Assembly (NCBI RefSeq): GCF_056712565.1 | Contig: NZ_CM160072.1 | Length of the DNA: 64,000 nucleotides | Direction: 5' to 3' (one strand) | Shown: positions 1 through 64,000 of the stretch, one piece after another | Numbering within the stretch: position 1 is the stretch's first letter | Layout of the letters: every line of letters starts with the position of its first letter | The notes under the pieces: generated by a model | Seen by the model: the letters and a program-made list of their open reading frames with translations, nothing else | What the model was told of the DNA's origin: nothing | Databases searched by the model: none | Translations under genes and position numbers: made by a program

Positions 1-206
1 TAGCCATCCGCTTACCGGAATAAGCATCGCCACCGTCAGCGTATAACTGATGATGGCTGATTGCATCGCGAGAGGAGAACGATTAAGGCTATGAGCGATT
101 GCGGGTAAGGCGGTATTCAGAATAGTGGCATCAAGTGCCTGCTGAAGAAGGCCATCGCCGCGATCCACGGCAAACCCGCCATACTGCGCTTCTTTTTATC
201 GCTCAT
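1..206 (-). CDS. hsrA: MFS transporter HsrA/YieO, N-terminal fragment running off the window start
   Basis: Minus-strand reading from ~206 begins [14 protein letters not shown] followed by a hydrophobic TM-like segment; sits upstream of yieP-rrnC. Not in ORF track (no stop inside window); frame continuity not verified. Confidence 0.45.
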
Positions 207-228
207 TCAATGTCCTGTTATCGGGTTA

Positions 229-921
229 TCACTTATCTGGTGAGCGTAGCAGCGCCTGACAAGCTTTAAATGCCGCGTCGCCATCGCTTTGGATAATCGC
301 ATCGACAATCGCCTGGTGCAGATCCAGCTTTATCACTGTGTCGCTGGTAATTGACGTGAAGTAAGTGTGATAAACCGAATGGAATAGCGAGGCGAATGAG
401 GTCAAAAACGGATTGGCGCTCATTTCATAGATATGCTCATGCCAGGCCATATCGACTTCGATCCAGCGTTCACGGCGAAAGTTCTCTTTTAATGCCGCCA
501 TTTCGGCCATTAACGTATTGAGATGCGCCTTCTGTTCCGCGGTGCCAACCTTTGCTGCCAGTAGGCAAGCTTGCGGCTCCAGACAGATACGCATAACCAG
601 AAAGTGATCGATGACCTGATGAAAGTTCTCTTCTGTCATCCACCAGGTAAGCAATTCCTGATCAAGAAAATTCCAGTTCGATTGTGGCATGACTCGGGTA
701 CCAATTCGCGGTCGCGGTAAAACCATCCCTTTTGCCGTTAACGTTTTGACCGCTTCGCGTACCGCTGTACGACTCACTCCAAATTGCTCGCCCAGCTCAA
801 TCTCACCAGGCAAAATGGTGCCGGGTTCATATTCACCTTTTAAGATCCGCTGCGCCAGCTTCTCAGCCAGAACATACGAAAGGTTTTTCTGTGCAGCTAA
901 CTGTTGTGCGCTTAAAGGCAT
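229..921 (-). CDS. yieP: GntR-family transcriptional regulator (FadR-like C-terminal domain)
   Basis: 230-aa ORF in track; N-terminal winged-HTH signature (GVSRTAVREAVKTL); position immediately upstream of rrnC. Confidence 0.85.
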   Translation of the reverse strand: MPLSAQQLAAQKNLSYVLAEKLAQRILKGEYEPGTILPGEIELGEQFGVSRTAVREAVKTLTAKGMVLPRPRIGTRVMPQSNWNFLDQELLTWWMTEENFHQVIDHFLVMRICLEPQACLLAAKVGTAEQKAHLNTLMAEMAALKENFRRERWIEVDMAWHEHIYEMSANPFLTSFASLFHSVYHTYFTSITSDTVIKLDLHQAIVDAIIQSDGDAAFKACQALLRSPDK

Positions 922-1039
922 TACTAATCTTCCTTTTTCTTTTTATTCCTTCTTAGTATGCCACCAGGAAGTGTGATTACGGTTGCAAAAACGGCAAATT
1001 GCTTGTTTTATGGCACATTAACGGGGCTTTTGCTGAAAA

Positions 1040-1101
1040 AATGCGCGATCAGAAAATTATTTTAAATTTCCTCTTGTCAGGCCGGAATAACTCCCTATAA
1101 T
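1040..1101 (+). promoter_or_regulatory. rrn P1 promoter with A/T-rich UP element
   Basis: TTGTCA -35 and TATAAT -10 with 16-bp spacer (cttgtcaggccggaataactccctataatgcgccacc), preceded by A/T tract agaaaattattttaaatttcc. Confidence 0.7.
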
Positions 1102-1192
1102 GCGCCACCACTGACACGGAACAACGGCAAACACGCCGCCGGGTCAGCGGGATTCTCCTGAGAATTCCGGCAGAGAAAGCAAAAATAAATGC

Positions 1193-1220
1193 TTGACTCT
1201 GTAGCGGGAAAGTGTATTAT
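1193..1220 (+). promoter_or_regulatory. rrn P2 promoter
   Basis: TTGACT -35 and TATTAT -10 (gcttgactctgtagcgggaaagtgtattatgc). Confidence 0.6.
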
Positions 1221-1258
1221 GCACACCCCGCGCCGCTGAGAAAAAGCGAAGCGGCACT

Positions 1259-1278
1259 GCTCTTTAACAATTTATCAG
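1259..1278 (+). promoter_or_regulatory. rrn leader boxA antitermination element
   Basis: tgctctttaacaatttatca matches the rrn boxA consensus (GCTCTTTAACAA); a second boxA-like copy (tgctctttaaaaatc) lies in the 16S-23S spacer near 3178. Confidence 0.7.
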
Positions 1279-1401
1279 ACAATCTGTGTGGGCACTCGAA
1301 GATACGGATTCTTGACGTCGCAAGACGAAAAATGAATACCAAGTCTCAGGAGTGAACACGTAATTCATTACGAAGTTTAATTCTTTGAGCATCAAACTTT
1401 T

Positions 1402-2943
<1,542 letters not shown>

Positions 2944-3028
2944 CCTTAAAGAAGCGTACTTTGCAGTGCTCACACAGATTGTCTGATAGAAAGTGAAAAG
3001 CAAGGCGTCTTGCGAAGCAGACTGATAC

Positions 3029-3104
3029 GTCCCCTTCGTCTAGAGGCCCAGGACACCGCCCTTTCACGGCGGTAACAGGGGTTCGAATCCCCTAGGGGAC
3101 GCCA
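3029..3104 (+). tRNA. gltU: tRNA-Glu (UUC) in the 16S-23S spacer
   Basis: gtccccttcgtctagaggcccaggacaccgccctttcacggcggtaacaggggttcgaatcccctaggggacgcca; cloverleaf with CCA end. Confidence 0.92.
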
Positions 3105-3297
3105 CTTGCTGGTTTGTGAGTGAAAGTCACCTGCCTTAATATCTCAAAACTCATCTTCGGGTGATGTTTGAGATATTTGCTCTTTAAAAATCTGGATCAA
3201 GCTGAAAATTGAAACACTGAACAACGAAAGTTGTTCGTGAGTCTCTCAAATTTTCGCAACACGATGATGGATCGCAAGAAACATCTTCGGGTTGTGA

Positions 3298-6201
<2,904 letters not shown>

Positions 6202-6294
6202 ACAACGCCGAAGATGTTTTGGCGGATGAGAGAAGATTTTCAGCCTGATACAGATTAGATTAACCGGCGACAAGCGGGTTAATGAAACAGAATT

Positions 6295-6414
6295 TGCCTG
6301 GCGGCCTTAGCGCGGTGGTCCCACCTGACCCCATGCCGAACTCAGAAGTGAAACGCCGTAGCGCCGATGGTAGTGTGGGGTCTCCCCATGCGAGAGTAGG
6401 GAACTGCCAGGCAT
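6295..6414 (+). rRNA. rrfC: 5S ribosomal RNA
   Basis: tgcctggcggccttagcgcggtggtcccacctgaccccatgccgaactcagaagtgaaacgccgtagcgccgatggtagtgtggggtctccccatgcgagagtagggaactgccaggcat; 120 nt. Confidence 0.93.
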
Positions 6415-6465
6415 CAAATTTAGCAGTAAGCCGGTTATAAACCGGTGGTTGTAAAAGAATTCGGT

Positions 6466-6542
6466 GGAGCGGTAGTTCAGTCGGTTAGAATACCTGCCTG
6501 TCACGCAGGGGGTCGCGGGTTCGAGTCCCGTCCGTTCCGCCA
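6466..6542 (+). tRNA. aspT: tRNA-Asp (GUC)
   Basis: ggagcggtagttcagtcggttagaatacctgcctgtcacgcagggggtcgcgggttcgagtcccgtccgttccgcca. Confidence 0.92.
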
Positions 6543-6550
6543 CCCTAATT

Positions 6551-6626
6551 AGGGGCGTAGTTCAATTGGTAGAGCACCGGTCTCCAAAACCGGGTGTTGG
6601 GAGTTCGAGTCTCTCCGCCCCTGCCA
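6551..6626 (+). tRNA. trpT: tRNA-Trp (CCA)
   Basis: aggggcgtagttcaattggtagagcaccggtctccaaaaccgggtgttgggagttcgagtctctccgcccctgcca. Confidence 0.92.
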
Positions 6627-6629
6627 GAA

Positions 6630-6662
6630 ATCATCCTTAGCGAAAGCTAAGGATTTTTTTTA
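6630..6662 (+). terminator. rrn operon intrinsic terminator
   Basis: Hairpin catccttagcgaaagctaaggatt followed by a T-run (tttttttt). Confidence 0.75.
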
Positions 6663-6721
6663 TCTGAAATAACCCTCTCCGAAGTAACTCCTTCTACCGG
6701 CATCCTTGCCAGCCATTCAGA

Positions 6722-7561
6722 TTAATACACTTCATCCAGCACGTTAATTTTCAATAGATCGCTAATCAACGCATTTTTATCGCTATTTTGTAGCCATATG
6801 GCATAAAGCGGCCGTGAAAGTGTTGTGCTATCGACAACGGTATGCAGGCCGCCTTTTTTACGTGCCCAACTGACGGGTAGCCAGGTGCAACCATTAAGCA
6901 TCGCAATCTGTTGCTGTGCCAGTTCAGCAGAACTGGTTGTCAGAATGGGAACTTCGTCAGCACCGATCAAACCTGCCTCATGCTGTTGAAAATCTGGCCC
7001 CCACTCTAGTCGCAGATAGTTAAGATCTCCCTTTAGTTTAGAAGGGGCACTGGTATAAAGCGCTAAAGTGAAATACCCCAGCAACTGACTACAAAATTCG
7101 TCCATTTTGGGGGCTTCAGTTGTAATAAGAAGATCAAGCTGGCGTTCATGCAACTGTTTTACCAGAGACTGCCGTTGGGCAATTCGCGCTTCGAACTGTA
7201 AGCCTGTATGGACATCCTGATTTTGATACAAGCGTCCCAGCCACTGATTAAGCATACACTCCCACAGCGAGGCGCTGGCACCGATAGAAAACTCATTATG
7301 TCGTGAGGTATGCGCCACCTCCTTGCGGGCGGCCTGCCAGGTGCTCATGAGCGTTTCTGCATAAGGCAGAAGCTTTTCTCCGGCAGCGGTTAAACGGATA
7401 TTGTTTCTGTGGCGGGTGAAAAGATTCACACCCAGTTGATTTTCCAGTTGTCTGATTCGAAAGCTCACGGCTGATTGGGTCAGATAGAGCGATTCAGCCG
7501 CTCGACCAAAGTGACGCGTTCGGCTAACTTCCAGGAAAGTTTTTAACAATTCCGTATCCAC
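6722..7561 (-). CDS. hdfR: LysR-type transcriptional regulator HdfR
   Basis: 279-aa ORF; N-terminal LysR HTH ([40 protein letters not shown]); conserved position after rrnC. Confidence 0.9.
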
Positions 7562-7679
7562 AGTGCTCTCCGCAAAATTATTTGTCGTTATGATTTAAAT
7601 GTTTTGTTTTACACTCTGTCAAGCGTAACTAATACTCCGCGCCATAACTAGCTCGGTCAAAGAATTAGGAGCGTGCAGG

Positions 7680-8018
7680 ATGGCGGAAAGCTTTACGACG
7701 ACTAATCGATATTTCGACAATAAACATTATCCACGTGGATTCTCTCGTCATGGTGACTTCACCATCAAAGAGGCACAACTGCTTGAGCGTCATGGTTATG
7801 CCTTCAATGAGTTGGATCTTGGCAAACGCGAGCCGGTTACCGAGGAAGAGAAACTCTTCGTAGCAGTATGCCGTGGCGAACGTGAACCAGTGACAGAAGC
7901 AGAACGCGTGTGGTCCAAGTATATGACGCGTATCAAGCGTCCAAAACGTTTTCACACCCTTTCCGGCGGTAAACCGCAGGTTGAAGGTGCTGAAGACTAC
8001 ACCGATTCTGACGATTAA
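7680..8018 (+). CDS. maoP: YifE/MaoP family protein (DUF413)
   Basis: 112-aa [30 protein letters not shown]...; divergent from hdfR. Confidence 0.85.
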
Positions 8019-8045
8019 TAAAAAGGGCGAAATGCCCTTTTTTTA
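8019..8045. terminator. bidirectional intrinsic terminator between maoP and comM
   Basis: aaaagggcgaaatgccctttttttt: GC stem with A-run upstream and T-run downstream. Confidence 0.7.
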
Positions 8046-9563
8046 TGTCAGTAGTTTTTGCAGATGGATGAGCAAACGGTCAATCGCACGATAGCTAACT
8101 GCCTCCTGCAAATGCTGACGTGTGATAATGTCAGACTGATCAATATCAGCAATGGTTCGTGCAACTTTCAATAACCGCTGCCAGGCACGAATCGATAACC
8201 CCAGATGGATCAGCGTTTCTTCCAGCCACTGCGCATCTTCGCTTTCAAGCTTGCAGAATTGGCGTATTTCCGGATTATCCAGCCAGGCGTTCAGTTTATT
8301 CTGCCGCTTAAATTGGCGCTCTCTGGCGGCCATTACACGTTGTTTAACGGTGGTGCTGTTTTCTCCCGGCACTACCGTTTTACTCAAAATGCCGGGGGGC
8401 GGTAATGGGATCTCCAGTGAGAGATCGAAGCGGTCGAGAAAGGGCCCCGAGAGCCGGTTGAGATAACGTAATGTCTGTTCTGGTGTGCAGCGGTTATGGT
8501 TTCCCTGATAATGTCCGGTAGGGCTGGGATTCATTGCCGCGACAAGCTGGAAACGGGCTGGATAGGTTATTTTTGCTCGTGTGCGTGAAAGATGGATCTG
8601 CCCGGATTCAATCGGCTCTCGCAAGGCATCCAGTGTACGCCGTTCAAATTCAGGTAGCTCATCAAGAAAAAGCACGCCGTTATGCGCCAGCGAAATTTCA
8701 CCTGGCCCTGGAATTGCACCACCGCCCACCATCGCAGTTAACGACGCACTGTGATGAGGTGAGCGGAACGGGCGCTGCCGCCATTGTTTTTGTACTGATT
8801 CAGCATTTACCAGACTTAATATCGCAGCGCTCTCCAGTGCCTCTTCATTGCTTAAATCTGGCAAAAGGCCATTAATACGGCTGGCGAGCATTGTTTTACC
8901 TGTTCCCGGCGGTCCAATCAGTAAAAGGTTGTGCCCGCCAGCGGCGGTAATTTCCAGTCCTCGCTTTCCTTGCTCCTGACCGACAACATCACTGAGATCA
9001 TGTTGTAGCGCCCGGGATACTGCATTAGTTGGTTTCGGGTGTTCGAGAGCGTGCTTACCTTCCAGAAACGCGCAGACAGCCTGCAGATGATCGGCTATCA
9101 GGCATCCTTCACCGTTAATTAGCCCCACTTCATCTTCGTTATCTTTCGCGACGATAATTTTTCTGCCCGACTTAATAGCTTCAGTTGCACTGGAGATTGC
9201 GCCGGGAACGCCACGCAGAGCGCCTGTAAGCGCCAGTTCTCCGACTAATTCATATTCATCTAACTTATTGGCTGTAAGCTGTTCTGAGGCCGCCAGTAAC
9301 GCAATAGCGATAGGCAAATCATATCGTCCCCCTTCTTTTGGCAGATCGGCTGGAGCAAGGTTGATGGTGATTTTTTTCGCCGGATATTCATATCCGCTAT
9401 TGATAATGGCGCTGCGCACGCGATCGCGAGCTTCTTTTACCGTTGTTTCTGGTAAGCCCACCATCGTTAAGCCTGGTAGACCTTTACTGATATGTACCTC
9501 AACAGTGATTGGGGGCGCATTTACTCCCAGGGCTGCGCGGGTATGAACAATTGACAGTGACAT
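8043..9563 (-). CDS. comM: Mg-chelatase-like AAA+ ATPase ComM/YifB
   Basis: Track ORF 8043..9593; Walker A GPPGTGKT; likely true start at MSLSIVHTR (~9563), 10 codons inside the track ORF. Confidence 0.88.
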   Translation of the reverse strand: MSLSIVHTRAALGVNAPPITVEVHISKGLPGLTMVGLPETTVKEARDRVRSAIINSGYEYPAKKITINLAPADLPKEGGRYDLPIAIALLAASEQLTANKLDEYELVGELALTGALRGVPGAISSATEAIKSGRKIIVAKDNEDEVGLINGEGCLIADHLQAVCAFLEGKHALEHPKPTNAVSRALQHDLSDVVGQEQGKRGLEITAAGGHNLLLIGPPGTGKTMLASRINGLLPDLSNEEALESAAILSLVNAESVQKQWRQRPFRSPHHSASLTAMVGGGAIPGPGEISLAHNGVLFLDELPEFERRTLDALREPIESGQIHLSRTRAKITYPARFQLVAAMNPSPTGHYQGNHNRCTPEQTLRYLNRLSGPFLDRFDLSLEIPLPPPGILSKTVVPGENSTTVKQRVMAARERQFKRQNKLNAWLDNPEIRQFCKLESEDAQWLEETLIHLGLSIRAWQRLLKVARTIADIDQSDIITRQHLQEAVSYRAIDRLLIHLQKLLT

Positions 9564-9915
9564 AAGCCCTCCTTGAGTCACCATTATGTGCATAAGATAT
9601 CGCTGCTGTAGCCCGCTAATTCGTGAATTTTAGTGGCTGATTCCTGTTTATTTGTGCAAGTGAAGTTGAGTTGTTCTGGCGGTGGAATGATGCTCGCAAA
9701 AATGCAGCGTGCAAAGGATGAACTACGAGGAAGGGAACAACATTCATACTGAAATTGAATTTTTTTCACTCACTATTTTCTTTTTAAAAAACAACAATTT
9801 CTCTTGAAATTATTAAAGACATCATAAAAATCGGCCAAAAAATATCTTGTGCTATTCGCAAAATCTATGGTAACTCTTTAGGCATTCCTTCGAACAAGAT
9901 GCAAGAAAAGACAAA

Positions 9916-10014
9916 ATGACAGCCCTTCTACGAGTGATTAGCCTGGTCGTGATTAGCGTGGTGGTGATTATTATCCCACCGTGCGGGGCTGCACTTGGAC
10001 GAGGAAAGGCTTAG
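9916..10014 (+). CDS. ilvL: ilvGMEDA leader peptide (Ile/Val/Leu-rich attenuation peptide)
   Basis: atgacagcccttctacgagtgattagcctggtcgtgattagcgtggtggtgattattatcccaccgtgcggggctgcacttggacgaggaaaggcttag = MTALLRVISLVVISVVVIIIPPCGAALGRGKA, 32 aa. Confidence 0.85.
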   Translation: MTALLRVISLVVISVVVIIIPPCGAALGRGKA

Positions 10015-10035
10015 AGATCAAGCCTTAACGAACTA

Positions 10036-10070
10036 AGACCCCCGCACCGAAAGGTCCGGGGGTTTTTTTT
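10036..10070 (+). terminator. ilv attenuator (rho-independent terminator)
   Basis: agacccccgcaccgaaaggtccgggggttttttttg: GC-rich hairpin plus T8 run directly after ilvL. Confidence 0.85.
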
Positions 10071-10100
10071 GACCTTAAAAACATAACTGAGGAGCAGACA

Positions 10101-10151
10101 ATGAATAACAGCACAAAATTCTGTTTCTCAAGATTCAGGACGGGGAACTAA
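10101..10151 (+). CDS. ilvX: small protein IlvX (16 aa)
   Basis: atgaataacagcacaaaattctgtttctcaagattcaggacggggaactaa = [16 protein letters not shown] between attenuator and ilvG. Confidence 0.5.
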
Positions 10152-10153
10152 CT

Positions 10154-11800
10154 ATGAATGGCGCACAGTGGGTGGTACATGCGTTGCGGGCACAGGGTGT
10201 GAACACCGTTTTCGGTTATCCGGGTGGCGCAATTATGCCGGTTTACGATGCATTGTATGACGGTGGCGTGGAACACTTGCTGTGCCGACACGAGCAAGGT
10301 GCAGCAATGGCGGCTATCGGTTATGCCCGTGCTACCGGCAAAACTGGCGTTTGCATCGCCACGTCTGGTCCAGGTGCAACCAACCTGATAACCGGGCTTG
10401 CGGACGCGCTGTTAGATTCCATCCCCGTTGTTGCTATCACCGGTCAGGTATCCGCACCGTTTATCGGCACTGACGCATTTCAGGAGGTGGATATTCTGGG
10501 GTTGTCGTTAGCCTGCACCAAGCACAGTTTCCTGGTGCAATCACTGGAAGAGTTACCGCGTATCATGGCCGAAGCGTTTGACGTCGCCAGCTCTGGTCGT
10601 CCTGGTCCGGTTTTGGTCGATATTCCAAAAGATATCCAGTTAGCCAGCGGCGATCTGGAACCGTGGTTCACCACTGTTGAAAACGAAGTGACTTTCTCAC
10701 ATGCCGAAGTCGAGCAAGCGCGTCAGATGCTGGCAAAAGCGCAAAAACCGATGCTGTACGTTGGCGGTGGCGTGGGCATGGCGCAGGCAGTTTCGGCTTT
10801 GCGTGAATTTCTCGCTGCCACAAAAATGCCTGCCACCTGTACGTTGAAAGGGCTGGGCGCAGTAGAAGCAGATTATCCGTACTATCTGGGCATGCTGGGG
10901 ATGCACGGCACCAAAGCGGCGAACTTCGCAGTGCAGGAGTGCGATCTACTGATCGCCGTGGGCGCACGTTTTGATGACCGGGTGACCGGCAAACTGAACA
11001 CCTTCGCACCACACGCCAGCGTTATCCATATGGATATCGATCCGGCAGAAATGAACAAGCTGCGTCAGGCACATGTGGCATTACAGGGTGATTTAAATGC
11101 TCTGTTACCAGCATTACAGCAGCCGTTAAATATCGATGACTGGCAGCAACACTGCGCGCAACTGCGTGATGAACATGCCTGGCGTTACGACCATCCTGGT
11201 GACGCTATCTACGCGCCGTTGTTGTTAAAACAACTGTCGGATCGTAAATCTGCGGATTGCATCGTGACCACAGATGTGGGGCAGCACCAGATGTGGGCTG
11301 CCCAGCACATCGTCCACACTCGCCCGGAAAACTTCATCACCTCCAGCGGCTTAGGCACCATGGGTTTCGGTTTACCGGCGGCGGTTGGCGCACAAGTCGC
11401 GCGACCGAACGATACTGTCGTCTGTATCTCCGGTGACGGCTCTTTCATGATGAATGTGCAAGAACTGGGCACCGTAAAACGCAAGCAGTTACCGTTGAAA
11501 ATCGTCTTACTCGATAACCAACGGTTAGGGATGGTTCGACAATGGCAGCAACTGTTTTTCCAGGAACGATACAGCGAAACTACCCTTACCGATAACCCCG
11601 ATTTCCTCATGTTAGCCAGCGCCTTCGGCATCCCTGGCCAACACATCACCCATAAAGACCAGGTTGAAGCGGCACTCGACACCATGCTGAACAGTGATGG
11701 GCCATACCTGCTTCATGTCTCAATCGACGAACTTGAGAACGTCTGGCCGCTGGTGCCGCCTGGTGCCAGTAATTCTGAAATGTTGGAGAAATTATCATGA
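10154..11800 (+). CDS. ilvG: acetolactate synthase II large subunit, intact full-length
   Basis: 548-aa uninterrupted ORF with TPP-binding motif (GDGSFMMN); in K-12 this gene carries a frameshift. Confidence 0.93.
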
Positions 11801-12060
11801 TGCAACATCAGGTCAATGTATCGGCTCGCTTCAATCCGGAAACCTTAGAACGTGTTTTACGCGTGGTGCGTCATCGTGGTTTCCACGTCTGCTCAATGAA
11901 TATGGCCGCCGCCAGCGATGCACAAAATATAAATATCGAATTGACCGTTGCCAGCCCACGGTCGGTCGACTTACTGTTTAGTCAGTTAAATAAACTGGTG
12001 GACGTCGCACACGTTGCTATCTGCCAGAGCACAACCACATCACAACAAATCCGCGCCTGA
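11797..12060 (+). CDS. ilvM: acetolactate synthase II small subunit
   Basis: 87-aa [32 protein letters not shown]...; 4-bp overlap with ilvG stop. Confidence 0.9.
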
Positions 12061-12079
12061 GCGCAAAAGGAATATAAAA

Positions 12080-13009
12080 ATGACCACGAAGAAAGCTGAT
12101 TACATTTGGTTCAATGGGGAGATGGTTCGCTGGGAAGACGCGAAGGTGCATGTGATGTCGCACGCGCTGCACTATGGCACCTCGGTTTTTGAAGGCATCC
12201 GTTGCTACGACTCGCACAAAGGACCGGTTGTATTCCGCCATCGTGAGCATATGCAGCGTCTGCATGACTCCGCCAAAATCTATCGTTTCCCGGTTTCGCA
12301 GAGCATTGATGAGCTGATGGAAGCTTGTCGCGACGTGATCCGCAAAAACAATCTCACCAGCGCCTATATCCGTCCGCTGATTTTCGTCGGTGATGTTGGC
12401 ATGGGCGTAAACCCGCCAGCGGGATACTCAACCGATGTGATTATCGCCGCTTTCCCGTGGGGGGCGTATCTGGGCGCAGAAGCGCTGGAGCAGGGGATCG
12501 ATGCGATGGTTTCCTCCTGGAACCGTGCTGCACCAAACACCATCCCAACCGCAGCGAAAGCTGGAGGTAACTACCTCTCTTCCCTGTTGGTGGGTAGCGA
12601 AGCGCGCCGCCACGGTTATCAGGAAGGTATCGCATTGGATGTGAATGGTTATATCTCTGAAGGCGCAGGAGAAAACCTGTTTGAAGTGAAAGACGGTGTG
12701 CTGTTCACTCCACCGTTCACCTCCTCCGCGCTGCCGGGTATTACCCGTGATGCCATCATCAAACTGGCGAAAGAGCTGGGAATTGAAGTGCATGAACAGG
12801 TGCTGTCGCGCGAATCCCTGTACCTGGCGGATGAAGTCTTTATGTCCGGTACGGCGGCAGAAATCACGCCAGTGCGCAGTGTAGATGGTATTCAGGTTGG
12901 TGAAGGCCGTTGCGGCCCGGTTACCAAACGCATTCAGCAAGCCTTCTTCGGCCTCTTCACTGGCGAGACCGAAGATAAATGGGGCTGGTTAGATCAAGTT
13001 AATCAATAA
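12080..13009 (+). CDS. ilvE: branched-chain amino acid aminotransferase
   Basis: Track ORF 12014..13009; known N-terminus MTTKKADYIWFNGEMV begins 22 codons in (309 aa). Confidence 0.93.
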   Translation: MTTKKADYIWFNGEMVRWEDAKVHVMSHALHYGTSVFEGIRCYDSHKGPVVFRHREHMQRLHDSAKIYRFPVSQSIDELMEACRDVIRKNNLTSAYIRPLIFVGDVGMGVNPPAGYSTDVIIAAFPWGAYLGAEALEQGIDAMVSSWNRAAPNTIPTAAKAGGNYLSSLLVGSEARRHGYQEGIALDVNGYISEGAGENLFEVKDGVLFTPPFTSSALPGITRDAIIKLAKELGIEVHEQVLSRESLYLADEVFMSGTAAEITPVRSVDGIQVGEGRCGPVTKRIQQAFFGLFTGETEDKWGWLDQVNQ

Positions 13010-13073
13010 ATACAAAAAATGGGACGGCACGCACCGTCCCATTTACGAGACAGACACTGGGAGTAAATAAAGT

Positions 13074-14924
13074 ATGCCTAAGTACCGTTCCGCCACCACC
13101 ACTCATGGTCGTAATATGGCGGGTGCTCGTGCGCTGTGGCGCGCCACCGGAATGACCGACGCCGATTTCGGTAAGCCGATTATCGCGGTTGTGAACTCGT
13201 TCACCCAATTTGTACCGGGTCACGTCCATCTACGCGATCTCGGTAAACTGGTTGCCGAACAAATTGAAGCGGCTGGCGGCGTTGCCAAAGAGTTCAACAC
13301 CATTGCGGTGGATGATGGGATCGCTATGGGCCACGGGGGCATGCTTTATTCACTGCCATCTCGCGAACTGATCGCTGATTCCGTTGAATATATGGTCAAC
13401 GCCCACTGCGCCGACGCCATGGTCTGCATCTCTAACTGCGACAAAATCACCCCGGGGATGCTGATGGCTTCCCTGCGCCTGAATATTCCGGTGATCTTTG
13501 TTTCCGGCGGCCCGATGGAGGCCGGGAAAACCAAACTGTCCGATCAGATCATTAAGCTCGATCTGGTTGATGCGATGATCCAGGGCGCAGACCCGAAAGT
13601 TTCTGACTCCCAGAGCGATCAGGTTGAACGATCCGCCTGCCCAACCTGCGGTTCCTGCTCCGGGATGTTTACTGCTAACTCAATGAACTGCCTGACCGAA
13701 GCGCTGGGCCTGTCGCAGCCGGGCAACGGCTCGCTGCTGGCAACCCACGCTGATCGCAAGCAACTGTTCCTCAATGCTGGTAAACGCATTGTTGAATTGA
13801 CCAAACGTTACTACGAACAGGATGATGAAAGCGCACTGCCGCGTAACATCGCCAGTAAGGCGGCGTTTGAAAACGCCATGACGCTGGATATCGCGATGGG
13901 CGGCTCTACCAACACCGTTCTCCACCTGCTGGCGGCGGCGCAGGAAGCGGAAATCGACTTCACCATGAGTGATATCGATAAGCTCTCCCGCAAAGTACCG
14001 CAGCTGTGTAAAGTTGCGCCGAGCACCCAAAAATACCATATGGAAGATGTTCACCGTGCTGGTGGTGTTATCGGTATTCTCGGCGAGCTGGATCGTGCGG
14101 GGTTACTGAACCGTGATGTGAAAAATGTACTTGGCCTGACGTTGCCGCAAACGCTGGAACAATACGACATCATCGTGACCCAGGATGATGCGGTAAAAAA
14201 TATGTTCCGCGCTGGCCCGGCGGGCATTCGTACTACACAGGCATTCTCGCAGGATTGCCGCTGGGATACGCTGGACGACGATCGCTCCAATGGCTGTATC
14301 CGCTCGCTGGAACACGCCTACAGCAAAGACGGCGGCCTGGCGGTGCTCTACGGTAATTTCGCAGAAAACGGCTGCATCGTTAAAACCGCAGGCGTCGATG
14401 ACAGCATCCTCAAATTCACTGGCCCGGCGAAAGTCTACGAAAGCCAGGACGACGCGGTAGAAGCGATTCTCGGCGGTAAAGTTGTCGCCGGAGATGTGGT
14501 AGTAATTCGCTATGAAGGCCCGAAAGGCGGTCCGGGGATGCAGGAAATGCTCTACCCAACCAGTTTCCTGAAATCAATGGGTCTCGGTAAAGCCTGTGCG
14601 CTGATCACCGACGGTCGTTTCTCTGGCGGCACCTCTGGTCTTTCCATCGGCCACGTCTCACCGGAAGCGGCAAGTGGCGGCAGCATTGGCCTGATTGAAG
14701 ATGGTGACCTGATCGCTATCGACATTCCGAACCGTGGCATTCAGTTACAGGTAAGCGATGCCGAACTGGCGGCGCGTCGTGAAGCGCAGGAAGCTCGGGG
14801 TGACAAAGCCTGGACGCCGAAAAACCGTGAACGTCAGGTTTCCTTTGCGCTGCGTGCCTACGCCAGCCTGGCAACCAGCGCCGACAAAGGCGCGGTGCGC
14901 GATAAATCGAAACTGGGGGGTTAA
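13074..14924 (+). CDS. ilvD: dihydroxy-acid dehydratase
   Basis: 616-aa [29 protein letters not shown]...; Fe-S cysteine motifs (CPTCGSCSG). Confidence 0.95.
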
Positions 14925-14926
14925 TG

Positions 14927-16471
14927 ATGGCAGACTCACAACCCCTGTCCGGTGCCCCTGAAGGTGCCGAATATTTAAGAGCGGTGCTGCGCGCGCCGGT
15001 CTACGAAGCGGCGCAGGTCACGCCGCTACAAAAAATGGAAAAACTCTCGTCGCGTCTCGATAACGTGATTCTGGTGAAACGCGAAGACCGTCAGCCAGTT
15101 CATAGCTTTAAGCTGCGCGGCGCATACGCCATGATGGCGGGCCTGACGGAAGAACAGAAAGCGCACGGCGTGATCACCGCTTCTGCGGGTAACCACGCGC
15201 AGGGCGTCGCGTTTTCTTCCGCACGGTTAGGCGTGAAGGCACTGATCGTCATGCCAACCGCCACCGCCGATATCAAAGTCGACGCGGTGCGCGGCTTCGG
15301 CGGCGAAGTGCTTCTTCACGGCGCGAACTTTGATGAAGCAAAAGCGAAAGCGATCGAACTGTCACAGCAGCAGGGCTTCACCTGGGTGCCGCCGTTCGAC
15401 CATCCGATGGTGATCGCCGGGCAAGGCACGCTGGCGCTGGAACTGCTCCAGCAGGACGCCCATCTCGACCGCGTATTTGTGCCAGTCGGCGGCGGCGGTC
15501 TGGCGGCGGGCGTGGCGGTACTGATCAAACAACTGATGCCGCAAATCAAAGTGATTGCCGTGGAAGCGGAAGACTCCGCCTGCCTGAAAGCGGCGCTGGA
15601 TGCAGGTCATCCGGTTGAGCTGCCACGCGTGGGGCTGTTTGCCGAAGGTGTTGCGGTGAAACGCATCGGCGACGAAACCTTCCGTTTATGCCAGGAGTAT
15701 CTCGACGACATCATCACCGTCGATAGCGATGCCATATGTGCGGCGATGAAAGACCTGTTCGAAGATGTGCGCGCGGTAGCGGAACCCTCTGGCGCGCTGG
15801 CACTGGCGGGAATGAAAAAATATATCGCCCAGCACAACATTCGCGGTGAGCGGCTGGCGCATATTCTTTCTGGTGCTAACGTGAACTTTCACGGCCTGCG
15901 CTACGTCTCGGAACGTTGCGAACTGGGCGAACAGCGTGAAGCGTTGCTGGCGGTAACCATCCCGGAAGAGAAGGGCAGCTTCCTGAAGTTCTGCCAGCTG
16001 CTTGGCGGGCGCTCGGTCACCGAGTTCAACTACCGTTTTGCCGATGCCAAAAACGCCTGCATTTTTGTTGGTGTGCGCCTGAGCCGTGGTCTCGAAGAGC
16101 GCAAAGAAATTTTGCAGATGCTCAACGATGGCGGCTACAGCGTAGTGGATCTCTCCGACGACGAAATGGCGAAGCTGCATGTGCGCTATATGGTCGGCGG
16201 GCGTCCGTCGCATCCGTTGCAGGAACGCCTCTACAGCTTCGAATTCCCGGAATCGCCGGGCGCGCTGTTGCGCTTCCTCAACACGCTGGGTACGCACTGG
16301 AACATTTCTTTGTTCCACTATCGCAGCCATGGCACCGACTACGGGCGCGTACTGGCGGCGTTCGAACTTGGCGACCATGAACCGGATTTCGAAACCCGGT
16401 TGAATGAGTTGGGTTACGATTGCCACGACGAAACCAATAACCCGGCGTTCAGGTTCTTTTTGGCGGGTTAA
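14927..16471 (+). CDS. ilvA: threonine dehydratase (biosynthetic), PLP enzyme with C-terminal ACT regulatory domains
   Basis: Track ORF 14924..16471 (515 aa, MMADSQ...); likely start at second Met. Confidence 0.93.
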   Translation: MADSQPLSGAPEGAEYLRAVLRAPVYEAAQVTPLQKMEKLSSRLDNVILVKREDRQPVHSFKLRGAYAMMAGLTEEQKAHGVITASAGNHAQGVAFSSARLGVKALIVMPTATADIKVDAVRGFGGEVLLHGANFDEAKAKAIELSQQQGFTWVPPFDHPMVIAGQGTLALELLQQDAHLDRVFVPVGGGGLAAGVAVLIKQLMPQIKVIAVEAEDSACLKAALDAGHPVELPRVGLFAEGVAVKRIGDETFRLCQEYLDDIITVDSDAICAAMKDLFEDVRAVAEPSGALALAGMKKYIAQHNIRGERLAHILSGANVNFHGLRYVSERCELGEQREALLAVTIPEEKGSFLKFCQLLGGRSVTEFNYRFADAKNACIFVGVRLSRGLEERKEILQMLNDGGYSVVDLSDDEMAKLHVRYMVGGRPSHPLQERLYSFEFPESPGALLRFLNTLGTHWNISLFHYRSHGTDYGRVLAAFELGDHEPDFETRLNELGYDCHDETNNPAFRFFLAG

Positions 16472-17361
16472 TGGTTCGGCAAAATCTTCCAGAACGCCTC
16501 AATCAGCGGCTCATGCAGCCGCTTTTTCTGCGCACAGACGCCCAGTTCAAAAGGTGTTTTCTCATCACTGCGCTCTAAAATCATCACGCGGTTACGCACT
16601 GGTTCCGGGCTGTTTTCCAGCACCACTTCCGGCAACAAGGCCACGCCACAGCCGAGCGCTACCATCGACACCATCGCTTCATGCCCGCCGACCGTGGCGT
16701 AAATCATCGGGTTGCTGATTTTGTTGCGTCGAAACCACAGTTCAATGCGCCGGCGCACCGGTCCCTGATCGGCCATGATAAACGGCACTGTAGACCAGTC
16801 CGGCTTCTCTGCCGAAACTTGGTTACGCACCGGGCAGGGTAGCGCGGGGGCAATCAGCACTACTGCCAGATTCTCCAGCATCGAAAACGCCACTGCGCCG
16901 GGCAGAGTCTCCGGTTTCCCGGCAATCGCCAGATCCGCTTCGCCAGTGACTACCTTTTCCATCGCATCTGCCGCATCACCAGTCGTGAGTTTAATCTCCA
17001 CCGACGGGTGTTCCGCGCGGAAGCGATCGAGAATCGGCGGCAGATGGCTGTAGGCAGCGGTCACCGAGCAGAAGATATGTAATTCGCCAGAGAGCGACGG
17101 TCCTTGCTGATCGATGGTGTGGCGCAGCTGTTGATACTGCAACAGCGTTTGCTGGGCGAAAACGCGCAGTTCTTCGCCTGCTTCGGTTAGCGTTACCGTG
17201 CGGTTATCGCGCACAAACAGCGGCTGACCGAGATCGTCTTCCAGGCGCTGAATCTGCCGAGAGAGCGTGGACGGGCTAACGTGCATTGCCCGCGCGCTGC
17301 GGCCAAAATGGCGGCTTTCCGCCAGATGCAGGAAGGTTTTCAGATCGCGTAAATCCAATGG
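16468..17361 (-). CDS. ilvY: LysR-type regulator IlvY
   Basis: Track ORF 16468..17442; LysR HTH ([38 protein letters not shown]); probable TTG start at the L of LDLRDL giving ~297 aa. Confidence 0.85.
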
Positions 17362-17507
17362 CGCAGCCCTTAATGTTGACGTTGCAGAAATTGCAATGTG
17401 ACGTTGTGAATATATCAATTTCCGCAATAAATTTCCTGTCATATAGTGAATTCAATCTCGCAAACGCGAACCGAACAATAAGAAGCACAACATCACGAGG
17501 AATCACC

Positions 17508-18983
17508 ATGGCTAACTACTTCAATACACTGAATCTGCGCCAGCAGTTGGCACAGCTGGGCAAATGTCGCTTTATGGGGCGCGATGAATTCGCCGATGGC
17601 GCGAGCTACCTTCAGGGTAAAAAAGTAGTCATCGTCGGCTGTGGTGCACAGGGTCTGAACCAGGGCCTGAACATGCGTGATTCTGGTCTCGATATCTCCT
17701 ACGCTCTGCGTAAAGAAGCGATTGCCGAGAAGCGCGCATCCTGGCGTAAAGCGACCGAAAACGGCTTCAAAGTTGGCACTTACGAAGAACTGATCCCGCA
17801 GGCGGATCTGGTGGTTAACCTGACGCCAGACAAGCAGCACTCTGACGTAGTGCGTTCCGTTCAGCCGCTGATGAAAGACGGCGCGGCGCTGGGCTACTCT
17901 CATGGTTTCAATATCGTAGAAGTGGGTGAGCAGATCCGTAAAGACATCACCGTCGTAATGGTTGCGCCGAAATGCCCTGGCACCGAAGTACGTGAAGAGT
18001 ACAAACGTGGATTCGGCGTACCGACGCTGATTGCCGTTCACCCGGAAAACGATCCGAAAGGCGAAGGCATGGCGATCGCTAAAGCATGGGCGGCTGCAAC
18101 CGGCGGTCACCGTGCGGGCGTTCTGGAATCCTCTTTCGTTGCGGAAGTGAAATCTGACCTGATGGGCGAGCAAACCATCCTGTGCGGTATGTTGCAAGCT
18201 GGTTCTCTGCTGTGCTTCGACAAGCTGGTGGAAGAAGGCACCGATCCGGCATACGCAGAAAAACTGATTCAGTTCGGTTGGGAAACCATCACCGAAGCGC
18301 TGAAACAGGGCGGCATCACCCTGATGATGGACCGTCTTTCTAACCCGGCGAAACTGCGTGCTTACGCGCTCTCTGAGCAATTGAAAGAGATCATGGCGCC
18401 GCTGTTCCAGAAACATATGGACGACATCATCTCCGGCGAATTCTCCTCCGGCATGATGGCTGACTGGGCCAACGACGATAAGAAACTGCTGACCTGGCGT
18501 GAAGAGACTGGCAAAACCGCATTCGAAACCGCGCCGCAGTATGAAGGCAAAATCGGCGAACAGGAGTACTTCGATAAAGGCGTACTGATGATCGCGATGG
18601 TAAAAGCAGGCGTTGAGTTGGCGTTTGAAACCATGGTTGATTCCGGCATCATCGAAGAATCTGCTTACTATGAATCACTGCACGAACTGCCGCTGATTGC
18701 CAACACCATCGCCCGTAAGCGTCTGTACGAAATGAACGTGGTTATCTCCGATACTGCCGAGTACGGTAACTATCTGTTCTCTTACGCTTGTGTGCCGCTG
18801 CTGAAACCGTTTATGGCAGAGCTGCAACCGGGCGACCTGGGTAAAGCTATTCCGGAAGGTGCGGTAGATAACGCGCAACTGCGTGATGTAAATGAAGCGA
18901 TTCGCAGCCATGCGATTGAGCAGGTAGGTAAGAAACTGCGCGGCTATATGACGGATATGAAACGTATTGCTGTTGCGGGTTAA
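17508..18983 (+). CDS. ilvC: ketol-acid reductoisomerase (NADP+)
   Basis: Track ORF 17286..18983 is an over-extension; true N-terminus [22 protein letters not shown] (491 aa). Confidence 0.95.
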
Positions 18984-18999
18984 TAGCGATTCAGAGTTC

Positions 19000-19026
19000 A
19001 AGGCCTTCTCCCGGAGAAGGCCTTGC
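19000..19026. terminator. bidirectional terminator between ilvC and ppiC
   Basis: Perfect palindrome aaggccttctcccggagaaggcctt between convergent genes. Confidence 0.7.
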
Positions 19027-19028
19027 TG

Positions 19029-19358
<330 letters not shown>

Positions 19359-19396
19359 TTATTTTCCCCTCCCGACTTTCATTGAGCGATTTTCCT

Positions 19397-21418
19397 ATGC
19401 GTCTAAACCCCGGCCAACAACAAGCTGTCGAATTCGTTACCGGCCCCTGCCTGGTGCTGGCGGGTGCGGGTTCCGGTAAGACGCGAGTGATCACCAATAA
19501 AATCGCTCACCTGATTCGCGGTTGCGGTTATCAGGCGCGGCATATTGCGGCAGTCACCTTTACCAACAAAGCGGCGCGCGAGATGAAAGAGCGTGTGGCG
19601 CAGACGCTGGGGCGCAAAGAGGCGCGAGGGTTGATGATCTCCACCTTCCACACGCTTGGGCTGGATATTATCAAGCGCGAATATGCGGCGTTGGGGATGA
19701 AGTCTAACTTTTCGCTGTTTGACGATACCGATCAGCTTGCTTTGCTTAAAGAGTTGACCGAGGGGCTGATTGAAGATGACAAAGTTCTCCTGCAACAGCT
19801 AATTTCGACCATCTCCAACTGGAAGAACGATCTCAAAACACCGGCGCAGGCGGCGGCAGAGGCAAAGGGCGAGCGGGACCGTATTTTTGCCCATTGTTAT
19901 GGGCTGTATGATGCACACCTGAAAGCCTGTAACGTTCTCGACTTCGATGATCTGATTTTATTGCCAACGTTGCTGCTGCAACGCAATGAAGAAGTCCGCG
20001 AGCGCTGGCAGAACAAAATTCGCTACCTGCTGGTGGATGAGTATCAGGACACCAACACCAGCCAGTATGAACTGGTGAAACTGCTGGTGGGCAGCCGCGC
20101 GCGCTTTACCGTGGTGGGTGACGATGACCAGTCGATCTACTCCTGGCGCGGCGCACGTCCGCAGAATCTGGTGCTGCTGAGCCAGGATTTTCCGGCGCTG
20201 AAGGTGATTAAGCTTGAGCAGAACTACCGCTCTTCCGGACGTATTTTGAAAGCGGCGAACATCCTGATCGCCAATAACCCGCACGTCTTTGAAAAGCGTC
20301 TGTTCTCCGAACTGGGTTACGGCACAGAGCTAAAAGTTTTAAGCGCGAATAACGAGGAACATGAAGCCGAGCGCGTCACCGGCGAGCTGATCGCCCATCA
20401 CTTCGTCAATAAAACGCAGTACAAAGATTACGCCATTCTTTATCGCGGCAACCATCAGTCGCGGGTATTTGAAAAATTCCTGATGCAAAACCGCATCCCG
20501 TACAAAATATCTGGCGGTACGTCGTTTTTCTCTCGTCCTGAAATCAAGGACTTGCTGGCTTATCTGCGCGTGCTGACTAACCCGGACGATGACAGCGCAT
20601 TTCTGCGTATCGTTAACACGCCGAAGCGAGAGATTGGCCCGGCGACGCTGAAAAAGCTAGGTGAATGGGCGATGACGCGCAATAAAAGCATGTTTACCGC
20701 CAGCTTTGATATGGGCCTGAGTCAGACCCTGAGCGGACGTGGTTATGAAGCATTGACCCGCTTCACTCACTGGTTGGCGGAAATCCAGCGTCTGGCGGAG
20801 CGGGAGCCGATTGCCGCGGTGCGTGATCTGATCCACGGCATGGATTATGAATCCTGGCTGTACGAAACATCGCCCAGCCCGAAAGCCGCCGAAATGCGCA
20901 TGAAGAACGTCAACCAACTGTTTAGCTGGATGACGGAGATGCTCGAAGGCAGCGAACTGGATGAGCCGATGACGCTCACCCAGGTGGTGACGCGCTTTAC
21001 TTTGCGCGACATGATGGAGCGCGGCGAGAGCGAGGAAGAGCTGGATCAGGTGCAACTGATGACTCTGCACGCGTCGAAAGGGCTGGAGTTTCCCTATGTC
21101 TACATGGTTGGTATGGAAGAAGGGTTTTTGCCCCACCAGAGCAGCATCGATGAAGACAATATTGATGAGGAGCGGCGGCTGGCCTATGTCGGCATTACCC
21201 GCGCCCAGAAGGAATTGACCTTTACGCTGTGTAAAGAACGCCGTCAGTACGGCGAACTGGTGCGCCCGGAGCCGAGCCGCTTCCTGCTGGAGCTGCCGCA
21301 GGATGATTTGATTTGGGAACAGGAGCGCAAAGTGGTCAGCGCCGAAGAACGGATGCAGAAAGGGCAAAGCCATCTGGCGAATCTGAAAGCGATGATGGCG
21401 GCAAAACGAGGGAAATAA
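19397..21418 (+). CDS. rep: ATP-dependent DNA helicase Rep (SF1 UvrD/Rep family)
   Basis: Track ORF 19382..21418; known start [31 protein letters not shown] (673 aa); Walker A GSGKTR. Confidence 0.94.
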
Positions 21419-21464
21419 TCAAGGCCGGAAAAGATGTGTCAGCATCGCATCCGGCACTTACTCA

Positions 21465-22958
21465 TTAATGCACTTCCAGCGGCCAGTGGACATAGCTCTG
21501 CCACTGGCTTTCCTGATCAATAATCTCTTTACCCAGCGGATGTTGGGTTAGCCAACCTTGCGGAAGCGTCAAGGTCAACAGTTCATGGTTAGCCTGTAAT
21601 GTCATCTCTGGCACGAGATCGTCACGGCGACGGCTGGCAAAAATGATAGCCAGGCGGAGTAAACGGCAGAGTTGTTCTGCGACGCGCGGTGGTACGGCAT
21701 TTTGCTGATGCAGCGATGAGAGATCGACCGGATTAGTCTGGTTGAGCAGTAGCGTCGCCAGCAGTTTTTTCTGTGCGGGGGTAAAACCGGGAAGATCTAG
21801 GTTACGCACCAGATAAGCAGCGTGTTGCGGCGCTTGTTTGAAGTCAACGCTCAGGCCGATTTCATGAAGCTGACAGGCGCTGATGAGCAAATCGCGGCTT
21901 ATTGCTTCAAGATGCCATTCATTTTCCACCTGATCGAAGAAGTTAGCCGCAACCTTGGCTACGCGCTGTGCCTGATCAATATCGATCATAAAGCGGCGCT
22001 GAATATTACGCAGCGTACGGCTGCGAATATCCTGCTCGACGGTAAGATGCAACATACCGTAGACCAGGCCTTCACGCAGCGCACCGCCCGCCAGGGTCAT
22101 ACACTGAATATTCAGTTCGGTAAAAATGGCTATCAGGATCGCCAGACCACTCGGGAACACTAACGCACGTTCCAGCGTCAGCCCGTCAATCTCTAGCTCT
22201 TCCAGCCGACCGCAATGAATGGCGCGTTGTTTCAGTTGCTGCAACTTTTCCAGGGTAATGCGTTCATCCATCCCCTGTGCCATCATGATTTCCTGTAACG
22301 CCTGCACGGTGCCGGAAGCGCCAACGCACACTTTCCAGCCGTGATACCGTAATTCATCGGCAACCGGACGTAACACTTCGCGTGCCGCTTTTTCTGCAGC
22401 ATCAAAATTTTCCTGCCCCAGATTACGATCGGCAAAATAGCGTTCCAGCCAGGTAACGCAGCCCATCGACAGGCTGAACAAAGAGGTGGTTTGTGCACCC
22501 GTGCCGGTTACCAGTTCAGTACTGGCTCCGCCGATATCCACCACCAGGCGCTGATCGGCACCGCCAGTGGTGTGAGCAACGCCCTGATAAATCAGACGCG
22601 CTTCCTCTTCACCGCTGATCACCTGTACCGGACAACCGAGGATTTCCTGCGCTTTGGCAATAAAATCACCCGCATTGACGGCAAGTCGTAATGTCGCCGT
22701 AGCGACAACGCGAATTTGCGAGGGAGGGATATCTTGCAGACGTTCAGCAAACAGGCGCAGACATTGCCAACCGCGCTCCATTGCTTCATTAGACAGGGCA
22801 TTTTCGCTATTCAGGCCGGCAGCCAGACGCACTTTGCGTTTTATTCGCGTCAGCGTCTGGATGCTTCCAGCCACCTCGCGCACAACCAGCATATGAAAAC
22901 TATTCGAACCGAGATCAATGGCTGCATACAGCGACGAGGTGGAACCCATACTCTTCAT
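21465..22958 (-). CDS. gppA: guanosine pentaphosphate phosphohydrolase / exopolyphosphatase family
   Basis: 497-aa track ORF; Ppx/GppA N-terminal motif ([16 protein letters not shown]); true start may be 3 codons in (MGSTSS). Confidence 0.9.
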
Positions 22959-23084
22959 CCTTCAATCTGTCTCTGCGTTGGCTGCATTCCTTCACCTGAA
23001 TCACTTACGACAGTAAGCGCATCGGGATTCATTCTCTTGCCATCTTGATACAGCTTGAGTGATTTGGAGTATGACATTTTTTCT

Positions 23085-24350
23085 TTAACCTGAACGACGA
23101 CGATTACGCGGAGCGCCAGTACGACGCGGACCATTGCCTGTGCGCGGGCGCGTGAGGCGCAGCGGTTTTGGCAGATCGGTCATCAATGCGTCCGGATTGT
23201 ATTTACTTACCGGAATTGAGTGACCAATATAGGTCTCAATAGCAGGCAAATTCAATGCATACTCTTCACACGCCAGGCTAATAGAGTGACCGCTTGCGCC
23301 TGCGCGACCTGTTCGACCAATACGGTGAACGTAATCTTCACAGTCATCGGGTAAATCGTAGTTAAAGACGTGTGTCACAGCAGGAATATGCAAACCACGC
23401 GCGGCAACGTCGGTGGCAACCAGAATATCCAGATCCCCACGGGTAAATTCATCAAGAATACGCAGACGTTTTTTCTGCGCGACATCGCCTGTCAATAAAC
23501 CGACACGATGACCATCTGCCGCCAGGTGGCCCCAGATCTCTTCACAACGGTGTTTGGTGTTGGCGAAAATAATCGCTCTGTCTGGCCACTCTTCTTCGAT
23601 CAGCGTTTGCAGCAAACGCATTTTTTCTTCGTTAGAAGGGTAGAAAAGCTCTTCTTTAATACGATGGCCCGTTTTCTGTTCCGGTTCCACTTCAATATAT
23701 TCGGCATTGTTCATCTGCTCGAACGCCAGTTCACGTACCCGGTACGAAAGCGTGGCGGAGAACAGCATGTTGAGGCGCTGGTTTGCAGGCGGCATACGGC
23801 GGAACAGCCAGCGGATATCTTTAATAAAGCCCAGATCGTACATGCGATCGGCTTCGTCCAGTACCACCACCTGAATGGCACCGAGGTTAATGTGGTTCTG
23901 CTTGGCGTAGTCAATTAAACGACCCGTGGTGCCAATCAGAATGTCAACGCCGCTTTCCAGCACTTTCAGCTGTTTGTCGTAGCCATCACCACCGTAAGCC
24001 AGACCCAGCTTCAGGCCAGTAGCTTCCGCCAGTGGTTCCGCGTCGGCATGGATCTGCACGGCAAGTTCACGCGTCGGTGCCATAATTAAGGCACGCGGTT
24101 GATTCACCTTGCGATCGGCAATCGCGGGATGAGAGAGAAGATAATGAAACGTTGACGTAAGAAACGCCATCGTTTTCCCGGTACCGGTTTGCGCCTGCCC
24201 GGCTACGTCACGACCCGCCAGCGTCAGCGGAAGGGCCAGTGCCTGAATGGGCGTACAGTTATGAAACCCTTTTTTTTCAAGGGCTTCTACAACCTTCGGA
24301 TGCAGGGCGAAGTCGGAAAACTTCTGTTCTGTTAAATGTGTTTTGCTCAT
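23085..24350 (-). CDS. rhlB: ATP-dependent RNA helicase RhlB (DEAD-box)
   Basis: 421-aa ORF; motifs [12 protein letters not shown] (VLDEAD), SAT; Arg-rich C-tail. Confidence 0.94.
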
Positions 24351-24480
24351 AGTGTGGTAGAATATCAGCTTACTATTGCTTTACGAAAGCGTATCCGGTG
24401 AAATAAAGTCAACCTTTAGTTGGTTAATGTTACACCAACAACGAAACCAACACGCCAGGCTTATTCCTGTGGAGTTATAT

Positions 24481-24810
24481 ATGAGCGATAAAATTATTCA
24501 CCTGACTGACGACAGTTTTGACACGGATGTACTCAAAGCGGACGGGGCGATCCTCGTCGATTTCTGGGCAGAGTGGTGCGGTCCGTGCAAAATGATCGCC
24601 CCGATTCTGGATGAAATCGCTGACGAATATCAGGGCAAACTGACCGTTGCAAAACTGAACATCGATCAAAACCCTGGCACTGCGCCGAAATATGGCATCC
24701 GTGGTATCCCGACTCTGCTGCTGTTCAAAAACGGTGAAGTGGCGGCAACCAAAGTGGGCGCACTGTCTAAAGGTCAGTTGAAAGAGTTCCTCGACGCTAA
24801 CCTGGCGTAA
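24481..24810 (+). CDS. trxA: thioredoxin 1
   Basis: Track ORF 24376..24810; known protein [38 protein letters not shown] (109 aa) with WCGPC active site. Confidence 0.95.
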
Positions 24811-24950
24811 GGGAATTTCATGTTCGGGTGCCCCGTCGCTAAAAACTGGACGCCCGGCGTGAGTCATGCTAACTTAGTGTTGACTTCGTATTAAACATAC
24901 CTTATTAAGTTTGAATCTTGTAATTTCCAACGCTTCCCGTTTTATCTTAA

Positions 24951-25052
24951 ATGCGAAGTGAACAGATTTCTGGCTCGTCACTCAATCCGTCTTGTCGTTT
25001 CAGTTCTGCGTACTCTCCTGTGACCAGGCAGCGAAAAGACATGAGTCGATGA
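24951..25052 (+). CDS. rhoL: rho leader peptide
   Basis: atgcgaagtgaacagatttctggctcgtcactcaatccgtcttgtcgtttcagttctgcgtactctcctgtgaccaggcagcgaaaagacatgagtcgatga (33 aa) in the rho 5' leader. Confidence 0.6.
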   Translation: MRSEQISGSSLNPSCRFSSAYSPVTRQRKDMSR

Positions 25053-25136
25053 CCGTAAACAGGCATGGATGATCCTGCCATACCATTCACAACATTAAGT
25101 TCGAGATTTACCCCAAGTTTAAGAACTCACACCACT

Positions 25137-26396
25137 ATGAATCTTACCGAATTAAAGAATACGCCGGTTTCTGAGCTGATCACTCTCGGCGAAAATATGG
25201 GGCTGGAAAACCTGGCTCGTATGCGTAAGCAGGACATTATTTTTGCCATCCTGAAGCAGCACGCAAAGAGTGGCGAAGATATCTTTGGTGATGGCGTACT
25301 GGAGATATTGCAGGATGGATTTGGTTTCCTCCGTTCCGCAGACAGCTCCTACCTCGCCGGTCCTGATGACATCTACGTTTCCCCTAGCCAAATCCGCCGT
25401 TTCAACCTCCGCACTGGTGATACCATCTCTGGTAAGATTCGCCCGCCGAAAGAAGGTGAACGCTATTTTGCGCTGCTGAAAGTTAACGAAGTTAACTTCG
25501 ACAAACCTGAAAACGCCCGCAACAAAATCCTCTTTGAGAACTTAACCCCGCTGCACGCAAACTCTCGTCTGCGTATGGAACGTGGTAACGGTTCTACGGA
25601 AGATTTAACCGCTCGCGTACTGGATCTGGCATCACCTATCGGTCGTGGTCAGCGTGGTCTGATTGTGGCACCGCCGAAAGCCGGTAAAACCATGCTGCTG
25701 CAGAACATTGCTCAGAGCATTGCTTACAACCACCCGGATTGTGTGCTGATGGTTCTGCTGATCGACGAACGTCCGGAAGAAGTAACCGAGATGCAGCGTC
25801 TGGTAAAAGGTGAAGTTGTTGCTTCTACCTTTGACGAACCCGCATCTCGCCACGTTCAGGTTGCGGAAATGGTGATCGAGAAGGCGAAACGCCTGGTTGA
25901 GCACAAGAAAGACGTTATCATTCTGCTCGACTCCATCACTCGTCTGGCGCGCGCTTACAACACCGTTGTTCCGGCGTCAGGTAAAGTGTTGACCGGTGGT
26001 GTGGACGCCAACGCCCTGCATCGTCCGAAACGCTTCTTCGGTGCGGCGCGTAACGTGGAAGAGGGCGGCAGCCTGACCATTATCGCGACGGCGCTTATCG
26101 ATACCGGTTCTAAAATGGACGAAGTTATCTACGAAGAGTTTAAAGGTACAGGCAACATGGAACTGCACCTCTCTCGTAAGATCGCTGAAAAACGCGTCTT
26201 CCCGGCTATCGACTACAACCGTTCCGGTACCCGTAAAGAAGAGCTGCTCACGACTCAGGAAGAACTGCAGAAAATGTGGATCCTGCGCAAAATCATTCAC
26301 CCGATGGGCGAAATCGATGCAATGGAATTCCTCATTAATAAACTGGCAATGACCAAGACCAATGACGATTTCTTCGAAATGATGAAACGCTCATAA
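25137..26396 (+). CDS. rho: transcription termination factor Rho
   Basis: Track ORF 25065..26396; known start [25 protein letters not shown] (419 aa); Walker A APPKAGKT. Confidence 0.96.
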
Positions 26397-26403
26397 ATTT
26401 GTC

Positions 26404-26446
26404 TTATGCCAAAAACGCCACGTGTTTACGTGGCGTTTTGCTTTTA
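26404..26446 (+). terminator. rho intrinsic terminator
   Basis: ccaaaaacgccacgtgtttacgtggcgttttgctttt: hairpin plus T-run. Confidence 0.75.
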
Positions 26447-26635
26447 TATCTGTAATCTTAATGCCGCGCTGGCGATGTTAGGAAAATTCCTGGATTTTGC
26501 TGGTGTGTTATGCAATTTGCATATCAAGTAGTTAATTTTCGCATAGTGCTGGTAGGTTCGGAACGGACTTTCCTTTCTGAATAAAGGTCTTCGTGGTTAT
26601 ACTTCTGCTAATAATTTTCTCTGAGAGCATGCATT

Positions 26636-27739
26636 GTGAATTTACTGACAGTGAGTACTGATCTCATCAGTATTTTTTTATTCACGACACTGTTTCTGTT
26701 TTTTGCCCGTAAGGTGGCAAAAAAAGTCGGTTTAGTGGATAAACCAAACTTCCGCAAACGTCACCAGGGATTGATACCTCTCGTTGGGGGGATTTCGGTT
26801 TACGCAGGGATTTGCTTCACGTTCGGAATTGTCGATTACTATATTCCGCATGCATCTCTCTATCTCGCTTGTGCTGGTGTGCTTGTTTTCATTGGCGCGC
26901 TGGATGACCGTTTTGATATCAGCGTAAAAATCCGTGCCACCATACAGGCCGCTGTTGGCATTGTTATGATGGTGTTCGGCAAACTTTATCTCAGTAGCCT
27001 GGGTTATATCTTTGGCTCCTGGGAGATGGTGCTCGGACCGTTTGGTTACTTCCTGACGCTATTTGCCGTCTGGGCGGCCATTAATGCGTTCAACATGGTT
27101 GATGGCATTGATGGCTTGCTGGGCGGGTTGTCCTGCGTCTCGTTTGCAGCAATCGGTATGATTTTGTGGTTCGACGGGCAAACCAGTCTCGCAATCTGGT
27201 GCTTTGCGATGATCGCCGCCATCCTGCCATACATCATGCTTAACCTTGGTATCCTGGGTCGCCGCTACAAAGTCTTTATGGGGGATGCGGGCAGTACGCT
27301 GATTGGTTTTACCGTTATCTGGATCCTGCTCGAAACGACCCAGGGCAAAACTCATCCCATCAGCCCGGTTACCGCTTTGTGGATAATCGCCATTCCGCTA
27401 ATGGATATGGTGGCGATTATGTACCGTCGCCTGCGTAAAGGCATGAGCCCATTCTCTCCAGACCGTCAGCATATTCACCATTTGATCATGCGTGCCGGGT
27501 TTACTTCCCGCCAGGCGTTTGTGCTGATTACCCTTGCCGCAGCACTGCTCGCTTCCATTGGCGTGCTGGCAGAATATTCTCATTTTGTCCCGGAGTGGGT
27601 CATGCTGGTGCTCTTTTTGCTAGCATTCTTCCTCTATGGATATTGCATTAAGCGTGCCTGGAAAGTTGCTCGCTTTATTAAGCGCGTAAAACGCAGACTG
27701 CGTAGAAATCGTGGTGGCAGCCCCAATTTAACCAAATAA
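26636..27739 (+). CDS. wecA: UDP-GlcNAc:undecaprenyl-phosphate GlcNAc-1-phosphate transferase (ECA/O-antigen initiation)
   Basis: 367-aa polytopic membrane ORF (GTG start), MraY/WecA family; first gene of the ECA cluster. Confidence 0.93.
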   Translation: MNLLTVSTDLISIFLFTTLFLFFARKVAKKVGLVDKPNFRKRHQGLIPLVGGISVYAGICFTFGIVDYYIPHASLYLACAGVLVFIGALDDRFDISVKIRATIQAAVGIVMMVFGKLYLSSLGYIFGSWEMVLGPFGYFLTLFAVWAAINAFNMVDGIDGLLGGLSCVSFAAIGMILWFDGQTSLAIWCFAMIAAILPYIMLNLGILGRRYKVFMGDAGSTLIGFTVIWILLETTQGKTHPISPVTALWIIAIPLMDMVAIMYRRLRKGMSPFSPDRQHIHHLIMRAGFTSRQAFVLITLAAALLASIGVLAEYSHFVPEWVMLVLFLLAFFLYGYCIKRAWKVARFIKRVKRRLRRNRGGSPNLTK

Positions 27740-27750
27740 ATGAGGATGTG

Positions 27751-28797
27751 ATGACACAACCAATGCCTGGGAAACCGGCCGAAGACGCTGAAAATGAACT
27801 GGATATTCGTGGGTTGTTTCGTACCTTGTGGGCTGGGAAGCTGTGGATTATTGGCATGGGGCTGGCGTTTGCGTTAATCGCGCTGGCGTATACTTTTTTT
27901 GCTCGCCAGGAGTGGAGCTCGACAGCGATTACCGATCGTCCAACGGTGAATATGCTGGGGGGATATTACTCACAGCAGCAATTTTTGCGTAACCTGGATG
28001 TCCGTTCAAACATGGCTTCTGCCGACCAACCATCGGTCATGGACGAAGCCTATAAAGAGTTTGTTATGCAACTGGCCTCGTGGGATACCCGCAGAGAGTT
28101 CTGGCTGCAAACCGACTATTACAAACAGCGGATGGTGGGCAATAGCAAAGCCGATGCGGCGTTGCTGGATGAAATGATTAACAACATCGTGTTTATTCCC
28201 GGTGACTTTACCCGCGCGGTCAATGACAGCGTGAAGCTTATTGCCGAAACCGCGCCTGACGCTAATAACCTGTTACGTCAGTATGTTGCTTTTGCCAGCC
28301 AGCGTGCAGCCAGCCATCTGAATGATGAGCTGAAAGGCGCATGGGCGGCACGCACCATCCAGATGAAAGCTCAGGTGAAGCGTCAGGAAGAGGTGGCGAA
28401 AGCCATCTACGATCGCCGGATGAACAGTATTGAACAGGCGCTGAAAATTGCTGAGCAGCATAATATTTCGCGCAGTGCGACAGATGTGCCTGCCGAGGAA
28501 TTACCTGATTCAGAAATGTTCCTGCTTGGGCGTCCAATGCTCCAGGCTCGACTGGAAAATTTACAGGCCGTCGGTCCGGCCTTTGATCTCGACTATGATC
28601 AAAATCGGGCCATGTTAAACACCCTGAATGTTGGTCCAACCCTGGATCCGCGTTTTCAGACCTATCGCTATTTGCGTACGCCGGAAGAACCGGTAAAACG
28701 CGATAGCCCACGTCGTGCCTTCCTGATGATTATGTGGGGCATTGTCGGGGGGCTGATCGGGGCTGGTGTCGCATTAACCCGCCGTTGCTCGAAATAG
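27751..28797 (+). CDS. wzzE: ECA polysaccharide chain-length modulator
   Basis: Track ORF 27748..28797; TM segments at both ends with periplasmic coiled-coil middle. Confidence 0.9.
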
Positions 28798-28852
28798 CAA
28801 CACTGCTGCGGTGAGCGCAAAGGCGCTCGCCGCTTATTCGAAGAGAATCGAT

Positions 28853-29983
28853 GTGAAAGTACTGACTGTATTTGGTACGCGCCCGGAAGCCATCAAGATG
28901 GCACCGTTGGTGCATGCGTTGGCAAAAGATCCTTTTTTTGAGGCTAAAGTTTGCGTCACTGCGCAGCATCGGGAGATGCTCGATCAGGTGCTGAAACTCT
29001 TTTCCATTGTACCTGACTACGATCTCAACATAATGCAGCCAGGACAGGGCCTTACAGAGATAACCTGTCGGATTCTGGAAGGGCTAAAACCTATTCTTGC
29101 CGAGTTCAAACCAGACGTCGTGCTGGTTCACGGCGATACTACTACAACGCTGGCAACCAGCCTGGCGGCGTTTTATCAGCGTATTCCAGTTGGTCACGTT
29201 GAGGCAGGTCTGCGCACGGGCGATCTCTATTCGCCGTGGCCGGAAGAGGCTAACCGTACATTGACCGGGCATCTGGCGATGTATCACTTCTCTCCAACCG
29301 AAACTTCCCGGCAAAACTTGCTGCGTGAAAACGTTGCTGACAGCCGAATCTTCATTACCGGTAATACTGTCATCGATGCACTGTTATGGGTGCGTGACCA
29401 GGTGATGAGCAGCGATACGCTGCGTTCAGAACTGGCGGCAAATTACCCGTTTATCGACCCCGATAAAAAGATGATTCTGGTGACCGGTCACAGGCGTGAG
29501 AGCTTCGGTCGTGGCTTTGAAGAAATCTGCCAGGCGCTGGCAGACATCGCCACCACGCACCAGGACATCCAGATTGTCTATCCGGTGCATCTCAACCCGA
29601 ACGTCAGAGAGCCGGTCAATCGCATTCTGGGGCATGTGAAAAATGTCATTCTGATCGATCCCCAGGAGTATTTACCGTTTGTCTGGCTGATGAACCACGC
29701 TTGGCTGATTTTGACCGACTCAGGCGGCATTCAGGAAGAAGCGCCTTCGCTGGGGAAACCGGTGCTGGTGATGCGCGATACCACTGAGCGTCCGGAAGCG
29801 GTGACAGCGGGGACGGTGCGTCTGGTCGGCACGGATAAGCAGCGAATTGTCGAGGAAGTGACGCGTCTTTTAAAAGACGAAAACGAATATCAAGCTATGA
29901 GCCGCGCCCATAACCCGTATGGTGATGGTCAGGCATGCTCTCGCATTCTGGAAGCGTTAAAAAATAATCGGATATCACTATGA
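28853..29983 (+). CDS. wecB: UDP-N-acetylglucosamine 2-epimerase
   Basis: Track ORF 28811..29983; known start (GTG) at [20 protein letters not shown] (376 aa). Confidence 0.93.
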
Positions 29984-31242
29984 GTTTTGCGACCATTTCT
30001 GTTATCGGACTGGGTTACATCGGGCTGCCTACAGCAGCTGCGTTTGCCTCAAGGCAAAAACAGGTGATTGGTGTCGATATCAACCAACACGCGGTTGATA
30101 CCATCAATCGTGGCGAAATCCATATCGTCGAGCCTGATTTGGCGAGCGTAGTAAAAACTGCCGTAGAAGGCGGTTTTTTACGAGCGAGCACGACGCCAGT
30201 TGAAGCGGATGCCTGGTTGATTGCTGTACCCACGCCGTTTAAAGGCGATCATGAGCCAGATATGACCTACGTTGAATCGGCTGCTCGCTCCATCGCGCCA
30301 GTGCTGAAAAAAGGCGCGTTGGTGATCCTTGAATCCACCTCGCCGGTGGGGTCAACCGAGAAGATGGCAGAATGGTTAGCAGAGATGCGTCCAGATCTCA
30401 CTTTCCCACAGCAGGTGGGCGAGTTGGCGGACGTCAACATTGCTTACTGCCCGGAACGCGTATTACCGGGCCAGGTTATGGTCGAGCTGATTAAAAACGA
30501 TCGCGTGATTGGTGGTATGACGCCGGTTTGTTCGGCCCGCGCCAGCGAACTGTACAAAATTTTCCTCGAAGGTGAGTGTGTCGTCACTAACTCGCGGACG
30601 GCAGAAATGTGTAAGCTCACCGAAAACAGCTTCCGCGATGTGAATATCGCTTTTGCTAATGAATTGTCGCTGATTTGTGCCGATCAGGGGATTAACGTCT
30701 GGGAACTGATTCGCCTGGCGAATCGTCACCCTCGCGTCAATATTCTTCAGCCAGGCCCTGGCGTGGGCGGTCACTGCATCGCTGTTGATCCGTGGTTTAT
30801 CGTGGCACAGAACCCCCAGCAGGCGCGGCTTATCCGTACCGCGCGCGAAGTGAACGATCACAAACCGTTCTGGGTTATCGATCAGGTGAAAGCGGCGGTG
30901 GCTGATTGTCTGGCTGCTACCGATAAACGCGTCAGTGAACTGAAAATCGCCTGCTTTGGTCTGGCGTTTAAACCGAATATTGATGACCTGCGCGAAAGTC
31001 CGGCAATGGAAATCGCTGAACTGATCGCCCAGTGGCACAGCGGCGAAACGCTGGTTGTTGAGCCTAACATCCACGAGTTGCCGAAGAAACTGACCGGGCT
31101 TTGTACTCTGGCGCAGCTTGACGAGGCGCTGGCAACGGCAGATGTGCTGGTGATGCTGGTCGATCATAGTCAGTTCAAAGTTATCAATGGCGACAACGTC
31201 CATCAGCAGTATGTCGTCGATGCCAAAGGAGTCTGGCGCTGA
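29980..31242 (+). CDS. wecC: UDP-N-acetyl-D-mannosamine dehydrogenase
   Basis: 420-aa ORF; N-terminal Rossmann [14 protein letters not shown]; 4-bp overlap with wecB. Confidence 0.93.
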
Positions 31243-32309
31243 TGAGAAAGATTCTGATAACAGGTGGTGCCGGGTTTATTGGCTCGGCGCTGGTGCGTTA
31301 TATCATCAACGAAACGAGCGACGCGGTGGTGGTGGTCGATAAGCTGACCTACGCCGGAAACCTGATGTCGCTGGCACCGGTCGCGCAAAGCGAGCGCTTT
31401 GCCTTTGAGAAAGTTGATATCTGCGATCGGGCAGAACTGGCGCGCGTATTCACTGAGTATCAGCCAGACTGTGTCATGCATCTGGCAGCCGAAAGCCATG
31501 TTGACCGTTCTATTGACGGCCCGGCAGCGTTTATTGAAACCAACATTGTCGGGACTTATACACTGCTTGAAGCGGCGCGGGCTTACTGGACTGCGCTGAC
31601 GGAAGATAAAAAATCAGCGTTCCGTTTTCATCATATCTCCACCGACGAAGTATATGGTGACCTGCACTCGACGGATGATTTCTTCACCGAAACCACGCCG
31701 TATGCGCCGAGTAGCCCTTATTCCGCGTCAAAAGCCAGCAGCGACCATCTGGTGCGCGCCTGGCTGCGGACCTATGGTCTGCCGACGCTTATCACCAACT
31801 GCTCGAATAACTACGGTCCTTACCACTTTCCGGAAAAACTGATCCCGCTGATGATCCTCAACGCGCTGGCGGGTAAACCGCTGCCGGTATATGGCAACGG
31901 GCAGCAAATCCGTGACTGGCTGTATGTTGAAGATCACGCCCGCGCGCTGTATTGCGCGGCGACCACCGGGAAAGTCGGTGAAACCTATAATATTGGTGGT
32001 CACAACGAGCGTAAGAATCTCGATGTTGTGGAAACCATTTGCGAGCTGCTGGAAGAACTGGCTCCGAATAAGCCGCACGGCGTGGCGCACTATCGTGACC
32101 TGATCACCTTTGTCGCTGACCGTCCGGGGCATGATCTGCGTTATGCCATTGATGCTTCGAAAATTGCCCGTGAACTTGGCTGGCTGCCGCAGGAAACCTT
32201 TGAAAGTGGAATGCGTAAAACGGTGCAGTGGTATCTGGCTAATGAAAGCTGGTGGAAGCAGGTGCAGGACGGCAGCTATCAGGGCGAGCGTTTAGGTCTG
32301 AAAGGCTAA
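31242..32309 (+). CDS. rffG: dTDP-glucose 4,6-dehydratase (ECA-cluster paralogue)
   Basis: 355-aa ORF; SDR motif TGGAGFIGS and YxxxK. Confidence 0.93.
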
Positions 32310-32327
32310 TTTTCAGCGGAGGCAAAC

Positions 32328-33209
32328 ATGAAAGGTATTATCTTGGCGGGCGGTTCCGGCACCCGATTGCATCCGATTACGCGCGGCGTATCGAAGCAAC
32401 TGTTGCCGATTTACGATAAGCCAATGATTTACTATCCGCTGTCGGTGCTGATGCTAGCCGGTATCCGCGAAATTCTCATCATTACTACGCCGGAAGATAA
32501 AGGTTATTTCCAGCGCCTGCTGGGTGACGGCAGTGAGTTCGGTATCCAGCTGGAATACGCCGAACAGCCCAGTCCGGACGGTCTGGCGCAGGCCTTTATC
32601 ATCGGTGAAACCTTCCTCAACGGTGAACCTTCTTGTCTGGTGCTGGGCGATAACATCTTCTTCGGACAGGGCTTCAGTCCGAAGCTGCGTCATGTTGCGG
32701 CGCGCACGGAAGGGGCGACGGTATTTGGCTATCAGGTGATGGACCCGGAACGCTTTGGCGTGGTGGAGTTTGACGACAATTTCCGCGCTATCTCGCTGGA
32801 AGAAAAACCAAAACAGCCGAAATCAAACTGGGCGGTGACCGGGCTTTATTTCTACGACAGTAAAGTCGTGGAGTACGCAAAGCAGGTGAAGCCGTCGGAG
32901 CGTGGTGAACTGGAGATTACCTCCATCAACCAGATGTACCTCGAGGCGGGCAACCTGACCGTTGAACTGCTCGGGCGCGGATTTGCCTGGCTGGATACCG
33001 GCACTCACGACAGCCTGATTGAGGCCAGCACTTTTGTGCAGACAGTAGAAAAACGCCAGGGCTTTAAGATTGCCTGCCTGGAAGAGATTGCCTGGCGTAA
33101 CGGCTGGCTCGATGACGAGGGTGTGAAGCGTGCTGCCAGTTCATTAGCGAAAACTGGCTACGGCCAATATCTGCTGGAGTTACTTCGTGCCCGTCCGCGC
33201 CAGTATTGA
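32328..33209 (+). CDS. rffH: glucose-1-phosphate thymidylyltransferase (ECA-cluster paralogue)
   Basis: 293-aa [21 protein letters not shown] nucleotidyltransferase motif. Confidence 0.93.
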
Positions 33210-33861
33210 GCCACTAACCTGGGAAAACGCCTTCTTTGGTGTTAACAGCGCCATCGTGCGCATTACGTCTGAAGCACCGCTCCTGACGCCAGACGCGTTA
33301 GCGCCGTGGTCACGGGTGCAGGCCAAAATTGCGGCATCAAATACGGGTGAACTGGATGCTCTGCAACAGCTGGGATTCTCCCTGGTAGAAGGTGAAGTTG
33401 ATTTGGCACTACCCGTGAACAATGTCAGTGATAGCGGTGCAGTAGTGGCACAAGAGACCGATATTCCCGCATTACGTCAGTTAGCCAGCGCCGCATTTGC
33501 GCAAAGCCGTTTTCGTGCGCCGTGGTATGCGCCTGACGCCAGCGGTCGCTTTTATGCACAGTGGATTGAAAATGCCGTGCGCGGCACCTTTGATCATCAA
33601 TGTCTGATTTTACGTGCGGCGTCCGGCGATATTCGCGGTTATGTCTCTTTACGGGAACTCAATGCGACAGATGCGCGAATTGGCCTGCTGGCTGGACGCG
33701 GTGCAGGTGCTGAGCTAATGCAAACGGCGCTAAACTGGGCGTATGCTCGCGGTAAAACAACTTTGCGGGTGGCGACCCAGATGGGCAACACCGCCGCGCT
33801 TAAACGATACATACAAAGTGGTGCGAATGTAGAAAGCACCGCGTACTGGTTATACAGGTGA
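33187..33861 (+). CDS. wecD: dTDP-fucosamine acetyltransferase (GNAT)
   Basis: 224-aa ORF overlapping rffH 3' end; true start may be internal. Confidence 0.85.
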
Positions 33862-33865
33862 TCAC

Positions 33866-34996
33866 ATGATTCCATTTAACGCACCGCCGGTGGTGGGAAC
33901 CGAACTCGACTATATGCAGTCGGCAATGGGTAGCGGCAAACTGTGCGGCGATGGTGGTTTTACCCGTCGCTGCCAGCAGTGGCTGGAGCAACGTTTTGGC
34001 AGCGCCAAAGTGTTACTGACGCCATCCTGTACCGCTTCGCTGGAGATGGCGGCGCTGCTGCTCGATATCCAGCCTGGCGATGAAGTGATCATGCCGAGCT
34101 ATACCTTTGTCTCCACCGCCAATGCCTTTGTGCTGCGTGGCGCGAAAATCGTCTTTGTGGATGTTCGCCCGGACACCATGAACATCGACGAAACGCTGAT
34201 TGAAGCGGCGATCACCGACAAAACGCGCGTTATCGTGCCGGTCCATTACGCGGGTGTGGCCTGCGAAATGGACACCATTATGGCGTTGGCGAAGAAGCAT
34301 AATCTGTTTGTGGTGGAAGATGCCGCTCAGGGCGTGATGTCCACTTACAAAGGGCGTGCGCTGGGAACCATTGGTCATATTGGCTGCTTTAGCTTCCATG
34401 AAACCAAAAACTACACGGCGGGTGGTGAAGGCGGCGCGACGCTGATTAACGATAAAGCGTTGATCGAACGAGCCGAGATCATCCGTGAAAAAGGCACAAA
34501 CCGCAGCCAGTTCTTCCGTGGTCAGGTCGATAAATATACCTGGCGCGATATTGGCTCCAGCTATTTGATGTCCGATCTGCAAGCTGCGTACCTGTGGGCG
34601 CAACTGGAAGCTGCGGATCGTATCAACCAGCAACGTCTGGCGCTGTGGCAAAACTACTACGATGCGCTGGCGCCTCTGGCAAAAAATGGGCGTATCGAGC
34701 TGCCGTCGATTCCCGATGGCTGCGTGCAGAACGCGCATATGTTCTACATTAAACTGCGGGATATTGATGACCGGAGCGCATTGATTAACTTTCTGAAAGA
34801 AGCGGAAATCATGGCGGTGTTCCATTACATTCCGCTGCACGGTTGCCCTGCGGGGGAACGCTTTGGTGAGTTCCACGGTGAAGATCGCTACACCACCAAA
34901 GAGAGCGAGCGCCTGCTGCGCCTGCCGTTGTTCTACAACCTGTCGCCCGTCAATCAGCGTACGGTAATTGCGACCTTGTTGAACTACTTCTCCTGA
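33866..34996 (+). CDS. wecE: dTDP-4-amino-4,6-dideoxygalactose transaminase (DegT/DnrJ family, PLP)
   Basis: 376-aa ORF; aminotransferase fold signatures. Confidence 0.93.
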   Translation: MIPFNAPPVVGTELDYMQSAMGSGKLCGDGGFTRRCQQWLEQRFGSAKVLLTPSCTASLEMAALLLDIQPGDEVIMPSYTFVSTANAFVLRGAKIVFVDVRPDTMNIDETLIEAAITDKTRVIVPVHYAGVACEMDTIMALAKKHNLFVVEDAAQGVMSTYKGRALGTIGHIGCFSFHETKNYTAGGEGGATLINDKALIERAEIIREKGTNRSQFFRGQVDKYTWRDIGSSYLMSDLQAAYLWAQLEAADRINQQRLALWQNYYDALAPLAKNGRIELPSIPDGCVQNAHMFYIKLRDIDDRSALINFLKEAEIMAVFHYIPLHGCPAGERFGEFHGEDRYTTKESERLLRLPLFYNLSPVNQRTVIATLLNYFS

Positions 34997-34997
34997 T

Positions 34998-36248
34998 ATG
35001 TCGTTGGCAAAAGCGTCCTTGTGGACGGCGGCCAGTACACTGGTCAAGATTGGTGCCGGGTTACTGGTCGGTAAGTTGCTGGCAGTGTCATTTGGTCCGG
35101 CGGGGCTTGGGCTGGCGGCAAATTTCCGCCAGTTGATTACCGTGCTCGGCGTGCTTGCCGGGGCAGGCATCTTTAACGGCGTAACCAAATACGTTGCCCA
35201 GTATCATGATAATCCCCAACAGCTGCGCCGCGTGGTCGGCACTTCATCAGCGATGGTACTTGGCTTCTCTACGCTAATGGCGCTGGTTTTTGTGCTGGCA
35301 GCTGCGCTAATCAGCCAGGGGTTGTTTGGTAATACCGACTATCAGGGGCTGGTGCGTTTAGTGGCGCTGGTGCAAATGGGGATTGCCTGGGGCAACCTGT
35401 TACTGGCGTTGATGAAAGGCTTTCGCGATGCCGCAGGTAATGCGTTATCTCTGATTGTCGGTAGCTTGATTGGCGTTCTCGCGTACTACGTCAGTTATCG
35501 TTTGGGCGGTTATGAAGGGGCGTTGCTGGGTCTGGCGCTGATTCCCGCGCTGGTGGTAATTCCTGCTGTTATCATGTTGATCAAACGTGGTGTCATCCCG
35601 TTAAGCTATCTGAAACCCAGCTGGGATAACGGTCTGGCAGGGCAGTTGAGCAAATTTACGCTCATGGCGTTGATTACGTCGGTGACCTTGCCTGTTGCTT
35701 ACATCATGATGCGTAAACTGCTGGCGGCGCAGTATAGCTGGGATGAAGTGGGGATCTGGCAAGGGGTGAGCAGTATTTCCGATGCCTACCTGCAATTTAT
35801 TACGGCATCGTTCAGCGTATATTTGCTGCCCACGTTGTCGCGGTTAACGGAAAAGCGCGATATCACCCGGGAAGTGGTTAAATCGCTGAAATTCGTCTTA
35901 CCGGCAGTGGCGGCGGCGAGTTTTACCGTCTGGTTGCTGCGTGATTTTGCTATCTGGCTGCTGTTGTCGAATAAATTTACCGCTATGCGCGATCTCTTTG
36001 CCTGGCAGTTGGTGGGTGATGTGTTAAAAGTGGGCGCTTATGTCTTTGGTTATCTGGTGATCGCCAAAGCGTCACTGCGGTTTTATATTCTGGCGGAAAT
36101 CAGCCAGTTCACTTTATTGATGGTATTTGCCCACTGGCTAATCCCTGCGCATGGCGCACTGGGCGCAGCACAGGCCTATATGGCAACCTATATCGTCTAT
36201 TTTTCTCTTTGTTGTGGCGTGTTTTTACTCTGGCGTAGGTGGGCATGA
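34998..36248 (+). CDS. wzxE: ECA lipid III flippase (Wzx family)
   Basis: 416-aa polytopic membrane ORF. Confidence 0.9.
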
Positions 36249-37324
36249 CTGTACTGATTCACGTACTGGGATCGGATATCCCTCACCATAACCGAACCGT
36301 TCTGCGGTTTTTCAACGACGCGCTGGCCGCGACGAGCGGGCACGCGCGCGAGTTTATGGTTGCTGGCAAGGACGACGGCTTAAGTGATAGCTGTCCGGCG
36401 CTTTCTGTGCAATTTTTCCCTGGGAAAAAATCGCTGGCGGAAGCGGTCATCGCGAAAGCAAAAGCTAACCGTCAGCAGCGATTTTTTTTCCACGGTCAGT
36501 TCAATCCCAAACTGTGGCTGGCTCTGCTGAGTGGTGGCATTAAGCCCAGCCAGTTTTTCTGGCATATCTGGGGAGCAGACCTGTATGAGCTTTCCAGTGG
36601 CTTGAGATATAAGCTTTTTTACCCGCTACGTCGCCTGGCGCAAAAGAGAGTCGGCTGTGTATTTGCCACCCGCGGTGATTTGAGCTTTTTTGCCAAAACG
36701 CATCCAAAGGTGCGGGGAGAACTGCTGTACTTCCCGACGCGGATGGACCCTTCTCTTAATACGATGGCGAACGATCGGCAACGTGAAGGAAAAATGACCA
36801 TTCTGGTGGGGAACTCCGGTGACCGCAGCAATGAGCATATTGCTGCCTTGCGCGCCGTTCATCAGCAATTTGGCGATACGGTAAAAGTGGTGGTGCCGAT
36901 GGGATATCCGCCTAATAACGAAGCGTACATCGAGGAAGTTCGTCAGGCGGGACTGGAGTTATTCAGCGAAGAAAACCTACAAGTTCTGAGCGAAAAACTG
37001 GAATTTGACGCCTATCTGACGCTACTTCGCCAGTGCGATCTCGGTTACTTTATTTTTGCCCGCCAGCAGGGCATTGGTACGCTTTGCTTACTGATTCAGG
37101 CGGGCATTCCTTGCGTGCTTAACCGGGAAAATCCGTTCTGGCAGGATATGACGGAACAGCATTTGCCAGTACTGTTTACTACCGATGATCTCAACGAGGA
37201 TATTGTGCGTGAAGCGCAGCGCCAGTTGGCGTCGGTGGATAAAAACACCATTGCCTTCTTTAGCCCTAACTATCTACAAGGCTGGCAGCGGGCGTTGGCG
37301 ATTGCCGCCGGGGAGGTCGCATGA
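36245..37324 (+). CDS. wecF: TDP-Fuc4NAc:lipid II Fuc4NAc transferase
   Basis: Track ORF 36239..37324; [25 protein letters not shown]... Confidence 0.9.
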
Positions 37325-38673
37325 GTCTGCTGCAATTCAGTGGCCTGTTTGTTGTCTGGCTGCTCTGCACGCTGTTTATTGCCACGCTGACCTGGTTTGA
37401 GTTTCGCCGTGTGCGCTTTAACTTCAATGTCTTCTTTTCATTGCTGTTTTTGCTCACCTTTTTCTTCGGCTTTCCGCTGACCAGCGTGCTGGTATTTCGC
37501 TTTGATGTTGGTGTCGCGCCGCCAGAAATCTTGTTGCAGGCGTTGCTTTCTGCAGGCTGCTTCTACGCGGTTTACTATGTCACCTACAAAACCCGTCTAC
37601 GCAAACGCGTTGCTGATGCACCGCGCCGTCCGCTGTTTACCATGAACCGCGTGGAGACCAATCTCACGTGGGTGATCCTGATGGGCATCGCTCTGGTGAG
37701 CGTCGGCATCTTCTTCATGCACAACGGCTTTTTGCTGTTCCGGCTTAATTCTTACAGTCAGATCTTTTCCAGCGAAGTCTCCGGCGTGGCATTAAAACGC
37801 TTCTTTTACTTTTTCATCCCGGCGATGCTGGTGGTTTATTTTCTGCGCCAGGATAGCAAAGCGTGGCTGTTTTTCCTCGTCAGCACGGTTGCCTTTGGCT
37901 TGTTGACTTACATGATTGTCGGCGGCACTCGCGCCAATATCATCATCGCATTCGCTATCTTCCTGTTTATTGGCATTATTCGCGGCTGGATTTCGTTGTG
38001 GATGCTGGCGGCGGCGGGCGTGCTGGGGATTGTGGGCATGTTCTGGCTGGCGCTAAAACGCTATGGAATGAATGTGAGCGGCGATGAAGCGTTCTATACG
38101 TTTCTCTATCTCACTCGCGACACCTTCTCGCCGTGGGAGAATCTGGCGTTGCTGTTGCAGAACTACGACAACATCGACTTCCAGGGCCTGGCTCCAATTG
38201 TCCGCGATTTCTATGTCTTTATCCCTTCCTGGCTGTGGCCGGGTCGCCCGAGTATGGTGCTGAACTCCGCCAACTACTTTACCTGGGAAGTGCTGAATAA
38301 CCACTCCGGACTGGCGATCTCGCCTACGCTTATAGGCTCACTGGTTGTTATGGGCGGCGCGTTGTTCATCCCGCTCGGGGCGATTGTGGTTGGACTGATT
38401 ATCAAATGGTTCGACTGGCTGTATGAGCTGGGCAACCGCGAGACTAATCGCTATAAGGCTGCGATATTGCACAGTTTCTGCTTCGGGGCGATCTTCAATA
38501 TGATCGTGCTGGCGCGTGAAGGGCTGGATTCGTTTGTCTCACGCGTGGTCTTTTTTATCGTGGTCTTCGGCGCATGTCTGATGATCGCAAAACTGTTGTA
38601 CTGGCTTTTTGAAAGCGCCGGACTCATTCATAAACGAACAAAATCATCGCTCCGGACGCAGGTTGAAGGATAA
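37321..38673 (+). CDS. wzyE: ECA polymerase (Wzy family)
   Basis: 450-aa polytopic membrane ORF; 4-bp overlap with wecF. Confidence 0.9.
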
Positions 38674-38675
38674 CA

Positions 38676-39416
38676 ATGAATAACAACACCACGGCACCGA
38701 CCTATACGCTGCGTGGCTTACAGTTGATTGGTTGGCGTGATATGCAGCACGCCCTCGATTATCTGTTCGCTGACGGGCAGCTTAAGCAGGGAACGCTGGT
38801 TGCCATTAATGCCGAAAAAATGCTGACCATTGAAGATAACGCTGAGGTCAGGGAGTTAATTAACGCTGCCGAATTTAAATATGCGGATGGCATAAGCGTT
38901 GTACGTTCAGTACGTAAAAAGTACCCGCAGGCGCAGGTTTCCCGCGTTGCTGGGGCCGATCTCTGGGAAGAGCTGATGGCGCGCGCAGGCAAAGAAGGGA
39001 CACAGGTATTTCTTGTGGGCGGTAAACCTGAAGTGCTGGCGCAAACTGAAGCTAAACTGCGCAACCAGTGGAATGTGAATATCGTTGGCAGTCAGGATGG
39101 TTATTTTAAACCCGAGCAGCGTCAGGCGCTGTTTGAACGCATTCATGCCAGCGGAGCGCAAATCGTCACCGTTGCGATGGGAGCGCCAAAGCAGGAGATC
39201 TTCATGCGCGACTGCCGTCTGGTGCATCCAGATGCGCTGTATATGGGCGTTGGCGGGACCTACGATGTTTTCACCGGTCACGTAAAACGCGCACCGAAAA
39301 TCTGGCAAACGCTGGGGCTGGAGTGGCTCTACCGCCTGCTTTCGCAGCCGAGCCGCATTAAGCGTCAGCTTCGTTTGCTGCGTTATTTACGCTGGCATTA
39401 CACCGGCAACCTCTGA
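38676..39416 (+). CDS. wecG: UDP-ManNAcA transferase (WecB/TagA/CpsF family)
   Basis: 246-aa ORF; last gene of the ECA cluster. Confidence 0.9.
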
Positions 39417-39424
39417 TTTTCCTC

Positions 39425-39472
39425 TCTTTGTAAAGCGACGGAGTGGTCACTTCGTCGCCTGTCTGCTTTTTT
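39425..39472 (+). terminator. putative intrinsic terminator after wecG
   Basis: Imperfect hairpin gcgacggagtggtcacttcgtcgc followed by T-rich run (ctgcttttttatt). Confidence 0.55.
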
Positions 39473-39606
39473 ATTACACAAAGCATTCAAATTTTTAATG
39501 CTTTATTTGCCATTTCTCCTGAATTACGAAAACATTCGCAACACTCGATGTACCCATAACGATAAACGGTAACACCGGAAAGCATGCAAACACAACACGA
39601 GGATTT

Positions 39607-40992
39607 ATGGCAGATAACAAACCAGAGCTACAGCGTGGGCTGGAAGCTCGACATATCGAACTCATCGCCCTGGGGGGCACCATTGGCGTCGGCCTGTTTA
39701 TGGGGGCCGCCAGTACCCTGAAATGGGCCGGGCCATCCGTATTGTTGGCCTATATCATCGCCGGGCTGTTCGTCTTTTTCATCATGCGTTCAATGGGCGA
39801 AATGTTGTTCCTCGAACCGGTTACCGGTTCGTTCGCCGTTTACGCGCATCGTTATATGAGCCCGTTCTTTGGTTATCTCACCGCCTGGTCTTACTGGTTT
39901 ATGTGGATGGCGGTGGGGATCTCAGAAATCACCGCCATTGGCGTTTATGTCCAGTTCTGGTTCCCGGAGATGGCGCAGTGGATACCCGCATTGATCGCGG
40001 TGGCGCTGGTGGCGTTGGCGAATCTGGCTGCGGTGAGGTTGTACGGCGAAATCGAGTTCTGGTTCGCGATGATCAAAGTCACCACGATTATCGTGATGAT
40101 TGTCATTGGCCTGGGCGTGATTTTCTTTGGCTTTGGCAATGGCGGGCAGTCGATTGGTTTTAGCAATCTCACAGAGCATGGCGGTTTCTTTGCTGGTGGC
40201 TGGAAAGGGTTCCTGACCGCATTGTGTATTGTGGTGGCGTCCTACCAGGGCGTGGAGCTGATTGGCATTACTGCCGGTGAAGCGAAGAATCCGCAGGTGA
40301 CGCTGCGCAGTGCCGTAGGCAAGGTGCTGTGGCGAATCCTGATTTTCTACGTTGGCGCGATTTTCGTTATCGTTACTATCTTCCCGTGGAATGAAATAGG
40401 CAGCAACGGTAGCCCGTTCGTACTGACTTTCGCCAAAATCGGCATTACCGCAGCGGCGGGCATTATCAACTTTGTGGTTCTGACGGCTGCGCTCTCTGGC
40501 TGTAACAGCGGCATGTACAGTTGCGGACGTATGCTCTACGCACTGGCGAAAAACCGTCAGTTACCGGCGGCAATGGCGAAAGTTTCCCGTCACGGCGTAC
40601 CGGTTGCGGGTGTGGCAGTATCTATTGCTATTCTGCTAATTGGCTCATGCCTGAACTACATCATTCCCAATCCGCAGCGTGTGTTTGTTTACGTCTACAG
40701 TGCCAGCGTGCTTCCGGGGATGGTGCCATGGTTTGTGATATTGATAAGCCAGCTGCGTTTTCGTCGTGCGCATAAAGCAGCAATTGCCAGCCATCCGTTC
40801 CGCTCAATCCTGTTCCCTTGGGCCAACTACGTAACAATGGCATTCCTGATTTGCGTTTTGATCGGCATGTACTTTAATGAAGATACGCGTATGTCGCTGT
40901 TTGTCGGCATCATCTTTATGCTGGTGGTGACGGCGATTTATAAAGTTTTTGGGCTTAATCGCCACGGTAAAGCGCATAAACTGGAGGAATAA
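39607..40992 (+). CDS. yifK: APC-family amino acid permease
   Basis: 461-aa ORF with 12 predicted TM segments. Confidence 0.9.
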
Positions 40993-41094
40993 GCAGCAAA
41001 ACGCACAAACCGTAACCAAACGCGCAATTTATTTAAAAAGGGACTAGACAGAGGGGTGGGAAGTCCGTATTATCCACCCCCGCAACGGCGCTAA

Positions 41095-41171
<77 letters not shown>

Positions 41172-41228
41172 TTTAGTCCCGGCGCTTGAGCTGCGGTGGT
41201 AGTAATACCGCGTAACAAGATTTGTAGT

Positions 41229-41305
41229 GGTGGCTATAGCTCAGTTGGTAGAGCCCTGGATTGTGATTCCAGTTGTCGTGGGTTCGAATCCCATTAGCCA
41301 CCCCA
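41229..41305 (+). tRNA. hisR: tRNA-His (GUG) with extra 5' G
   Basis: ggtggctatagctcagttggtagagccctggattgtgattccagttgtcgtgggttcgaatcccattagccacccca. Confidence 0.92.
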
Positions 41306-41325
41306 TTATTAGAAGTTGTGACAAT

Positions 41326-41412
41326 GCGAAGGTGGCGGAATTGGTAGACGCGCTAGCTTCAGGTGTTAGTGTCCTTACGGACGTGGGGGTTCAAGTCCCC
41401 CCCCTCGCACCA
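41326..41412 (+). tRNA. leuT: tRNA-Leu (CAG), long variable arm
   Basis: gcgaaggtggcggaattggtagacgcgctagcttcaggtgttagtgtccttacggacgtgggggttcaagtcccccccctcgcacca. Confidence 0.92.
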
Positions 41413-41454
41413 CGACTTTAAAGAATTGAACTAAAAATTCAAAAAGCAGTATTT

Positions 41455-41531
41455 CGGCGAGTAGCGCAGCTTGGTAGCGCAACTGGTTTGGGACCAGTGG
41501 GTCGGAGGTTCGAATCCTCTCTCGCCGACCA
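41455..41531 (+). tRNA. proM: tRNA-Pro (UGG)
   Basis: cggcgagtagcgcagcttggtagcgcaactggtttgggaccagtgggtcggaggttcgaatcctctctcgccgacca. Confidence 0.92.
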
Positions 41532-41535
41532 ATTT

Positions 41536-41566
41536 TGAACCCCGCTTCGGCGGGGTTTTTTGTTTT
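41536..41566 (+). terminator. tRNA operon intrinsic terminator
   Basis: gaaccccgcttcggcggggttttttgtttt: GC hairpin with GNRA-like loop plus T-run. Confidence 0.8.
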
Positions 41567-41677
41567 CTGTGCATTTCGTCACTTTCCCTTCGCAATAAAC
41601 GCCCGTAATAACGTATTGCGCCACGGTATGATTTCGCCCTTAACTTATTGAAGGATGACTTCAGGCAAGGAGCGACC

Positions 41678-42913
41678 ATGCAGCAACAGGTTCCAACGCG
41701 TGCTTTTCATGTGATGGCGAAACCGAGCGGTTCTGATTGTAATCTGAACTGTGACTACTGTTTTTATCTCGAAAAACAATCCCTTTACCACGAAAAGCCA
41801 GTCACGCATATGGACGATGACACGCTGGAAGCGTATGTCCGTCACTATATCGCTGCCAGCGAAACCCAAAACGAAGTGGCTTTTACCTGGCAGGGCGGCG
41901 AACCAACGTTACTCGGGCTGGATTTTTACCGCCGTGCCGTGGCGCTACAGGCGAAATATGGTGCTGGCAGGAAGATAAGTAATAGCTTCCAGACTAACGG
42001 CGTGCTGCTCGATGACGAATGGTGTGCATTTCTGGCAGAAAATCATTTTCTTGTAGGGTTATCGCTGGATGGTCCGGCTGAGATCCACAATCAATATCGC
42101 GTGACCAAAGGTGGCAGACCAACGCATAAGCTGGTGATGCGTGCTCTGACGCTCCTGCAAAAACATCATGTCGACTATAACGTGCTGGTCTGCGTCAATC
42201 GCACCAGTGCGTTACAACCTTTGCAAGTCTATGATTTTCTGTGTGATGCAGGTGTTGAGTTCATCCAGTTTATTCCGGTGGTCGAGCGCCTGGCTGATGA
42301 AACGGCTGCTCATGCTGGACTTAAGCTACATGCTCCCGGCGATATTCAGGGCGAACTGACGGAATGGTCGGTGTGCCCGCAAGAGTTCGGTGAGTTTCTG
42401 GTGGCGATTTTCGACCACTGGATTAAGCGCGACGTCGGCAAGGTTTTCGTAATGAATATCGAATGGGCGTTCGCCAATTTTGTCGGCGCACCGGGCGCGG
42501 TTTGCCATCATCAGCCAACCTGTGGGCGCTCGGTGATTGTTGAACACAACGGCGATGTTTACGCCTGCGATCACTATGTTTATCCGCAGTATCGACTAGG
42601 GAATATGCTTCAGCAGACGATTGCAGAAATGATTGATTCCCCGCAACAGCAGGCATTTGGTGAAGATAAATTCAAGCAGTTACCGGCACAGTGTCGCAGT
42701 TGCAACGTGTTAAAAGCGTGCTGGGGAGGCTGCCCGAAACACCGCTTTATGCTCGATGCCAGCGGCAAACCCGGGCTGAATTATTTGTGTGCCGGGTATC
42801 AGCGTTATTTCCGCCATCTACCGCCATATCTTAAAGCAATGGCTGATTTGCTGGCGCACGGTCGTCCGGCCAGCGACATTATGCAGGCGCATTTGATGGT
42901 GGTGAATAAGTAG
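41678..42913 (+). CDS. aslB: anaerobic sulfatase-maturating enzyme homologue (radical SAM/SPASM)
   Basis: Track ORF 41648..42913; CxxxCxxC (CNLNCDYCFY) radical-SAM motif; probable start at MQQQVPTRAF. Confidence 0.88.
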   Translation: MQQQVPTRAFHVMAKPSGSDCNLNCDYCFYLEKQSLYHEKPVTHMDDDTLEAYVRHYIAASETQNEVAFTWQGGEPTLLGLDFYRRAVALQAKYGAGRKISNSFQTNGVLLDDEWCAFLAENHFLVGLSLDGPAEIHNQYRVTKGGRPTHKLVMRALTLLQKHHVDYNVLVCVNRTSALQPLQVYDFLCDAGVEFIQFIPVVERLADETAAHAGLKLHAPGDIQGELTEWSVCPQEFGEFLVAIFDHWIKRDVGKVFVMNIEWAFANFVGAPGAVCHHQPTCGRSVIVEHNGDVYACDHYVYPQYRLGNMLQQTIAEMIDSPQQQAFGEDKFKQLPAQCRSCNVLKACWGGCPKHRFMLDASGKPGLNYLCAGYQRYFRHLPPYLKAMADLLAHGRPASDIMQAHLMVVNK

Positions 42914-42924
42914 AAATCGGCGGC

Positions 42925-43060
42925 CGCCTGCGGTTGATTGCCGGATGCGGCGTGAACGCCTTATCCGGCCTACAATCATTGCAAATTCAATAAATTGCAG
43001 CGTTCTGTAGGCTGGATAAGATGCGTCAGCATCGCATCCGGCAAAGGCAGATCTCAGCGA
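42925..43060. repeat. REP/BIME cluster (repetitive extragenic palindromes)
   Basis: gccggatgcggcgtgaacgccttatccggcctaca and inverted copy gtaggctggataagatgcgtcagcatcgcatccggca between convergent aslB and aslA. Confidence 0.8.
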
Positions 43061-43070
43061 TAGCGCCGGC

Positions 43071-44726
43071 TTAGTCAGATTTAATCTGCGCGCGTGGTGG
43101 ATATTTTTTCAGGATCTCCATATACGCGTGCATTTCGGTCTGTAGCGGTACACCCATCGGAATATGGCGCACGCCGATAGAGTCGCTTTCCTGCGGATCG
43201 GTGTACAGGTTAAACACCGACGATCCCGCCGTTTGCATTACTGTGCCGGTGAATCCACCCTGATATCCGCTCTGGGTATAAGCGTAAGGTTGCTGAATCA
43301 GGACGTGATACTTGAACTCATCCATACGCACAGCAGAAAGTTTACCGTTGAGGAAGTAGTGCTCGGCCTTACGGTTAGACTGACCATTTGTTCCCAGGAA
43401 GAAAGATGTCTGGTCCACACCATCGATAAAGGTGGTTTTCGGTACTAAATTCGCTACTTTCGCCCCAGGATGCCCCGCCAGATCCAGCGCCGTAGGGAAG
43501 AGATCCGCCAGATCGACAATGCCGTCAGATTTACGCGGTTGGATCATGCCTTTCCAGTAAACGAAGGTTGGCACACGAACGCCGCCTTCCCATGTAGAAC
43601 CTTTCGCACCGCGGAACGGCGTGCGACCGTGCGGCGGAACTTCGGCTTCCGGACCGTTATCAGAGGTGAACACAATCAGCGTGTTATCAAGCTGACCGTT
43701 TTTCTCCAGTGCTTTATACAGATTGGCGAAGATATCGTTCATCTCCACCATGCAGTCGCCGTAAGAGGTGCGCGCCGGAGAGCTACCCGCATATTTGGCG
43801 TTCGGGTAGTTATCGAAGTGACAGCCGCGAGTGCCGTAATAGAGGAAGAAAGGCTTATCACTCTTCGCCATCTTGTCGAGGAACTTAACGCCATATTCCA
43901 TCCAGCGTTGATCCAGGTCTTCCATATATTTCGGCGTAATGTCGGCAATGGCTTCCTGTTCACCGCCGCGCACGGCATGAACGTCATCTTTGCTGAACGG
44001 CAGTTTTTGGATGTATTCAGAACGAGCCGGGCTCAGGGCGACTTCCGGGTTGACATGAACATCACGCCATTCGGTATACATATCGGACACCGAGTTAAAG
44101 CCGCGGAAATCATCAAAGCCAACGTTCTGCGGCTGCGACTCTTTGTTTTCCCCCATATGCCATTTCCCGATAGCCTGGGTGACGTAGCCCTGATCGTGCA
44201 GCAACTGCGGCAGCGTGGTTAACCCTTGCAGACCGCCCGGTTGCCCGTACATTGGCGGCATCAGAATGCCGTGGTGGATGGAGTATTGTCCGGTGAGAAT
44301 CGTGGCGCGGGTTGGGGAAGAACTCGGTTGAGAATACGCCGAAGTTAAAATCAGCCCCTGGCTGGCAACGGCGTCGATATCTGGTGTAGGGTTACCCACC
44401 GCCACGCCGCCGCCGTTAAAGCCAACGTCCATCCAGCCCACATCATCCAGCAAGAAAACAACCACGTTCGGTTTCTTACCGGTTTTTTTCTCAAGTTCCG
44501 CCAGTTTCTGCTGGGTTTCTTTGTCTTGTGCAGGATGCTGCATCACCGGCATCATGTTGTCGGCAATAGTGGTCGCCGGTTTAACCAGATACTGGTTTGG
44601 GTGATCGTATCCGGCAAAGCCTTTGCGTGCGGTGGCGGTTGACGGGGTATCTGCTGCGCTGGCTATGAGAGGAAGAGCTGCGGCGACAGCAACAACAAGA
44701 AGTTTGGGTGAAAACGAAAATTCCAT
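43071..44726 (-). CDS. aslA: arylsulfatase-family periplasmic protein
   Basis: 551-aa ORF with N-terminal signal peptide ([24 protein letters not shown]); sulfatase fold. Confidence 0.92.
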
Positions 44727-45150
44727 GCAAAATGCTCCGGTTTCATGTCGTCAAAATGATGACGTAATTAAGCATTGATAATTGAGATCCCTCTCCCTGA
44801 CAGGATGATTGCATAAATAATAGTGATAAAAATAAATTATTTATTTATCCAGAAAATGAATTGAAAAATCAGGAGAGCATTTTCAATCCTACCTCTGGCG
44901 CAGGTGATATGTAAGGCGGTGATGTTATATCGCGTTGATTATTGATGCTGTTTTTAGTTTTAACGGCAATTAATATATATGTTATTAATTGAATGACTTT
45001 TATTATTCATTATATATATGTGTAGAATTGTGCGCAGGAGAAATATTCACTCAGGAAGTTATTACTCAGGAAGCAAAGAGGATTACAGAATTATCTCATA
45101 ACAAGTGTTAAGGGATGTTATTTCCCGGTTCTCTGTGGCATAATAAACGA

Positions 45151-45357
45151 GTAGATGCTCATTCCATCTCTTATGTTCGCCTTAGTGCCTCATAAACTCC
45201 GGAATGACGCAGAGCCGTTTACGGTGCTTATCGTCCACTGACAGATGTCGCTTATGCCTCATCAGACACCATGGACACAACGTTGAGTGAAGCACCCACT
45301 TGTTGTCATACAGACCTGTTTTAACGCCTGCTCCGTAATAAGAGCAGGCGTTTTTTT
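45151..45357 (+). ncRNA. glmZ: GlmZ small regulatory RNA
   Basis: gtagatgctcattccatctcttatgttcgccttagtgcctcataaactccggaatgacgc...ctgctccgtaataagagcaggcgttttttt matches the ~207-nt GlmZ sequence incl. intrinsic terminator; track ORF 45262..45612(-) over it is spurious. Confidence 0.85.
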
Positions 45358-45404
45358 ATATATCAGAAAGGCCCCGGAGGTGCTTGCCTCCGGGTGAGAA
45401 AGAG

Positions 45405-46601
45405 CTACTGTGGCGGGTTGTTCTGCAACGTTAACATCAAACCGTCGCGACGCATCGCTGCGGCTTCTTCCGGCTTGTGCAGTCTGTCCAGCGCGTCGGC
45501 AAGCCATGCGTAATCGTAGGCGTCCGGACGTTGTTTCAGCGCTGCGCGGAAGGCGAGCGATGCTTCCTGCCATTCTCCGTGTTTCATCAGCGACTGACCC
45601 AGTGTGCTCCACAACAGCGGGCGATCGCCCACGTTTTTGATCTGTTGGCGCAGCACTTTTTCCAGCTGTTCCGGGTTATTGGTTTTCAGACGCGGGATCG
45701 GCAGCAGCAGGCGATCGTCATACTGGCGTTTCAGGCCATCGATGATAATTTGCTGGGCAGTATCATGATCGTCACACTCAATAAGATGTTCCGCCATTGC
45801 CACCTGCAAGGCCACCTGATGACGCGTTTTCCGGCTTTGGTTTTTCCACCAGTTACGCAAACCTTCACTACCGTTATCGGCACGCGCCTGATCCATCAGG
45901 CCAATCCATGCCTGTTGTTCCAGCATTGCACGATGTTCTTCATCACCAACATGGGCTTTCGCCATTGATGGGATGATATCCAGCAGCGAACTCCATGCAC
46001 CAGTGCGGATATACGCCTGTTCCGCCAGACGTAATACTTCCGGATGGCGTGGCGTAACTTCCAGCAGCTTATCCACGCCGTGACGTGCTGCATGGTTTTC
46101 ATTACGGGCCAGTTGCAGACGTACACGGGTGATTTCTACCGGAATGGTGTCATTGCCGGCCAGCTCCGCTGCGCGTTCCAGATGTTGGTTGGCGCGTGCT
46201 TCATCACCACGTTGTTGCGCGGCTTCGGCTGCCAGTAGATAGTTCACCACCGGTTGTTCAGCGTGATCGGCATTTTTCGCCATCAGCTTTTCAACTTGCT
46301 GATAATCGCCTTCCGCCAGTTTCAGCAGCGCCTGTTCGGTCTGCTTACGTGCACGGCGACGCTTACGTCCGACAAACCACCCACGGGTGTGCGCGCCTGT
46401 GCGGAAGATTCGCCGCAGTAGCCACTCAATGGCAAACAGCACTACCATCGCCAGAATCAAAATAATCGCGAGGCCCGTGACGCTGGTTTCAATATTGTAG
46501 TTGTCGGTCTGGATCAGCACGTAACCCTGATGGCCGGCAATCATCGGGCCAACCACGATCCCCGCAATCAGCAACACAAAGAGCAATAACACTTTTAGCA
46601 T
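45405..46601 (-). CDS. hemY: HemY (inner-membrane TPR-like protein)
   Basis: 398-aa ORF; N-terminal TM segments MLKVLLLFVLLIAGIVVGPMIAG. Confidence 0.92.
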   Translation of the reverse strand: MLKVLLLFVLLIAGIVVGPMIAGHQGYVLIQTDNYNIETSVTGLAIILILAMVVLFAIEWLLRRIFRTGAHTRGWFVGRKRRRARKQTEQALLKLAEGDYQQVEKLMAKNADHAEQPVVNYLLAAEAAQQRGDEARANQHLERAAELAGNDTIPVEITRVRLQLARNENHAARHGVDKLLEVTPRHPEVLRLAEQAYIRTGAWSSLLDIIPSMAKAHVGDEEHRAMLEQQAWIGLMDQARADNGSEGLRNWWKNQSRKTRHQVALQVAMAEHLIECDDHDTAQQIIIDGLKRQYDDRLLLPIPRLKTNNPEQLEKVLRQQIKNVGDRPLLWSTLGQSLMKHGEWQEASLAFRAALKQRPDAYDYAWLADALDRLHKPEEAAAMRRDGLMLTLQNNPPQ

Positions 46602-46603
46602 GG

Positions 46604-47797
46604 TTATTCTCCTTGCGGCGCGGCTGCCGGAGCATCAGCTTGCGGTGCAGGTGCAGGTGCAGGTGCAGGTTTAGCTTCCGTTGTCCCTGCTGCCGGTTGT
46701 GCCAGCAGGTTACGCACGCGGGTCTGCATCAATTTTTCCAGCATCGCCTGGCTTTGCAGGGTTTCCGGAAGATCCATCGAGATATTTTGCTGGCTTAACT
46801 GGTCCACCTCGTCGAGGAACGCTTTGGTGGTGGCATCATCAGTATCGTAGTAAGCACGTACCCAGGTGGAGACGTTCTCCAGCGCCTGGCGATAAGTCTC
46901 TTCCTGGTGACGCGGTACAGCTTGTGCTGCGACCAGCAGGCGAGAGCGAATATTTTCGCGCAGATAGATATCCTGATTTGGCGCTAACAGCGGTACGGCG
47001 GTGTCATCACGACGGCGAATCGTAATGAAGTTGTCCATAAAGTTCTGCCAGCTTTTTTGCAGATTGATACGCCATTCGCTGATGGAACTGGAAAGCTCTT
47101 CACCGTCGGAATCCATCGGCGAACCATCGCTGTCATTATCGGCCAGACGCAGATTATCTACCTGATTTGAAAGCTGATTAAGCTTAAGGATGATACCGTC
47201 ATAATCCACCTGCGATACCGCAGAAAGGCTGGCGATATCATCGGTAATTGCCCGGCGAACGGTAATCAGACTCGGGTCATTCATATCCGCCAGGCTGGCG
47301 TCTGCACTTTTCAGCAACGCTGCAGCGGTCGTGACGTCCTGATCGCTCCACAGCTTCCGTCCGGCGAGTTTCACCAGAAAATCGGCCTGGGCCAGCAGCC
47401 AGGTTTTAGCATCGCTGCCGGAAATGGTGGCGACCTTTTGTTGGACTTCATCCAGCTGTTTTGCCAGCGTTTCTTGCTGACGATTCGCCTGCTCAAGCTG
47501 TACAGCTTGTTGCTTGATAATGCCTTCCAGCTCGGCTTTTTGGCTCTCCTGGGCTTTTTGCAGTGCCGTAAGTTGGTTAGCCAGGGCATCGCTGGTGGCA
47601 GTCTGATTGACGGCCTGTTGTTTACCCCAGCCATACAAACCGACGCCCGCCGCCAGAGCAATAGCGATAGCCACCGCGCTGAGAATCAATGCGGTATTGT
47701 TCTTACTCTTTTTTTCTGTTGCGACAGGTTGTGACGTGGTGTCCACGGCCTCCCTGGTCTCTTCAACCACGGCGGAGGTTTTTTCTTGTTCCGTCAT
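46604..47797 (-). CDS. hemX: HemX (membrane-anchored coiled-coil protein)
   Basis: 397-aa [21 protein letters not shown]...; C-terminal Pro-Ala repeat ([22 protein letters not shown]). Confidence 0.9.
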
Positions 47798-47818
47798 TAT
47801 GGCTTCCTGTTATGAGAG

Positions 47819-48559
47819 TTATTGTAATGCCCGTAAAAGCGCATCGTTGTCAGCGTTATCGGCGACCTTAATGTCTTGCCAGCCCAGTTCCCGGGCGAGT
47901 TTCGCCAAACGCTCACTGACGACCAATAGTCGACAGCGTAGTAACCAGTGCTCACGATACCATTGTGGGATCAGCGACCAGAGTTGCTGCAACATTTCAC
48001 CGCTGGTAACAACGACCGTCGTCACCTCGCGGGATTGCCAGCGCATCGCTTCTTCTGCACCATCGTAATGGATTGCGCATCGTTGATAACATTCACAAAA
48101 AGTGACCTCAGCACCGCGCGCCGTCAGGGAATCCCCAATTAGCTCACGACCGCCATTGCCACGTAATATCAGCGCACGTTTGCCCGCAATATTTTGTAAT
48201 TCAGGTAATTGTAGCAAGACTTCGCTGATTTCCCGATCCTGCGGGTAGAGAATCTTCTGTCCGCTTACGGTATGTAGTGCCAGCGCGGTGGTGCGTCCAA
48301 TGGCGAAATAATCAGGTAGTCGGGGCCATTTACGATCTTGCTGATGCAGCTGTGATTGGGCAAAAGCAACCGCGTGTTGCGAGAGGGCAAACAACAGATC
48401 GCTCTCTCCCAGCGCTGCCAGTTGATCAGCAAGTTGCGGTAATTGTCGACCCGGAGAAAACTCAATCAGCGGAAAATGCCAGGCCACCTGCCCCAGTGTG
48501 CGCAGACGGCTCACTAACTCTTCTCCTGCGGGAGACGGGCGGGTGACCAGGATACTCAT
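47819..48559 (-). CDS. hemD: uroporphyrinogen-III synthase
   Basis: 246-aa [27 protein letters not shown]... Confidence 0.92.
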
Positions 48560-49497
48560 GCCGGGGCGTCTCCGTTATAGACTTCAGCGAGGATCTCGCG
48601 CGCGCCGTTATTCAGTAGCTCTTCTGCCAGCGAAATCCCCATTTGTTCGGCATCTTGCGGCGCACCGCGGCGTTCACCGCGAATAATCTGCGAACCGTCC
48701 GGCGCGCCGACCAACGCACGCAGCCAGATTTCGCCATCAATAAGCTCGGCGTAGCTACCAATTGGCACCTGACATCCGCCTTCGAGACGGGTATTCATGG
48801 CGCGTTCGGCGGTAACGCGCAGTGCAGTTTCGTGGTGATTCAGCGCGGCGAGCAGCTCGCGAGTGCGTGCATCATCAAGGCGGCATTCAATGCCCACCGC
48901 ACCTTGCCCTACCGCCGGAAGAGAAATCTCGGGTGGCAACGCGGCGCGAATGCGGGACTCCAGACCTAAACGTTTTAGTCCGGCTACGGCAAGAATGATG
49001 GCATCATATTCGCCGTTATCCAGTTTGCTCAGACGAGTGCCGACGTTGCCGCGCAGGGAGCGGATAATCAGATCCGGGCGGCGTTCAGCCAGTTGGCACT
49101 GGCGACGTAAACTGGACGTCCCGACGATACTGCCTGCCGGTAACGCATCCAGACTGTCATAGGTGTTGGATACAAAGGCATCGCGGGGATCTTCGCGCTT
49201 GCAAATGGTGACCAGCCCCAGACCTTGCGGGAATTCAACCGGCACATCTTTCATTGAATGTACGGCGATATCGGCGCGATTTTCGAGGAGCGCGACTTCC
49301 AGCTCTTTCACAAATAAGCCTTTTCCGCCTACTTTCGCCAGCGGCGTATCAAGAATCACATCGCCGCGCGTCACCATCGGTACCAGTTCAACGACCAGGC
49401 CCGGATGGCTCGCCATCAACTTGTCTTTGACATAGTGTGCCTGCCAGAGTGCAAGTGGGCTTTGGCGTGTGGCAATTCTTAAAACATTGTCTAACAT
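48556..49497 (-). CDS. hemC: hydroxymethylbilane synthase (porphobilinogen deaminase)
   Basis: Track ORF 48556..49518; probable start at [20 protein letters not shown] (313 aa). Confidence 0.92.
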
Positions 49498-49883
49498 GCT
49501 TGTTACCGTCATTATCATCCGTGGTCCATCCTAACATCCTTGCCAGAGCGATGTCAGTGTTGTGGTGAAACGTAGACGCCTGCGCAAACCGTAAAATGAG
49601 GTCTGGCAGTGGATCCTGACAGGCGCTTTGAGCCTTCGTAATAAGGAATTTACAGAGAATAAACGGTGCTACACTTGTATGTAGCGCATCTTTCTTTACG
49701 GTCAATCAGCAAGGTGTTAAATTGATCACGTTTTAGACCATTTTTTCGTCGTGAAACTAAAAAAACCAGGCGCGAAAAGTGGTAACGGTTACCTTTGACA
49801 TACGAAATATCCCGAATGCCGCGTGTTACCGTTGATGTTGGCGGAATCACAGTCATGACGGGTAGCAAATCAGGCGATACGTC

Positions 49884-52430
49884 TTGTACCTCTATATTGA
49901 GACTCTGAAACAGAGACTGGATGCCATAAATCAATTGCGTGTGGATCGCGCGCTTGCTGCTATGGGGCCTGCATTCCAACAGGTCTACAGTCTACTGCCG
50001 ACATTGTTGCACTATCACCATCCGCTAATGCCGGGTTACCTTGATGGTAACGTTCCCAAAGGCATTTGCCTTTACACGCCTGATGAAACTCAACGCCACT
50101 ACCTGAACGAGCTTGAACTGTATCGTGGAATGTCAGTACAGGACCCACCGAAAGGTGAGCTTCCAATTACTGGTGTATACACCATGGGCAGCACCTCGTC
50201 CGTAGGGCAAAGTTGTTCCTCTGACCTGGATATCTGGGTCTGTCATCAATCCTGGCTCGATAGCGAAGAGCGCCAGTTGCTACAACGTAAATGTAGTCTG
50301 CTGGAAAGCTGGGCCGCCTCGCTGGGTGTGGAAGTCAGCTTCTTCCTGATTGATGAAAACCGCTTCCGTCATAATGAAAGCGGCAGCCTGGGGGGCGAAG
50401 ATTGTGGCTCCACCCAGCATATACTGCTGCTTGACGAATTTTATCGTACCGCCGTGCGTCTCGCCGGTAAGCGTATTCTGTGGAATATGGTGCCGTGCGA
50501 CGAAGAAGAGCATTACGACGACTATGTGATGACGCTTTACGCGCAGGGCGTGTTGACGCCAAATGAATGGCTGGATCTTGGTGGCTTAAGCTCGCTTTCT
50601 GCTGAAGAGTACTTTGGTGCCAGCCTTTGGCAGCTCTACAAGAGTATCGATTCCCCATACAAAGCGGTGCTGAAAACACTGCTGCTGGAAGCCTATTCCT
50701 GGGAATACCCGAACCCACGTCTGCTGGCGAAAGATATCAAACAGCGTTTGCACGACGGCGAAATAGTGTCGTTTGGTCTCGACCCGTATTGCATGATGCT
50801 GGAGCGCGTCACTGAATATCTGACGGCGATCGAAGATTTTACTCGTCTGGATTTAGTTCGCCGATGCTTCTATTTAAAAGTTTGCGAAAAACTCAGCCGT
50901 GAACGCGCCTGCGTAGGCTGGCGTCGTGAAGTGTTAAGCCAGTTGGTGAAAGAGTGGGAATGGGACGATGCTCGTCTGGCGATGCTTGATAATCGCGCTA
51001 ACTGGAAGATTGATCAGGTGCGTGAGGCGCACAACGAGTTGCTCGACGCGATGATGCAGAGCTACCGCAATCTGATCCGCTTTGCGCGTCGCAATAACCT
51101 TAGCGTTTCCGCCAGCCCGCAGGATATCGGTGTTCTGACACGTAAACTGTACGCCGCGTTTGAAGCGTTACCGGGTAAAGTGACGCTGGTAAACCCGCAG
51201 ATTTCACCCGATCTCTCGGAACCGAATCTGACCTTTATTTATGTGCCGCCGGGCCGGGCTAACCGTTCAGGTTGGTATCTGTATAACCGCGCGCCAAATA
51301 TTGAGTCGATCATCAGCCATCAGCCGCTGGAATATAACCGTTACCTGAATAAACTGGTGGCGTGGGCATGGTTTAACGGCCTGCTGACCTCGCGCACCCG
51401 CTTGTATATTAAAGGTAACGGCATTGTCGATTTGCCTAAGTTGCAGGAGATGGTCGCCGACGTGTCGCACCATTTCCCGCTGCGCTTACCTGCACCGACA
51501 CCGAAGGCGCTCTACAGCCCGTGTGAGATCCGCCATCTGGCGATTATCGTTAACCTGGAATATGACCCGACAGCTGCGTTCCGCAATCAGGTGGTGCATT
51601 TTGATTTCCGTAAGCTGGATGTCTTCAGCTTTGGCGAGAATCAAAATTGCCTGGTAGGTAGCGTTGACCTGCTGTATCGCAACTCGTGGAACGAAGTGCG
51701 TACGCTGCACTTCAACGGCGAGCAATCGATGATCGAAGCCCTGAAAACTATTCTCGGCAAAATGCATCAGGACGCCGCGCCGCCAGATAGCGTGGAAGTC
51801 TTCTGTTATAGCCAGCATCTGCGCGGCTTAATCCGTACTCGCGTGCAGCAACTGGTTTCTGAGTGTATTGAACTGCGTCTTTCCAGCACCCGCCAGGAAA
51901 CCGGGCGCTTCAAGGCGCTGCGCGTCTCCGGTCAAACCTGGGGCTTGTTCTTCGAACGGCTGAATGTCTCGGTACAGAAACTGGAAAACGCCATCGAGTT
52001 TTATGGCGCTATTTCGCATAACAAACTGCACGGCCTGTCAGTGCAGGTTGAAACCAATCACGTCAAATTACCGGCGGTGGTGGACGGCTTTGCCAGCGAA
52101 GGGATCATCCAGTTTTTCTTCGAAGAAACGCAAGACGAGAATGGCTTTAATATCTACATTCTCGACGAAAGCAACCGGGTTGAGGTGTATCACCACTGCG
52201 AAGGCAGCAAAGAGGAACTGGTGCGTGACGTCAGTCGCTTCTACTCGTCTTCGCACGACCGTTTCACCTACGGCTCAAGCTTCATCAACTTCAACCTGCC
52301 GCAGTTCTATCAGATTGTGAAGGTTGATGGTCGTGAACAGGTGATTCCGTTTCGCACCAAATCTATCGGTAACATGCCACCTGCCAATCAGGAGCATGAC
52401 GCGCCGCTGTTGCAGCAGTATTTTTCGTGA
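49884..52430 (+). CDS. cyaA: class I adenylate cyclase
   Basis: 848-aa ORF with TTG initiation codon (ttgtacctctatattgag), [23 protein letters not shown]... Confidence 0.95.
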
Positions 52431-52469
52431 TGAAAGTGCCGGAAAGCGAGGCTTATCCGGCATGCAATC

Positions 52470-52790
52470 TTAGCGGAAACTAACTGTTTCACCCGCCTGC
52501 TGCGTCGCCGCCTGTTCCAGCAAATCCCAGAAGGTTTCACCGCTACGATCGCAAATCCACTCGTCGCCTTTCAGATCAAAATGGTAGCCACCCTGTTTGG
52601 TTGCCAGCCACACCTGGTGCAGTGGTTCCTGGCGGTTGATAATGATTTTGCTGCCGTTCTCAAAGGTAATGGTTAGTACACCGCCGTTGATTTCACAGTC
52701 GATATCGCTGTCGCCATCCCAGTCGTCCAGATGTTCTTCAATGGTCAGCCACAGTTGATCAGCCAGGCGATGAAATTCACTGTCGTTCAT
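52470..52790 (-). CDS. cyaY: frataxin homologue (iron-sulfur cluster assembly)
   Basis: 106-aa [46 protein letters not shown]... Confidence 0.94.
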
Positions 52791-52837
52791 TGTTGTATCC
52801 TGTTTTTAAGTGATGGCGGCAGTATAGCGGCATGGGG

Positions 52838-62461: not shown

Positions 62462-63226
62462 TTAACCTTTCTGCTCGACGGAAATCATGGTGACAAAAGG
62501 ATAGCGTTGCCACGGGATTGCCTCGCCTTTCATATACATATGTGAAATTGTGCCATCAAGATAAAGCAGCTGCTCAACGTTCAGTTTCGCTTTGGCATAA
62601 CAGGCAAAATCATAAAAATTTGTCGCCTGCTGGCTCAACAAAAACACGGCGTTCCCATGTTTATTAATCCCAACACCGTTACGAATTTTACGTGAGGCGA
62701 CGTTGGGATGAATACGCGGATTAATTACACCGTTTTCCATCAACAATGGCCCTGACTGCACCGCAAACTGAATCTCTTTACTGGTTTTAAAGGCATCCAG
62801 ACGAACGATGCCGACTTTATCTCCCGCGACATAAAACACTCCGCCAGGACGAATAAAGAAATTCCCTTCACCTGAAGCGAGATTTAACGCCACCTTCTGC
62901 TGACCGTTTTCGATGTACAAACCGAGCGGCGCATAGCTTTCATCATAGATGCCGCCGTTCATCGCCATCTGCACCTGACCCTGACTATTAATATCCGCCA
63001 GCAGAGCATGTAACGTTCCCCACGCTTCGCCATTGGCTTTTTGCCAGTACATTTTCACCCGCTCTGTTTGAGGATTAACGGTATACGCCTGTACGGTCAG
63101 CGTCGGATCTGAGGGTGCGCAATCATCAGCGGCAACAGCAAACAAGGGAAGTAAGGTGAGGGTGAGAAAAATCCGTTTGAGATTCAAGGTGATCATTCCT
63201 TTACCAATGAATAGCCGATGCGCCAT
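62462..63226 (-). CDS. yigE: DUF2233-family secreted protein YigE (phosphodiester glycosidase-like fold)
   Basis: 254-aa track ORF; signal peptide (LTLTLLPLFAVA) after probable internal start MITLNLKR. Confidence 0.8.
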   Translation of the reverse strand: MAHRLFIGKGMITLNLKRIFLTLTLLPLFAVAADDCAPSDPTLTVQAYTVNPQTERVKMYWQKANGEAWGTLHALLADINSQGQVQMAMNGGIYDESYAPLGLYIENGQQKVALNLASGEGNFFIRPGGVFYVAGDKVGIVRLDAFKTSKEIQFAVQSGPLLMENGVINPRIHPNVASRKIRNGVGINKHGNAVFLLSQQATNFYDFACYAKAKLNVEQLLYLDGTISHMYMKGEAIPWQRYPFVTMISVEQKG

Positions 63227-63318
63227 TATAGGCCCTGAATGTGGGATTTTTTTATCCTGTTAGCGACCTTGACGAGTACCAAAAAGCGCGAAGTTCAACT
63301 ATTGTTCTGTGGTGTTCT

Positions 63319-63350
63319 GTTGCGTGTTGACGGCAAAATTTTGCTGGCGT
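63319..63350 (+). promoter_or_regulatory. putative sigma70 promoter for corA
   Basis: ttgacg -35, 17-bp spacer, taacat -10 (gtgttgacggcaaaattttgctggcgtaacatgcg); leaves a ~240-nt 5' leader. Confidence 0.45.
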
Positions 63351-63595
63351 AACATGCGCGCACGATCACTCTAAGAGGACATTCGCCTTGGACACACCCA
63401 GTAGATACTGGCTCATTATCCTGTCATCCAGGATCAACTCCTAAGGCTATCCCTTTTTGCTGATAGCCTTAGCGGTTGTCAGCGACCTCAATTTTTCCCG
63501 TCGCGCTGAGTCAGGCTGTTTAATGGTCTGAAACCCAATTTGTTTCTGTGTGCCCACCGAACTGTCCGATATTTTAAGCATTGGGAGTCCCGGTC

Positions 63596-64000
63596 ATGCT
63601 GAGCGCATTTCAACTGGAAAATAACCGACTGACCCGGCTGGAAGTCGAAGAGTCACAACCCCTTGTAAATGCAGTATGGATTGATCTTGTCGAACCGGAC
63701 GACGACGAGCGACTGCGCGTACAATCTGAACTTGGCCAGAGCCTGGCAACCCGCCCGGAACTGGAAGACATCGAAGCATCGGCACGTTTCTTTGAAGACG
63801 ATGACGGCCTGCATATTCACTCCTTCTTCTTCTTTGAAGATGCGGAAGATCACGCCGGTAACTCCACTGTGGCATTTACCATCCGTGATGGTCGTCTGTT
63901 TACTCTGCGTGAGCGTGAACTGCCCGCTTTTCGTCTGTATCGTATGCGTGCCCGTAGCCAGTCAATGGTGGACGGTAACGCCTACGAGCTGCTGCTGGAT
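63596..64000 (+). CDS. corA: Mg2+/Co2+ transporter CorA, N-terminal part (runs off window end)
   Basis: [89 protein letters not shown]...; no stop in window. Confidence 0.88.

Follow-up and report, generated by a model that had tools for sequence, protein, structure and literature searches.

The window, by which we mean the whole stretch of 64,000 nucleotides that was analysed, contains a complete ilvLXGMEDA operon in which the ilvL leader and its attenuator are followed by ilvX, ilvG, ilvM, ilvE, ilvD and ilvA, an order that follows the annotation of the corresponding record (Table 1). The ilvG gene is present in the ORF list as a single ATG-started reading frame of 548 aa with no internal stops, and the chance that 548 sense codons remain open is approximately (61/64)^548, or roughly 4e-12. 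An earlier sequence-only reading of this DNA had claimed an intact 548-aa ilvG, and both the single uninterrupted frame in the ORF list and the full-length family match to NF006524 described below bear this out. Table 1 also includes an antisense ORF inside ilvG; we have taken the antisense ORFs within the gene to be fortuitous frames on the strand facing a long coding sequence.

Table 1. Features of the ilv operon, of the IlvG protein and of other Rfam-annotated loci in the window (window coordinates, or IlvG residues where stated).
Feature	Position	Strand	Description	Source
ilvL	9916..10014	+	32-aa leader peptide (MTALLRVISLVVISVVVIIIPPCGAALGRGKA), rich in Ile/Leu/Val codons	ORF and NCBIfam
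Attenuator	10035..10070	+	intrinsic terminator: hairpin, then eight consecutive U	RNA fold
ilvX	10101..10151	+	16-aa small ORF just 5' of ilvG	sequence and annotation
ilvG, intact	10154..11800	+	catalytic (large) subunit of acetolactate/acetohydroxyacid synthase II	ORF list
PF02776 (N-terminal Pyr)	IlvG residues 1-116			Pfam
PF00205 (central FAD-binding)	IlvG residues 186-321			Pfam
PF02775 (C-terminal PP)	IlvG residues 374-522			Pfam
ATAT across codons 326-327	11130..11133	+	only one AT in K-12; frameshift site	
Antisense ORF, 158 aa	11209..11685	-	inside ilvG	ORF list
ilvM	11797..12060	+	87 aa, synthase II small subunit (ACT domain)	ORF list, NCBIfam, Pfam
ilvE	12080..13009	+		matching ATCC 11775 annotation, converted to window coordinates
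ilvD	13074..14924	+		matching ATCC 11775 annotation, converted to window coordinates
ilvA	14927..16471	+		ATCC 11775 annotation, converted; reading frame checked
StyR-44 (16S-23S spacer)	3182-3290	+		Rfam
trxA 5'-UTR thermometer	24411-24510	+		Rfam
GlmZ sRNA	45151-45357	+		Rfam

The predicted IlvG protein scores 1072.9 bits (cut-off 738) with NF006524, the NCBIfam equivalog for the 'acetolactate synthase 2 catalytic subunit', and the match extends from end to end, residues 1-547 being paired with positions 1-547 of the 548-position model. The second-best family is TIGR00118, the general biosynthetic large subunit, at 721.6 bits. The three Pfam domains of ThDP-dependent enzymes are found in the canonical order, all scoring far above their gathering scores. 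The protein retains every one of the residues E47, F109, Q110, K159, M250, H251, R276, V375, D428, N455, M460 and W464, which the mutagenesis literature marks as functionally important in this E. coli enzyme; they cover the catalytic glutamate, the ThDP-Mg motif (GDG...N, with D428 in GDG) and the substrate pocket. Conserved Phe, Val and Trp residues of the substrate pocket have been described (PMC5727371). The PDB yielded no experimental structure of E. coli synthase II; the best match was 6LPI, the large subunit of isozyme I.

The ATG of ilvM begins at 11797 and the TGA of ilvG ends at 11800, so that the two genes share the four bases ATGA (in the context tcATGAtg); a 4 bp overlap had been proposed in the sequence-only reading, and it is seen both in the ORF coordinates and in the sequence. 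IlvM matches NCBIfam NF008362 (synthase 2 small subunit; 133.9 bits, cut-off 68) as well as Pfam ACT_5, the same protein (WP_000983255.1) is common to the K-12, BL21, HS and CFT073 annotations, and at the DNA level ilvM is identical in the window and CFT073. The ilvL product matches NCBIfam NF007744 'ilv operon leader peptide' (81.9 bits, cut-off 59) and is likewise common (WP_001311244.1) to the annotations of K-12, ATCC 11775, BL21, HS and CFT073. A simple terminator scan reported no ilv attenuator on the + strand; folding showed a strong hairpin and U run (positions 10030-10072; -21.6 kcal/mol, z = -4.0, with none of 200 shuffles as good), and one mismatch in the stem probably explains why the simple scan missed it. 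The attenuator is enclosed by a match to the Rfam 5'-UTR family RF02744 at 9845-10134. A 'peptide IlvX' (WP_001387183.1) is annotated at the corresponding place in ATCC 11775 and K-12, and ilvX is invariant in an alignment of the window, K-12, BL21 and HS.

The leader and attenuator are identical among the window, K-12, BL21 and HS, and between the leader and the ilvG start there is a single SNP (10088) relative to K-12 and BL21, with one more in HS; several bases differ from K-12, BL21 and HS in the promoter-proximal region at about 9800-9870. The full 560 bases 5' of ilvG are identical to those of CFT073. At the other end of the operon, codon 231 of ilvA differs from ATCC 11775 at position 15619 (G here and T there), giving E231 in place of the D231 found in ATCC 11775, K-12 and CFT073, a conservative change in threonine deaminase. 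Immediately upstream of the operon and divergent from it, yifB is annotated as frameshifted in CFT073 (CFT073 sequence 29487-31008) and as intact in ATCC 11775, and there is a matching open frame in the window.

The ilvG of K-12 MG1655 is annotated in RefSeq as 'frameshifted', with a length of 1,645 bases. Its alignment with the window copy shows 76 substitutions and one 2-base gap at 11130-11131, with 95.3% DNA identity overall. The sequence-only reading held that ilvG is split by a frameshift in K-12 and is uninterrupted here, and this single gap at the site accounts for the difference. Codons 325-328 read TTA AAT ATC GAT (L N I D) in the window and TTA AAT CAA TGA (L N Q stop) in K-12: one AT is lost from the ATAT, and K-12 ilvG consequently terminates at a TGA at codon 328. 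The window frame remains open across this site, reading L325 N326 I327 D328 D329 W330 and onward to residue 548, with its first stop at 11798-11800. Comparison of K-12 with HS, a phylogroup-A commensal with an intact ilvG, reveals the same 2-base gap. We infer that the K-12 state is derived, because the NF006524 model has 548 positions and the BL21, HS, CFT073 and ATCC 11775 proteins are all 548 aa long. The K-12 frameshift and its consequences have reportedly been known since 1981, from work attributed to Lawther et al. Among the four sequences compared (window, BL21, HS and K-12), S342 and H494 occur only in K-12 once its frame is restored; both lie 3' of the frameshift, in the untranslated part, and may fit either relaxed selection or lineage polymorphism.

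The distribution of the K-12 lesion was surveyed in 5,426 complete E. coli genomes, 5,425 of which contain ilvG (at least 80% of the gene in 5,423). The survey addressed the K-12 junction only, as distinct from other ilvG lesions, and used a 60-mer centred on the junction with matches counted at 99% identity or above. By this measure the exact K-12 junction is present in 340 of the 5,426 genomes; among the matches listed, carriers include ER1709, a K-12 strain, XL10-Gold, MC1061 and TP10-2 (labelled as from Homo sapiens), and almost all of those listed are K-12 laboratory derivatives. A further 4,468 genomes match the 60-mer at lower identity, and every listed row of these pairs 61 or 62 record bases with 59 or 60 query bases, as expected if the two extra bases are present. 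The remaining 618 genomes have no match to this short query and were left uncounted, nearby SNPs being a possible reason. In a spread sample of 40 records, 36 have a 1,647-base ilvG match, three match over 1,645 bases (one K-12 MG1655 and two labelled as laboratory strains), and one has a deletion. An intact ilvG is thus the norm for the species and K-12 is the exception, and for this reason, with the junction in only 340 of 5,426 genomes, intactness is a weak strain marker.

The assignment to a non-K-12 background, made in the sequence-only reading from the intact gene, is nonetheless correct, and is far better supported by identity across the whole window than by the integrity of ilvG. The window matches ATCC 11775 (= DSM 30083, the type strain) at 99.984% over 64,000 columns by blastn (reverse complement of approximately 4783530-4847529), with three SNPs, a 1-base deletion and a 6-base insertion as the only differences. 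Identity to K-12 is about 97.3% in most aligned blocks and 93.4% across ilvY-ilvC, and there are three structural differences. The ilvG stretch itself is 100% identical over 1,647 bases to ATCC 11775 (WP_001012594.1), and also to strain N68. Within the window, the segment from ilvG to rep (10154-21418) is 94.3-96.6% identical to K-12 except for ilvM (99.2%), and flanking genes such as rho, trxA, rhlB, wecA and maoP are at about 99% or more; the locally elevated divergence of the ilvG-rep segment could stem from an old recombination or from a distinct clonal frame.

Two of the structural differences from K-12 are additional segments in the window. At 52914-55464 there are about 2.55 kb between cyaY and lptM that are not in K-12, which has only a 179-base DKNYY remnant at this place; in ATCC 11775 the segment contains a gene for a hypothetical protein (WP_001014285.1) and a DKNYY-family gene with an internal stop. 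Similarly, about 1 kb between yigE and uvrD (61450-62461) is not in K-12, and in ATCC 11775 encodes an S-adenosyl-L-methionine hydroxide adenosyltransferase family protein. Between ppiC and rep (19326-19381) it is K-12 that has about 830 additional bases, including a frameshifted PemK/MazF-family toxin pseudogene, and the window, ATCC 11775 and CFT073 are without them.

There are two small indels relative to ATCC 11775. A 1-base deletion at about 142-143, relative to both ATCC 11775 and K-12, falls in the 5' part of the PGAP-annotated mdtD (- strand, start near 206) adjoining yieP; it changes AAMAFFMQALDAT and shifts the frame at about codon 22. The gene runs off the window after its first ~205 bases, and the deletion could be either a genuine knockout peculiar to this strain or a mistake of the assembly. 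In hemX (- strand), a short tandem run of hexamers at the 3' end contains an additional GGTGCA unit (46644-46649). The number of these repeats appears to vary between strains, since the hemX coding sequence is 1,182 bases in K-12 and 1,188 in ATCC 11775. The window also contains a complete rRNA operon and eight tRNAs, and all of the Rfam features are those expected for this chromosomal region.

We consider that this locus is the wild-type ilvLXGMEDA operon, with the ancestral uninterrupted ilvG and hence a valine-insensitive synthase II, and that the strain is a phylogroup-B2-like E. coli all but identical to ATCC 11775; we put the probability of this at about 95%. The integrity of the gene, its family membership, the anatomy of the operon, the exact site of the K-12 lesion and the near-identity to a genetically validated allele were observed directly; enzyme activity, valine resistance and a lack of polarity would be expected for this strain. 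A functional valine-resistant pathway is strongly predicted, because the only differences from CFT073 across the 560 upstream bases, ilvG and ilvM are 4 nt and one amino acid, all in ilvG.

IlvG (548 aa; ThDP-, FAD- and Mg-dependent) and IlvM (87 aa, with its ACT domain) would together form acetohydroxyacid synthase II, with the overlap of their genes presumably providing translational coupling. The enzyme is predicted to condense pyruvate with either pyruvate or 2-ketobutyrate and not to be feedback-inhibited by valine, such that synthase II would stay active, and isoleucine synthesis would continue, under valine levels that switch off isozymes I and III. Expression would be set by the ilvL leader and attenuator in response to the supply of Ile, Leu and Val, and, with no premature stop in ilvG, a polar drop in ilvEDA expression of the K-12 type should be absent.

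That an intact ilvGM confers valine-resistant synthesis is well established (PMC3446290, PMC7924626, PMC8605374, PMC5727371, bioRxiv 10.1101/2025.10.31.685768). Synthase II is insensitive to valine even at saturating levels, and isozyme I is fully inhibited (PMC5727371). The K-12 frameshift explains the failure of K-12 to grow on valine dipeptides, on which B strains and Nissle 1917 do grow (PMC3446290, PMC7924626), and in the B strain, with its intact ilvG, expression of ilvGMEDA is higher than in K-12 (PMC3446290). MG1655 mutants in which the frame is restored grow at 0.1-1 mg/ml valine (PMC8605374), and the same source, citing Parekh and Hatfield 1997, attributes to the K-12 lesion a polar effect on the ilv genes that follow. 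When CFT073 is in human urine, synthase II is its sole active acetolactate synthase; deletion of ilvG stops growth in urine, and repair of the MG1655 frameshift restores it (bioRxiv 10.1101/2025.10.31.685768).

The substitution at residue 366 is the point at which an intact frame might nevertheless encode an impaired or inactive enzyme. Serine at this position replaces a proline shared by CFT073, BL21, HS and K-12 and is the sole difference from the validated CFT073 protein, and ten residues differ from each of the B-strain and HS proteins. However, all of the catalytic and cofactor residues listed above are present, the full-length NF006524 score is far above its cut-off, and 61 synonymous versus 10 non-synonymous codon differences from BL21 are as expected under purifying selection. 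Moreover, residue 366 lies in a stretch that is not conserved in the alignment of isozymes I and II, and the exact 60-mer around the Ser366 codon is found in 246 complete genomes from varied hosts, natural isolates among them (avian and type-strain isolates included), so that loss of function through lineage-specific substitutions is very unlikely. We regard as equally improbable a subtler effect, in which the S366 form of IlvG would alter the kinetics or regulation of branched-chain synthesis relative to other B2 E. coli, perhaps reinforced by the window-specific D231E change in IlvA; no observation here points to such an effect.

A recombinant or chimeric ilvG, rather than a plain vertical orthologue, has some apparent basis in the 95.3% identity to K-12 and in the values of 94-96% from ilvG through ilvC to rep, which are below the window average of about 97.3%, when the flanking rho, trxA and rhlB are at about 99% or more. 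Yet the lower identity covers the entire ilv cluster (94.3-96.6% for ilvE, ilvD, ilvA, ilvY, ilvC and rep), a 200-base profile shows no sharp breakpoint inside ilvG, and the gene is collinear with and equal in length to those of four other strains, lying only 4 nt from that of the B2 strain CFT073. The outcome that the sequence-only reading named as refuting it, an ORF shortened or chimeric relative to functional IlvG, did not appear, the protein having the same length as those of BL21, HS and CFT073 at distances of 10, 10 and 1 residues, and we rejected a chimeric gene, for which the odds are slimmer still than for an impaired one. The pattern across the ilv region reflects lineage divergence or old recombination, and the integrity of ilvG is unaffected. 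The least credible account, to which we attach almost no weight, is that sequencing or assembly errors make the gene look intact in an otherwise K-12-like sequence: small indels relative to ATCC 11775 do exist (1 base at ~142 and 6 bases at 46644-46649), but ilvG is 100% identical in the independent assemblies of ATCC 11775 and N68, thousands of genomes share the two extra bases, and the window is about 2.7% from K-12 in addition to its three structural differences.

A wild-type operon with an uninterrupted ilvG thus remains the preferred reading, and intactness is simply how this textbook gene looks in ordinary wild-type strains, with the identical annotation already in RefSeq. Valine or valine-containing peptides should not starve the strain for isoleucine, growth should be possible in fluids that are rich in valine and poor in isoleucine, urine for example, and metabolic models derived from K-12 would need synthase II switched on. 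The finding has little importance beyond correct annotation.

Comparison with characterized systems places the locus as follows. IlvB, the large subunit of synthase I (PDB 6LPI), has the same fold family and domain order and aligns with IlvG over residues 2-544 (E = 4e-163); it is the valine-inhibited isozyme (PMC5727371) and a paralogue of IlvG, not an orthologue, and the two are separated by NCBIfam. K-12 MG1655 has the same locus, leader, attenuator, ilvX and IlvM protein as the window, and its IlvG, when restored to frame, differs at 11 residues. In E. coli B (BL21/REL606) IlvG is intact at 548 aa within the same operon layout and with the same IlvM; relative to the window, BL21 ilvG has 71 differing codons, 61 of them synonymous and 10 giving amino acid differences. 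The 548-aa HS protein also has 10 amino acid differences (67 synonymous codon changes versus 10). CFT073 IlvG (WP_001012593.1) has the same length and is only 4 nt and one residue apart, with P366 there and S366 here, and the ATCC 11775 gene, annotated as 'acetolactate synthase 2 catalytic subunit', has no differences from the window copy at all.

What the first reader, a model, noticed from the sequence alone, without database searches (positions are those of the whole stretch)
42925..43060. BIME/REP cluster between convergent aslB and aslA; single REP after rep
Two inverted REP units (gccggatgcgg...ccttatccggcctaca and gtaggctggataagatgcgtcagcatcgcatccggca) sit between the convergent genes. 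A related partial REP (gatgtgtcagcatcgcatccggcac) occupies the rep-gppA gap at ~21425-21460. These are targets for DNA gyrase and IHF and can seed rearrangements.
Basis: partly seen in the sequence, partly recalled or inferred. Interest (0 to 1): 0.15.

Follow-up and report, generated by a model that had tools for sequence, protein, structure and literature searches.

The report
Ordinary E. coli REP/BIME repeat
The stretch between the aslB and aslA genes is a copy of a well-known E. coli intergenic palindromic repeat (a two-hairpin "BIME" with an IHF-type linker), ordinary in kind, although comparing thousands of strains shows that this copy has been flipped, collapsed, or used as the edge of a gene deletion.

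Summary
The window is E. coli chromosome, 100% identical to ATCC 11775. Between the convergent genes aslB and aslA lie three parts:
- a y-type REP (42939-42973), matching the y consensus at 35 of 35 positions;
- a 33-nt L linker (42974-43006) with a 12/13 IHF-consensus match;
- a second, inverted REP (43007-43043).

This is a BIME of the L-linker (BIME-1, RIB/RIP) class. It is atypical because its second REP is a 37-nt z2-length unit with a y-type foot, not the short z1. The rep-gppA hairpin (21419-21457) is the nearest relative of that unit and lacks the GTAG box.

The kind of element is already known.

The new information is comparative. Among 5,426 complete E. coli genomes, about 41% keep the two-REP element. 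About 38 genomes, plus E. whittamii and strain E69, carry it inverted in place. About 26% have it collapsed to one hairpin by 73- or 76-bp deletions between 6-7-nt direct repeats. In 1,729 genomes (32%) one shared deletion runs from the GTAG of the second REP into aslA. This supports the claim that such repeats can seed rearrangements. Interest is low.

The parts
42939..42973 (-). REP1, a y-type palindromic unit. On the + strand it reads as the iREP form, ending in CTAC at 42970-42973. The GTAG-first REP form is on the - strand.
   Evidence: It matches the y consensus derived from 79 units in related loci at 35 of 35 positions. Fold z = -4.8 and -4.7. It aligns to the Y half of Rfam naRNA4.
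42974..43006 (+). L-type linker, with its core TGCAAATTCAATAAATTGCA at 42980-42999.
   Evidence: The core recurs in 85 enteric-type copies, nearly all flanked by y and z REPs. It matches the Rfam ES036/CssrF consensus at 29.9 bits, below the gathering score of 37.6.
42985..42997 (+). IHF-consensus-like site, ATTCAATAAATTG.
   Evidence: It matches WATCAANNNNTTR at 12 of 13 positions and is the only match with at most one mismatch in the spacer. IHF binding to the L linker is taken from the literature (PMC3333891). The consensus match alone is weak evidence.
43007..43043 (+). REP2, in REP orientation with GTAG at 43007-43010. It is a 37-nt long-form unit with a y-type CCGG foot.
   Evidence: Identity is 31/37 to z2, 31/38 to y and 27/37 to z1. 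It aligns to the Z2 half of naRNA4 with the inner stem changed on both sides, GACGC/GCGTC to GATGC/GCATC. Fold z = -4.5 and -4.0. Among the 85 L-bearing copies, this form occurs only at the aslB-aslA locus.
42938..42949 (.). Left arm of the perfect 12-nt outer inverted repeat, TTGCCGGATGCG. It is the left boundary of the segment that is inverted in other strains.
43033..43044 (.). Right arm of the perfect 12-nt outer inverted repeat, CGCATCCGGCAA.
42944..42949 (+). GATGCG direct repeat, copy 1. It is an endpoint of the 76-bp collapse seen in ST131-type strains.
43020..43025 (+). GATGCG direct repeat, copy 2.
44587..44621 (+). Stretch inside aslA that resembles REP2 in register. It lies at the right endpoint (44587/44588) of the aslA deletion carried by 1,729 genomes.
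   Evidence: It is 20/35 identical in register with 43014-43048, including a 15/16 block, ATCG.ATCCGGCAAAG. None of 200 shuffles reaches the best 15/17 match.
21419..21457 (+). Single degenerate REP between rep and gppA. The hairpin is 21423-21456, and TCAA stands in place of GTAG.
   Evidence: The flanking DNA, covering at least 80% of a 401-nt query, is present in 5,417 of 5,426 genomes.

Best explanation
The element is a single-copy BIME of the L-linker class (BIME-1, also called RIB or RIP), sitting in the 157-nt spacer between the stop codons of convergent aslB and aslA. It consists of a canonical y REP, the conserved L linker with its IHF-type site, and an inverted second REP that is an uncommon long variant.

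Likely mode of action, inferred from the family:
- As RNA, each unit forms a stable hairpin at the 3' end of the aslB or aslA transcript. Such hairpins protect the message from 3' exonucleases and damp read-through into the opposing gene.
- As DNA, the L linker is a bending site for IHF.
- The paired REPs can extrude as hairpins or a cruciform. This makes the locus prone to slippage, inversion and deletion.

The rep-gppA unit is a lone, decayed member of the same REP subtype. It probably acts only as a shared 3' hairpin for the two convergent genes.

Shown here: the anatomy, family resemblance, fold stability, genome-wide repetition and the series of structural alleles.

Inferred: IHF binding, mRNA 3'-end effects and the mechanism of the rearrangements.
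For: - Sequence and coordinates.
- Flanking genes.
- The K-12 orthologous spacer is 98% identical.
- REP1 matches y at 35/35.
- The L core is shared with 84 other enteric-type copies that have y on one side and a GTAG REP on the other.
- The definition of BIME-1 and of the IHF site in L comes from PMC3333891.
- The IHF consensus match is 12/13.
- Fold z-scores range from -4 to -7.3.
- Rfam's REP-derived models naRNA4 and ES036 align to the three parts, below their gathering scores.
- Instability at the locus, among 5,426 genomes:
  - The 107-bp segment between the 12-nt arms in Z0117, E69 and E. whittamii is 96.3%, 96.3% and 93.6% identical to the reverse complement of the window's segment, and about 76% identical in direct orientation.
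  - The collapsed alleles are 76-bp and 73-bp deletions bounded by GATGCG or GCCGGAT direct repeats.
  - One deletion junction running from the GTAG box into aslA is present in 1,729 genomes.
  - Allele counts.
Against: - REP2 is not the z1 unit that defines BIME-1. It is 27/37 to z1 against 31/37 to z2.
- The conserved outer flanks seen in most L-bearing copies are absent here.
- The IHF match alone would occur by chance about once in ten such spacers, by my estimate.
- No terminator-like site was found.
- No expression, IHF or gyrase data for this locus could be obtained. The Topo-Seq supplement held as text does not mention aslA or aslB.
- The aslA-deletion junction CTGT|GGATAC does not fit a simple one-step microhomology event. 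It also does not fit the published TnpA-REP cut, CC|TAC.
Confidence: 0.9

Rival explanations
1. The two hairpins form a bidirectional intrinsic (Rho-independent) terminator for the convergent genes and owe nothing to the REP family.
For: The position between two stop codons and the stable GC-rich hairpins on both strands.
Against: No hairpin is followed by a T run, and the terminator scan found 0 sites against 1.0 expected. The sequence is repeated about 40 or more times per genome and matches the y consensus at 35/35. A locus-specific terminator would show neither property. REPs can still attenuate transcription, so this is a possible function rather than a rival identity.
Confidence: 0.05
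2. It is a gyrase-binding BIME-2-type element that acts as a strong gyrase site.
For: It contains a y REP, the unit most often cut by gyrase within BIME-2 (PMC6379681). REP2 has z2 length.
Against: The linker is the 33-nt L motif, not the short S linker. The element is single, not tandem. BIME-1 has lower gyrase affinity than BIME-2 (PMC1475751). Gyrase cleavage sites are slightly under-represented at IHF sites.
Confidence: 0.1
3. The linker and hairpins encode a small regulatory RNA of the ES036/CssrF or naRNA type.
For: Rfam ES036 aligns to 42974-43013 (29.9 bits, E = 2.6e-4 in the 241-nt search) and naRNA4 aligns to both REPs. Most K-12 REP elements are transcribed (PMC4550694).
Against: All hits are below the gathering scores, 37.6 and 59.5. 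No promoter-like site exceeds the shuffle expectation. These Rfam models are themselves built on REP/BIME sequence, so the hits restate the repeat identity. About 58% of E. coli genomes lack the intact element, which argues against a required RNA gene.
Confidence: 0.05

Closest known systems
BIME-1, also called RIB or RIP elements (Gilson/Bachellier nomenclature, as summarised in PMC3333891)
   Same: Single copy, a y REP, the conserved long L linker with an IHF-type site, a second REP in inverse orientation, and a position at the 3' ends of transcription units.
   Different: The partner REP is not the 29-30-nt z1 found in about 70 of 85 L-bearing copies. It is a 37-nt unit with a CCGG foot. 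The conserved outer flanks of typical copies are missing.
[quoted passage not shown]
   Same: It combines L with a z2-length REP.
   Different: Atypical BIMEs are described as occurring in multiple tandem copies. This one is single.
BIME-2, for example REP325, the source of naRNA4 (PMC4550694; Rfam RF02564)
   Same: A y unit plus a long z-type unit. Both halves align to the naRNA4 model.
   Different: The linker is 33-nt L rather than a short linker, there is no tandem array, and the score of 41 bits is below the gathering score of 59.5.
Short-direct-repeat deletions and inversions at palindromes
   Same: The collapsed alleles are bounded by 6-7-nt direct repeats that lie on the two arms of the large palindrome. 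The inversion is bounded by the 12-nt inverted arms.
   Different: The mechanism was not tested here. The aslA deletion junction is not a clean microhomology junction.

Membership tests
REP (palindromic unit) | An imperfect palindrome of 30-40 nt able to form a hairpin with an internal mismatch | tested here: met
   REP1 is 35 nt, REP2 is 37 nt, and the rep-gppA unit is about 35 nt. The folds show an outer stem, an internal loop and an inner stem, with z from -3.4 to -4.8.
REP (palindromic unit) | A conserved GTAG tetranucleotide 5' of the hairpin foot | tested here: met
   REP2 has GTAG at 43007-43010. REP1 has CTAC at 42970-42973, which is GTAG on the - strand. The feature is not met for the rep-gppA unit, which has TCAA.
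REP (palindromic unit) | Many dispersed, mostly extragenic copies in the genome | tested here: met
REP2 alone gives a median of 14 similar places. There are 189 units in 716 kb of related loci.
REP (palindromic unit) | Match to a y, z1 or z2 consensus | tested here: met
   REP1 matches y at 35/35. REP2 is intermediate, at 31/37 to z2 and 31/38 to y. The rep-gppA unit is 28/38 to both y and z2.
BIME | [quoted passage not shown] | tested here: met
   definition from PMC3333891.
BIME-1 (RIB/RIP) | A long, conserved L linker | tested here: met
   The linker is 33 nt. Its 20-nt core is identical to that of the other L copies, which was also the search criterion. Beyond the core, the linker agrees with ES036 across 40 nt.
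BIME-1 (RIB/RIP) | Composed of y and z1 | tested here: not met
   The y unit is present, but the partner is a 37-nt unit with a CCGG foot, 27/37 to z1.
BIME-1 (RIB/RIP) | Occurs as a single copy, not a tandem array | tested here: met
   The spacer holds one element.
BIME-1 (RIB/RIP) | IHF binds the linker | not testable with these tools
   Only a 12/13 consensus match is available.
BIME-2 | y and z2 with a short S linker, in tandem copies, cleaved by gyrase | tested here: not met
   The linker is L and the element is single. Gyrase cleavage could not be tested.
Substrate of TnpA-REP (RAYT) | A REP with a 5' GTAG and a stem mismatch, plus a CT cleavage site in the partner iREP | tested here: inconclusive
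   GTAG and the stem mismatches are present. GCC|TAC-type sites exist on both strands. The TGCC|TGAT type-I site is absent because both feet are CCGG. The tnpA-REP gene lies outside the window, and activity was not tested.
Rfam naRNA4 (RF02564) and ES036 (RF02751) | Score at or above the curated gathering score | tested here: not met
   41.1 bits against 59.5, and 29.9 bits against 37.6. Nothing at gathering level was found on these elements in the whole window.
Intrinsic terminator | A GC-rich hairpin followed by a T run | tested here: not met
   0 sites in 42500-43500.

The most novel reading that the evidence does not exclude
This BIME may be a REP-directed breakpoint hotspot. Under this reading, one old in-place inversion, two independent collapses to a single hairpin, and the 1.58-kb deletion that removed most of aslA (a gene surveyed as a virulence factor) in about a third of E. 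coli all began at its hairpins. The deletion would have been guided by a REP2-like stretch inside aslA. The cause would be cruciform or hairpin processing, or the REP-associated transposase. The locus would then serve as a natural reporter of REP-driven genome instability.
Probability: 0.2. Interest if true: 0.35.

Novelty: already known. Interest (0 to 1): 0.12.

Why it matters
As a kind of element it adds nothing. REPs and BIMEs have been described since the 1980s, and BIME polymorphism between E. coli strains has been reported (Bachellier et al. 1997, cited in PMC3333891).

The modest value lies in the allele series at this one locus:
- It gives sequence-level examples of how such a palindrome decays: inversion between 12-nt arms, and slippage between 6-7-nt repeats.
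- It places one end of the deletion that removed most of aslA at the repeat. That deletion contributes to aslA presence/absence in virulence-gene surveys.
- It is a caution for annotation. The RefSeq K-12 record as held here lists no REP features, even at the known REP325 locus.

Tried and rejected
- **Intrinsic terminator.** The scan found none.
- **Rfam families.** Only sub-threshold hits to REP-derived models were found.
- **K-12 annotation as a check on REP status.** The held record shows no REP features even at the known REP325 locus, so their absence says nothing.
- **Original consensus papers.** Gilson 1991, Boccard and Prentki 1993 and Bachellier 1997 are not held. I instead derived the y, z1 and z2 consensus sequences from 189 units in fetched loci and from the Rfam naRNA4 model.
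- **Locus-specific gyrase data.** The Topo-Seq supplement held as text mentions neither aslA nor aslB.
- **Counting the inverted allele by coverage.** This failed because the palindrome also aligns in the wrong orientation: 2,250 genomes reach 80% coverage. I used identity bands instead, so that count (about 38) and the split between the two collapsed alleles are approximate.
- **Matching the aslA-deletion junction to the published TnpA-REP cut (CC|TAC) or to a one-step GATA microhomology.** Neither fits exactly, and the junction is left unexplained.
- **Frequent, switch-like inversion.** Rejected, because orientation is linked to the right-flank haplotype in all seven full alleles examined.
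- **The paper on REPs close to stop codons.** I looked for it because it is relevant to the rep-gppA unit. It is not in the library, so that idea rests on my memory only.

Full report
**What is there**

The window is Escherichia coli chromosome. An 801-nt query around the finding is 100% identical to strain ATCC 11775 and other strains. The flanking genes are annotated aslB (anaerobic sulfatase maturase) and aslA (arylsulfatase). NCBIfam gives a match above the curated cut-off for aslB and only weaker sulfatase-family matches for aslA. aslB ends at 42913 on the + strand, and aslA ends at 43071 on the - strand. The two genes converge on a 157-nt spacer.

The exact anatomy is:
- REP1: 42939-42973, TGCCGGATGCGGCGTGAACGCCTTATCCGGCCTAC.
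- Linker: 42974-43006, AATCATTGCAAATTCAATAAATTGCAGCGTTCT.
- REP2: 43007-43043, GTAGGCTGGATAAGATGCGTCAGCATCGCATCCGGCA.

The outermost 12 nt on each side, 42938-42949 and 43033-44, are perfectly complementary.

**Is it more than chance?**

Yes, on three counts.
- Each unit folds far better than its shuffles, with z from -4.0 to -4.8. The whole spacer gives z = -7.3 on the + strand and -5.6 on the - strand, with 0 of 200 shuffles as stable.
- The 14-nt REP foot occurs in the 64-kb window with 0 or 1 mismatch only at these two places.

The K-12 spacer is 98% identical and has the same layout.

**Which kind of REP/BIME?**

The published definition (PMC3333891) is as follows. REPs are 30-40-nt imperfect palindromes with a 5' GTAG. 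Pairs in inverse orientation with a linker form BIMEs. BIME-1 is y plus z1 with a long, conserved L linker that often carries an IHF site, and it is single copy. BIME-2 is y plus z2 with short linkers in tandem arrays. Atypical BIMEs are chimeras of the two.

The original consensus papers are not held, so I derived consensus sequences from data. I scanned one genome per species for the linker core TGCAAATTCAATAWATTGCA. This returned 86 stretches and 92 matches including the window's own. Of these, 85 are enteric-type copies (84 plus the window) from Escherichia and Pseudocitrobacter, and 7 are chance matches without REPs.

The typical copy reads as a y unit, 6-7 nt, the L core, about 8 nt, and then a 29-nt REP, GTAGGCCTGATAAGCGTAGCGCATCAGGC. 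By its association with L, that short REP is z1. A census of 189 units in 716 kb of these loci gave the y, z1 and z2 forms. The Rfam naRNA4 model, built on the Y-l-Z2 repeats of REP325 (PMC4550694), confirms that z2 is the long form.

Against these references:
- REP1 is y at 35/35.
- REP2 is 31/37 to z2, 31/38 to y and 27/37 to z1.

REP2 therefore has z2 length and architecture but the y-type CCGG foot. Its inner stem is changed on both sides, from GACGC/GCGTC to GATGC/GCATC, so pairing is kept.

Among the 85 L-bearing copies, this long CCGG-footed partner occurs only four times. All four are the aslB-aslA locus: the window, E. coli E69, E. whittamii and Escherichia sp. E1V33. The conserved outer flanks of typical copies are also absent here.

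The element is therefore an L-linker, BIME-1-like element that fails the 'z1' criterion. It is best described as an atypical single-copy variant.

The linker contains ATTCAATAAATTG at 42985-42997, which is 12/13 to the IHF consensus WATCAANNNNTTR. Alone this is weak evidence. The stronger argument is its identity with the L motif, for which IHF binding is reported in the literature.

**The rep-gppA unit**

The sequence at 21419-21457 is TCAAGGCCGGAAAAGATGTGTCAGCATCGCATCCGGCAC. It forms a hairpin with z = -4.1 and -3.4. It starts 4 nt after the rep stop codon and ends 7 nt before the gppA stop codon.

It lacks GTAG and has GGAAAAG for GGATAAG. Its best match among the units examined is REP2, at about 86%, so the two belong to the same minor subtype. 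The census found only three other units of this kind elsewhere.

The flanking DNA is present in 5,417 of 5,426 genomes, as one place per genome. 'Related partial REP' is a fair description.

**Function**

No terminator-like site is present, against 1.0 expected from shuffles. No Rfam family reaches its gathering score, and the sub-threshold hits (naRNA4, ES036/CssrF) are to models that are themselves REP/BIME sequence.

From the family's established properties, the most likely roles are:
- 3' hairpins that protect or attenuate the two convergent transcripts;
- an IHF bending site in L.

Gyrase binding is documented mainly for BIME-2 and for y units within it, with lower affinity for BIME-1 (PMC1475751; PMC6379681). 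No locus-specific gyrase data were found. None of these functions was tested here.

**What the strain comparison adds**

I counted structural forms of the spacer among 5,426 complete E. coli genomes. The counts for forms B, C and D below are approximate.

| Form | Description | Genomes |
|---|---|---|
| A+B | Two-REP element, either orientation | 2,254 |
| B | Two-REP element, inverted relative to the window | about 38 |
| C+D | Collapsed forms together (3,662 genomes keep both gene ends, minus 2,254) | 1,408 |
| C | ST131-type collapse | about 850 |
| D | Collapse of the inverted form | about 560 |
| E | Deletion into aslA | 1,729 |

Form B is a true inversion. The 107-bp segment bounded by the 12-nt arms in Z0117, E69 and E. 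whittamii is 96.3%, 96.3% and 93.6% identical to the reverse complement of the window's segment. In direct orientation it is only about 76% identical. The upstream flank is unchanged.

Orientation is linked to the right-flank haplotype in all seven full alleles examined. Both orientations occur outside E. coli. This points to one old event rather than frequent switching.

Form C has lost 76 bp between the GATGCG repeats at 42944 and 43020. This leaves one perfect hairpin.

Form D has lost 73 bp between GCCGGAT repeats of the inverted form. This leaves a y unit without GTAG.

Form E is a junction that is 98.5-100% identical in every genome sampled from those that carry it. It keeps REP1, L and the first two bases of GTAG. 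It then continues inside aslA at 44587/44588, leaving a 138-nt aslA 5' remnant annotated as a pseudogene. About 1.58 kb is lost.

The right endpoint of form E abuts a 35-nt stretch of aslA that resembles REP2 in register. Identity is 20/35, with a 15/16 block, and no shuffle of 200 reaches the best 15/17 match. The junction itself fits neither a clean microhomology event nor the published TnpA-REP cut site, so its mechanism remains open.

**Comparison with what is known, and verdict**

REPs and BIMEs are textbook elements. Their polymorphism between E. coli strains has been reported before (cited in PMC3333891). This finding is a correct identification of a known element.

It needs two refinements: the class (L-linker type with an unusual partner REP) and the gyrase claim (weak for this class). 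The allele series is a tidy illustration of palindrome instability, and it places one end of a common aslA deletion at the repeat. It does not change the category. Novelty is 'already known', and interest is low.

Noticed in passing
window 43007-44588; L003 4300-4560: In 1,729 of 5,426 complete E. coli genomes, aslA is reduced to a 138-nt 5' remnant. One shared deletion is responsible, and its left end lies in the GTAG box of REP2. aslA is often scored as a virulence gene, and this deletion contributes to its presence/absence pattern.
   Followed up: partly
window 42938-43044 compared with L007, L039 and L053: The whole BIME is inverted in place in about 38 E. coli genomes, in E. coli E69 and in E. 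whittamii. The inverted segment is 94-96% identical to the reverse complement of the window's segment. Orientation is linked to the right-flank haplotype, which differs by an 8-nt indel.
   Followed up: yes
window 42914-42937: The left flank is polymorphic. The window, K-12 and E. whittamii read GAAATCGGCGGCCGCC, which contains a 10-nt perfect palindrome with a NotI site. Most other strains carry a version 9 nt longer, AAAAAAGCGGCCATTTTGTGGCCGCC, which is a small hairpin. This indel is not linked to the BIME orientation.
   Followed up: no
window 52438-52465: GTGCCGGAAAGCGAGGCTTATCCGGCATGC is a short hairpin (z = -3.0) that looks like a decayed y-type REP. The foot and the CTTATCCGGC motif are kept, while the centre and the CTAC are lost.
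   Followed up: partly
L075 388-982; L074; L069: Escherichia sp. MOD1-EC7003 carries tandem arrays of L-bearing y-L-z1 units, with five L cores mostly 115 bp apart. BIME-1 is described as occurring in single copies.
   Followed up: no
L018, L047, L076, L077: Very short contigs (261-3,920 bp) in assemblies labelled Desulfosporosinus, Collinsella, Methylobacterium and Alkalicoccobacillus carry perfect enteric y-L-z1 BIMEs. The most likely cause is Escherichia contamination of those assemblies.
   Followed up: no
L001 and L094 (NC_000913.3): The RefSeq K-12 record as held lists no REP repeat features, even across REP325 between yjdM and yjdN. Absence of a REP annotation in this resource therefore carries no information.
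   Followed up: yes
window 21416-21467: The rep-gppA hairpin lies 4 nt from the rep stop codon and 7 nt from the gppA stop codon. From memory, REPs within about 15 nt of a stop codon have been reported to stall terminating ribosomes and lower expression. I could not find that paper in the library, and the idea was not tested.
   Followed up: no
window 1402-6623, 41095-41528, 45151-45357: The window also holds an rRNA operon with tRNAs, a cluster of four tRNA genes (Arg-His-Leu-Pro in the ATCC 11775 annotation) just upstream of aslB, and the sRNA GlmZ downstream of aslA.
   Followed up: no

Follow-up and report, generated by a model that had tools for sequence, protein, structure and literature searches.

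The AT-rich, H-NS-targeted aslA-glmZ spacer of Escherichia coli bears a self-sufficient glmZ promoter at its edge and a 15-bp tandem repeat that is probably young and neutral

The aslA-glmZ locus and its composition

The DNA analysed here (the window, a stretch of 64,000 nucleotides whose positions are counted from its first letter) carries aslA, an arylsulfatase gene, and glmZ, which encodes a small RNA, in divergent orientation, separated by a 424-bp spacer, with hemY next after GlmZ (Table 1). Over bases 44700-45200 the window shows 100% identity to the E. coli type strain ATCC 11775, and this segment was matched in 5,425 of the 5,426 complete genomes of the species. The name aslA follows the annotation of the 100%-identical ATCC 11775 record (NZ_CP033092.2) and of K-12. 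GlmZ is 100% identical to its K-12 counterpart, and a terminator scan placed its intrinsic terminator at 45323-45352 plus the T run. The spacer represents a B2-type allele with 94.1% identity to that of K-12, the differences being clustered at 45005-45043, just upstream of the repeat described below, and at 44918-44925.

As stated in a preliminary description of this region, the roughly 400-bp spacer is AT-rich and falls far below the local G+C content, with a value of 0.33 compared with 0.524 for the whole window. No other 424-bp stretch within the 64 kb has a lower G+C content, just 0.13% of such windows being as low, and TpA steps in the spacer reach 9.9 per 100 bp compared with 4.2 for the window (2.4-fold). 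One of the runs quoted in that description had been mis-transcribed (the window reads aaataaattatttatttatcc at 44830-44850), and the remaining quoted strings are exact.

The aslA gene itself varies in integrity within the species. In 8 of 30 evenly sampled E. coli records only an N-terminal stub of it is left, about 46 codons long and carrying the annotation of an incomplete arylsulfatase (at 190-327 in both L005 and L006, which keep aslB and the spacer, and at 2098-2238 in L007), whereas the aslA gene of the window (43071-44726) is intact.

Table 1. Features of the aslA-glmZ region and conservation of spacer segments (positions in the window)
Feature	Position	Strand	Description
aslA coding sequence (arylsulfatase)	43071..44726	-	551-aa ORF; start codon 44726-44724
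aslA-glmZ intergenic spacer	44727..45150	.	424 bp, G+C 0.33; in vitro H-NS target
Imperfect 7-bp tandem ATTGATA/ATTGAGA	44774..44787	+	BL21 (BL21-AI, L003): one extra ATTGATA unit
Best-conserved internal block ATCAGGAGAGCATTTTCAATCCTACCTCTGG	44868..44898	.	28/33 columns invariant (44866-44898) vs 59% for whole spacer
Second conserved block ATCGCGTTGATTATTGATGCTGTTTTTAGTTTT	44929..44961	.	overlaps IHF-like match 44928-44940 (- strand, one mismatch)
Tandem repeat TATTcACTCAGGAAG / TATT-ACTCAGGAAG	45044..45073	+	15-bp period; Tandem Repeats Finder
glmZ sigma-70 promoter	45115..45144	+	exact match to ATGTTA-N15-tggCATAAT, K-12-validated (PMC3045617)
GlmZ small RNA, including intrinsic terminator	45151..45357	+	Rfam RF00083, full length, 218.4 bits, E = 2.1e-57
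Invariant columns, aslA-proximal part	44727-44800		59/74
Invariant columns, internal block	44866-44898		28/33
Invariant columns, just upstream of repeat	45022-45043		1/25
Invariant columns, repeat	45044-45073		12/30
Invariant columns, whole spacer			253/428 (59%)

The 15-bp tandem repeat

The near-perfect tandem repeat reported earlier in the spacer was recovered by Tandem Repeats Finder (1.9 copies, 93% matches), with a score of 53 that is only just above the default threshold of 50. Its units share the exact 10-mer ACTCAGGAAG, found at 45049-45058 and 45064-45073, that is, 15 bp apart. The repeat does not lie "just upstream" of the glmZ -10 element, where it had been placed; it occupies positions -107 to -78 from the glmZ +1 (the exact 10-mers span -102 to -78), leaving about 40 bp to the downstream -35 hexamer and about 65 bp to the -10 hexamer, and is 318-347 bp upstream of the aslA ATG. 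When the spacer is shuffled with its dinucleotides preserved, close exact direct repeats of at least 10 nt arise in 1.7-2.9% of cases, and five occur across the 64-kb window, indicating that the repeat is real and only mildly unusual.

Two possible roles suggested by the sequence of the repeat were considered and set aside. A regulon signal for ACTCAGGAAG, sought within the window, was rejected, the only further copy there falling inside the rho coding sequence, and a 40-aa small ORF across the repeat (44989-45111, TTG start) was discarded because the K-12 alignment shows its frame to be closed by stop codons. Elsewhere in the window, another direct repeat, GGTGCAGGTGCAGGT (46644-46670, self-match at an offset of 12), lies inside a minus-strand ORF at 46604-47797 that is annotated as hemX in matching genomes.

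A constitutive glmZ promoter independent of upstream sequence

The glmZ promoter consists of a -35 hexamer ATGTTA (45115-45120), a 15-nt spacer and an extended -10 element tgg-CATAAT (45136-45144), and ends 6 nt before the 5' end of GlmZ, whose model begins at 45151. Göpel et al. (2011, Nucleic Acids Res 39:1294; PMC3045617) established ATGTTA-N15-tggCATAAT as the Escherichia glmZ promoter, the activity of which is abolished in K-12 by mutation of either the -35 or the -10 element. Using plasmid lacZ fusions in standard culture only, these authors found equal activity for K-12 glmZ'-lacZ fusions spanning -424..+32 and -40..+32, so that sequence upstream of -40 is dispensable. In addition, the -424..+32 fragment, which contains the entire spacer, was not bound by GlrR, and expression was unchanged by deletion of glrR or rpoN, from which they concluded that one single, constitutive sigma-70 promoter drives glmZ (PMC3045617). 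The glmZ side of the locus is thus already known and is one of the better-dissected small-RNA promoters.

Although that work makes no mention of the repeat, its deletion result transfers to the window, since K-12 carries an identical two-copy repeat and is also identical from 45042 to +1 save for one spacer base. Under the conditions tested, glmZ transcription is therefore independent of the repeat. This disposes of the earlier proposal that the direct repeat is an activator site for glmZ; the promoter-fusion deletion analysis suggested at the time as a check had been published in 2011, with a negative outcome for glmZ under those conditions (PMC3045617).

H-NS targeting, curvature and factor motifs

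In the compilation of Shimada et al. (2014; PMC3946193, Table 1), aslA<>glmZ is a type-A spacer that holds an RpoD-holoenzyme site and an H-NS site, the "HNS" mark meaning that the spacer contains one of 987 H-NS sites obtained in vitro by genomic SELEX with K-12. The characterization of the tract as H-NS/Fis-bound curved DNA accordingly holds for H-NS binding in vitro, but finds no support in curvature or in Fis, H-NS and IHF motifs. Prediction of curvature and of H-NS motifs, which had been proposed as a check, yielded nothing beyond composition. A wedge model, which counts as weak evidence here, gave the spacer an unexceptional mean bend of 11.0 degrees compared with a background of 9.4, and by the same calculation 21% of the 120-bp windows in the surrounding 14 kb were more curved than the spacer. 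The nine A/T tracts of the spacer (at least four bases each) show no 10-11 bp phasing. The high-affinity H-NS motif tCGATAAATT has one match with at most two mismatches, compared with 1.3 ± 1.0 in shuffles, and consensus matches for H-NS, Fis, IHF, CRP, Lrp and GlrR in the spacer are not in excess over composition-matched shuffles. The repeat itself has no match to the few GlrR, CRP, IHF, Fis or Lrp consensus sequences tried.

The spacer resembles the H-NS-bound AT-rich promoter spacers of the SELEX study (PMC3946193) in its high A+T content and TpA frequency, its divergent flanking genes and its in vitro H-NS listing. However, it differs from them in having neither strong predicted curvature nor an above-chance tCGATAAATT match, and in that the flanking glmZ promoter is constitutively active despite the H-NS site. 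By the same wedge model, the strongest predicted bend in the 14 kb examined lies at about 49590-49740 of the window (end-to-end/contour ratio 0.70, G+C 0.43-0.47), which is far more curved than the aslA-glmZ spacer.

Origin of the repeat within Escherichia

In a scan using one genome per species, the matches listed include four other Escherichia lineages, namely E. albertii, Escherichia sp. E1V33 and the divergent "E. coli" E69 and SCPM-O-B-8794, as well as many other Enterobacteriaceae, and they contain no E. fergusonii, Salmonella or E. coli representative. In all four lineages aslA adjoins glmZ across a spacer of 423-428 bp with a G+C content of 0.31-0.33. The second ACTCAGGAAG is absent from all four of these other Escherichia lineages among the matches listed, its position being occupied in E. 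albertii, E1V33, E69 and SCPM-O-B-8794 by GTGTGTGAAGG, GCGAACGAAAG, GCAAGTGCATG and GCGAGCGAGAG, respectively. The absence of the second copy from the outgroups indicates that the perfect repeat is a derived state of E. coli sensu stricto. The segment at the second unit is nevertheless of unchanged length in the four outgroups, the difference consisting of six contiguous positions, so that a simple duplication cannot explain the repeat. This pattern suggests, from sequence comparison, an origin either by templated copying of the ACTCAG located 15 bp upstream or by duplication plus deletion.

Conservation was scored as invariant alignment columns among six two-copy-length Escherichia sequences (Table 1), and by this measure few parts of the spacer are less conserved than the repeat zone. 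No counterpart of the repeat was present in Superficieibacter, Pseudocitrobacter or Kluyvera in the spacer alignment.

Copy-number alleles and tolerance of the spacer to change

Within E. coli, the one-copy allele was sought among 5,426 complete genomes with a 48-nt junction probe for which full coverage was required. It was found in 176 genomes, of which 173 are at least 99% identical to the probe and share one flank haplotype, a distribution that points to one or a few deletions passed on by descent and away from frequent switching. Two copies are unchanged in about 4,956 of the 5,426 genomes, and a three-copy probe matched only two-copy genomes among the 5,426. In strain CUVET20-PYO4, a 15-bp indel removes exactly one unit. 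The one-copy genomes include SMS-3-5 and several ST648-labelled strains, which we take to belong to phylogroup F. The one-copy allele is clonally distributed and evidently tolerated.

These features recall short repeats produced by slippage or template switching, in that the copies are head to tail, strains are polymorphic for exactly one 15-bp unit, the outgroups have no second copy and another small tandem indel, the extra 7-bp unit of BL21, occurs in the same spacer. A simple duplication does not fit, however, as the outgroup length is equal here and a templated replacement or a duplication plus deletion is required.

The spacer also tolerates larger changes. It is in routine use as a neutral integration site, with engineered insertions in K-12, and these insertions, the additional 7-bp unit in BL21 and a natural IS1 replacement together indicate that it accommodates change. 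The replacement was observed in strain Res13-Lact-PEB21-38-A (record L007, 2234-3001), where IS1 takes the place of the whole spacer together with the glmZ promoter and 6 nt at the start of GlmZ, corresponding to about 44720-45156 of the window, with cattacc joined directly to GCTCATTCC at the junction. The native glmZ promoter is accordingly missing from this strain.

Candidate control elements on the aslA side

Two internal blocks stand out in conservation (Table 1) from a spacer that otherwise evolves fast. The block at 44929-44961 is 82% identical over 33 nt to Pseudocitrobacter faecalis (E = 4.6e-5); no other internal segment of the spacer matches that species with clear significance, a second match of 28 nt having E = 0.002. 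Judged by their conservation, the blocks at 44868-44898 and 44929-44961 are better candidate cis-elements for aslA than the repeat. A consensus promoter scan gave no good sigma-70 match on the aslA (minus) strand, and we know of no reported transcription start or promoter for aslA, so that silencing of aslA by H-NS is something we infer rather than observe. In E. coli K1, aslA mRNA is induced by LL-37 in an indirectly RpoE-dependent manner (PMC9147696).

A 9-bp complementarity links 44875-44883 with 44729-44737 in the aslA ribosome-binding region and could, in a long leader, join an upstream element to that region. It is perfect only in the B2-type allele and in E69, and K-12 and most Escherichia have a mismatch at 44879. 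The pairing and a three-codon ORF were rejected as conserved features, as G for A at 44879 breaks both.

Gene order and the GlrR/sigma-54 architecture in other genera

GlrR/sigma-54-type glmZ regions were recognized by three TGTC-N10-GACA sites about 150-250 bp upstream together with TGGCAC-N5-TTGCA at -24/-12. GlrR sites at about -246, -214 and -151 plus TGGCAC-N5-GTGCAATAAT are present in Enterobacter, Lelliottia, Kosakonia and some Citrobacter, and in genera of this type the 400 bp upstream have a G+C content of 0.38-0.51, mostly 0.44-0.50. In contrast, the aslA-adjacent genera scanned (Escherichia, Superficieibacter and Pseudocitrobacter) have values of 0.30-0.34 and no GlrR sites; in Kluyvera aslA is also upstream, and its spacer was covered by the alignment only. 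The window spacer contains no TGTC-N10-GACA site with at most one mismatch and no TGGCAC -24 element. Since low G+C accompanies the aslA neighbour and higher G+C the GlrR architecture, the AT-richness goes with aslA and not with glmZ.

Between genera, the spacer can be aligned at three places only, namely the aslA-proximal part, 44929-44961 and the glmZ core promoter. Similarity to the sigma-54/GlrR-type promoters (records L012, L016, L033, L117 and others) begins at about -20, where the window reads GTGGCATAAT (45130-45150) and those promoters read GTGCAATAAT. Together with the lack of GlrR sites in the aslA-adjacent genera scanned, this suggests that a rearrangement placing aslA beside glmZ may have removed the ancestral GlrR/sigma-54 enhancer along with the -24 element, leaving the sigma-70 core. 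The GlrR (QseF)/sigma-54/IHF enhancer known from glmY, and also from the glmZ genes of Yersinia, Salmonella, Enterobacter and others, precedes an orthologous small-RNA gene at the same position, and the last ~20 bp of the promoter are homologous, with GTGGCATAAT here and GTGCAATAAT there. The Escherichia spacer, however, is not bound by GlrR (PMC3045617), and the sequence of the repeat is unrelated to GlrR sites.

A sigma-54-like sequence, TGACAGGATGATTGCA (44798-44813, plus strand), faces glmZ from 340 bp upstream. It was rejected as not significant, having two mismatches that include the essential GG (here GA) and being weaker in K-12.

Possible functions of the repeat

The repeat could be a transcription-factor site, for an activator or a repressor, acting on aslA or on glmZ under other conditions as a lineage-specific cis-element of E. 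coli, a possibility that we consider unlikely. It comprises two exact 10-mers, and so long a close repeat appears in only ~2-3% of spacer shuffles; its centre-to-centre spacing of 15 bp, however, would make the copies face nearly opposite sides of the helix, whereas direct-repeat-binding response regulators typically use 10-11 bp and AraC-type regulators ~21 bp, and the site is 318-347 bp from the aslA ATG. Retention of both copies unchanged in about 4,956 of 5,426 genomes is in line with a binding site, and a weak function would yield the same near-universal two-copy pattern as recent common ancestry. Yet the one-copy allele is fixed in 176 genomes, and the second copy is absent in 4/4 other Escherichia lineages among the matches listed, all of which have kept the spacer and aslA. 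As aslA has no recognisable sigma-70 promoter, it may depend on an activator, and its mRNA is condition-responsive in E. coli K1 (LL-37, indirect RpoE; PMC9147696); the repeat nonetheless lacks a GlrR, CRP, IHF, Fis or Lrp consensus match and is unnecessary for glmZ promoter activity (PMC3045617). On comparative and geometric grounds, a role of the repeat in the control of aslA, the other gene for which an activator site had been suggested, is disfavoured. An extended form of the idea, in which the ancestor of E. coli sensu stricto would have gained, by a templated mutation, a new two-copy cis-element through which a regulator would tune aslA, an invasion factor of K1 for brain endothelium, appears very unlikely; if it were true, the one-copy lineage (SMS-3-5, ST648-type) would be a natural regulatory variant for aslA.

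Another conceivable function, with a slim chance of being correct, is that a long aslA leader, transcribed from a divergent promoter back-to-back with that of glmZ, has the repeat at its 5' end and that the repeat acts at the RNA level. The best promoter-like aslA sequence that Shimada et al. (PMC3946193) give for the spacer, TTAACA-18-TGTAAT, maps to 45111-45082 on the minus strand of the window; a start near 45075 would put the repeat at about +2 to +27, where, as read from the sequence, its minus strand gives CUUCCU twice and is anti-Shine-Dalgarno-like. That promoter, however, is a computational best match, and the glmZ promoter itself explains the SELEX peak. In addition, the second base of TGTAAT is not the A that is key in a -10 element, E. 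albertii has TGCAAC, the consensus scan gave no minus-strand promoter, a leader of ~350 nt at 70% A+T would be unusual, and one mapped-start dataset (Kim 2012), whose coverage may be incomplete and which therefore counts for little, has no aslA entry.

A phase-variable contingency locus, whose copy number would switch often and modulate expression, is highly improbable and largely refuted, because although strains do differ in having one or two copies, there are just two alleles among the 5,426 genomes with three copies in none, 173 of the 176 one-copy genomes have the same flank haplotype, and two copies of a 15-bp unit slip poorly compared with classical contingency repeats.

Interpretation and significance

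Collectively, the region is probably best understood as an AT-rich, H-NS-targeted control region of aslA with a self-sufficient glmZ promoter at its edge, in which the 15-bp repeat is young and probably neutral. The spacer would be the regulatory spacer of aslA, AT- and TpA-rich and H-NS-binding, of which the constitutive sigma-70 (extended -10) glmZ promoter would fill just the last ~40 bp. H-NS may nucleate on the AT-rich tract and polymerise across the aslA promoter region, and such coverage would hold aslA silent in ordinary culture. The repeat probably arose as a young mutation in E. coli sensu stricto, with one lineage later losing a copy by inter-repeat deletion. The closest characterized system is the K-12 aslA-glmZ region dissected by Göpel et al., which has the same locus, promoter, 424-bp spacer length and two-copy repeat and a 100% identical GlmZ, and from which the window differs in its B2-type spacer allele (94.1% identity). 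The finding is ordinary and largely explained already in the literature, carrying little import beyond bookkeeping; whether one or two copies of the repeat are present marks lineages cleanly within E. coli.

What the first reader, a model, noticed from the sequence alone, without database searches (positions are those of the whole stretch)
45151..45357. GlmZ sRNA present but absent from any ORF-based annotation
The sequence matches the GlmZ regulatory RNA (activator of glmS translation, processed by RNase E/RapZ) including its terminal hairpin gagcaggcgttttttt. The ORF track instead shows an antisense 116-aa ORF (45262..45612) across it and the hemY 3' end, which should not be annotated as a gene.
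Basis: partly seen in the sequence, partly recalled or inferred. Interest (0 to 1): 0.25.

Follow-up and report, generated by a model that had tools for sequence, protein, structure and literature searches.

The report
Known GlmZ small RNA gene

Summary
Both the observation and the interpretation are confirmed. Rfam's GlmZ_SraJ model (RF00083) matches window 45151..45357 (+) end to end. The 207 nt are 100% identical to E. coli K-12 glmZ. They lie in the canonical place, between aslA (-) and hemY (-). All the expected parts are present: stem-loops SL1 and SL2, a single-stranded region complementary to the glmS leader, and an 11-bp terminator followed by a U-tail. The sequence is at least 99% identical in 5424 of 5426 complete E. 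coli genomes, so it is more conserved than its flanks.

The 116-aa ORF at 45262..45612 (-) exists but is spurious. It has a GTG start, runs out of frame over 208 nt of hemY, and has no Pfam match. RefSeq does not annotate it on identical DNA. In K-12 it is cut to 64 aa by a SNP that is silent in hemY.

The mechanism is taken from the K-12 literature by sequence identity and was not tested here. GlmZ, helped by Hfq, opens an inhibitory hairpin in the glmS leader. RapZ and RNase E inactivate GlmZ by cutting it in its pairing region. The element is already known and of low interest. The practical point is that RefSeq/PGAP leaves glmZ unannotated in the records I sampled.

The parts
45115..45120 (+). 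Putative -35 hexamer ATGTTA of the glmZ sigma-70 promoter (3 of 6 matches to TTGACA, 18-bp spacer)
   Evidence: Read from the sequence. PMC3045617 reports that the E. coli glmZ -35 has three consensus-matching bases, that sequence upstream of -40 is dispensable, and that removing sequence upstream of -20 removes the -35 motif. Which hexamer it is remains my inference, because the paper's figure is not available to me. The consensus scan did not report this promoter because its -35 falls below the 4-of-6 threshold.
45136..45144 (+). Extended -10 element TGgCATAAT (-10 = CATAAT at 45139..45144, 6 nt upstream of +1)
   Evidence: Read from the sequence. It is identical to K-12. PMC3045617 shows that mutating the -10 abolishes glmZ'-lacZ expression in K-12.
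45151..45357 (+). glmZ: the full-length 207-nt GlmZ small RNA (formerly SraJ/RyiA)
   Evidence: RF00083 at 218.4 bits, E = 3.4e-56, full model. 100% identical to K-12. The 207-nt primary transcript length comes from PMC4152352. The MFE is -60.8 kcal/mol, z = -3.33 against shuffles.
45151..45215 (+). Stem-loop SL1 (nt 1-65), a RapZ contact
   Evidence: Rfam consensus structure in the cmscan alignment. The core of the stem is also recovered by the MFE fold. Its role comes from PMC9841335.
45223..45297 (+). Central stem-loop SL2 (nt 73-147), bound by RapZ and RNase E and decisive for cleavage
   Evidence: Rfam consensus structure and MFE fold. Its role comes from PMC4737144 and PMC9841335.
45298..45322 (+). 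Single-stranded region (nt 148-172). It holds the glmS pairing blocks UUGUUGUC (45300..45307) and GACCUGU (45313..45319), the main Hfq site, and the RNase E cut at about nt 151 (about 45301)
   Evidence: Duplex prediction against the glmS leader of a strain whose glmZ intergenic region is identical gives -19.2 kcal/mol. GlmZ nt 150-157 and 163-169 pair with leader positions -40..-34 and -29..-22. The cleavage position (~151 nt product) and the Hfq role come from PMC4152352 and PMC4737144.
45323..45357 (+). SL3 intrinsic terminator (11-bp stem, 8-nt loop, 45323..45352) plus U-tail (to 45357)
   Evidence: Terminator scan, Rfam structure and MFE fold.
45262..45612 (-). Spurious 116-aa ORF (GTG start) that should not be annotated
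   Evidence: Listed mechanically. No Pfam hit. Out of frame with hemY over 208 nt, and GC by codon position is 0.61/0.60/0.45 against hemY's 0.68/0.38/0.59. Not annotated in Nissle 1917. In K-12, CAA becomes TAA at codon 65, giving 64 aa.
45405..46601 (-). hemY, the convergent downstream neighbour that defines the synteny
   Evidence: Pfam HemY_N at 2e-35 plus TPR repeats. RefSeq annotates hemY on identical DNA.
43071..44726 (-). aslA (arylsulfatase), the upstream divergent neighbour
   Evidence: Pfam Sulfatase at 4e-71. RefSeq annotates aslA.

Best explanation
Window 45151..45357 (+) is the glmZ gene of an E. coli chromosome; the 678-bp intergenic region is identical to strains such as Nissle 1917, ATCC 11775 and NU14. 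A weak-(-35), extended-(-10) sigma-70 promoter produces a 207-nt RNA made of SL1, SL2, a ~25-nt single-stranded region and the SL3 terminator with its U-tail. With Hfq bound to the single-stranded region and U-tail, GlmZ pairs with the 5' half of an inhibitory hairpin in the glmS leader. That frees the ribosome-binding site and raises synthesis of GlcN6P synthase. When GlcN6P is plentiful, the adaptor RapZ binds SL1 and SL2 and presents GlmZ to RNase E. RNase E cuts at about nt 151, inside the pairing region, and so inactivates GlmZ. When GlcN6P is scarce, the decoy RNA GlmY titrates RapZ and full-length GlmZ accumulates. Shown here: identity, anatomy, synteny, conservation and complementarity to the glmS leader. 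Inferred from the K-12 literature by 100% sequence identity: transcription, processing and regulatory activity. The overlapping 116-aa ORF on the minus strand is a chance ORF.
For: The Rfam GlmZ_SraJ hit covers the full model at 218.4 bits against a gathering score of 60. All 207 nt are identical to K-12 glmZ. Over 345 aligned bases only five flanking SNPs occur, and none falls in the promoter hexamers. K-12 RefSeq annotates ncRNA glmZ b4456 starting at the homologous base. The aslA / glmZ / hemY-hemX-hemD synteny is present, as described in PMC3045617. The terminator was found by scan. The fold is more stable than shuffles, z = -3.33. The single-stranded region is complementary to glmS leader positions -40..-22, at -19.2 kcal/mol. 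In the leader's own fold that segment is the 5' half of a hairpin reaching the AUG. The leader sequences were read from Nissle 1917 and K-12. The 207 nt are at least 99% identical in 5424 of 5426 complete E. coli genomes. The whole 678-bp intergenic region is at least 99% identical in only 1154 genomes. The mechanism comes from PMC4152352, PMC4737144, PMC9841335 and PMC3045617.
Against: Nothing contradicts it. There are caveats. No expression data exist for this strain. The generic sigma-70 scan did not flag the promoter because its -35 is too weak. On its own the duplex energy is only modestly better than shuffled controls: z = -1.9, with 49 of 1000 shuffles doing as well. The pairing argument therefore rests on identity with the experimentally validated K-12 pair. 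The partners rapZ, glmY, hfq, rne and glmS lie outside the window.
Confidence: 0.98

Rival explanations
1. The 116-aa ORF at 45262..45612 (-) is a real protein-coding gene overlapping glmZ and hemY.
For: It is an open frame of 116 codons with a GTG start.
Against: It has no Pfam family. It runs out of frame inside hemY for 208 nt and antisense through a conserved sRNA for 96 nt, with atypical GC by codon position. PGAP does not annotate it on identical DNA. In K-12 a hemY-synonymous C-to-T change creates a stop at codon 65, leaving 64 aa. So the frame is not kept open even within the species.
Confidence: 0.01
2. The element is the paralogous decoy GlmY, or a GlmY-like copy (same Rfam clan CL00011), rather than the base-pairing GlmZ.
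For: GlmY and GlmZ are homologous and share SL1, SL2 and SL3. A lower-scoring hit from the same clan overlapped this position and was suppressed.
Against: The GlmZ model is the best in the clan, at 218 bits. The sequence equals K-12 glmZ. It sits beside hemY rather than next to the glrK/qseE locus (PMC3045617). It carries the long ~25-nt single-stranded region complementary to glmS. GlmY has a 12-nt region with no such complementarity (PMC4737144).
Confidence: 0.005
3. The gene is intact but its expression differs in this lineage, either through the -23 promoter-spacer SNP (G at 45128, A in K-12) or through divergence further upstream in the aslA-glmZ spacer.
For: One SNP lies between the -35 and -10 elements. 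The 678-bp intergenic region varies more across E. coli than the RNA does.
Against: Both hexamers, the TG motif and the spacer length are unchanged. In K-12, sequence upstream of -40 is dispensable and the promoter is constitutive (PMC3045617).
Confidence: 0.03

Closest known systems
E. coli K-12 GlmZ (SraJ/RyiA; b4456; Rfam RF00083)
   Same: All 207 nt, the transcription start, the extended -10, the terminator, the neighbours aslA and hemY, and complementarity to the glmS leader.
   Different: The RNA does not differ at all. The flanks differ at one SNP at -23 and four SNPs in the 47-bp glmZ-hemY spacer. The K-12 RefSeq feature is drawn as 172 nt and stops just before the terminator stem. The literature and Rfam both give 207 nt.
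GlmY (SroF/Tke1; Rfam clan CL00011)
   Same: It is a homologous three-stem-loop RNA bound by RapZ (PMC4737144).
   Different: [quoted passage not shown] The window element has none of these features.
Salmonella and Yersinia glmZ
   Same: The same RNA family, also linked to hemCDXY (PMC3045617).
   Different: Those genes have sigma-54 promoters with GlrR (QseF) and IHF sites. E. coli glmZ, including this copy, has a single constitutive sigma-70 promoter. The TGGCAT just upstream of +1 resembles a -24 sigma-54 element, but I could identify no -12 GC element by eye.

Membership tests
GlmZ_SraJ (Rfam RF00083) | The covariance-model score reaches the curated gathering threshold over the full model | tested here: met
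   218.4 bits against 60, E = 3.4e-56, model positions 1-214 of 214, not truncated.
GlmZ_SraJ (Rfam RF00083) | Three stem-loops (SL1, SL2 with its lateral bulge, SL3 terminator) with canonical pairing | tested here: met
   No consensus pair is flagged non-canonical in the cmscan alignment. The MFE fold recovers the SL1 core, SL2 and SL3, z = -3.33. The terminator scan agrees.
GlmZ_SraJ (Rfam RF00083) | A long single-stranded region between SL2 and SL3 that is complementary to the glmS leader (this separates GlmZ from GlmY) | tested here: met
   GlmZ nt 150-157 and 163-169 pair with glmS leader positions -40..-34 and -29..-22, at -19.2 kcal/mol. The energy alone is only modestly above shuffles, z = -1.9. 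Both partners are identical to the validated K-12 sequences in the pairing segments.
GlmZ_SraJ (Rfam RF00083) | Genomic position next to the hemCDXY cluster in convergent orientation | tested here: met
   hemY at 45405..46601 (-), followed by hemX and hemD. This synteny is described in PMC3045617.
GlmZ_SraJ (Rfam RF00083) | Sequence identity to the experimentally characterised E. coli K-12 GlmZ | tested here: met
   207 of 207 nt identical.
GlmZ_SraJ (Rfam RF00083) | A functional sigma-70 promoter starting transcription at G45151 | tested here: inconclusive
   The generic scan does not report it. The region -40..+1 is identical to the experimentally mapped K-12 promoter except for one spacer SNP at -23.
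GlmZ_SraJ (Rfam RF00083) | RapZ-dependent RNase E cleavage at about nt 151, Hfq dependence, and activation of glmS translation | not testable with these tools
   Inferred from K-12 experiments (PMC4152352, PMC4737144 and PMC9841335) through sequence identity.
GlmY_tke1 (Rfam clan CL00011) | A short single-stranded region without complementarity to glmS, located upstream of glrK/qseE | tested here: not met
   The single-stranded region is ~25 nt and complementary to glmS. The neighbours are aslA and hemY. The GlmZ model outscores any overlapping member of the clan.

The most novel reading that the evidence does not exclude
The evidence does not exclude lineage-specific regulation of glmZ in this strain. 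Two routes are conceivable. The -23 spacer SNP could change promoter strength. Read-through from hemY could cross the weak minus-strand hairpin at 45373..45394 and the back of the glmZ terminator, making an antisense RNA that covers the GlmZ pairing region.
Probability: 0.03. Interest if true: 0.2.

Novelty: already known. Interest (0 to 1): 0.05.

Why it matters
There is no new biology here. GlmZ is one of the best-characterised enterobacterial small RNAs, and this copy is identical to the reference. The practical value concerns annotation. ORF-based tracks miss the gene and instead offer a chance antisense ORF. The RefSeq/PGAP records I sampled carry no glmZ feature: none was listed under the match in any row. 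The curated K-12 feature is drawn 35 nt short of the real 3' end. A covariance-model pass should take precedence over ORF calls at this locus.

Tried and rejected
1. RNAduplex of full-length GlmZ against 220 nt of glmU-glmS sequence gave a meaningless -71 kcal/mol structure spanning both molecules. I replaced it with a duplex restricted to the single-stranded region.
2. A shuffle test of that region against the leader was only weakly significant, z = -1.9 with 49 of 1000 shuffles as good. I do not use it as independent proof of targeting.
3. The generic sigma-70 scan missed the known glmZ promoter. I read the elements by eye and checked them against PMC3045617.
4. A permissive Rfam scan of 44600..45700 found nothing else credible. 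The only other hits were chance matches on the minus strand, ncr1175 at 23.7 bits and SNORA68 at 21.6 bits, both far below gathering.
5. I pasted the sequences in by hand instead.
6. Urban and Vogel 2008 could not be retrieved by DOI, so the pairing details come from later open-access papers.
7. The 'hypothetical protein' listed under some glmZ matches is not the 116-aa ORF. It is a separate 196-aa gene inserted between glmZ and hemY in other strains. It has no significant Pfam match and no PADLOC match.

Full report
OBSERVATION. I scanned the whole 64-kb window against Rfam 15 at gathering thresholds. The scan places RF00083 (GlmZ_SraJ, 'GlmZ RNA activator of glmS mRNA') at 45151..45357 on the + strand. 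The score is 218.4 bits against a gathering score of 60, with E = 3.4e-56. The model is covered 1-214 of 214 and the hit is not truncated. The line that flags non-canonical consensus pairs is empty. A permissive scan of 44600..45700 returns the same hit. Its only other results are two chance matches on the minus strand, far below threshold. The quoted 3' end 'gagcaggcgttttttt' is at 45342..45357. It forms the 3' arm and T-tail of a terminator-like hairpin at 45323..45352 with 11 pairs, 7 of them G-C, and an 8-nt loop. The 207-nt RNA folds to -60.8 kcal/mol, against -46.9 +/- 4.2 for dinucleotide shuffles (z = -3.33).

IDENTITY AND CONTEXT. The 678-bp intergenic region 44727..45404 is 100% identical to many E. 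coli chromosomes, including Nissle 1917, ATCC 11775 and NU14. It is found in 5425 of 5426 complete E. coli genomes. The neighbours are aslA (43071..44726, -; Pfam Sulfatase 4e-71) and hemY (45405..46601, -; HemY_N 2e-35), followed by hemX and hemD. In K-12 MG1655 the homologous position carries the curated feature 'ncRNA glmZ b4456, small regulatory RNA GlmZ'. I aligned 345 bases of the window to K-12. All 207 nt of the RNA are identical. The only differences are one SNP at 45128 (-23, in the promoter spacer) and four SNPs in the 47-bp glmZ-hemY spacer. The K-12 feature is drawn as 172 nt (3986432..3986603) and ends just before the terminator stem.

CONSERVATION. The 207 nt alone are at least 99% identical in 5424 of 5426 genomes. 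The whole intergenic region reaches that level in only 1154 genomes and is 95-99% identical in 4255. The RNA is therefore held more tightly than its flanks.

ANATOMY (window coordinates; +1 = G45151).
- Promoter: an extended -10, TGgCATAAT, at 45136..45144. The best -35 candidate is ATGTTA at 45115..45120, with 3 of 6 matches and an 18-bp spacer.
- The generic scan missed this promoter because of the weak -35.
- It fits the K-12 experiments in PMC3045617. There, sequence upstream of -40 is dispensable, and mutating the three consensus-matching -35 bases or the -10 destroys expression. Neither GlrR nor sigma-54 plays a role, unlike in Salmonella and Yersinia glmZ.
- SL1 is nt 1-65 (45151..45215).
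- SL2 is nt 73-147 (45223..45297).
- The single-stranded region is nt 148-172 (45298..45322).
- SL3 and the U-tail are nt 173-207 (45323..45357).

TARGET COMPLEMENTARITY. glmS is not in the window. I read the glmU-glmS intergenic region from Nissle 1917, whose glmZ intergenic region is identical to the window's, and from K-12. The two leaders are identical across the relevant segment. GlmZ nt 150-157 (UUGUUGUC) and nt 163-169 (GACCUGU) pair with leader positions -29..-22 and -40..-34, at -19.2 kcal/mol. In the leader's own MFE fold that segment is the 5' half of a hairpin whose 3' half reaches the AUG. [quoted passage not shown] The energy is only modestly better than shuffles, z = -1.9. The strength of the argument is therefore identity to the validated K-12 pair, not the energy. 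The reported cleavage at about nt 151 falls inside the first pairing block. [quoted passage not shown]

MECHANISM. This is inferred from the K-12 literature by sequence identity.
- Constitutive sigma-70 transcription yields the 207-nt GlmZ.
- Hfq binds the single-stranded region and the U-tail and promotes pairing with glmS.
- When GlcN6P is ample, the RapZ tetramer binds SL1 and SL2 and recruits RNase E. RNase E also contacts SL2 and SL3 and cuts in the single-stranded region.
- When GlcN6P is scarce, GlmY sequesters RapZ and full-length GlmZ accumulates.

THE ANTISENSE ORF. The ORF at 45262..45612 (-), 116 aa with a GTG start, is real as a string but not as a gene.
- It lies on the same strand as hemY, out of frame over 208 nt, and runs antisense through 96 nt of GlmZ.
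- It has no Pfam hit.
- Its GC by codon position is 0.61/0.60/0.45, unlike hemY's 0.68/0.38/0.59.
- PGAP does not call it on identical DNA.
- In K-12 a C-to-T change turns its codon 65 from CAA to TAA, leaving 64 aa. That change is synonymous in hemY (AAC to AAT, Asn).

COMPARISON AND VERDICT. Every sequence-testable defining feature of GlmZ is met. The features of GlmY are not: it has a short non-complementary single-stranded region and a different locus. The useful residue is an annotation note. No glmZ feature was listed under the match in any sampled RefSeq/PGAP record. The K-12 feature is also 35 nt short at its 3' end.

SIDE OBSERVATION. Some rows list a 'hypothetical protein' under glmZ. 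This is not the 116-aa ORF. In 690 of 5426 genomes the 47-bp glmZ-hemY spacer is replaced by about 640 bp. That segment carries a 196-aa ORF of unknown function on the minus strand, and its stop codon abuts the GlmZ U-tail. Its only Pfam hit is a non-significant one (Peptidase_U4, E = 0.053, below cut-off) and it has no PADLOC match. The window lacks this insertion.

Noticed in passing
Not in the window; L005:906-1496 (-), also L006 and L007; corresponds to the window spacer 45358..45404: In 690 of 5426 complete E. coli genomes the 47-bp glmZ-hemY spacer is replaced by about 640 bp. The segment encodes a 196-aa 'hypothetical protein' (WP_001260227.1 / WP_001260226.1) whose stop codon abuts the GlmZ U-tail. 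By identity to the query there are two groups: 105 genomes at 95% or more and 585 genomes at 80-90%. Its only Pfam hit is non-significant (E = 0.053) and it has no PADLOC match. This is a strain-variable accessory gene immediately next to an sRNA terminator.
   Followed up: partly
window 45373..45394: An 8-bp G+C-rich hairpin (CCCGGAGG / CCTCCGGG) lies between the glmZ terminator and the hemY stop codon. On the minus strand it is followed only by a weak U-tract (CCUUUCUG). It is probably the hemY terminator. Together with the back of the glmZ terminator it makes a convergent terminator pair.
   Followed up: partly
L002 2933..3104 (K-12 NC_000913.3 3986432..3986603): The curated K-12 glmZ feature is 172 nt and stops just before the terminator stem. 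That is 35 nt short of the 207-nt primary transcript given in the literature and by Rfam.
   Followed up: yes
window 45049..45058 and 45064..45073: The direct repeat ACTCAGGAAG occurs twice, 15 bp apart, in the AT-rich aslA-glmZ spacer about 80-100 bp upstream of glmZ +1. It is identical in K-12 where the two were aligned. According to PMC3045617, sequence upstream of -40 is dispensable for glmZ, so the repeat may belong to aslA regulation or be a chance feature.
   Followed up: no
window 45136..45150: TGGCAT overlapping the extended -10 resembles the -24 element of a sigma-54 promoter, but no -12 GC element follows at the right spacing. This fits the published view that E. coli glmZ lost the ancestral sigma-54/GlrR control. 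The reading is by eye only.
   Followed up: no
window 9845..10134 (+): An Rfam hit to Rev39_5p_UTR (RF02744, described from soft-rot Enterobacteriaceae) scores 158.8 bits against a gathering score of 88, inside an E. coli window. I did not examine it.
   Followed up: no
window 24411..24510 (+); 3182..3290 (+): TrxA_thermometer (RF02773) scores 78.8 bits. StyR-44 (RF01830) scores 123.6 bits and lies just upstream of the 23S rRNA. Both reach their gathering scores; I did not examine them further.
   Followed up: no
window 1402..6623 and 41095..41528: A complete rrn operon is present: 16S at 1402..2943, a tRNA in the spacer at 3029..3101, 23S at 3298..6201, 5S at 6297..6412 and two distal tRNAs. 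There is also a four-tRNA cluster at 41095..41528. Both fit the rrnC-to-hemY region of the E. coli chromosome.
   Followed up: no

Follow-up and report, generated by a model that had tools for sequence, protein, structure and literature searches.

The GGTGCA repeat near the 3' end of hemX is CVN014, a typing marker in routine use since 2007, and very probably a VNTR that changes length by in-frame slippage, each change being a tolerated and presumably near-neutral alteration of a Pro-Ala stretch in the HemX protein. CVN014 belongs to the generic E. coli MLVA (Lindstedt et al., 2007; GECM-7/GECM-10, Løbersli et al., 2012), of which it is the most discriminating locus, and it is used in the typing of outbreaks and of ESBL strains. 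The original prediction, which concerned a 64-kb stretch of DNA analysed here as a whole (the window), had put the repeat forward as a typing marker; it is one already, a precedent that the prediction overlooked. Our additions are modest: CVN014 is placed in the tail of HemX as a Pro-Ala tract, its alleles are found to run from 1 to 23, and its unit is predicted to form hairpins.

The repeat array and its identity with CVN014

On the plus strand, positions 46644–46670 read GGTGCAGGTGCAGGTGCAGGTGCAGGT, a perfect run of 4.5 GGTGCA units. Tandem Repeats Finder returned the same interval with a period of 6, 4.5 copies, 100% matches, a score of 54 and the consensus GGTGCA; the predicted hexanucleotide array of about 4.5 copies was therefore recovered, and Pfam analysis confirmed that the surrounding gene is hemX. 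With a length of 27 nt it exceeds every other perfect short-period run in the window, and no second array comparable to it was found elsewhere in the 64 kb. Across 600 shuffle controls (300 mononucleotide and 300 codon-block) the longest period-6 run was 18 nt, with a mean of about 13.8 nt, versus the 27 nt observed. Short units lie head to tail beyond chance expectation and vary in copy number between conserved flanks, as in a VNTR or microsatellite.

The array encodes P377 to A384 of HemX together with the first two bases of P385, and the PAPAPAPAP peptide occupies residues 377–385. The prediction of an in-frame Pro-Ala repeat in the HemX tail thus stands, but not its description as C-terminal: 12 further residues separate the repeat from the hemX stop, and it therefore lies near, not at, the C-terminus.

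Table 1. Features of the hemX-hemY region, in window coordinates.
Feature	Position	Strand	Description
hemY CDS	45405..46601	-	398 aa; HemY_N + TPR
CVN014 forward primer site (TCCCCGCAATCAGCAAMACAAAGA)	46559..46582	+	0 mismatches; within hemY codons
hemX CDS	46604..47797	-	397 aa; Pfam HemX and RefSeq name
Low-complexity HemX tail, aa 367-397	46607..46699	-	beyond Pfam domain
Hexanucleotide array	46644..46670	-	coding strand A, (CCT GCA)x4, CC; CVN014 allele 4
CVN014 reverse primer site (GCAGCRGGGACAACGGAAGC)	46674..46693	-	0 mismatches

The primer sequences of CVN014 and its allele formula, (product size - 111)/6, are published (Table 1 of PMC8143711). Each primer has one site in the window, and the two sites lie on opposite strands and bracket the repeat, where none would be expected by chance. 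The resulting in-silico amplicon (46559–46693) is 135 bp long and corresponds to allele 4, which is the number of complete GGTGCA units. Applied to the 18 fetched loci that contain both primer sites, the formula returns whole numbers between 1 and 23 that agree in every case with the GGTGCA unit count. Because both primers match the flanks and the formula fits, the hemX repeat is identified as CVN014; site, 6-bp unit, 111-bp offset and top-ranking polymorphism all agree, and we found no difference between the two. Integer alleles, near-universal presence in E. coli and high polymorphism, all expected of CVN014, are likewise found here. The published formula allows alleles to be called straight from assemblies.

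The variability of this locus is well documented. Of the loci in the generic E. coli MLVA, CVN014 has been described as the one that varies most (PMC3877011), as 'the most polymorphic locus', with nine alleles in the range 4–15 and a Nei D of 0.83 (PMC3519732), and as the locus with 'the largest variation' (PMC5217547), and alleles 2 to 11 occur inside ST131 alone (PMC3407997). Null alleles of CVN014 are not reported in published MLVA typing. A search of the literature on hemX in combination with VNTR or MLVA gave nothing relevant, the sole match being an unrelated Salmonella SNP table, and in the open-access literature we found no statement that places CVN014 in hemX or links it to a Pro-Ala stretch.

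Copy number across E. coli genomes

Of 5,426 complete E. coli genomes, all but one (5,425) contain a match to a 401-bp query around the repeat; the matched spans measure 389–473 bp and differ in 6-bp steps. Diversity was estimated from 118 genomes, drawn as two independent systematic samples (59 genomes each) of the ranked match lists. These contained 17 alleles (1–17), of which allele 2 was the commonest (about 17% of the sample), with a Nei diversity of 0.905; alleles 22 and 23 come from outside the sample. Twenty loci were fetched for inspection of the sequence, and the array could be read in 19 of them. In these 19 all length differences consist of whole, uninterrupted GGTGCA units, with counts of 1, 2 (K-12), 3 (twice), 5 (twice), 6 to 13, 15, 16, 17, 22 and 23, compared with 4 in the window, and the HemX tails accordingly carry from 1 to 23 PA pairs. 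The expectation that tail length would vary between isolates without frameshifting is therefore confirmed, by whole-unit changes in the 19 loci and by 6-bp steps in the 118 genomes, and the comparison of copy number across E. coli that had been proposed as its check shows strains that are far from identical, with alleles from 1 to 23. This range in complete genomes exceeds the ranges in the published PCR studies with which we compared it.

Grouping by flanking sequence gives three haplotypes, each with several alleles. One flank haplotype carries alleles 4, 5, 6, 7 and 11, another carries alleles 2, 3, 5, 8, 15 and 17, and a third carries alleles 1, 9, 10, 12, 13, 16, 22 and 23. Strains labelled O157:H7 have 5, 7, 8, 15, 16 or 17 units, and O111 strains have 12 or 22. 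Since haplotypes and serotypes each carry several alleles, copy number has changed many times on one and the same background. Overall the alleles are widely but unevenly distributed, with mostly long arrays on the B1-type flank haplotype; drift with shared ancestry and weak selection could each give rise to this unevenness. The isolate AB66 (L019; NZ_OZ547461.1) has a one-unit allele (…AKPAPQGD…) on a haplotype that otherwise has 9–23 units, and therefore points to a large contraction rather than to single-unit steps.

BLAST searches that used constructed alleles with 30 units and with 1 unit as queries did not rank the genomes monotonically by copy number, because long alleles come out as two overlapping pieces; the resulting tables did show alleles 15–23 and the spread within O157:H7. 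The remaining fetched locus, that of strain P276M (L014; NZ_CP044293.1), has an array broken by two 3-bp deletions and a frameshifted hemY with an internal stop, irregularities that are probably errors of a long-read assembly and not biology. At the protein level, the E. coli HemX cluster at 90% identity comprises 4,199 distinct sequences.

The HemX tail and the hemY junction

HemX matches the Pfam family HemX (PF04375) with E = 3.8e-108 over residues 130–363, corresponding to profile positions 2–235 of 236, and the RefSeq gene name is hemX in all matching genomes. The protein consists of an N-terminal transmembrane helix, a predicted long helix, the HemX domain (residues 130–363) and a Pro/Ala-rich tail (residues 367–397) that contains the repeat; the repeat thus lies outside the domain, and the tail is probably periplasmic. 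RefSeq names the product 'uroporphyrinogen-III C-methyltransferase', which appears to be a legacy misnomer: a Pfam scan of HemX (E <= 0.01) found no tetrapyrrole methylase family (TP_methylase, as in CysG/CobA), and the name is unsupported because that domain is absent. Besides the HemX domain, the same scan gave three weak, below-threshold matches to membrane proteins.

Across genera the middle of the tail varies while both of its ends (…RVRNLLAQP and …APQGE) are conserved. Salmonella HemX has a Pro/Ala-rich segment without the repeat, and HemX proteins of the C. freundii group have (PA)2 to (PA)4 in the tail. Three HemX sequences of Citrobacter sedlakii (P0009, P0006 and P0014; 394, 397 and 400 aa) contain (AAP)1–3 at the equivalent position, which, judged from these sequences, suggests a 9-bp VNTR of independent origin in another genus. 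The pattern suggests that the middle of the tail is a permissive low-complexity segment flanked by two conserved ends. In an AlphaFold2 model of HemX the final helix ends at residue 366 and residues 367–397 have no secondary structure; this result weighs little, because confidence is low throughout the model (mean pLDDT 43.6), which was built from a shallow alignment of 25 sequences. HemX accepts tail insertions of up to 46 residues, which is helpful for tagging and engineering. An E. coli-like HemX of 485 aa from an ENA metagenome contig (P0001) carries an internal duplication of 88 residues of the C-terminal part, in which HQEETYRQ…TTEAKPA is present twice and the second tail is broken by a Thr (PAPAPAPTPAPAPAP); the duplication could be genuine or a misassembly.

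Downstream of the repeat, the hemX stop codon TAA (46606–46604) is followed, on the minus strand, by 2 nt and then by the hemY start codon ATG (46601–46599). The hemY Shine-Dalgarno sequence, AAGGAG (46609–46614), lies within the final hemX codons; on the mRNA it lies 30 nt after the repeat, which is itself 42 nt from the hemY start. With only 2 nt between the genes, hemX and hemY are probably translationally coupled. In predicted mRNA folds early hemY codons pair with the whole of the Shine-Dalgarno sequence at every repeat number, which suggests that hemY translation would depend on ribosomes completing hemX. Of the 20 fetched strains, 18, belonging to different phylogroups, share one HemY accession, WP_000921791.1; 2017.20.01CC has another, and in P276M hemY is a pseudogene. 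The HemX accession differs in every fetched strain, mostly owing to the repeat.

Slippage, its alternatives and related repeats

Several properties of the array point to a change at the level of DNA. All units have the same codon pair, CCT GCA, and the Pro and Ala codons next to them are CCG, GCC, GCG and GCT; because one codon pair recurs in all units, the tract appears to grow and shrink as DNA rather than by selection for Pro-Ala. Pure arrays that change by whole units are the signature of slipped-strand mispairing, and we infer that whole units are most likely gained and lost by RecA-independent slippage of this kind during replication. Slipped intermediates may be stabilised by a hairpin in which the palindromic TGCA cores of the array pair. 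In single-stranded form the array is predicted to fold into a ladder of 4-bp TGCA stems, with energies of -4 kcal/mol at 4.5 units and of -24 and -19 kcal/mol at 16.5 units; the 16.5-unit folds have z = -3.4 and -6.9 against shuffled controls.

Because the unit is two codons long, every gain or loss is in frame, and all readable alleles keep the full hemX ORF. Each event would merely lengthen or shorten the Pro-Ala stretch within an apparently unstructured Pro/Ala-rich tail. In all these alleles the hemY ribosome-binding site is intact, as are the 12 final residues of HemX and its domain. Since these three elements are untouched, length changes are likely to be tolerated and probably close to neutral. 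Tolerated changes of this kind would then accumulate and so make this the marker with the greatest polymorphism in the generic E. coli MLVA.

The main alternative is that copy number is not neutral, and either sets the length of a semi-rigid spacer in the periplasm, carried by an inner-membrane protein that resembles Mic60, or tunes the coupled translation of hemY. If this were true, selection acting on the physiology of the envelope or of heme would lie behind the wide range, 1 to 23 units, seen from lineage to lineage. We regard it as improbable: comparisons between genera, mRNA folds, the structure model and the literature gave no sign that repeat length has a functional or regulatory role. 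The form in which the Pro-Ala stretch acts as a spacer or ruler, with strains tuning its copy number to set the reach of the HemX C-terminus across the periplasm, would agree with the conserved ends and length-variable middle of the tail, with the description of HemX as a distant relative of the membrane contact-site protein Mic60 (bioRxiv 10.1101/2022.06.14.496148), and with the lowered gentamicin sensitivity that follows deletion of hemX (PMC12282077). However, the hemY Shine-Dalgarno sequence is embedded in the last hemX codons, and its presence is sufficient by itself to account for their conservation. Natural isolates span the whole range of 1 to 23 units with no preferred length seen within a lineage, the repeat is absent from Salmonella, and pure arrays built from a single codon pair indicate mutation pressure over selection at the protein level, which together leave an adaptive length a slightly poorer prospect still than non-neutrality in general.

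An influence of copy number on hemY expression, through mRNA structure or ribosome transit, is less probable again. It would draw on the 30-nt distance to the Shine-Dalgarno sequence and on the likely coupling of the two genes; CCT is a minor proline codon, and proline-rich runs can slow ribosomes. Yet folds predicted for 2, 4, 8, 12, 16 and 23 units all show an array that pairs with itself, while one local hairpin, unaltered between alleles, holds the Shine-Dalgarno sequence at a constant pairing probability; alternating PA is, moreover, not known as a polyproline stalling motif. Least credible of all is a technical origin, in which the simple repeat was misread during sequencing or assembly and the variation is only apparent. 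Only the P276M record, with its interrupted array and frameshifted hemY, has that appearance, and everywhere else the arrays are pure and their lengths differ by exact multiples of 6 bp; with at most 138 bp, an array fits within a single read. Where a strain had been assembled twice independently, the two results agree, for Nissle 1917 and for T28R alike, and the variation is therefore not assembly noise; an artefact is ruled out by independent PCR and capillary sizing studies that report a comparable allele range. In-frame slippage of a tolerated repeat is thus left as much the most probable account.

Similar repeats serve in other typing schemes. STTR5 in Salmonella yohM/rcnA (STTR loci: PMC5183578) and the O157 loci (TR/Vhec/O157-n; PMC3768571) are likewise 6-bp repeats in or near genes that change by whole units, in frame, and are used for outbreak typing, but they appear to differ from the hemX repeat in gene and in unit sequence. 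A set of candidate sequences for the PulseNet O157 primers had no match in the window. Contingency loci of Haemophilus and Neisseria share slippage in a short tandem repeat within a gene, but these switch genes on and off by frameshift or promoter spacing, which a 6-bp in-frame unit cannot do. A phase-variable contingency locus is ruled out for hemX, where the unit is in frame, the ORF is kept by all alleles and the repeat is not located in a promoter. As a protein segment, the repeat resembles the OmpA hinge and the (EP)n(KP)n stretch of TonB, alternating X-Pro low-complexity segments of envelope proteins that are expected to be extended, and flexible or rigid. The HemX repeat is also an alternating X-Pro segment in an envelope protein; the OmpA and TonB segments, however, join two functional domains, whereas the HemX repeat is followed by just 12 residues.

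Elsewhere in the window, an imperfect direct repeat of 15/16 bp (45044–45073; 1.9 copies; TATTCACTCAGGAAGT) falls between a sulfatase-like ORF (43071–44726) and the end of hemY, in intergenic DNA. On the other side of hemX, the longest hemC ORF (48556–49518, minus strand) begins seven codons upstream of the familiar start.

Follow-up and report, generated by a model that had tools for sequence, protein, structure and literature searches.

The codons at which cyaA, ilvY, wecA and wecB open in the analysed sequence are, with a probability of roughly 93%, genuine and already annotated non-AUG starts of ordinary Escherichia coli genes. The feature is already known and nothing in it is new in kind, the cyaA case having been textbook material since 1985; the only new item is descriptive, namely that E. 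coli lineages do not all share one ilvY start codon and that other genera have ATG at this site. For cyaA and wecA no possible start lies between the preceding stop and the assigned codon, and for ilvY and wecB the available upstream alternatives are rejected by family profiles and orthologues. All four codons are preceded, at a distance of 5–10 nt, by a Shine-Dalgarno-like purine run (AAGGG for ilvY, AGG for cyaA, GAGAG for wecA and AAGAGA for wecB), of which the last three pair weakly. N-terminal alignment with orthologues, which the sequence-only reading had proposed as a check, agrees together with the family profiles with all four start assignments.

Genomic context and start-codon census

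The window, i.e. the whole stretch of 64,000 nt that was analysed, is a phylogroup-B2-like segment of the E. coli chromosome that spans the region from yieP via ilv, rho, wec, hem and cyaA to corA. Two 601-nt probes, one around cyaA and one around ilvY-ilvC, matched 5425 of 5426 complete E. coli genomes, and both were 100% identical to phylogroup-B2-type strains, e.g. ATCC 11775 and Nissle 1917. As a gene map, the RefSeq/PGAP annotation of strain ZJ3920 was transferred onto the window, the two being collinear except for a 24-bp indel in hemX. The resulting order is yieP, the rrn operon, hdfR, ilvLXGMEDA, ilvY, ilvC, ppiC, rep, gppA, rhlB, trxA and rho, followed by the wec/rff cluster, thrP, tRNAs, aslBA, hemYXDC, cyaA, cyaY, dapF, xerC, uvrD and corA. 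The PGAP starts in an identical-sequence strain are the same TTG and GTG codons that had been named for cyaA, ilvY, wecA and wecB from the sequence alone.

For the census, the start codon of each annotated CDS was extracted and then mapped back onto the window, which gave 44 ATG, 4 GTG and 3 TTG starts. Compared with bacterial averages of 80.1% AUG, 11.6% GUG and 7.8% UUG (PMC5499595), the share of non-ATG starts (7/51) is slightly below expectation, with a binomial P(≥7) of 0.9. The idea that the window is unusually rich in, or clustered for, non-ATG starts was rejected on this ground. The list of such starts in the sequence-only reading was correct for the four genes it named, but lacked three others:

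7559..7561, minus strand: GTG start of hdfR (PGAP start; position 1 of the HdfR profile NF002946 aligned to residue 1)
33187..33189, plus strand: GTG start of rffC/wecD (PGAP and K-12 start)
63388..63390, plus strand: TTG start of ysgD, the 18-aa corA leader peptide (PGAP annotation only)

Among 12 orthologues of rffC, the start is GTG, ATG or TTG at the same codon, or ATG one codon upstream. The warning that calling restricted to ATG would misplace starts is borne out, since such calls fall on codon 27 of cyaA, at −84 nt for ilvY, on codon 111 of wecA and on codon 16 of wecB. Current pipelines (PGAP) already place all four correctly.

Position of the four starts

The features of cyaA are as follows:

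49884..49886, plus strand: cyaA TTG initiation codon (first start in frame; PGAP start; profile; orthologues)
49884..52430, plus strand: cyaA CDS, class I adenylate cyclase of 848 aa (annotation and profiles)
49871..49883, plus strand: cyaA translation-initiation region, the block CAGGCGAnACGTC with a weak AGG Shine-Dalgarno sequence 9 nt before the TTG

The claim that cyaA begins with TTG is confirmed by the bases themselves (49884-49886 read TTG), with annotation, profile and orthologue DNA in agreement. An in-frame stop lies 21 nt upstream of this codon, and an earlier start is therefore impossible. Residues 1–848 of CyaA align with positions 1–848 of the class I adenylate cyclase model NF006977 at 2049 bits (curated cut-off 1761), and the Pfam domain Adenyl_cycl_N begins at residue 5. 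For the DNA comparison we used six orthologues obtained by protein search together with two E. coli sequences, so that the set of eight comprised two E. coli, Salmonella, Serratia grimesii, two further Enterobacterales, Vibrio ponticus and Aeromonas veronii. TTG is aligned with codon 1 in 8/8 sequences, at protein identities down to about 50%. The block CAGGCGAnACGTC in front of it is conserved in E. coli, Salmonella, Serratia and the source of the database protein P0010. Upstream of the block a 1-nt indel is tolerated, with an ATG in frame in Salmonella and out of frame in E. coli, as would be expected for non-coding DNA. Two database CyaA proteins, P0010 (from an upstream GTG) and P0034, carry spurious N-terminal extensions and have Leu at the true start; automated callers thus sometimes misplace the start of cyaA. 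The calculated anti-Shine-Dalgarno pairing is weak at −2.9 kcal/mol, the median over those genes of the window that start with ATG being −5.6.

Downstream of rho, within the ECA (wec/rff) gene cluster, the following features were assigned to wecA and wecB:

26636..26638, plus strand: wecA GTG initiation codon (first start in frame; PGAP and K-12 start)
26636..27739, plus strand: wecA CDS, 367 aa (annotation and profiles)
28853..28855, plus strand: wecB GTG initiation codon (PGAP and K-12 start; TIGR00236 position 1; first residue of PDB 1F6D)
28853..29983, plus strand: wecB CDS, 376 aa (annotation, profile, structure)
28811..28813, plus strand: upstream in-frame GTG that opens a mechanical 390-aa wecB ORF, rejected as a start

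GTG had been proposed as the start of both genes, and this holds in each case. For wecA, the annotation (PGAP and K-12) and the DNA of 13 genomes concur, with an in-frame stop at −24; the protein reaches 575 bits against TIGR02380 (cut-off 326), the match beginning only at residue 7–8. For wecB, the agreement extends over annotation, TIGR00236 (619 bits, cut-off 210), structure and orthologue DNA. Residue 15 of the 390-aa ORF, encoded by GTG 28853, coincides with position 1 of the profile and with the first residue of the E. coli enzyme structures, PDB 1F6D and 1VGV, which were aligned with their native sequence of 376 aa. GTG 28853 is present in 13/13 Enterobacterales, and so is the AAGAGA motif upstream of it. 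In the anti-Shine-Dalgarno calculation, pairing is weak for wecB and likewise for wecA (−2.7 kcal/mol).

The region around the start of ilvY contains the following elements:

17356..17358, minus strand: ilvY TTG initiation codon, GTG in K-12 (PGAP start; IlvY profile position 1; orthologues)
16468..17358, minus strand: ilvY CDS, LysR-type activator, 296 aa in the window strain (annotation and profiles)
17367..17371, minus strand: ilvY Shine-Dalgarno sequence AAGGG, 8 nt before the TTG (read from the sequence)
17379..17399, no strand assigned: IlvY operator O1 (ACGTTGCAgAAATTGCAATGT), matched to the O1 sequence and position in PMC5002191
17440..17442, minus strand: in-frame upstream ATG that opens a mechanical 324-aa ilvY ORF, judged non-functional

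The sequence-only reading had taken the TTG encoding the L of LDLRDLKTF as the start of ilvY, which stands, but had placed it at about 17359-17361; the true position, 17358-17356 on the minus strand (plus-strand CAA), differs by 3 nt. Its further statement that the upstream extension is without LysR homology also proved right, since position 1 of NF008722 falls on residue 29 and position 1 of HTH_1 on residue 31 of the 324-aa ORF. Residue 29 of this long ORF is the TTG codon; for many further LysR models the match starts at residues 28–31. IlvY matches the equivalog NF008722 over its full length (511 bits, cut-off 246) and combines an N-terminal HTH_1 domain with a LysR_substrate domain, and its gene is divergent from ilvC with the operators O1 and O2, the latter at 17410-17430. 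The anti-Shine-Dalgarno pairing amounts to −4.9 kcal/mol. At loci of other Enterobacterales anchored on Rho, the codon aligned with the start was compared: E. albertii has TTG, K-12 and Citrobacter sp. FP75 have GTG, and Enterobacter sp. BIGb0383 and two Photorhabdus species have ATG.

According to Wek & Hatfield 1988, as quoted in PMC5002191, O1 (ACGTTGCAAAAATTGCAATGT in K-12) has its centre at +17 of the ilvY transcript; IR1 is placed at −65 relative to the ilvC start. With O1 at 17379-17399 and this published centre, the 5′ end of ilvY would be near 17405 and that of ilvC near 17454. The latter position falls 7 nt past a TATAGT hexamer (17442-17447), which we read as a putative −10 box of ilvC. 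From these two 5′ ends it follows that the ATG at 17442-17440 would be situated in the untranscribed core between the divergent starts, outside the ilvY mRNA. This geometry is based on the account of Wek & Hatfield 1988 quoted in PMC5002191 and on our own reading of the TATAGT hexamer; a simple sigma-70 consensus scan returned no promoter in 17300-17560. In this reading, translation of ilvY begins at the codon immediately ahead of DLRDLKTF, behind a 5′ leader of about 47 nt.

Other start positions were weighed for all four genes. Initiation of wecA at its second GTG (codon 6, 26651-26653) instead of 26636 would be in line with the TIGR02380 profile, which starts at residue 7–8 of WecA, and with the occurrence of GTG at codon 6 in Escherichia and of ATG in Yersinia, Photorhabdus and Acerihabitans. 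The profile is, however, uninformative for residues 1–6, and the choice between codons 1 and 6 therefore rests on the DNA comparison of 13 Enterobacterales. There, codon 1 is GTG and is followed by Asn (AAT or AAC) in 13/13 genomes, with a GAGAG-type purine motif conserved at a fixed distance upstream, whereas codon 6 is GCN (Ala) in six, where it is unable to initiate, ATG in four and GTG in three Escherichia; the codons neighbouring the start vary freely. Consequently, the conserved start must be codon 1, and initiation at codon 6 is highly improbable. Even less credible is a start of wecB at the upstream GTG 28811 (390 aa) or of cyaA at a downstream codon such as ATG codon 27, although the longest wecB ORF opens at GTG 28811 and cyaA has no ATG before codon 27. 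The GTG at −42 of wecB is not conserved, since most of the 13 genomes either lack it or have a stop that separates it from the start (stops at −15 to −42 in six orthologues), and the extension is without a match in profile or structure, as the profile and the PDB chains begin at 28853. In cyaA, residues 2–26 are conserved as far as Vibrio and Aeromonas and are covered by the profiles from position 1, and mutation of the UUG changes the enzyme level (Reddy et al. 1985, via PMC5499595).

For ilvY, translation from the upstream in-frame ATG (17442-17440) would yield 324 aa with an N-terminal extension of 28 residues. It would use the strongest start codon, and no stop interrupts the frame after this ATG in K-12, E. 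albertii or the window. The open frame within Escherichia is explained by the nature of the DNA itself, which is invariant operator and promoter sequence. In Citrobacter, Enterobacter and Photorhabdus, by contrast, the extension is closed by an in-frame stop that precedes the aligned start by 6–75 nt, and the interval contains no start codon. The 28 residues match none of the LysR or IlvY profiles, and the ATG lies ~35 nt upstream of the transcription start inferred from the published O1 position and touches the hexamer read as the ilvC −10 box. Moreover, the codon aligned with the assigned start switches between taxa, but only among start codons (TTG, GTG and ATG). An upstream start of ilvY is thus hardly conceivable, and we retain the TTG at 17358-17356. 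Altogether, the reference annotation of the four starts is confirmed as right, and the mechanical long ORFs of ilvY (324 aa) and wecB (390 aa) are not to be used; the significance of confirming these starts is small.

Variation of the ilvY initiation region

K-12 ilvY (b3773) shares with the window strain the codon position of the start, the (M)DLRDLKTF N-terminus and the upstream operator and promoter DNA, but its start codon begins with G and that of the window strain with T. In total, 8 differences were found in 221 nt, and 7/8 of these are located in a 15-nt stretch that begins just upstream of the Shine-Dalgarno core and ends with the first base of the start codon. At the other end of the gene, a 58-bp REP-like element is absent from the window strain, so that its IlvY has 296 aa and not the 297 aa of K-12.

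The distribution of the start codon variants was recorded by megablast with 51-nt probes that had the first base of the ilvY start codon at their midpoint, so that any 28-nt seed must span bases −2 to +3. The caTTG haplotype occurs in at least 3364 (about 62%) and the ctGTG haplotype in at least 1848 (about 34%) of 5426 complete E. coli genomes, with 214/5426 genomes in neither count; the ctGTG group includes K-12, C600 and O157:H7. Among the sampled intermediate matches there are at least five haplotypes, and their differences are confined to the 15 nt between a point just upstream of the Shine-Dalgarno core and the first base of the start codon. Outside this stretch, all but two positions are identical in a 131-nt alignment that includes E. 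albertii. Within it, the GGG core of the Shine-Dalgarno sequence is invariant, while the bases before the core and the spacer after it vary among strains. PGAP places the start at the same ilvY codon in every haplotype sampled. In a non-exhaustive literature search, we found no discussion of the TTG/GTG polymorphism of ilvY.

We read this pattern as relaxed constraint on the ilvY spacer, which is enclosed by tightly constrained operator DNA on one side and by DNA coding for the HTH on the other. The drift of the codon between UUG, GUG and AUG among strains and genera likewise suggests weak constraint. IlvY represses its own promoter by negative autoregulation at O1, and this may plausibly buffer changes in translation efficiency. 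A more far-reaching interpretation is that the initiation region represents a polymorphic hotspot within the species, whose haplotypes tune the IlvY level and the inducibility of ilvC between phylogroups, buffered by autoregulation; this we consider unlikely. If the haplotypes do set different IlvY levels, they would illustrate on a small scale how natural variation in start codon and spacer can tune regulation.

Translational efficiency and comparison with known systems

In the P site of the ribosome, initiator fMet-tRNA reads UUG or GUG despite the first-base mismatch; the protein still begins with fMet, and initiation is less efficient than at AUG. IF3 accepts both codons as canonical (PMC5499595). 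The TTG of cyaA had been called a known feature of translational down-regulation, and this fits the reported ratio of 1:2:6 for adenylate cyclase produced from UUG, GUG and AUG at the cyaA start (Reddy et al. 1985, via PMC5499595). The UUG together with the weak Shine-Dalgarno sequence keeps adenylate cyclase synthesis about six-fold under the AUG level, as others have demonstrated by experiment, and the gene is a classic case in which translation initiation limits expression. According to the same account (Reddy et al. 1985, via PMC5499595), the cyaA UUG is conserved in many gamma-proteobacteria; its retention across this group would imply selection for low or stress-robust expression. For wecA and wecB, the combination of an invariant GUG with a weak, purine-rich Shine-Dalgarno sequence would make low-efficiency initiation sites, and the conservation of the two GUG codons suggests that they are probably selected.

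The alternative is that the non-ATG codons reflect neutral drift at weakly constrained sites and have no regulatory role, which would compete with the down-regulation reading only and leave the positions untouched. In line with drift, the starts of ilvY and rffC switch between ATG, GTG and TTG among close relatives, in the case of ilvY even within E. coli, and the window holds no excess of non-ATG starts. The cyaA TTG and the GTG codons of wecA and wecB, in contrast, are invariant across divergences over which adjacent synonymous sites changed, and for cyaA there is direct mutational evidence (Reddy et al. 1985, via PMC5499595). Drift is therefore a possible account that should be taken seriously, but we give preference to the reading of the conserved codons as down-regulating. 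The contrast between the drifting start of ilvY and the strictly conserved TTG of cyaA and GTG of wecA and wecB could guide tests that separate selected from drifting non-AUG starts.

The INRI-seq supplements contain for cyaA only an alternative out-of-frame in-vitro site inside the gene, the TRAINSPOTTER supplements make no mention of cyaA, ilvY, wecA or wecB, and a literature search on the GTG start of wecA returned nothing relevant.

The closest known system for cyaA is the UUG start of the gene in E. coli K-12 (Roy et al. 1983; Reddy, Peterkofsky & McKenney 1985), which represents the same feature in another strain with no relevant difference. The two sequences are identical over the compared 32 nt upstream and 39 nt from the TTG, and both genes encode 848 aa. 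Similarly, K-12 wecA (b3784), K-12 wecB (b3786) and the WecB structure 1F6D show no difference from the window in start region and length. To our knowledge, there is no known case of IF3-type feedback for cyaA, ilvY, wecA or wecB. The AUU start of infC is likewise a non-AUG codon that sets the expression level of its gene (PMC5499595). However, AUU is non-canonical and is rejected by IF3, which results in a feedback loop (PMC5499595), whereas cyaA, ilvY, wecA and wecB use the IF3-accepted codons UUG and GUG.

Further non-ATG starts

Beyond the four genes listed in the sequence-only reading (TTG for cyaA and ilvY, GTG for wecA and wecB), three further annotated non-ATG starts are present in the window, all of them absent from that list:

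7559-7561, minus strand, GTG start of hdfR
33187-33189, plus strand, GTG start of rffC/wecD
63388-63390, plus strand, TTG start of ysgD

According to the annotation, ysgD is the corA leader peptide of 18 aa. Across 12 Enterobacterales, the aligned start codon of rffC is GTG, ATG or TTG, or else an ATG is found one codon 5'.

Surroundings of the cyaA, dapF and ilvY starts

The cyaA TTG lies at 49884-49886 (plus strand). In the Salmonella enterica cyaA locus, an ATG at -30 from the TTG is in frame with cyaA owing to an indel of 1 nt between Salmonella and E. coli; in E. coli, the counterpart of this ATG is out of frame and a stop lies at -21. Programs that take the longest ORF are therefore prone to misplace the start of Salmonella cyaA at this upstream ATG. 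Downstream of the start, among the alternative initiation signals in the supplement of the in-vitro INRI-seq study is an out-of-frame ATG 37 nt into cyaA (K-12 position 3991189); in the window, this ATG (49921-49923, plus strand) opens a mini-ORF of only two codons, ATG CCA TAA. For dapF, two ATG codons stand in tandem (56046-56051, plus strand), and the start is placed at 56046 by the longest ORF versus 56049 by PGAP. INRI-seq lists an in-frame ATG at -3 of K-12 dapF as an alternative in-vitro site.

Within 221 nt of the ilvY-ilvC control region, the window differs from K-12 at eight positions, seven of which fall within 15 nt (17359-17373, minus strand). This variable stretch, for which at least five haplotypes occur in E. 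coli, begins just 5' of the SD core and includes the ilvY start codon up to its first base.

Differences in gene ends, length and content between strains

In K-12, the 3' ends of the convergent genes ilvA and ilvY are separated by a 58-bp REP-like palindromic element, …GCCTGATAGCGCTTCGCTTATCAGGCCTAC…. The window lacks this element between the two genes (16468-16471, compared with positions 3876-3935 of the K-12 locus L003); because it is missing, the stop codons of both coding sequences lie within a 4-nt overlap, and IlvY has 296 aa with the C-terminus …PNH, compared to 297 aa and …PNHK in K-12. The hemX product (46604-47797, minus strand) comprises 397 aa, compared to 405 aa in E. coli strain ZJ3920 and 393 aa in K-12. 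The gap to ZJ3920 corresponds to a 24-bp indel, and these strain length differences suggest a variable internal repeat in hemX.

Between cyaY and lptM, the strain type of the window carries a hypothetical gene of 438 aa as well as ORFs of 189 and 281 aa (52838-55650, minus strand), a lineage-specific insertion. At the equivalent site of ZJ3920, the annotation gives the second gene as a pseudogene of the DKNYY family that is interrupted by a stop codon, and the K-12 interval contains yzcX only.

Follow-up and report, generated by a model that had tools for sequence, protein, structure and literature searches.

Insertion sequences are the classic source of hybrid promoters: the inserted DNA gives an outward-facing −35 hexamer to a resident −10, and a new promoter is made from the two. 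A promoter may also be embedded in the end of the upstream gene, as is the main rpoS promoter, which lies inside nlpD. For cyaY of Escherichia coli K-12, a 5′ end at −24 has been reported by 454 sequencing with a frequency of 1, and the boxes assigned to it are “tgcaAACTTTGAAgccc” at −35 and “tgccGCTATACTgccg” at −10 (Mendoza-Vargas et al., 2009, PLoS One 4:e7526; PMC2760140, Table S1). This K-12 start is thus one 454 read, obtained with a method that cannot tell primary 5′ ends from processed ones and uses no triphosphate enrichment. As a second dataset, the supplements of Kim 2012, SMRT-Cappable-seq, and Cho 2014 were consulted, and they contain no cyaY entry; a literature search on the cyaY promoter or its transcription start returned nothing relevant.

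We have analyzed the surroundings of cyaY in a window of 64,000 nucleotides (RefSeq assembly GCF_056712565.1, contig NZ_CM160072.1), of which positions 52400-56100 (3.7 kb) are 100% identical to E. coli ATCC 11775 / DSM 30083 (NZ_CP033092.2). A preliminary description of this DNA had drawn attention to a pair of DKNYY-type genes immediately upstream of cyaY and had suggested that read-through from them could contribute to cyaY expression, or that the cyaY promoter may now lie inside coding sequence. We consider it probable that most cyaY transcription comes from a sigma-70 promoter belonging to the gene itself. This promoter lies across the stop codon of the adjacent DKNYY-type gene and would be a hybrid, in which an ancestral −10 is combined with a −35 borne by the DKNYY segment.

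Gene order at the cyaY–lptM site

The ORFs and the RefSeq annotation agree on the gene order: cyaA (+), cyaY (−), DKNYY-type gene 1 (−), DKNYY-type pseudogene 2 (−), lptM, also called yifL (+), and dapF. cyaA occupies 49884-52430 on the plus strand (ORF list, RefSeq annotation). The convergent cyaY, at 52470-52790 on the minus strand, encodes a frataxin-like iron donor of 106 amino acids, recognized by its ORF, by the RefSeq annotation, and by a match to Pfam Frataxin_Cyay (E 3.6e-34). Gene 1 (52838-54154, minus strand) is intact by ORF, Pfam, and annotation, with 438 amino acids, an N-terminal signal-like segment, and a fold predicted from a structural model to be all-beta. Gene 2 (54151-55620, minus strand) is a pseudogene with one nonsense codon, by RefSeq annotation and sequence comparison. 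The site is bounded by the divergent lptM at 55809-56012 on the plus strand (ORF, Pfam, RefSeq annotation).

Two structural claims of the preliminary description are borne out. The position of cyaY 47 bp behind a co-directional DKNYY gene is confirmed by the ORF list and by the RefSeq annotation of NZ_CP033092.2, and the 4-bp overlap of the two DKNYY-type genes is the ATGA at 54151-54154 on the minus strand, in the sequence “aaaATGAatgg”. The same 47-bp spacing between an ORF and cyaY occurs in E. albertii, Escherichia sp. MOD1-EC7003, and Pseudocitrobacter vendiensis; therefore, it is not a chance feature of the window strain. The arrangement of cyaY next to DKNYY genes is an ordinary one.

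The cyaY promoter

A sigma-70 promoter was defined as a pair of hexamers near TTGACA and TATAAT, 16–18 bp apart. On the cyaY strand, the consensus scan gave the candidate TTGAAG-17 bp-TATACT at 52849-52821, in which TTGAAG fits the consensus at 4/6 positions and TATACT at 5/6, with a spacer of 17 bp. The hexamer match alone is within chance and not significant, as 3 promoter-like sites were observed against 5.2 expected in shuffles. The −35 hexamer (52844-52849, minus strand) is also the box assigned in K-12 and belongs to an island of invariant bases; it is read within the codons ACT TTG AAG CCC TGA of gene 1. The −10 hexamer (52821-52826, minus strand) is marked, in addition to the scan, by its conservation across species. 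It is found in the 47-bp gap between cyaY and gene 1 (52791-52837, minus strand; delimited by ORFs and annotation), together with part of the promoter spacer, the start site, and a 24-nt leader. The promoter thus straddles the gene 1 stop codon, with the −35 read in the final sense codons and both the −10 and the start falling in the gap, so that the idea of a cyaY promoter now lying inside coding sequence is right for the −35 and wrong for the −10 and the start.

MG1655, ATCC 8739, and two B2 deletion strains match the window at every base from the −35 through the ATG. On account of this identity, the K-12 start can be carried over to the A at 52814 (minus strand, ±1 nt), 24 nt before the cyaY ATG. 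In K-12, the mapped 5′ end falls exactly 7 nt past TATACT, and the putative start in the window has the same distance. A Shine–Dalgarno sequence, AGGA, can be read at 52798-52801 on the minus strand, 7 nt before the ATG, and the form aGGa/gGGa is conserved across species. We propose that cyaY would be transcribed from this sigma-70 promoter of its own, beginning near 52814 and giving a 24-nt leader with the AGGA as ribosome-binding site.

Positions 52815-52820 of the window, between the −10 and the start, read GCCGCC and are conserved across Enterobacteriaceae. A G+C-rich stretch at this place is typical of promoters turned down by ppGpp/DksA, and by analogy, cyaY might be growth-rate regulated.

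The K-12-type deletion allele

The cyaY–lptM interval of ATCC 8739 and MG1655 (462 bp) aligns to the window as two abutting blocks, one running from cyaY to window position 52914 and the other from 55464 onward. K-12-type genomes lack the 2,549 bp between them (52915-55463). At the deletion junction, the first ~52 codons of gene 2 run directly into the last 77 bp of gene 1, and what is known in K-12 as the “cyaY-yifL intergenic region” is a remnant of the DKNYY pair, which keeps 124 bp upstream of cyaY (47 + 77 bp). Accordingly, within E. coli the contrast drawn in the preliminary description runs the wrong way: the upstream region of cyaY is indeed occupied by a DKNYY gene here, but the K-12 region is itself what a deletion left of the same genes. 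Nor is the cyaY promoter displaced relative to strains without the segment, since the promoter stretch is base-for-base identical in K-12.

The deletion is carried by K-12, ATCC 8739, and many B2 strains, and the same junction is found in phylogroup A/B1-like and B2 strains as well as in representatives of E. whittamii and Escherichia sp. E1V33 (loci L009 and L013, at ~5880-5900). Because the junction is common to other Escherichia species, the deletion allele is either older than E. whittamii and E1V33 or has been exchanged between these species. BLAST end points of 144, 142, 139, and 136 had raised the possibility of several independent deletions, which we rejected: there is one junction, and the shifts reflect mismatches nearby.

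Both alleles persist in E. coli. The 2,549-bp stretch is present in 1,578 of 5,426 complete genomes (~29%) and absent from the rest (~71%). A 150-bp query around the cyaY start was recovered at a coverage of at least 80% in 5,242 of the 5,426 genomes. The 110 bp upstream of cyaY are near-identical in ATCC 11775, MG1655, ATCC 8739, and the B2 deletion strains, with no difference at all over the last 68 bp. The last 77 bp of gene 1 are left in place by the deletion, and for this reason the cyaY promoter is common to nearly all E. coli, whether the DKNYY genes are kept or not. Since a dedicated and conserved promoter is kept, cyaY expression is not expected to differ much between strains with and without the DKNYY pair. 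The consequence of the pair for the biology of cyaY is therefore small, given a promoter this deeply conserved, and cyaY data from K-12 can be transferred to the window strain.

The fusion created by the deletion is in frame. In the B2 strain REF1, the resulting ORF of 77 codons is still open (locus L006, 1568-1831) and consists of a signal-like N-terminus followed by the C-terminal 25 residues. In K-12, the fusion ORF has decayed, and the gene annotated there, yzcX, runs on the opposite strand, antisense over cyaY and the DKNYY remnant (MG1655, locus L004, 851-1336). In the literature, yzcX was found in gene lists only. The K-12 “intergenic region” and yzcX thus overlie the decayed remnant of an accessory gene pair.

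The DKNYY-type genes

Gene 1 resembles the Pfam family DKNYY (PF13644) in its repeated D-K-x-x-L/Y-Y-like motifs and its predicted all-beta fold, and it scores 25.0 bits, exactly at the 25-bit gathering cut-off. Gene 2 and its intact relatives differ in remaining under this cut-off, at 20–23 bits: 21.9 for the fragment in the window, 20.1 for the intact O103 version, and 23.3 for the E. albertii fusion. Searches of NCBIfam and of PDB sequences with the DKNYY-type proteins gave no match and no solved relative. The AlphaFold model has a pLDDT of 70, which is moderate, and is all-beta. Foldseek against the PDB returned only generic beta-propeller matches with TM <0.2, and no function is assigned. 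The term “DKNYY” retrieved a single, unrelated paper, and nothing was found that links DKNYY-type genes to CyaY function.

The upstream paralogue had been listed in the preliminary description as a gene. In the window strain, it is broken by an in-frame TAG at 54807-54805, where O103:H2 12009 has CAG, and PGAP calls a pseudogene with an internal stop. FDAARGOS_1303 carries the 2,549-bp stretch at 100.0% identity, with a slightly lower bit score, and is annotated with two intact genes. The change from CAG to TAG may be specific to the strain or lineage, since this other genome is annotated with both genes intact.

Detectable DKNYY-type homologues form 44 clusters, and all clusters with a source name come from Enterobacteriaceae. 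Every homologue whose context was examined sits at the lptM–cyaY site, including those of Salmonella strains and K. spallanzanii. The content of the site varies. Three to four DKNYY-type genes stand there in tandem in Escherichia sp. MOD1-EC7003 (locus L012, 1116-5953) and in K. spallanzanii (locus L090, 4509-9990, four genes), and some Salmonella enterica strains have a fused version of 670 amino acids together with a gene for 129 amino acids (locus L089, 5001-7381). In many E. coli, e.g., O103:H2 12009 (locus L003, 5105-5659), a third gene lies between gene 2 and lptM and encodes a DUF3304 protein. The likeness of this protein to type VI immunity proteins of the Tli1a family is weak and sub-threshold (E 5e-4; 20 bits, where the cut-off is 110). 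Its gene is accompanied by a duplicate of the region upstream of gene 2 and is absent from the window strain.

The simplest explanation for the fixed location of the DKNYY-type genes is that they are exchanged by way of the conserved flanks. The lptM–cyaY gap would then be a fixed site at which one poorly known gene family, restricted to Enterobacteriaceae, is gained, multiplied, and lost.

Insertion of the segment and probable origin of the −35

One genome per species was scanned with CyaY, which gave 80 Enterobacteriaceae loci. In most species, the cyaY–lptM gap is only ~137–139 bp and holds no DKNYY-type gene; the taxa with such an empty site include Salmonella, Citrobacter, Klebsiella/Raoultella, Kluyvera, Enterobacter, and Kosakonia. 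Of the 80 species, 79 have the hexamer TATACT, which does not vary in the alignment; in 78 of them, it stands 33–37 nt ahead of the cyaY ATG. Directly after it comes the conserved stretch GCCGCCATCAC. At the 17-bp spacing, the species with an empty site mostly have CTGCAA or CTGCGC, as opposed to TTGAAG (6) or TTGATG (3) in genomes with the DKNYY segment or its remnant.

When carriers are compared with empty-site species, homology stops directly upstream of TATACT and, on the lptM side, ~78 bp before the lptM ATG. The break at TATACT is seen in Escherichia, Pseudocitrobacter, Citrobacter FP75, Phytobacter, a Salmonella variant, and the E. coli 23CRST031 variant. Given these two breaks, the segment is an insertion relative to the ancestral state; by comparison with the species whose gap is 137–139 bp, it covers approximately 52827-55730 in the window (~2.9 kb). 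No terminal direct or inverted repeats were found at 52827 or 55730. An insertion-sequence or integron-like origin was rejected, as there are no terminal repeats, no transposase, and no integrase, and the two DKNYY-type genes are the sole ORFs. The segment, found at the lptM–cyaY site in Escherichia, Pseudocitrobacter, and Citrobacter, seems to be transferred through recombination within the conserved sequences on either side of it, cyaY and lptM.

We propose that the DKNYY segment was inserted immediately upstream of the resident −10 and that it would have replaced the ancestral −35 (CTGCAA). The segment’s own −35, joined to the ancestral −10, start region, and leader, would constitute a hybrid promoter. 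The premise that the upstream region of cyaY has been altered here is mistaken for the comparison with K-12, in which the promoter stretch is the same, and has merit for the comparison with other Enterobacteriaceae, relative to which the segment did replace the ancestral −35. We infer that the promoter at 52849-52821 is the main source of cyaY mRNA in the window strain and that the −35 swap affects promoter strength.

The cyaY-proximal 300 bp of E. coli, E. albertii, Escherichia MOD1-EC7003, P. vendiensis, and Citrobacter FP75 were aligned. The sequence GCAAACTTTGA.GC..TGAC forms an invariant island, and the coding sequence just upstream of it is variable and contains indels. In fact, the cyaY-proximal genes that carry the island are otherwise only ~35–60% identical. 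At the protein level, the alignment shows the tail “QTLKP” only in copies adjacent to cyaY; the copies of this type in other positions (locus L012, 2594-3868; locus L005, 3516-4811) stop about ten residues earlier and do not have it. The relation of the hexamer to the reading frame differs between taxa: in Citrobacter FP75, the stop codon of the gene is the TGA within TTGAAG, and in Phytobacter, the −35 is placed after the stop codon. In 17 of the 5,426 E. coli genomes (23CRST031 type; locus L005, 3021-3528), an extra gene of 141 amino acids with no family match adjoins cyaY. The TTGAAG module is replaced in these genomes and homology resumes exactly at TATACT, which amounts to a natural replacement of the −35.

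It is tempting to propose, with due hesitation as we hold it to be somewhat doubtful, that the last ~35 bp of the segment (GCAAACTTTGAAGCCCTGACCCCATGCCGC) act as a portable module, which would swap the weak ancestral CTGCAA for a −35 of the TTGA type and so reset cyaY expression. If true, this would account for the retention of this end in all decay products of the segment, among them the ancient K-12-type deletion that E. whittamii also has. Alternatively, the conserved island at the gene end could reflect the position of recombination crossovers and not selection on the −35.

Other sources of cyaY mRNA

Could the DKNYY genes themselves be the source of cyaY mRNA? If cyaY were the last gene of a three-gene transcript, a promoter upstream of gene 2 (55621-55808) would give a substantial share of its mRNA. 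The shared strand, the 4-bp overlap, and the 47-bp gap are in keeping with such a transcript. In addition, no terminator-like site or stable hairpin precedes cyaY: a search for an intrinsic terminator (a G+C-rich hairpin and a T run) in 52838-52790 found none, and the fold there is no better than that of shuffled sequence (z = +0.46). With no such element to stop it, an RNA polymerase that had transcribed gene 1 to its end would continue into cyaY. The first good hairpin lies past cyaY, in the 39-bp gap between the convergent cyaA and cyaY (52431-52469), with z = −2.5 on the cyaY strand and −4.2 on the cyaA strand. It is likely the shared terminator of cyaA and cyaY and the 3′ end of the transcripts that cover cyaY. 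Of the two features by which the preliminary description would have set read-through aside, a cyaY start inside 52791-52837 is at hand, by the one 454 read from K-12, but a terminator after gene 1 was not found.

Other observations speak against a three-gene transcript. The preliminary description had placed a DKNYY promoter near 55651-55808; promoter prediction over 55600-55830 on both strands gave no site with at least 8/12 consensus matches, so that any promoter there would be weak or non-consensus. The nonsense codon of gene 2 would leave ~650 nt untranslated before gene 1, which should favor Rho-dependent termination, and read-through is thus expected to be less likely in the window strain. 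Finally, cyaY has its own conserved promoter, and the ~71% of E. coli genomes that are without most of the DKNYY pair have kept the same one. We therefore regard a substantial contribution from upstream of gene 2 as unlikely. Read-through into cyaY as such may occur, but it is not needed.

A second alternative accepts the −24 5′ end but takes it to be a product of processing or degradation, with TATACTGCCGCCATCAC conserved not as a −10 but for a different reason, e.g., as the site of a regulator or as a feature of the RNA. It draws on the fact that the end is a single read obtained by a method without enrichment of triphosphate ends. On the other hand, the end lies at the canonical 7 nt past a 5/6 match to the −10, with a −35 at 17 bp, and the element is at a fixed distance from the ATG in 78 of 80 species. 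An RNA feature finds no counterpart either: the site has no Rfam family and no stable fold, and an Rfam scan of 52000-56500 at E <= 1 gave no match. We consider a processed end quite improbable. Least credible of all, and hardly to be entertained, is a working promoter deeper in gene 1, e.g., GTGAAA-16-TATTAT at 52926-52899, for although the minus strand upstream of cyaY has just one consensus match besides this one, its −35 lies past the K-12 deletion junction and is thus lost from K-12-type genomes, the stretch is unconserved in E. albertii, MOD1-EC7003, P. vendiensis, and Citrobacter FP75, and no 5′ end is reported there in the K-12 map (PMC2760140).

Comparison with known promoters

The dedicated promoter at the gene 1 stop codon has its nearest described counterpart in the K-12 cyaY promoter of Mendoza-Vargas et al. 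(2009), with which it shares the −35 (AACTTTGAA), the −10 (GCTATACT), the whole sequence from the −35 to the ATG, and the start at −24. The two differ in their setting: the upstream DNA of K-12, a decayed DKNYY remnant, counts as intergenic, whereas the −35 in the window is inside intact coding sequence.

With rpoS and nlpD, the likeness is that of a gene whose own promoter overlaps a co-directional upstream coding sequence, with no terminator between the two, so that read-through can add to expression. At cyaY, however, the coding sequence takes in the −35 but neither the −10 nor the start, the two genes have no functional relation, and the case is known from sequence.

A natural hybrid promoter made of an ancestral −10 and an acquired −35 is an only mildly new point. 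What the locus offers is a natural series for a −35 swap in a housekeeping promoter, comprising the empty site, the full segment, the deletion allele, and the 17 genomes in which the −35 has been replaced once more. As in the hybrid promoters made by insertion sequences, the DKNYY segment ends beside a resident −10, presents a TTGA-type −35 at 17 bp, and has cost the promoter its resident −35; unlike an insertion sequence, the segment has neither transposase nor integrase and is not bounded by terminal inverted or direct repeats.

Follow-up and report, generated by a model that had tools for sequence, protein, structure and literature searches.

In enteric bacteria CorA serves as the main constitutive channel for Mg2+, and the corA leader has been studied in detail as a case in which uORF translation and RNA structure regulate Rho-dependent termination. 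In Salmonella the leader adopts either stems A and B or stems C and D; stem B leaves the rut site open to Rho, while C and D together sequester it (Kriner and Groisman, NAR 2017, PMC5314796, which summarises and extends their 2015 Salmonella work). The short ORF corL overlaps stem A, and its efficient translation favours stem B and is inversely coupled to corA transcription (PMC5314796). Compensatory mutants back stems B, C, D and E, with the mutations M1 and M2 restoring stem C when combined, and the rut site spans nucleotides 89-177 (PMC5314796). Stem-loop E (152-172) sets where Rho terminates, and RNA polymerase pauses at U192 and U240 (PMC5314796).

The same leader has been studied in E. 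coli K-12, where Mg2+ regulation of corA depends on the 5' upstream region (5' UR) rather than on the promoter (Vezina Bedard et al., RNA Biol 2024, PMC11552253). In the Rho R66S mutant the RNA polymerase occupancy in the ORF goes up (score 3.3), and in vitro Rho and NusG terminate transcription at U211 and G216-U220, with about 24% termination without Rho and about 55% when Rho/NusG are added (PMC11552253). Mutants of the ON-state and OFF-state structures act as predicted, exchange of the corL start codon UUG for AGG derepresses corA, exchange for AUG represses it, and a corL-lacZ fusion is upregulated 1.7-fold at higher Mg2+ (PMC11552253). The corA-leader architecture is thus documented in E. 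coli itself and not merely apparent.

The window analysed here is a stretch of 64,000 nucleotides from contig NZ_CM160072.1 (RefSeq assembly GCF_056712565.1), which ends within corA. It carries, in this order, uvrD (+), an ORF of the SAM-hydrolase family (-, 61477-62379), yigE (-, 62462-63226) and corA (+). Over positions 63150-64000 the window matches E. coli Nissle 1917 and the type strain ATCC 11775 at every base (100% identity), and 5425 of the 5426 complete E. coli genomes contain a match to this segment; by these identities the window can be assigned to E. coli. The intergenic region between yigE and corA is 369 nt long, with the corA ATG at 63596. An earlier reading of the letters (the sequence-only reading) had described all of 63227-63595 as a long corA leader. 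This range does contain the leader, but its first ~100 nt (63227-63326) are intergenic sequence upstream of the promoter. In RefSeq, identical E. coli genomes carry a 57-nt gene between yigE and corA, annotated as 'ysgD: YsgD/CorL family protein', and in K-12 MG1655 ysgD is annotated at the same place (b4799). Two ORFs on the minus strand cross the leader (44 aa, 63447-63581; 41 aa, 63488-63613); they carry no annotation and were taken as mechanical ORFs.

From the evidence below we consider it very probable that this region comprises the corA promoter and a leader of ~233 nt which acts as a translation-coupled, Rho-dependent transcription attenuator. Its features are as follows, each with the basis for its placement.

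63327-63332, plus strand: -35 hexamer TTGACG of the corA promoter (consensus scan; invariant in 48 distinct enterobacterial sequences)
63350-63355, plus strand: -10 hexamer TAACAT of the corA promoter, after a 17-nt spacer (scan; invariant across the alignment)
63362-63364, plus strand: probable transcription start (+1), placed within 3 nt (three published numberings)
63362-63595, plus strand: corA 5' leader (5' UR), about 233 nt (K-12 comparison, conservation, folding)
63365-63463, plus strand: reported ORF CDS177, from ATC at 63365 to TGA at 63461-63463, overlapping corL in the +1 frame (PIRT-Seq, PMC12350097)
63373-63378, plus strand: Shine-Dalgarno sequence AAGAGG of corL, 9 nt before the UUG (sequence; nearly invariant in the alignment)
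63385-63447, plus strand: stem A, a three-way junction, OFF state (local fold -21.6 kcal/mol; Salmonella M1*/M1 sites)
63388-63444, plus strand: corL/ysgD uORF with UUG start, 18 codons (MDTPSRYWLIILSSRINS) and TAA stop (RefSeq annotation in an identical genome)
63441-63472, plus strand: stem-loop C, ON state, the hairpin of the sequence-only reading (local fold -15.0 kcal/mol; Salmonella M1/M2 sites)
63450-63536, plus strand: rut region, equivalent of Salmonella 89-177 (extent from the Salmonella paper; single-stranded segments C/U-rich and G-poor)
63457-63485, plus strand: stem-loop B, 12 pairs, OFF state (terminator-like in the scan; local fold -17.4 kcal/mol; Salmonella M7/M5)
63482-63504, plus strand: stem-loop D, GCGAC:GUCGC around a pyrimidine-rich loop, ON state (local fold -6.1 kcal/mol; in the MFE structure)
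63511-63531, plus strand: stem-loop E, Salmonella 152-172 (local fold -8.2 kcal/mol; positions Rho-dependent termination in the literature)
63551, plus strand: equivalent of the major RNA polymerase pause U192 of Salmonella (homology only, between T186-T188 at 63545-47 and C194-196 at 63553-55)
63573-63582, plus strand: Rho/NusG termination sites of K-12 in vitro, U211 and G216-U220 (coordinates transferred with +1 = 63363; sequence identical to K-12)
63583-63598, plus strand: Shine-Dalgarno sequence GGGAG (63583-87) and ATG (63596-98) of corA (sequence, annotation; invariant in the alignment)
63596-64000, plus strand: corA CDS (Mg2+/Co2+/Ni2+ channel), cut by the end of the window (annotation transferred)

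A consensus scan of 62900-64000 returned TTGACG-17-TAACAT as the sole sigma-70-like match. As shuffled sequences average 1.0 match, this match on its own is not above chance. The promoter call is supported because both hexamers are invariant around a variable spacer (0.77 identity, 17-18 nt long, among the 48 distinct enterobacterial sequences) and because the published +1 falls 7-9 nt past the -10 hexamer. Three numberings could be transferred to the window: the Salmonella mutant coordinates G24-C26, G84-C86 and G105-C107 set +1 at 63362, the E. coli termination sites U211 and G216-U220 all match their bases only with +1 at 63363, and the numbering of the E. coli oligo 'corA41-71txR' leads to 63364. 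All three positions lie 7-9 nt past TAACAT, and the promoter proposed in the sequence-only reading is therefore the right one. The distance of '~245 nt' to the corA ATG given there is close, since the -10 hexamer ends 240 nt upstream of the ATG and the leader measures 232-234 nt, in line with the promoter about 235-240 nt before the ATG that marks corA leaders of this family.

The leader folds better than expected from its composition. For a 251-nt stretch from the start region into corA a dG of -80.5 kcal/mol was obtained (z = -3.78 against shuffles), and stems A, B, C, D and E were each recovered as a local fold optimum. The full-length MFE structure is the ON state with C, D and E (-76.5 kcal/mol), and when stem B is forced the energy is -68.0 kcal/mol. 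The positions of the stems were reconstructed from the mutant coordinates in the main text of the Salmonella study (NAR 2017, PMC5314796). With a consistent offset, the window has the expected base at each nucleotide named in the Salmonella mutagenesis, so that all mutated positions have a counterpart here.

In stem A a closing helix (63385-63391 with 63441-63447) encloses two small hairpins at 63398-63411 and 63418-63434. Salmonella G24-C26 and G84-C86 (M1*/M1) correspond to 63385-87 and 63445-47 in this helix. The whole corL ORF lies inside stem A, with its start and stop codons within the closing helix. Thus the short proline-containing uORF that was to be expected in a leader of the Salmonella type is present at 63388-63444: an 18-codon ORF with UUG start, its own Shine-Dalgarno sequence and a single, conserved proline.

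The inverted repeat which the sequence-only reading placed at ~63443-63471 is real and slightly longer. Its arms, CTAAGGCTATC (63441-63451) and GATAGCCTTAG (63462-63472), form 11 perfect pairs around a 10-nt loop, and the stem extends imperfectly to 63435-63478 (17 nt, 88% complementarity). Such stems are rare: among 2000 dinucleotide-preserving shuffles of 63227-63595 a perfect stem of at least 10 bp occurred in 8 and one of at least 11 bp in 1. Salmonella G84-C86 (M1, GGC) and G105-C107 (M2, GCC) fall at 63445-47 and 63466-68, one triplet in each arm, and this hairpin is therefore the published stem-loop C. It is the anti-termination hairpin of the ON state and not a terminator.

The remaining stems could be mapped in the same way. 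Salmonella T97/C99 (M7) and G121/G123 (M5) correspond to 63458/60 and 63482/84 in stem B, and the oligo used for the E. coli ON-state mutant alters 63474-79, also in stem B. In stem D G121/G123 (M5) pair with C143/C145 (M6), here 63482/84 with 63502/04. Arms are used in common by A and C (63441-47), by B and C (63462-72) and by B and D (63482-85). All four helices are thus predicted, the published mutation sites map onto them, and A with B (OFF) and C with D (ON) are mutually exclusive. Further downstream the Salmonella positions G155-T158, G166-C169 and C175-177 are matched exactly by GGCU, GGUC and CCC in the window, the last at 63534-36.

The segments expected to serve as rut site have a fitting composition. 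The spacer at 63486-63499 is 86% pyrimidine and contains 0% G, and the loop of stem C, also the 5' flank of stem B, has the same pyrimidine content (86%). These C/U-rich and G-poor segments flank stem B and would be sequestered when C and D form. The transferred termination sites lie just upstream of the corA Shine-Dalgarno sequence.

The comparison across species was based on a scan of a single genome for each bacterial species, using a 20-base pattern made from positions common to E. coli and Salmonella. It yielded 59 loci, all of them corA leaders homologous to that of the window (87-100% identical over 331 nt), from Escherichia, Salmonella (arizonae, diarizonae), Citrobacter, Enterobacter, Kluyvera, Leclercia, Kosakonia, Phytobacter and Pseudocitrobacter. 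The list excludes, for example, S. enterica LT2 and the E. coli type-strain chromosomes, and absence from it does not mean absence of the element. The mean pairwise column identity is 0.914 in the leader, 0.613 at the third codon positions of corA and 0.633 in the intergenic sequence upstream of the promoter, a difference which shows what we read as strong purifying selection on the leader across the Enterobacteriaceae. Because the search pattern fixes 20 bases within 63511-63555, conservation in this part is inflated and partly given by construction. This concerns stem E, which is invariant in 59/59 loci with 10 of its 21 bases fixed by the pattern, and likewise the invariance of stem E, the CCC motif and the conserved pause region in the 59 loci.

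Both folds keep their pairing in 97.7-98.4% of cells of the alignment, and nearly all pairs are invariant (60 sequences). The closing helix of stem A is invariant and 100% paired; across the loci pairing is retained in 96.2% of cells for stem B, 97.7% for stem C and 100% for stem D. In the covariation test with the 60 sequences one compensatory pair (UA/AU, in the second small hairpin of stem A) was detected together with single changes that preserve pairing as G.U; the common substitution A63465G, for instance, keeps both B and C paired via G.U. Since the helices are nearly invariant they provide little independent covariation support, and the structural model draws its support chiefly from probing and compensatory mutagenesis in the literature. 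The rut spacer varies in length (11-17 nt) among 52 distinct sequences and is still 84% pyrimidine with 5% G.

In corL the TTG start is kept in 59/59 loci, the length of 18 codons in 58/59, and Pro4 is invariant. Mean identities at codon positions 1, 2 and 3 are 0.97, 0.86 and 0.98. With the third positions most conserved this is not a coding-type pattern, indicating that constraints at the RNA level dominate. Against K-12 one base of the 234 of the leader differs (63416, T in the window and C in K-12), which gives Ile as residue 10 of CorL where K-12 has Thr. The Ile10 allele is common to Citrobacter and Salmonella arizonae.

Taken together with the published work, the attenuator would function as follows. 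Transcription of corA would start 7-9 nt past TAACAT and yield a leader that encodes corL and can take two mutually exclusive folds. In the OFF state stem A, enclosing corL, and stem-loop B would keep the segments rich in C/U and poor in G unpaired, as a rut site; Rho could load there and, with NusG, terminate transcription around +211 to +220, shortly ahead of the ribosome-binding site of corA. In the ON state stem-loops C and D would sequester these segments, so that transcription continues into corA. As the stop codon of corL (63442-63444) sits in the 5' arm of stem C, a ribosome that reaches it through efficient translation of corL should prevent C from forming and allow B to form (OFF). 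Weak initiation or elongation on corL would leave C free to form (ON). This steric argument, which we infer from the positions, agrees with the published model. Stem-loop E, further downstream, would determine where Rho acts, and high intracellular Mg2+ would lead to more corL translation and less corA expression.

How Mg2+ is sensed could also be explained in another way. The leader might chiefly be a direct Mg2+-sensing RNA, riboswitch-like as first proposed for mgtA, in which Mg2+ picks the fold and corL is secondary. The RNA-like conservation of the corL codons would fit this, and the E. coli authors see a likeness to the fold of the mgtA 5' UR (PMC11552253). Moreover, the corL-AGG mutant retains about 1.3-fold Mg2+ regulation, and Rho R66S lowers the regulation only from 3.3-fold to 2.4-fold (PMC11552253), so Rho and corL are not the whole mechanism. 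However, corA expression goes strongly up or down with changes of the corL start codon, and Mg2+ affects the translation of corL itself (PMC11552253); neither PMC5314796 nor PMC11552253 contains direct Mg2+-RNA binding data for corA. In addition, a cmscan of 63000-64000 against the 4227 families of Rfam 15 returned at E <= 10 three chance-level matches (mir-76, AaHKsRNA54 and tracrRNA), all far below their gathering scores, and otherwise no family including metal-sensing RNAs. We consider direct sensing unlikely as the chief mechanism; it might still act as a contributing layer, because residual regulation survives without the corL start.

A second translated frame could extend the translation-coupled model. 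PIRT-Seq reports the 32-codon ORF CDS177 in the corA leader (PMC12350097). It contains five prolines and its stop codon lies inside the loop of stem C, at the 5' edge of stem B. Ribosomes on CDS177 would stop 19 nt downstream of those on corL and occlude other arms of the switch, and the ON/OFF decision could in this way integrate two overlapping uORFs. All 32 codons of the frame are open in roughly 50/59 loci, and a 1-nt deletion breaks the frame in 7/7 Kluyvera loci. Most species have ATT in place of ATC as its start, which is 1-3 nt away from the transcription start and has no Shine-Dalgarno sequence, and the alignment reveals no coding-type codon-position pattern in either the corL or the CDS177 frame. 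We regard a role of CDS177 as doubtful.

The corL product itself might primarily be a trans-acting protein, with CorA or Mg2+ homeostasis as possible targets, and the structure of the leader would then be incidental. Tagged YsgD is detectable in E. coli (bioRxiv 10.1101/511675), and the N-terminal motif MDTPS(R)(Y/C)WL of CorL is conserved in the 59 loci. The C-terminal half, on the other hand, varies freely (I/T/N at position 10, I/S/F/L at 11, S/F at 14, I/N at 16), again with the third codon positions most conserved, and the structural switch explains the cis effects of the start-codon mutants. No trans function of CorL is reported in PMC5314796, PMC11552253 or bioRxiv 10.1101/511675. A protein that works mainly in trans thus appears quite improbable.

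Stem B followed by a T-run (63457-63485, then CCTCAATTTTT) could in principle form an intrinsic, Rho-independent terminator as in a trp-type attenuator. The consensus scan indeed lists stem B as terminator-like, with 12 pairs and then the T-run, and the about 24% of product terminated in vitro without Rho could be attributed to it. But the T-run begins 6 nt past the stem, the segment following the stem differs in length (11-17 nt) and sequence between species, and the mapped products, both with and without Rho, end at U211 and G216-U220, about 90-100 nt past the end of stem B (~+123) and not at +125 to +135. Addition of Rho/NusG also raises termination to about 55% (PMC11552253). An intrinsic terminator at stem B is very improbable, and the trp-type class was rejected for this leader. 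The hexamers and the hairpin might also have arisen by chance and have no regulatory role, as the one promoter-like match in 1.1 kb expected from shuffled sequences could suggest. Conservation and the published experiments exclude this: the genera compared all have the two hexamers unchanged on either side of a variable spacer, a perfect stem of at least 10 bp occurs in 0.4% of shuffles, the leader is much better conserved than synonymous sites, and there is direct experimental literature on this element.

The identification of the region as the translation-coupled corA attenuator confirms the annotation of the yigE-corA intergenic region and gives the hairpin seen by the sequence-only reading a defined role, namely stem-loop C as the anti-termination arm. 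It opens no new question; both Mg2+ sensing and translation of an overlapping frame have already been raised in the literature.

Compared with other leaders, the attenuators of trp, his and pheA share with corA that the position of a ribosome on a leader ORF picks between exclusive hairpins. They differ in that the corA terminator is Rho-dependent, without an intrinsic hairpin and U-tract, and in that corL contains no run of codons for a single amino acid. Relative to trp the logic is inverted, as efficient translation of the leader ORF leads to exposure of the rut site and termination.

The mgtA/mgtL leader is closer, having in common with corA a short uORF in a three-way junction, stem-loops that switch a rut site, and a downstream gene for a Mg2+ importer. 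The mgtA-type Mg2+ sensor leader is a different RNA family, which we take to be the Rfam family Mg_sensor. The corA leader has no Rfam family; as it gave no covariance-model match to the mgtA-type sensor, it was not assigned to that family and works alike only. CorL contains a single proline, in contrast to mgtL with its many prolines and acidic residues. Unlike that of mgtA, the corA promoter is not PhoP-controlled and not Mg2+-responsive, and for mgtA the E. coli study found no termination by Rho (PMC11552253).

The corA leader of Salmonella enterica (PMC5314796) shares with the window the uORF-coupled choice between A with B and C with D, the rut site, stem E and the pauses, and in both termination occurs just before or at the start of corA. 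In E. coli the leader lacks about 4 nt relative to Salmonella, with two 2-nt differences, in Salmonella 123-129 and 196-240, which were deduced from coordinate offsets and are seen against S. arizonae and S. diarizonae in the alignment. The suggestion that a long, structured leader of the Salmonella type with a uORF and Rho-dependent attenuation is retained here was well founded, given the annotated uORF, the Salmonella nucleotides that map onto the window and a K-12 leader only one base away.

The closest system is the 5' UR of E. coli K-12 corA with corL (PMC11552253), which is the same locus in the same species, with 233/234 leader bases identical. The promoter, the position of corL, stems A-E and the termination region are all the same; the window differs by T at 63416 (CorL Ile10) and by the extra SAM-hydrolase-family gene upstream of yigE. 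By this identity the element can be regarded as the already known corA leader/corL attenuator, essentially in the K-12 version with one substitution. The mechanism described for K-12 and Salmonella, with Rho dependence, termination sites, alternative structures, the effect of corL and the response to Mg2+, would be expected to transfer unchanged to this strain.

The conservation of corL, the 18-codon upstream reading frame with a UUG start in the corA leader (63388-63444), was analysed by codon position in the alignment. The third position is the most conserved (0.98), followed by the first (0.97) and then the second (0.86), which is the reverse of the normal coding signature. In the C-terminal half of CorL the amino acids vary among the aligned loci and the RNA pairing is kept. 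Position 63416 is the sole leader difference from K-12 MG1655, with T in the window and C in K-12, and this base gives CorL an isoleucine at residue 10 instead of the threonine found in K-12. The Ile10 allele is common to the window, Citrobacter and Salmonella arizonae/diarizonae.

A naturally occurring variant of the corA switch is found in Enterobacter sp. EA-1:
L034:5323-5653, corA leader of Enterobacter sp. EA-1, with a 7-nt deletion corresponding to window positions ~63436-63442.
This deletion takes out the corL stop codon together with part of the arm that is common to stems A (OFF fold) and C (ON fold), and corL is lengthened to 22 codons with a TGA stop.

A second reading frame overlaps corL:
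63365-63463, plus strand, 32-codon ORF ITLRGHSPWTHPVDTGSLSCHPGSTPKAIPFC*, in the +1 frame relative to corL.
This ORF is CDS177, which was reported to be translated in E. coli by PIRT-Seq (PMC12350097). The start codon of CDS177 is ATC and lies 1-3 nt from the inferred transcription start, and its stop codon is located inside the stem-C loop. Among the 59 related loci ATT is the usual start codon, and the frame has a length of 32 codons in about 50 of them. In all Kluyvera loci (7 of 7) a 1-nt deletion shortens the frame to 12 codons.

Two other elements were detected further downstream in the leader, the second extending into corA:
63505-63556, near-invariant block comprising stem-loop E (loop included), the CCC motif and pause region.
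63564-63575 and 63618-63629, imperfect inverted repeat GTCCGATATTTT / AAAATAACCGAC, 12 nt, 83% complementary, arms 42 nt apart.
The block of ~50 nt is almost invariant in 59 of 59 loci and takes in the 25 free (N) positions of the search pattern with which these loci were retrieved. Loop and flanks show the same strict conservation as the stem, and this suggests that sequence-specific recognition acts here in addition to base pairing. The arms of the inverted repeat enclose the sites of Rho termination and both the Shine-Dalgarno sequence and the start codon of corA, and through this repeat the end of the leader could pair with the first corA codons.

Two metagenome-assembled genomes carry corA leaders nearly identical to that of the E. 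coli window, one labelled 'uncultured Alistipes sp.' (L019, 99.7% identity) and one labelled 'Paenibacillus sp.' (L060, 97.9%). The contig is in both cases almost certainly a misbinned Escherichia-like one.

On the upstream side, the corA locus is flanked by an additional gene:
61477-62379, minus strand, 300-aa ORF between uvrD and yigE.
In Nissle 1917 it is annotated as 'SAM hydrolase/SAM-dependent halogenase family protein', whereas K-12 has no gene between uvrD and yigE, which are spaced by 147 bp. The ORF is a strain-variable insertion or deletion. For the downstream flank the following regions were compared:
L001:4433-5775, Nissle 1917.
L002:4920-5694, K-12.
Past the window end, the genes 3' of corA in Nissle 1917 are DUF943 and YPO3983-family genes, and K-12 has yigF and yigG in their place. 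Like the upstream flank, the downstream flank of corA differs in gene content between Nissle 1917 and K-12.
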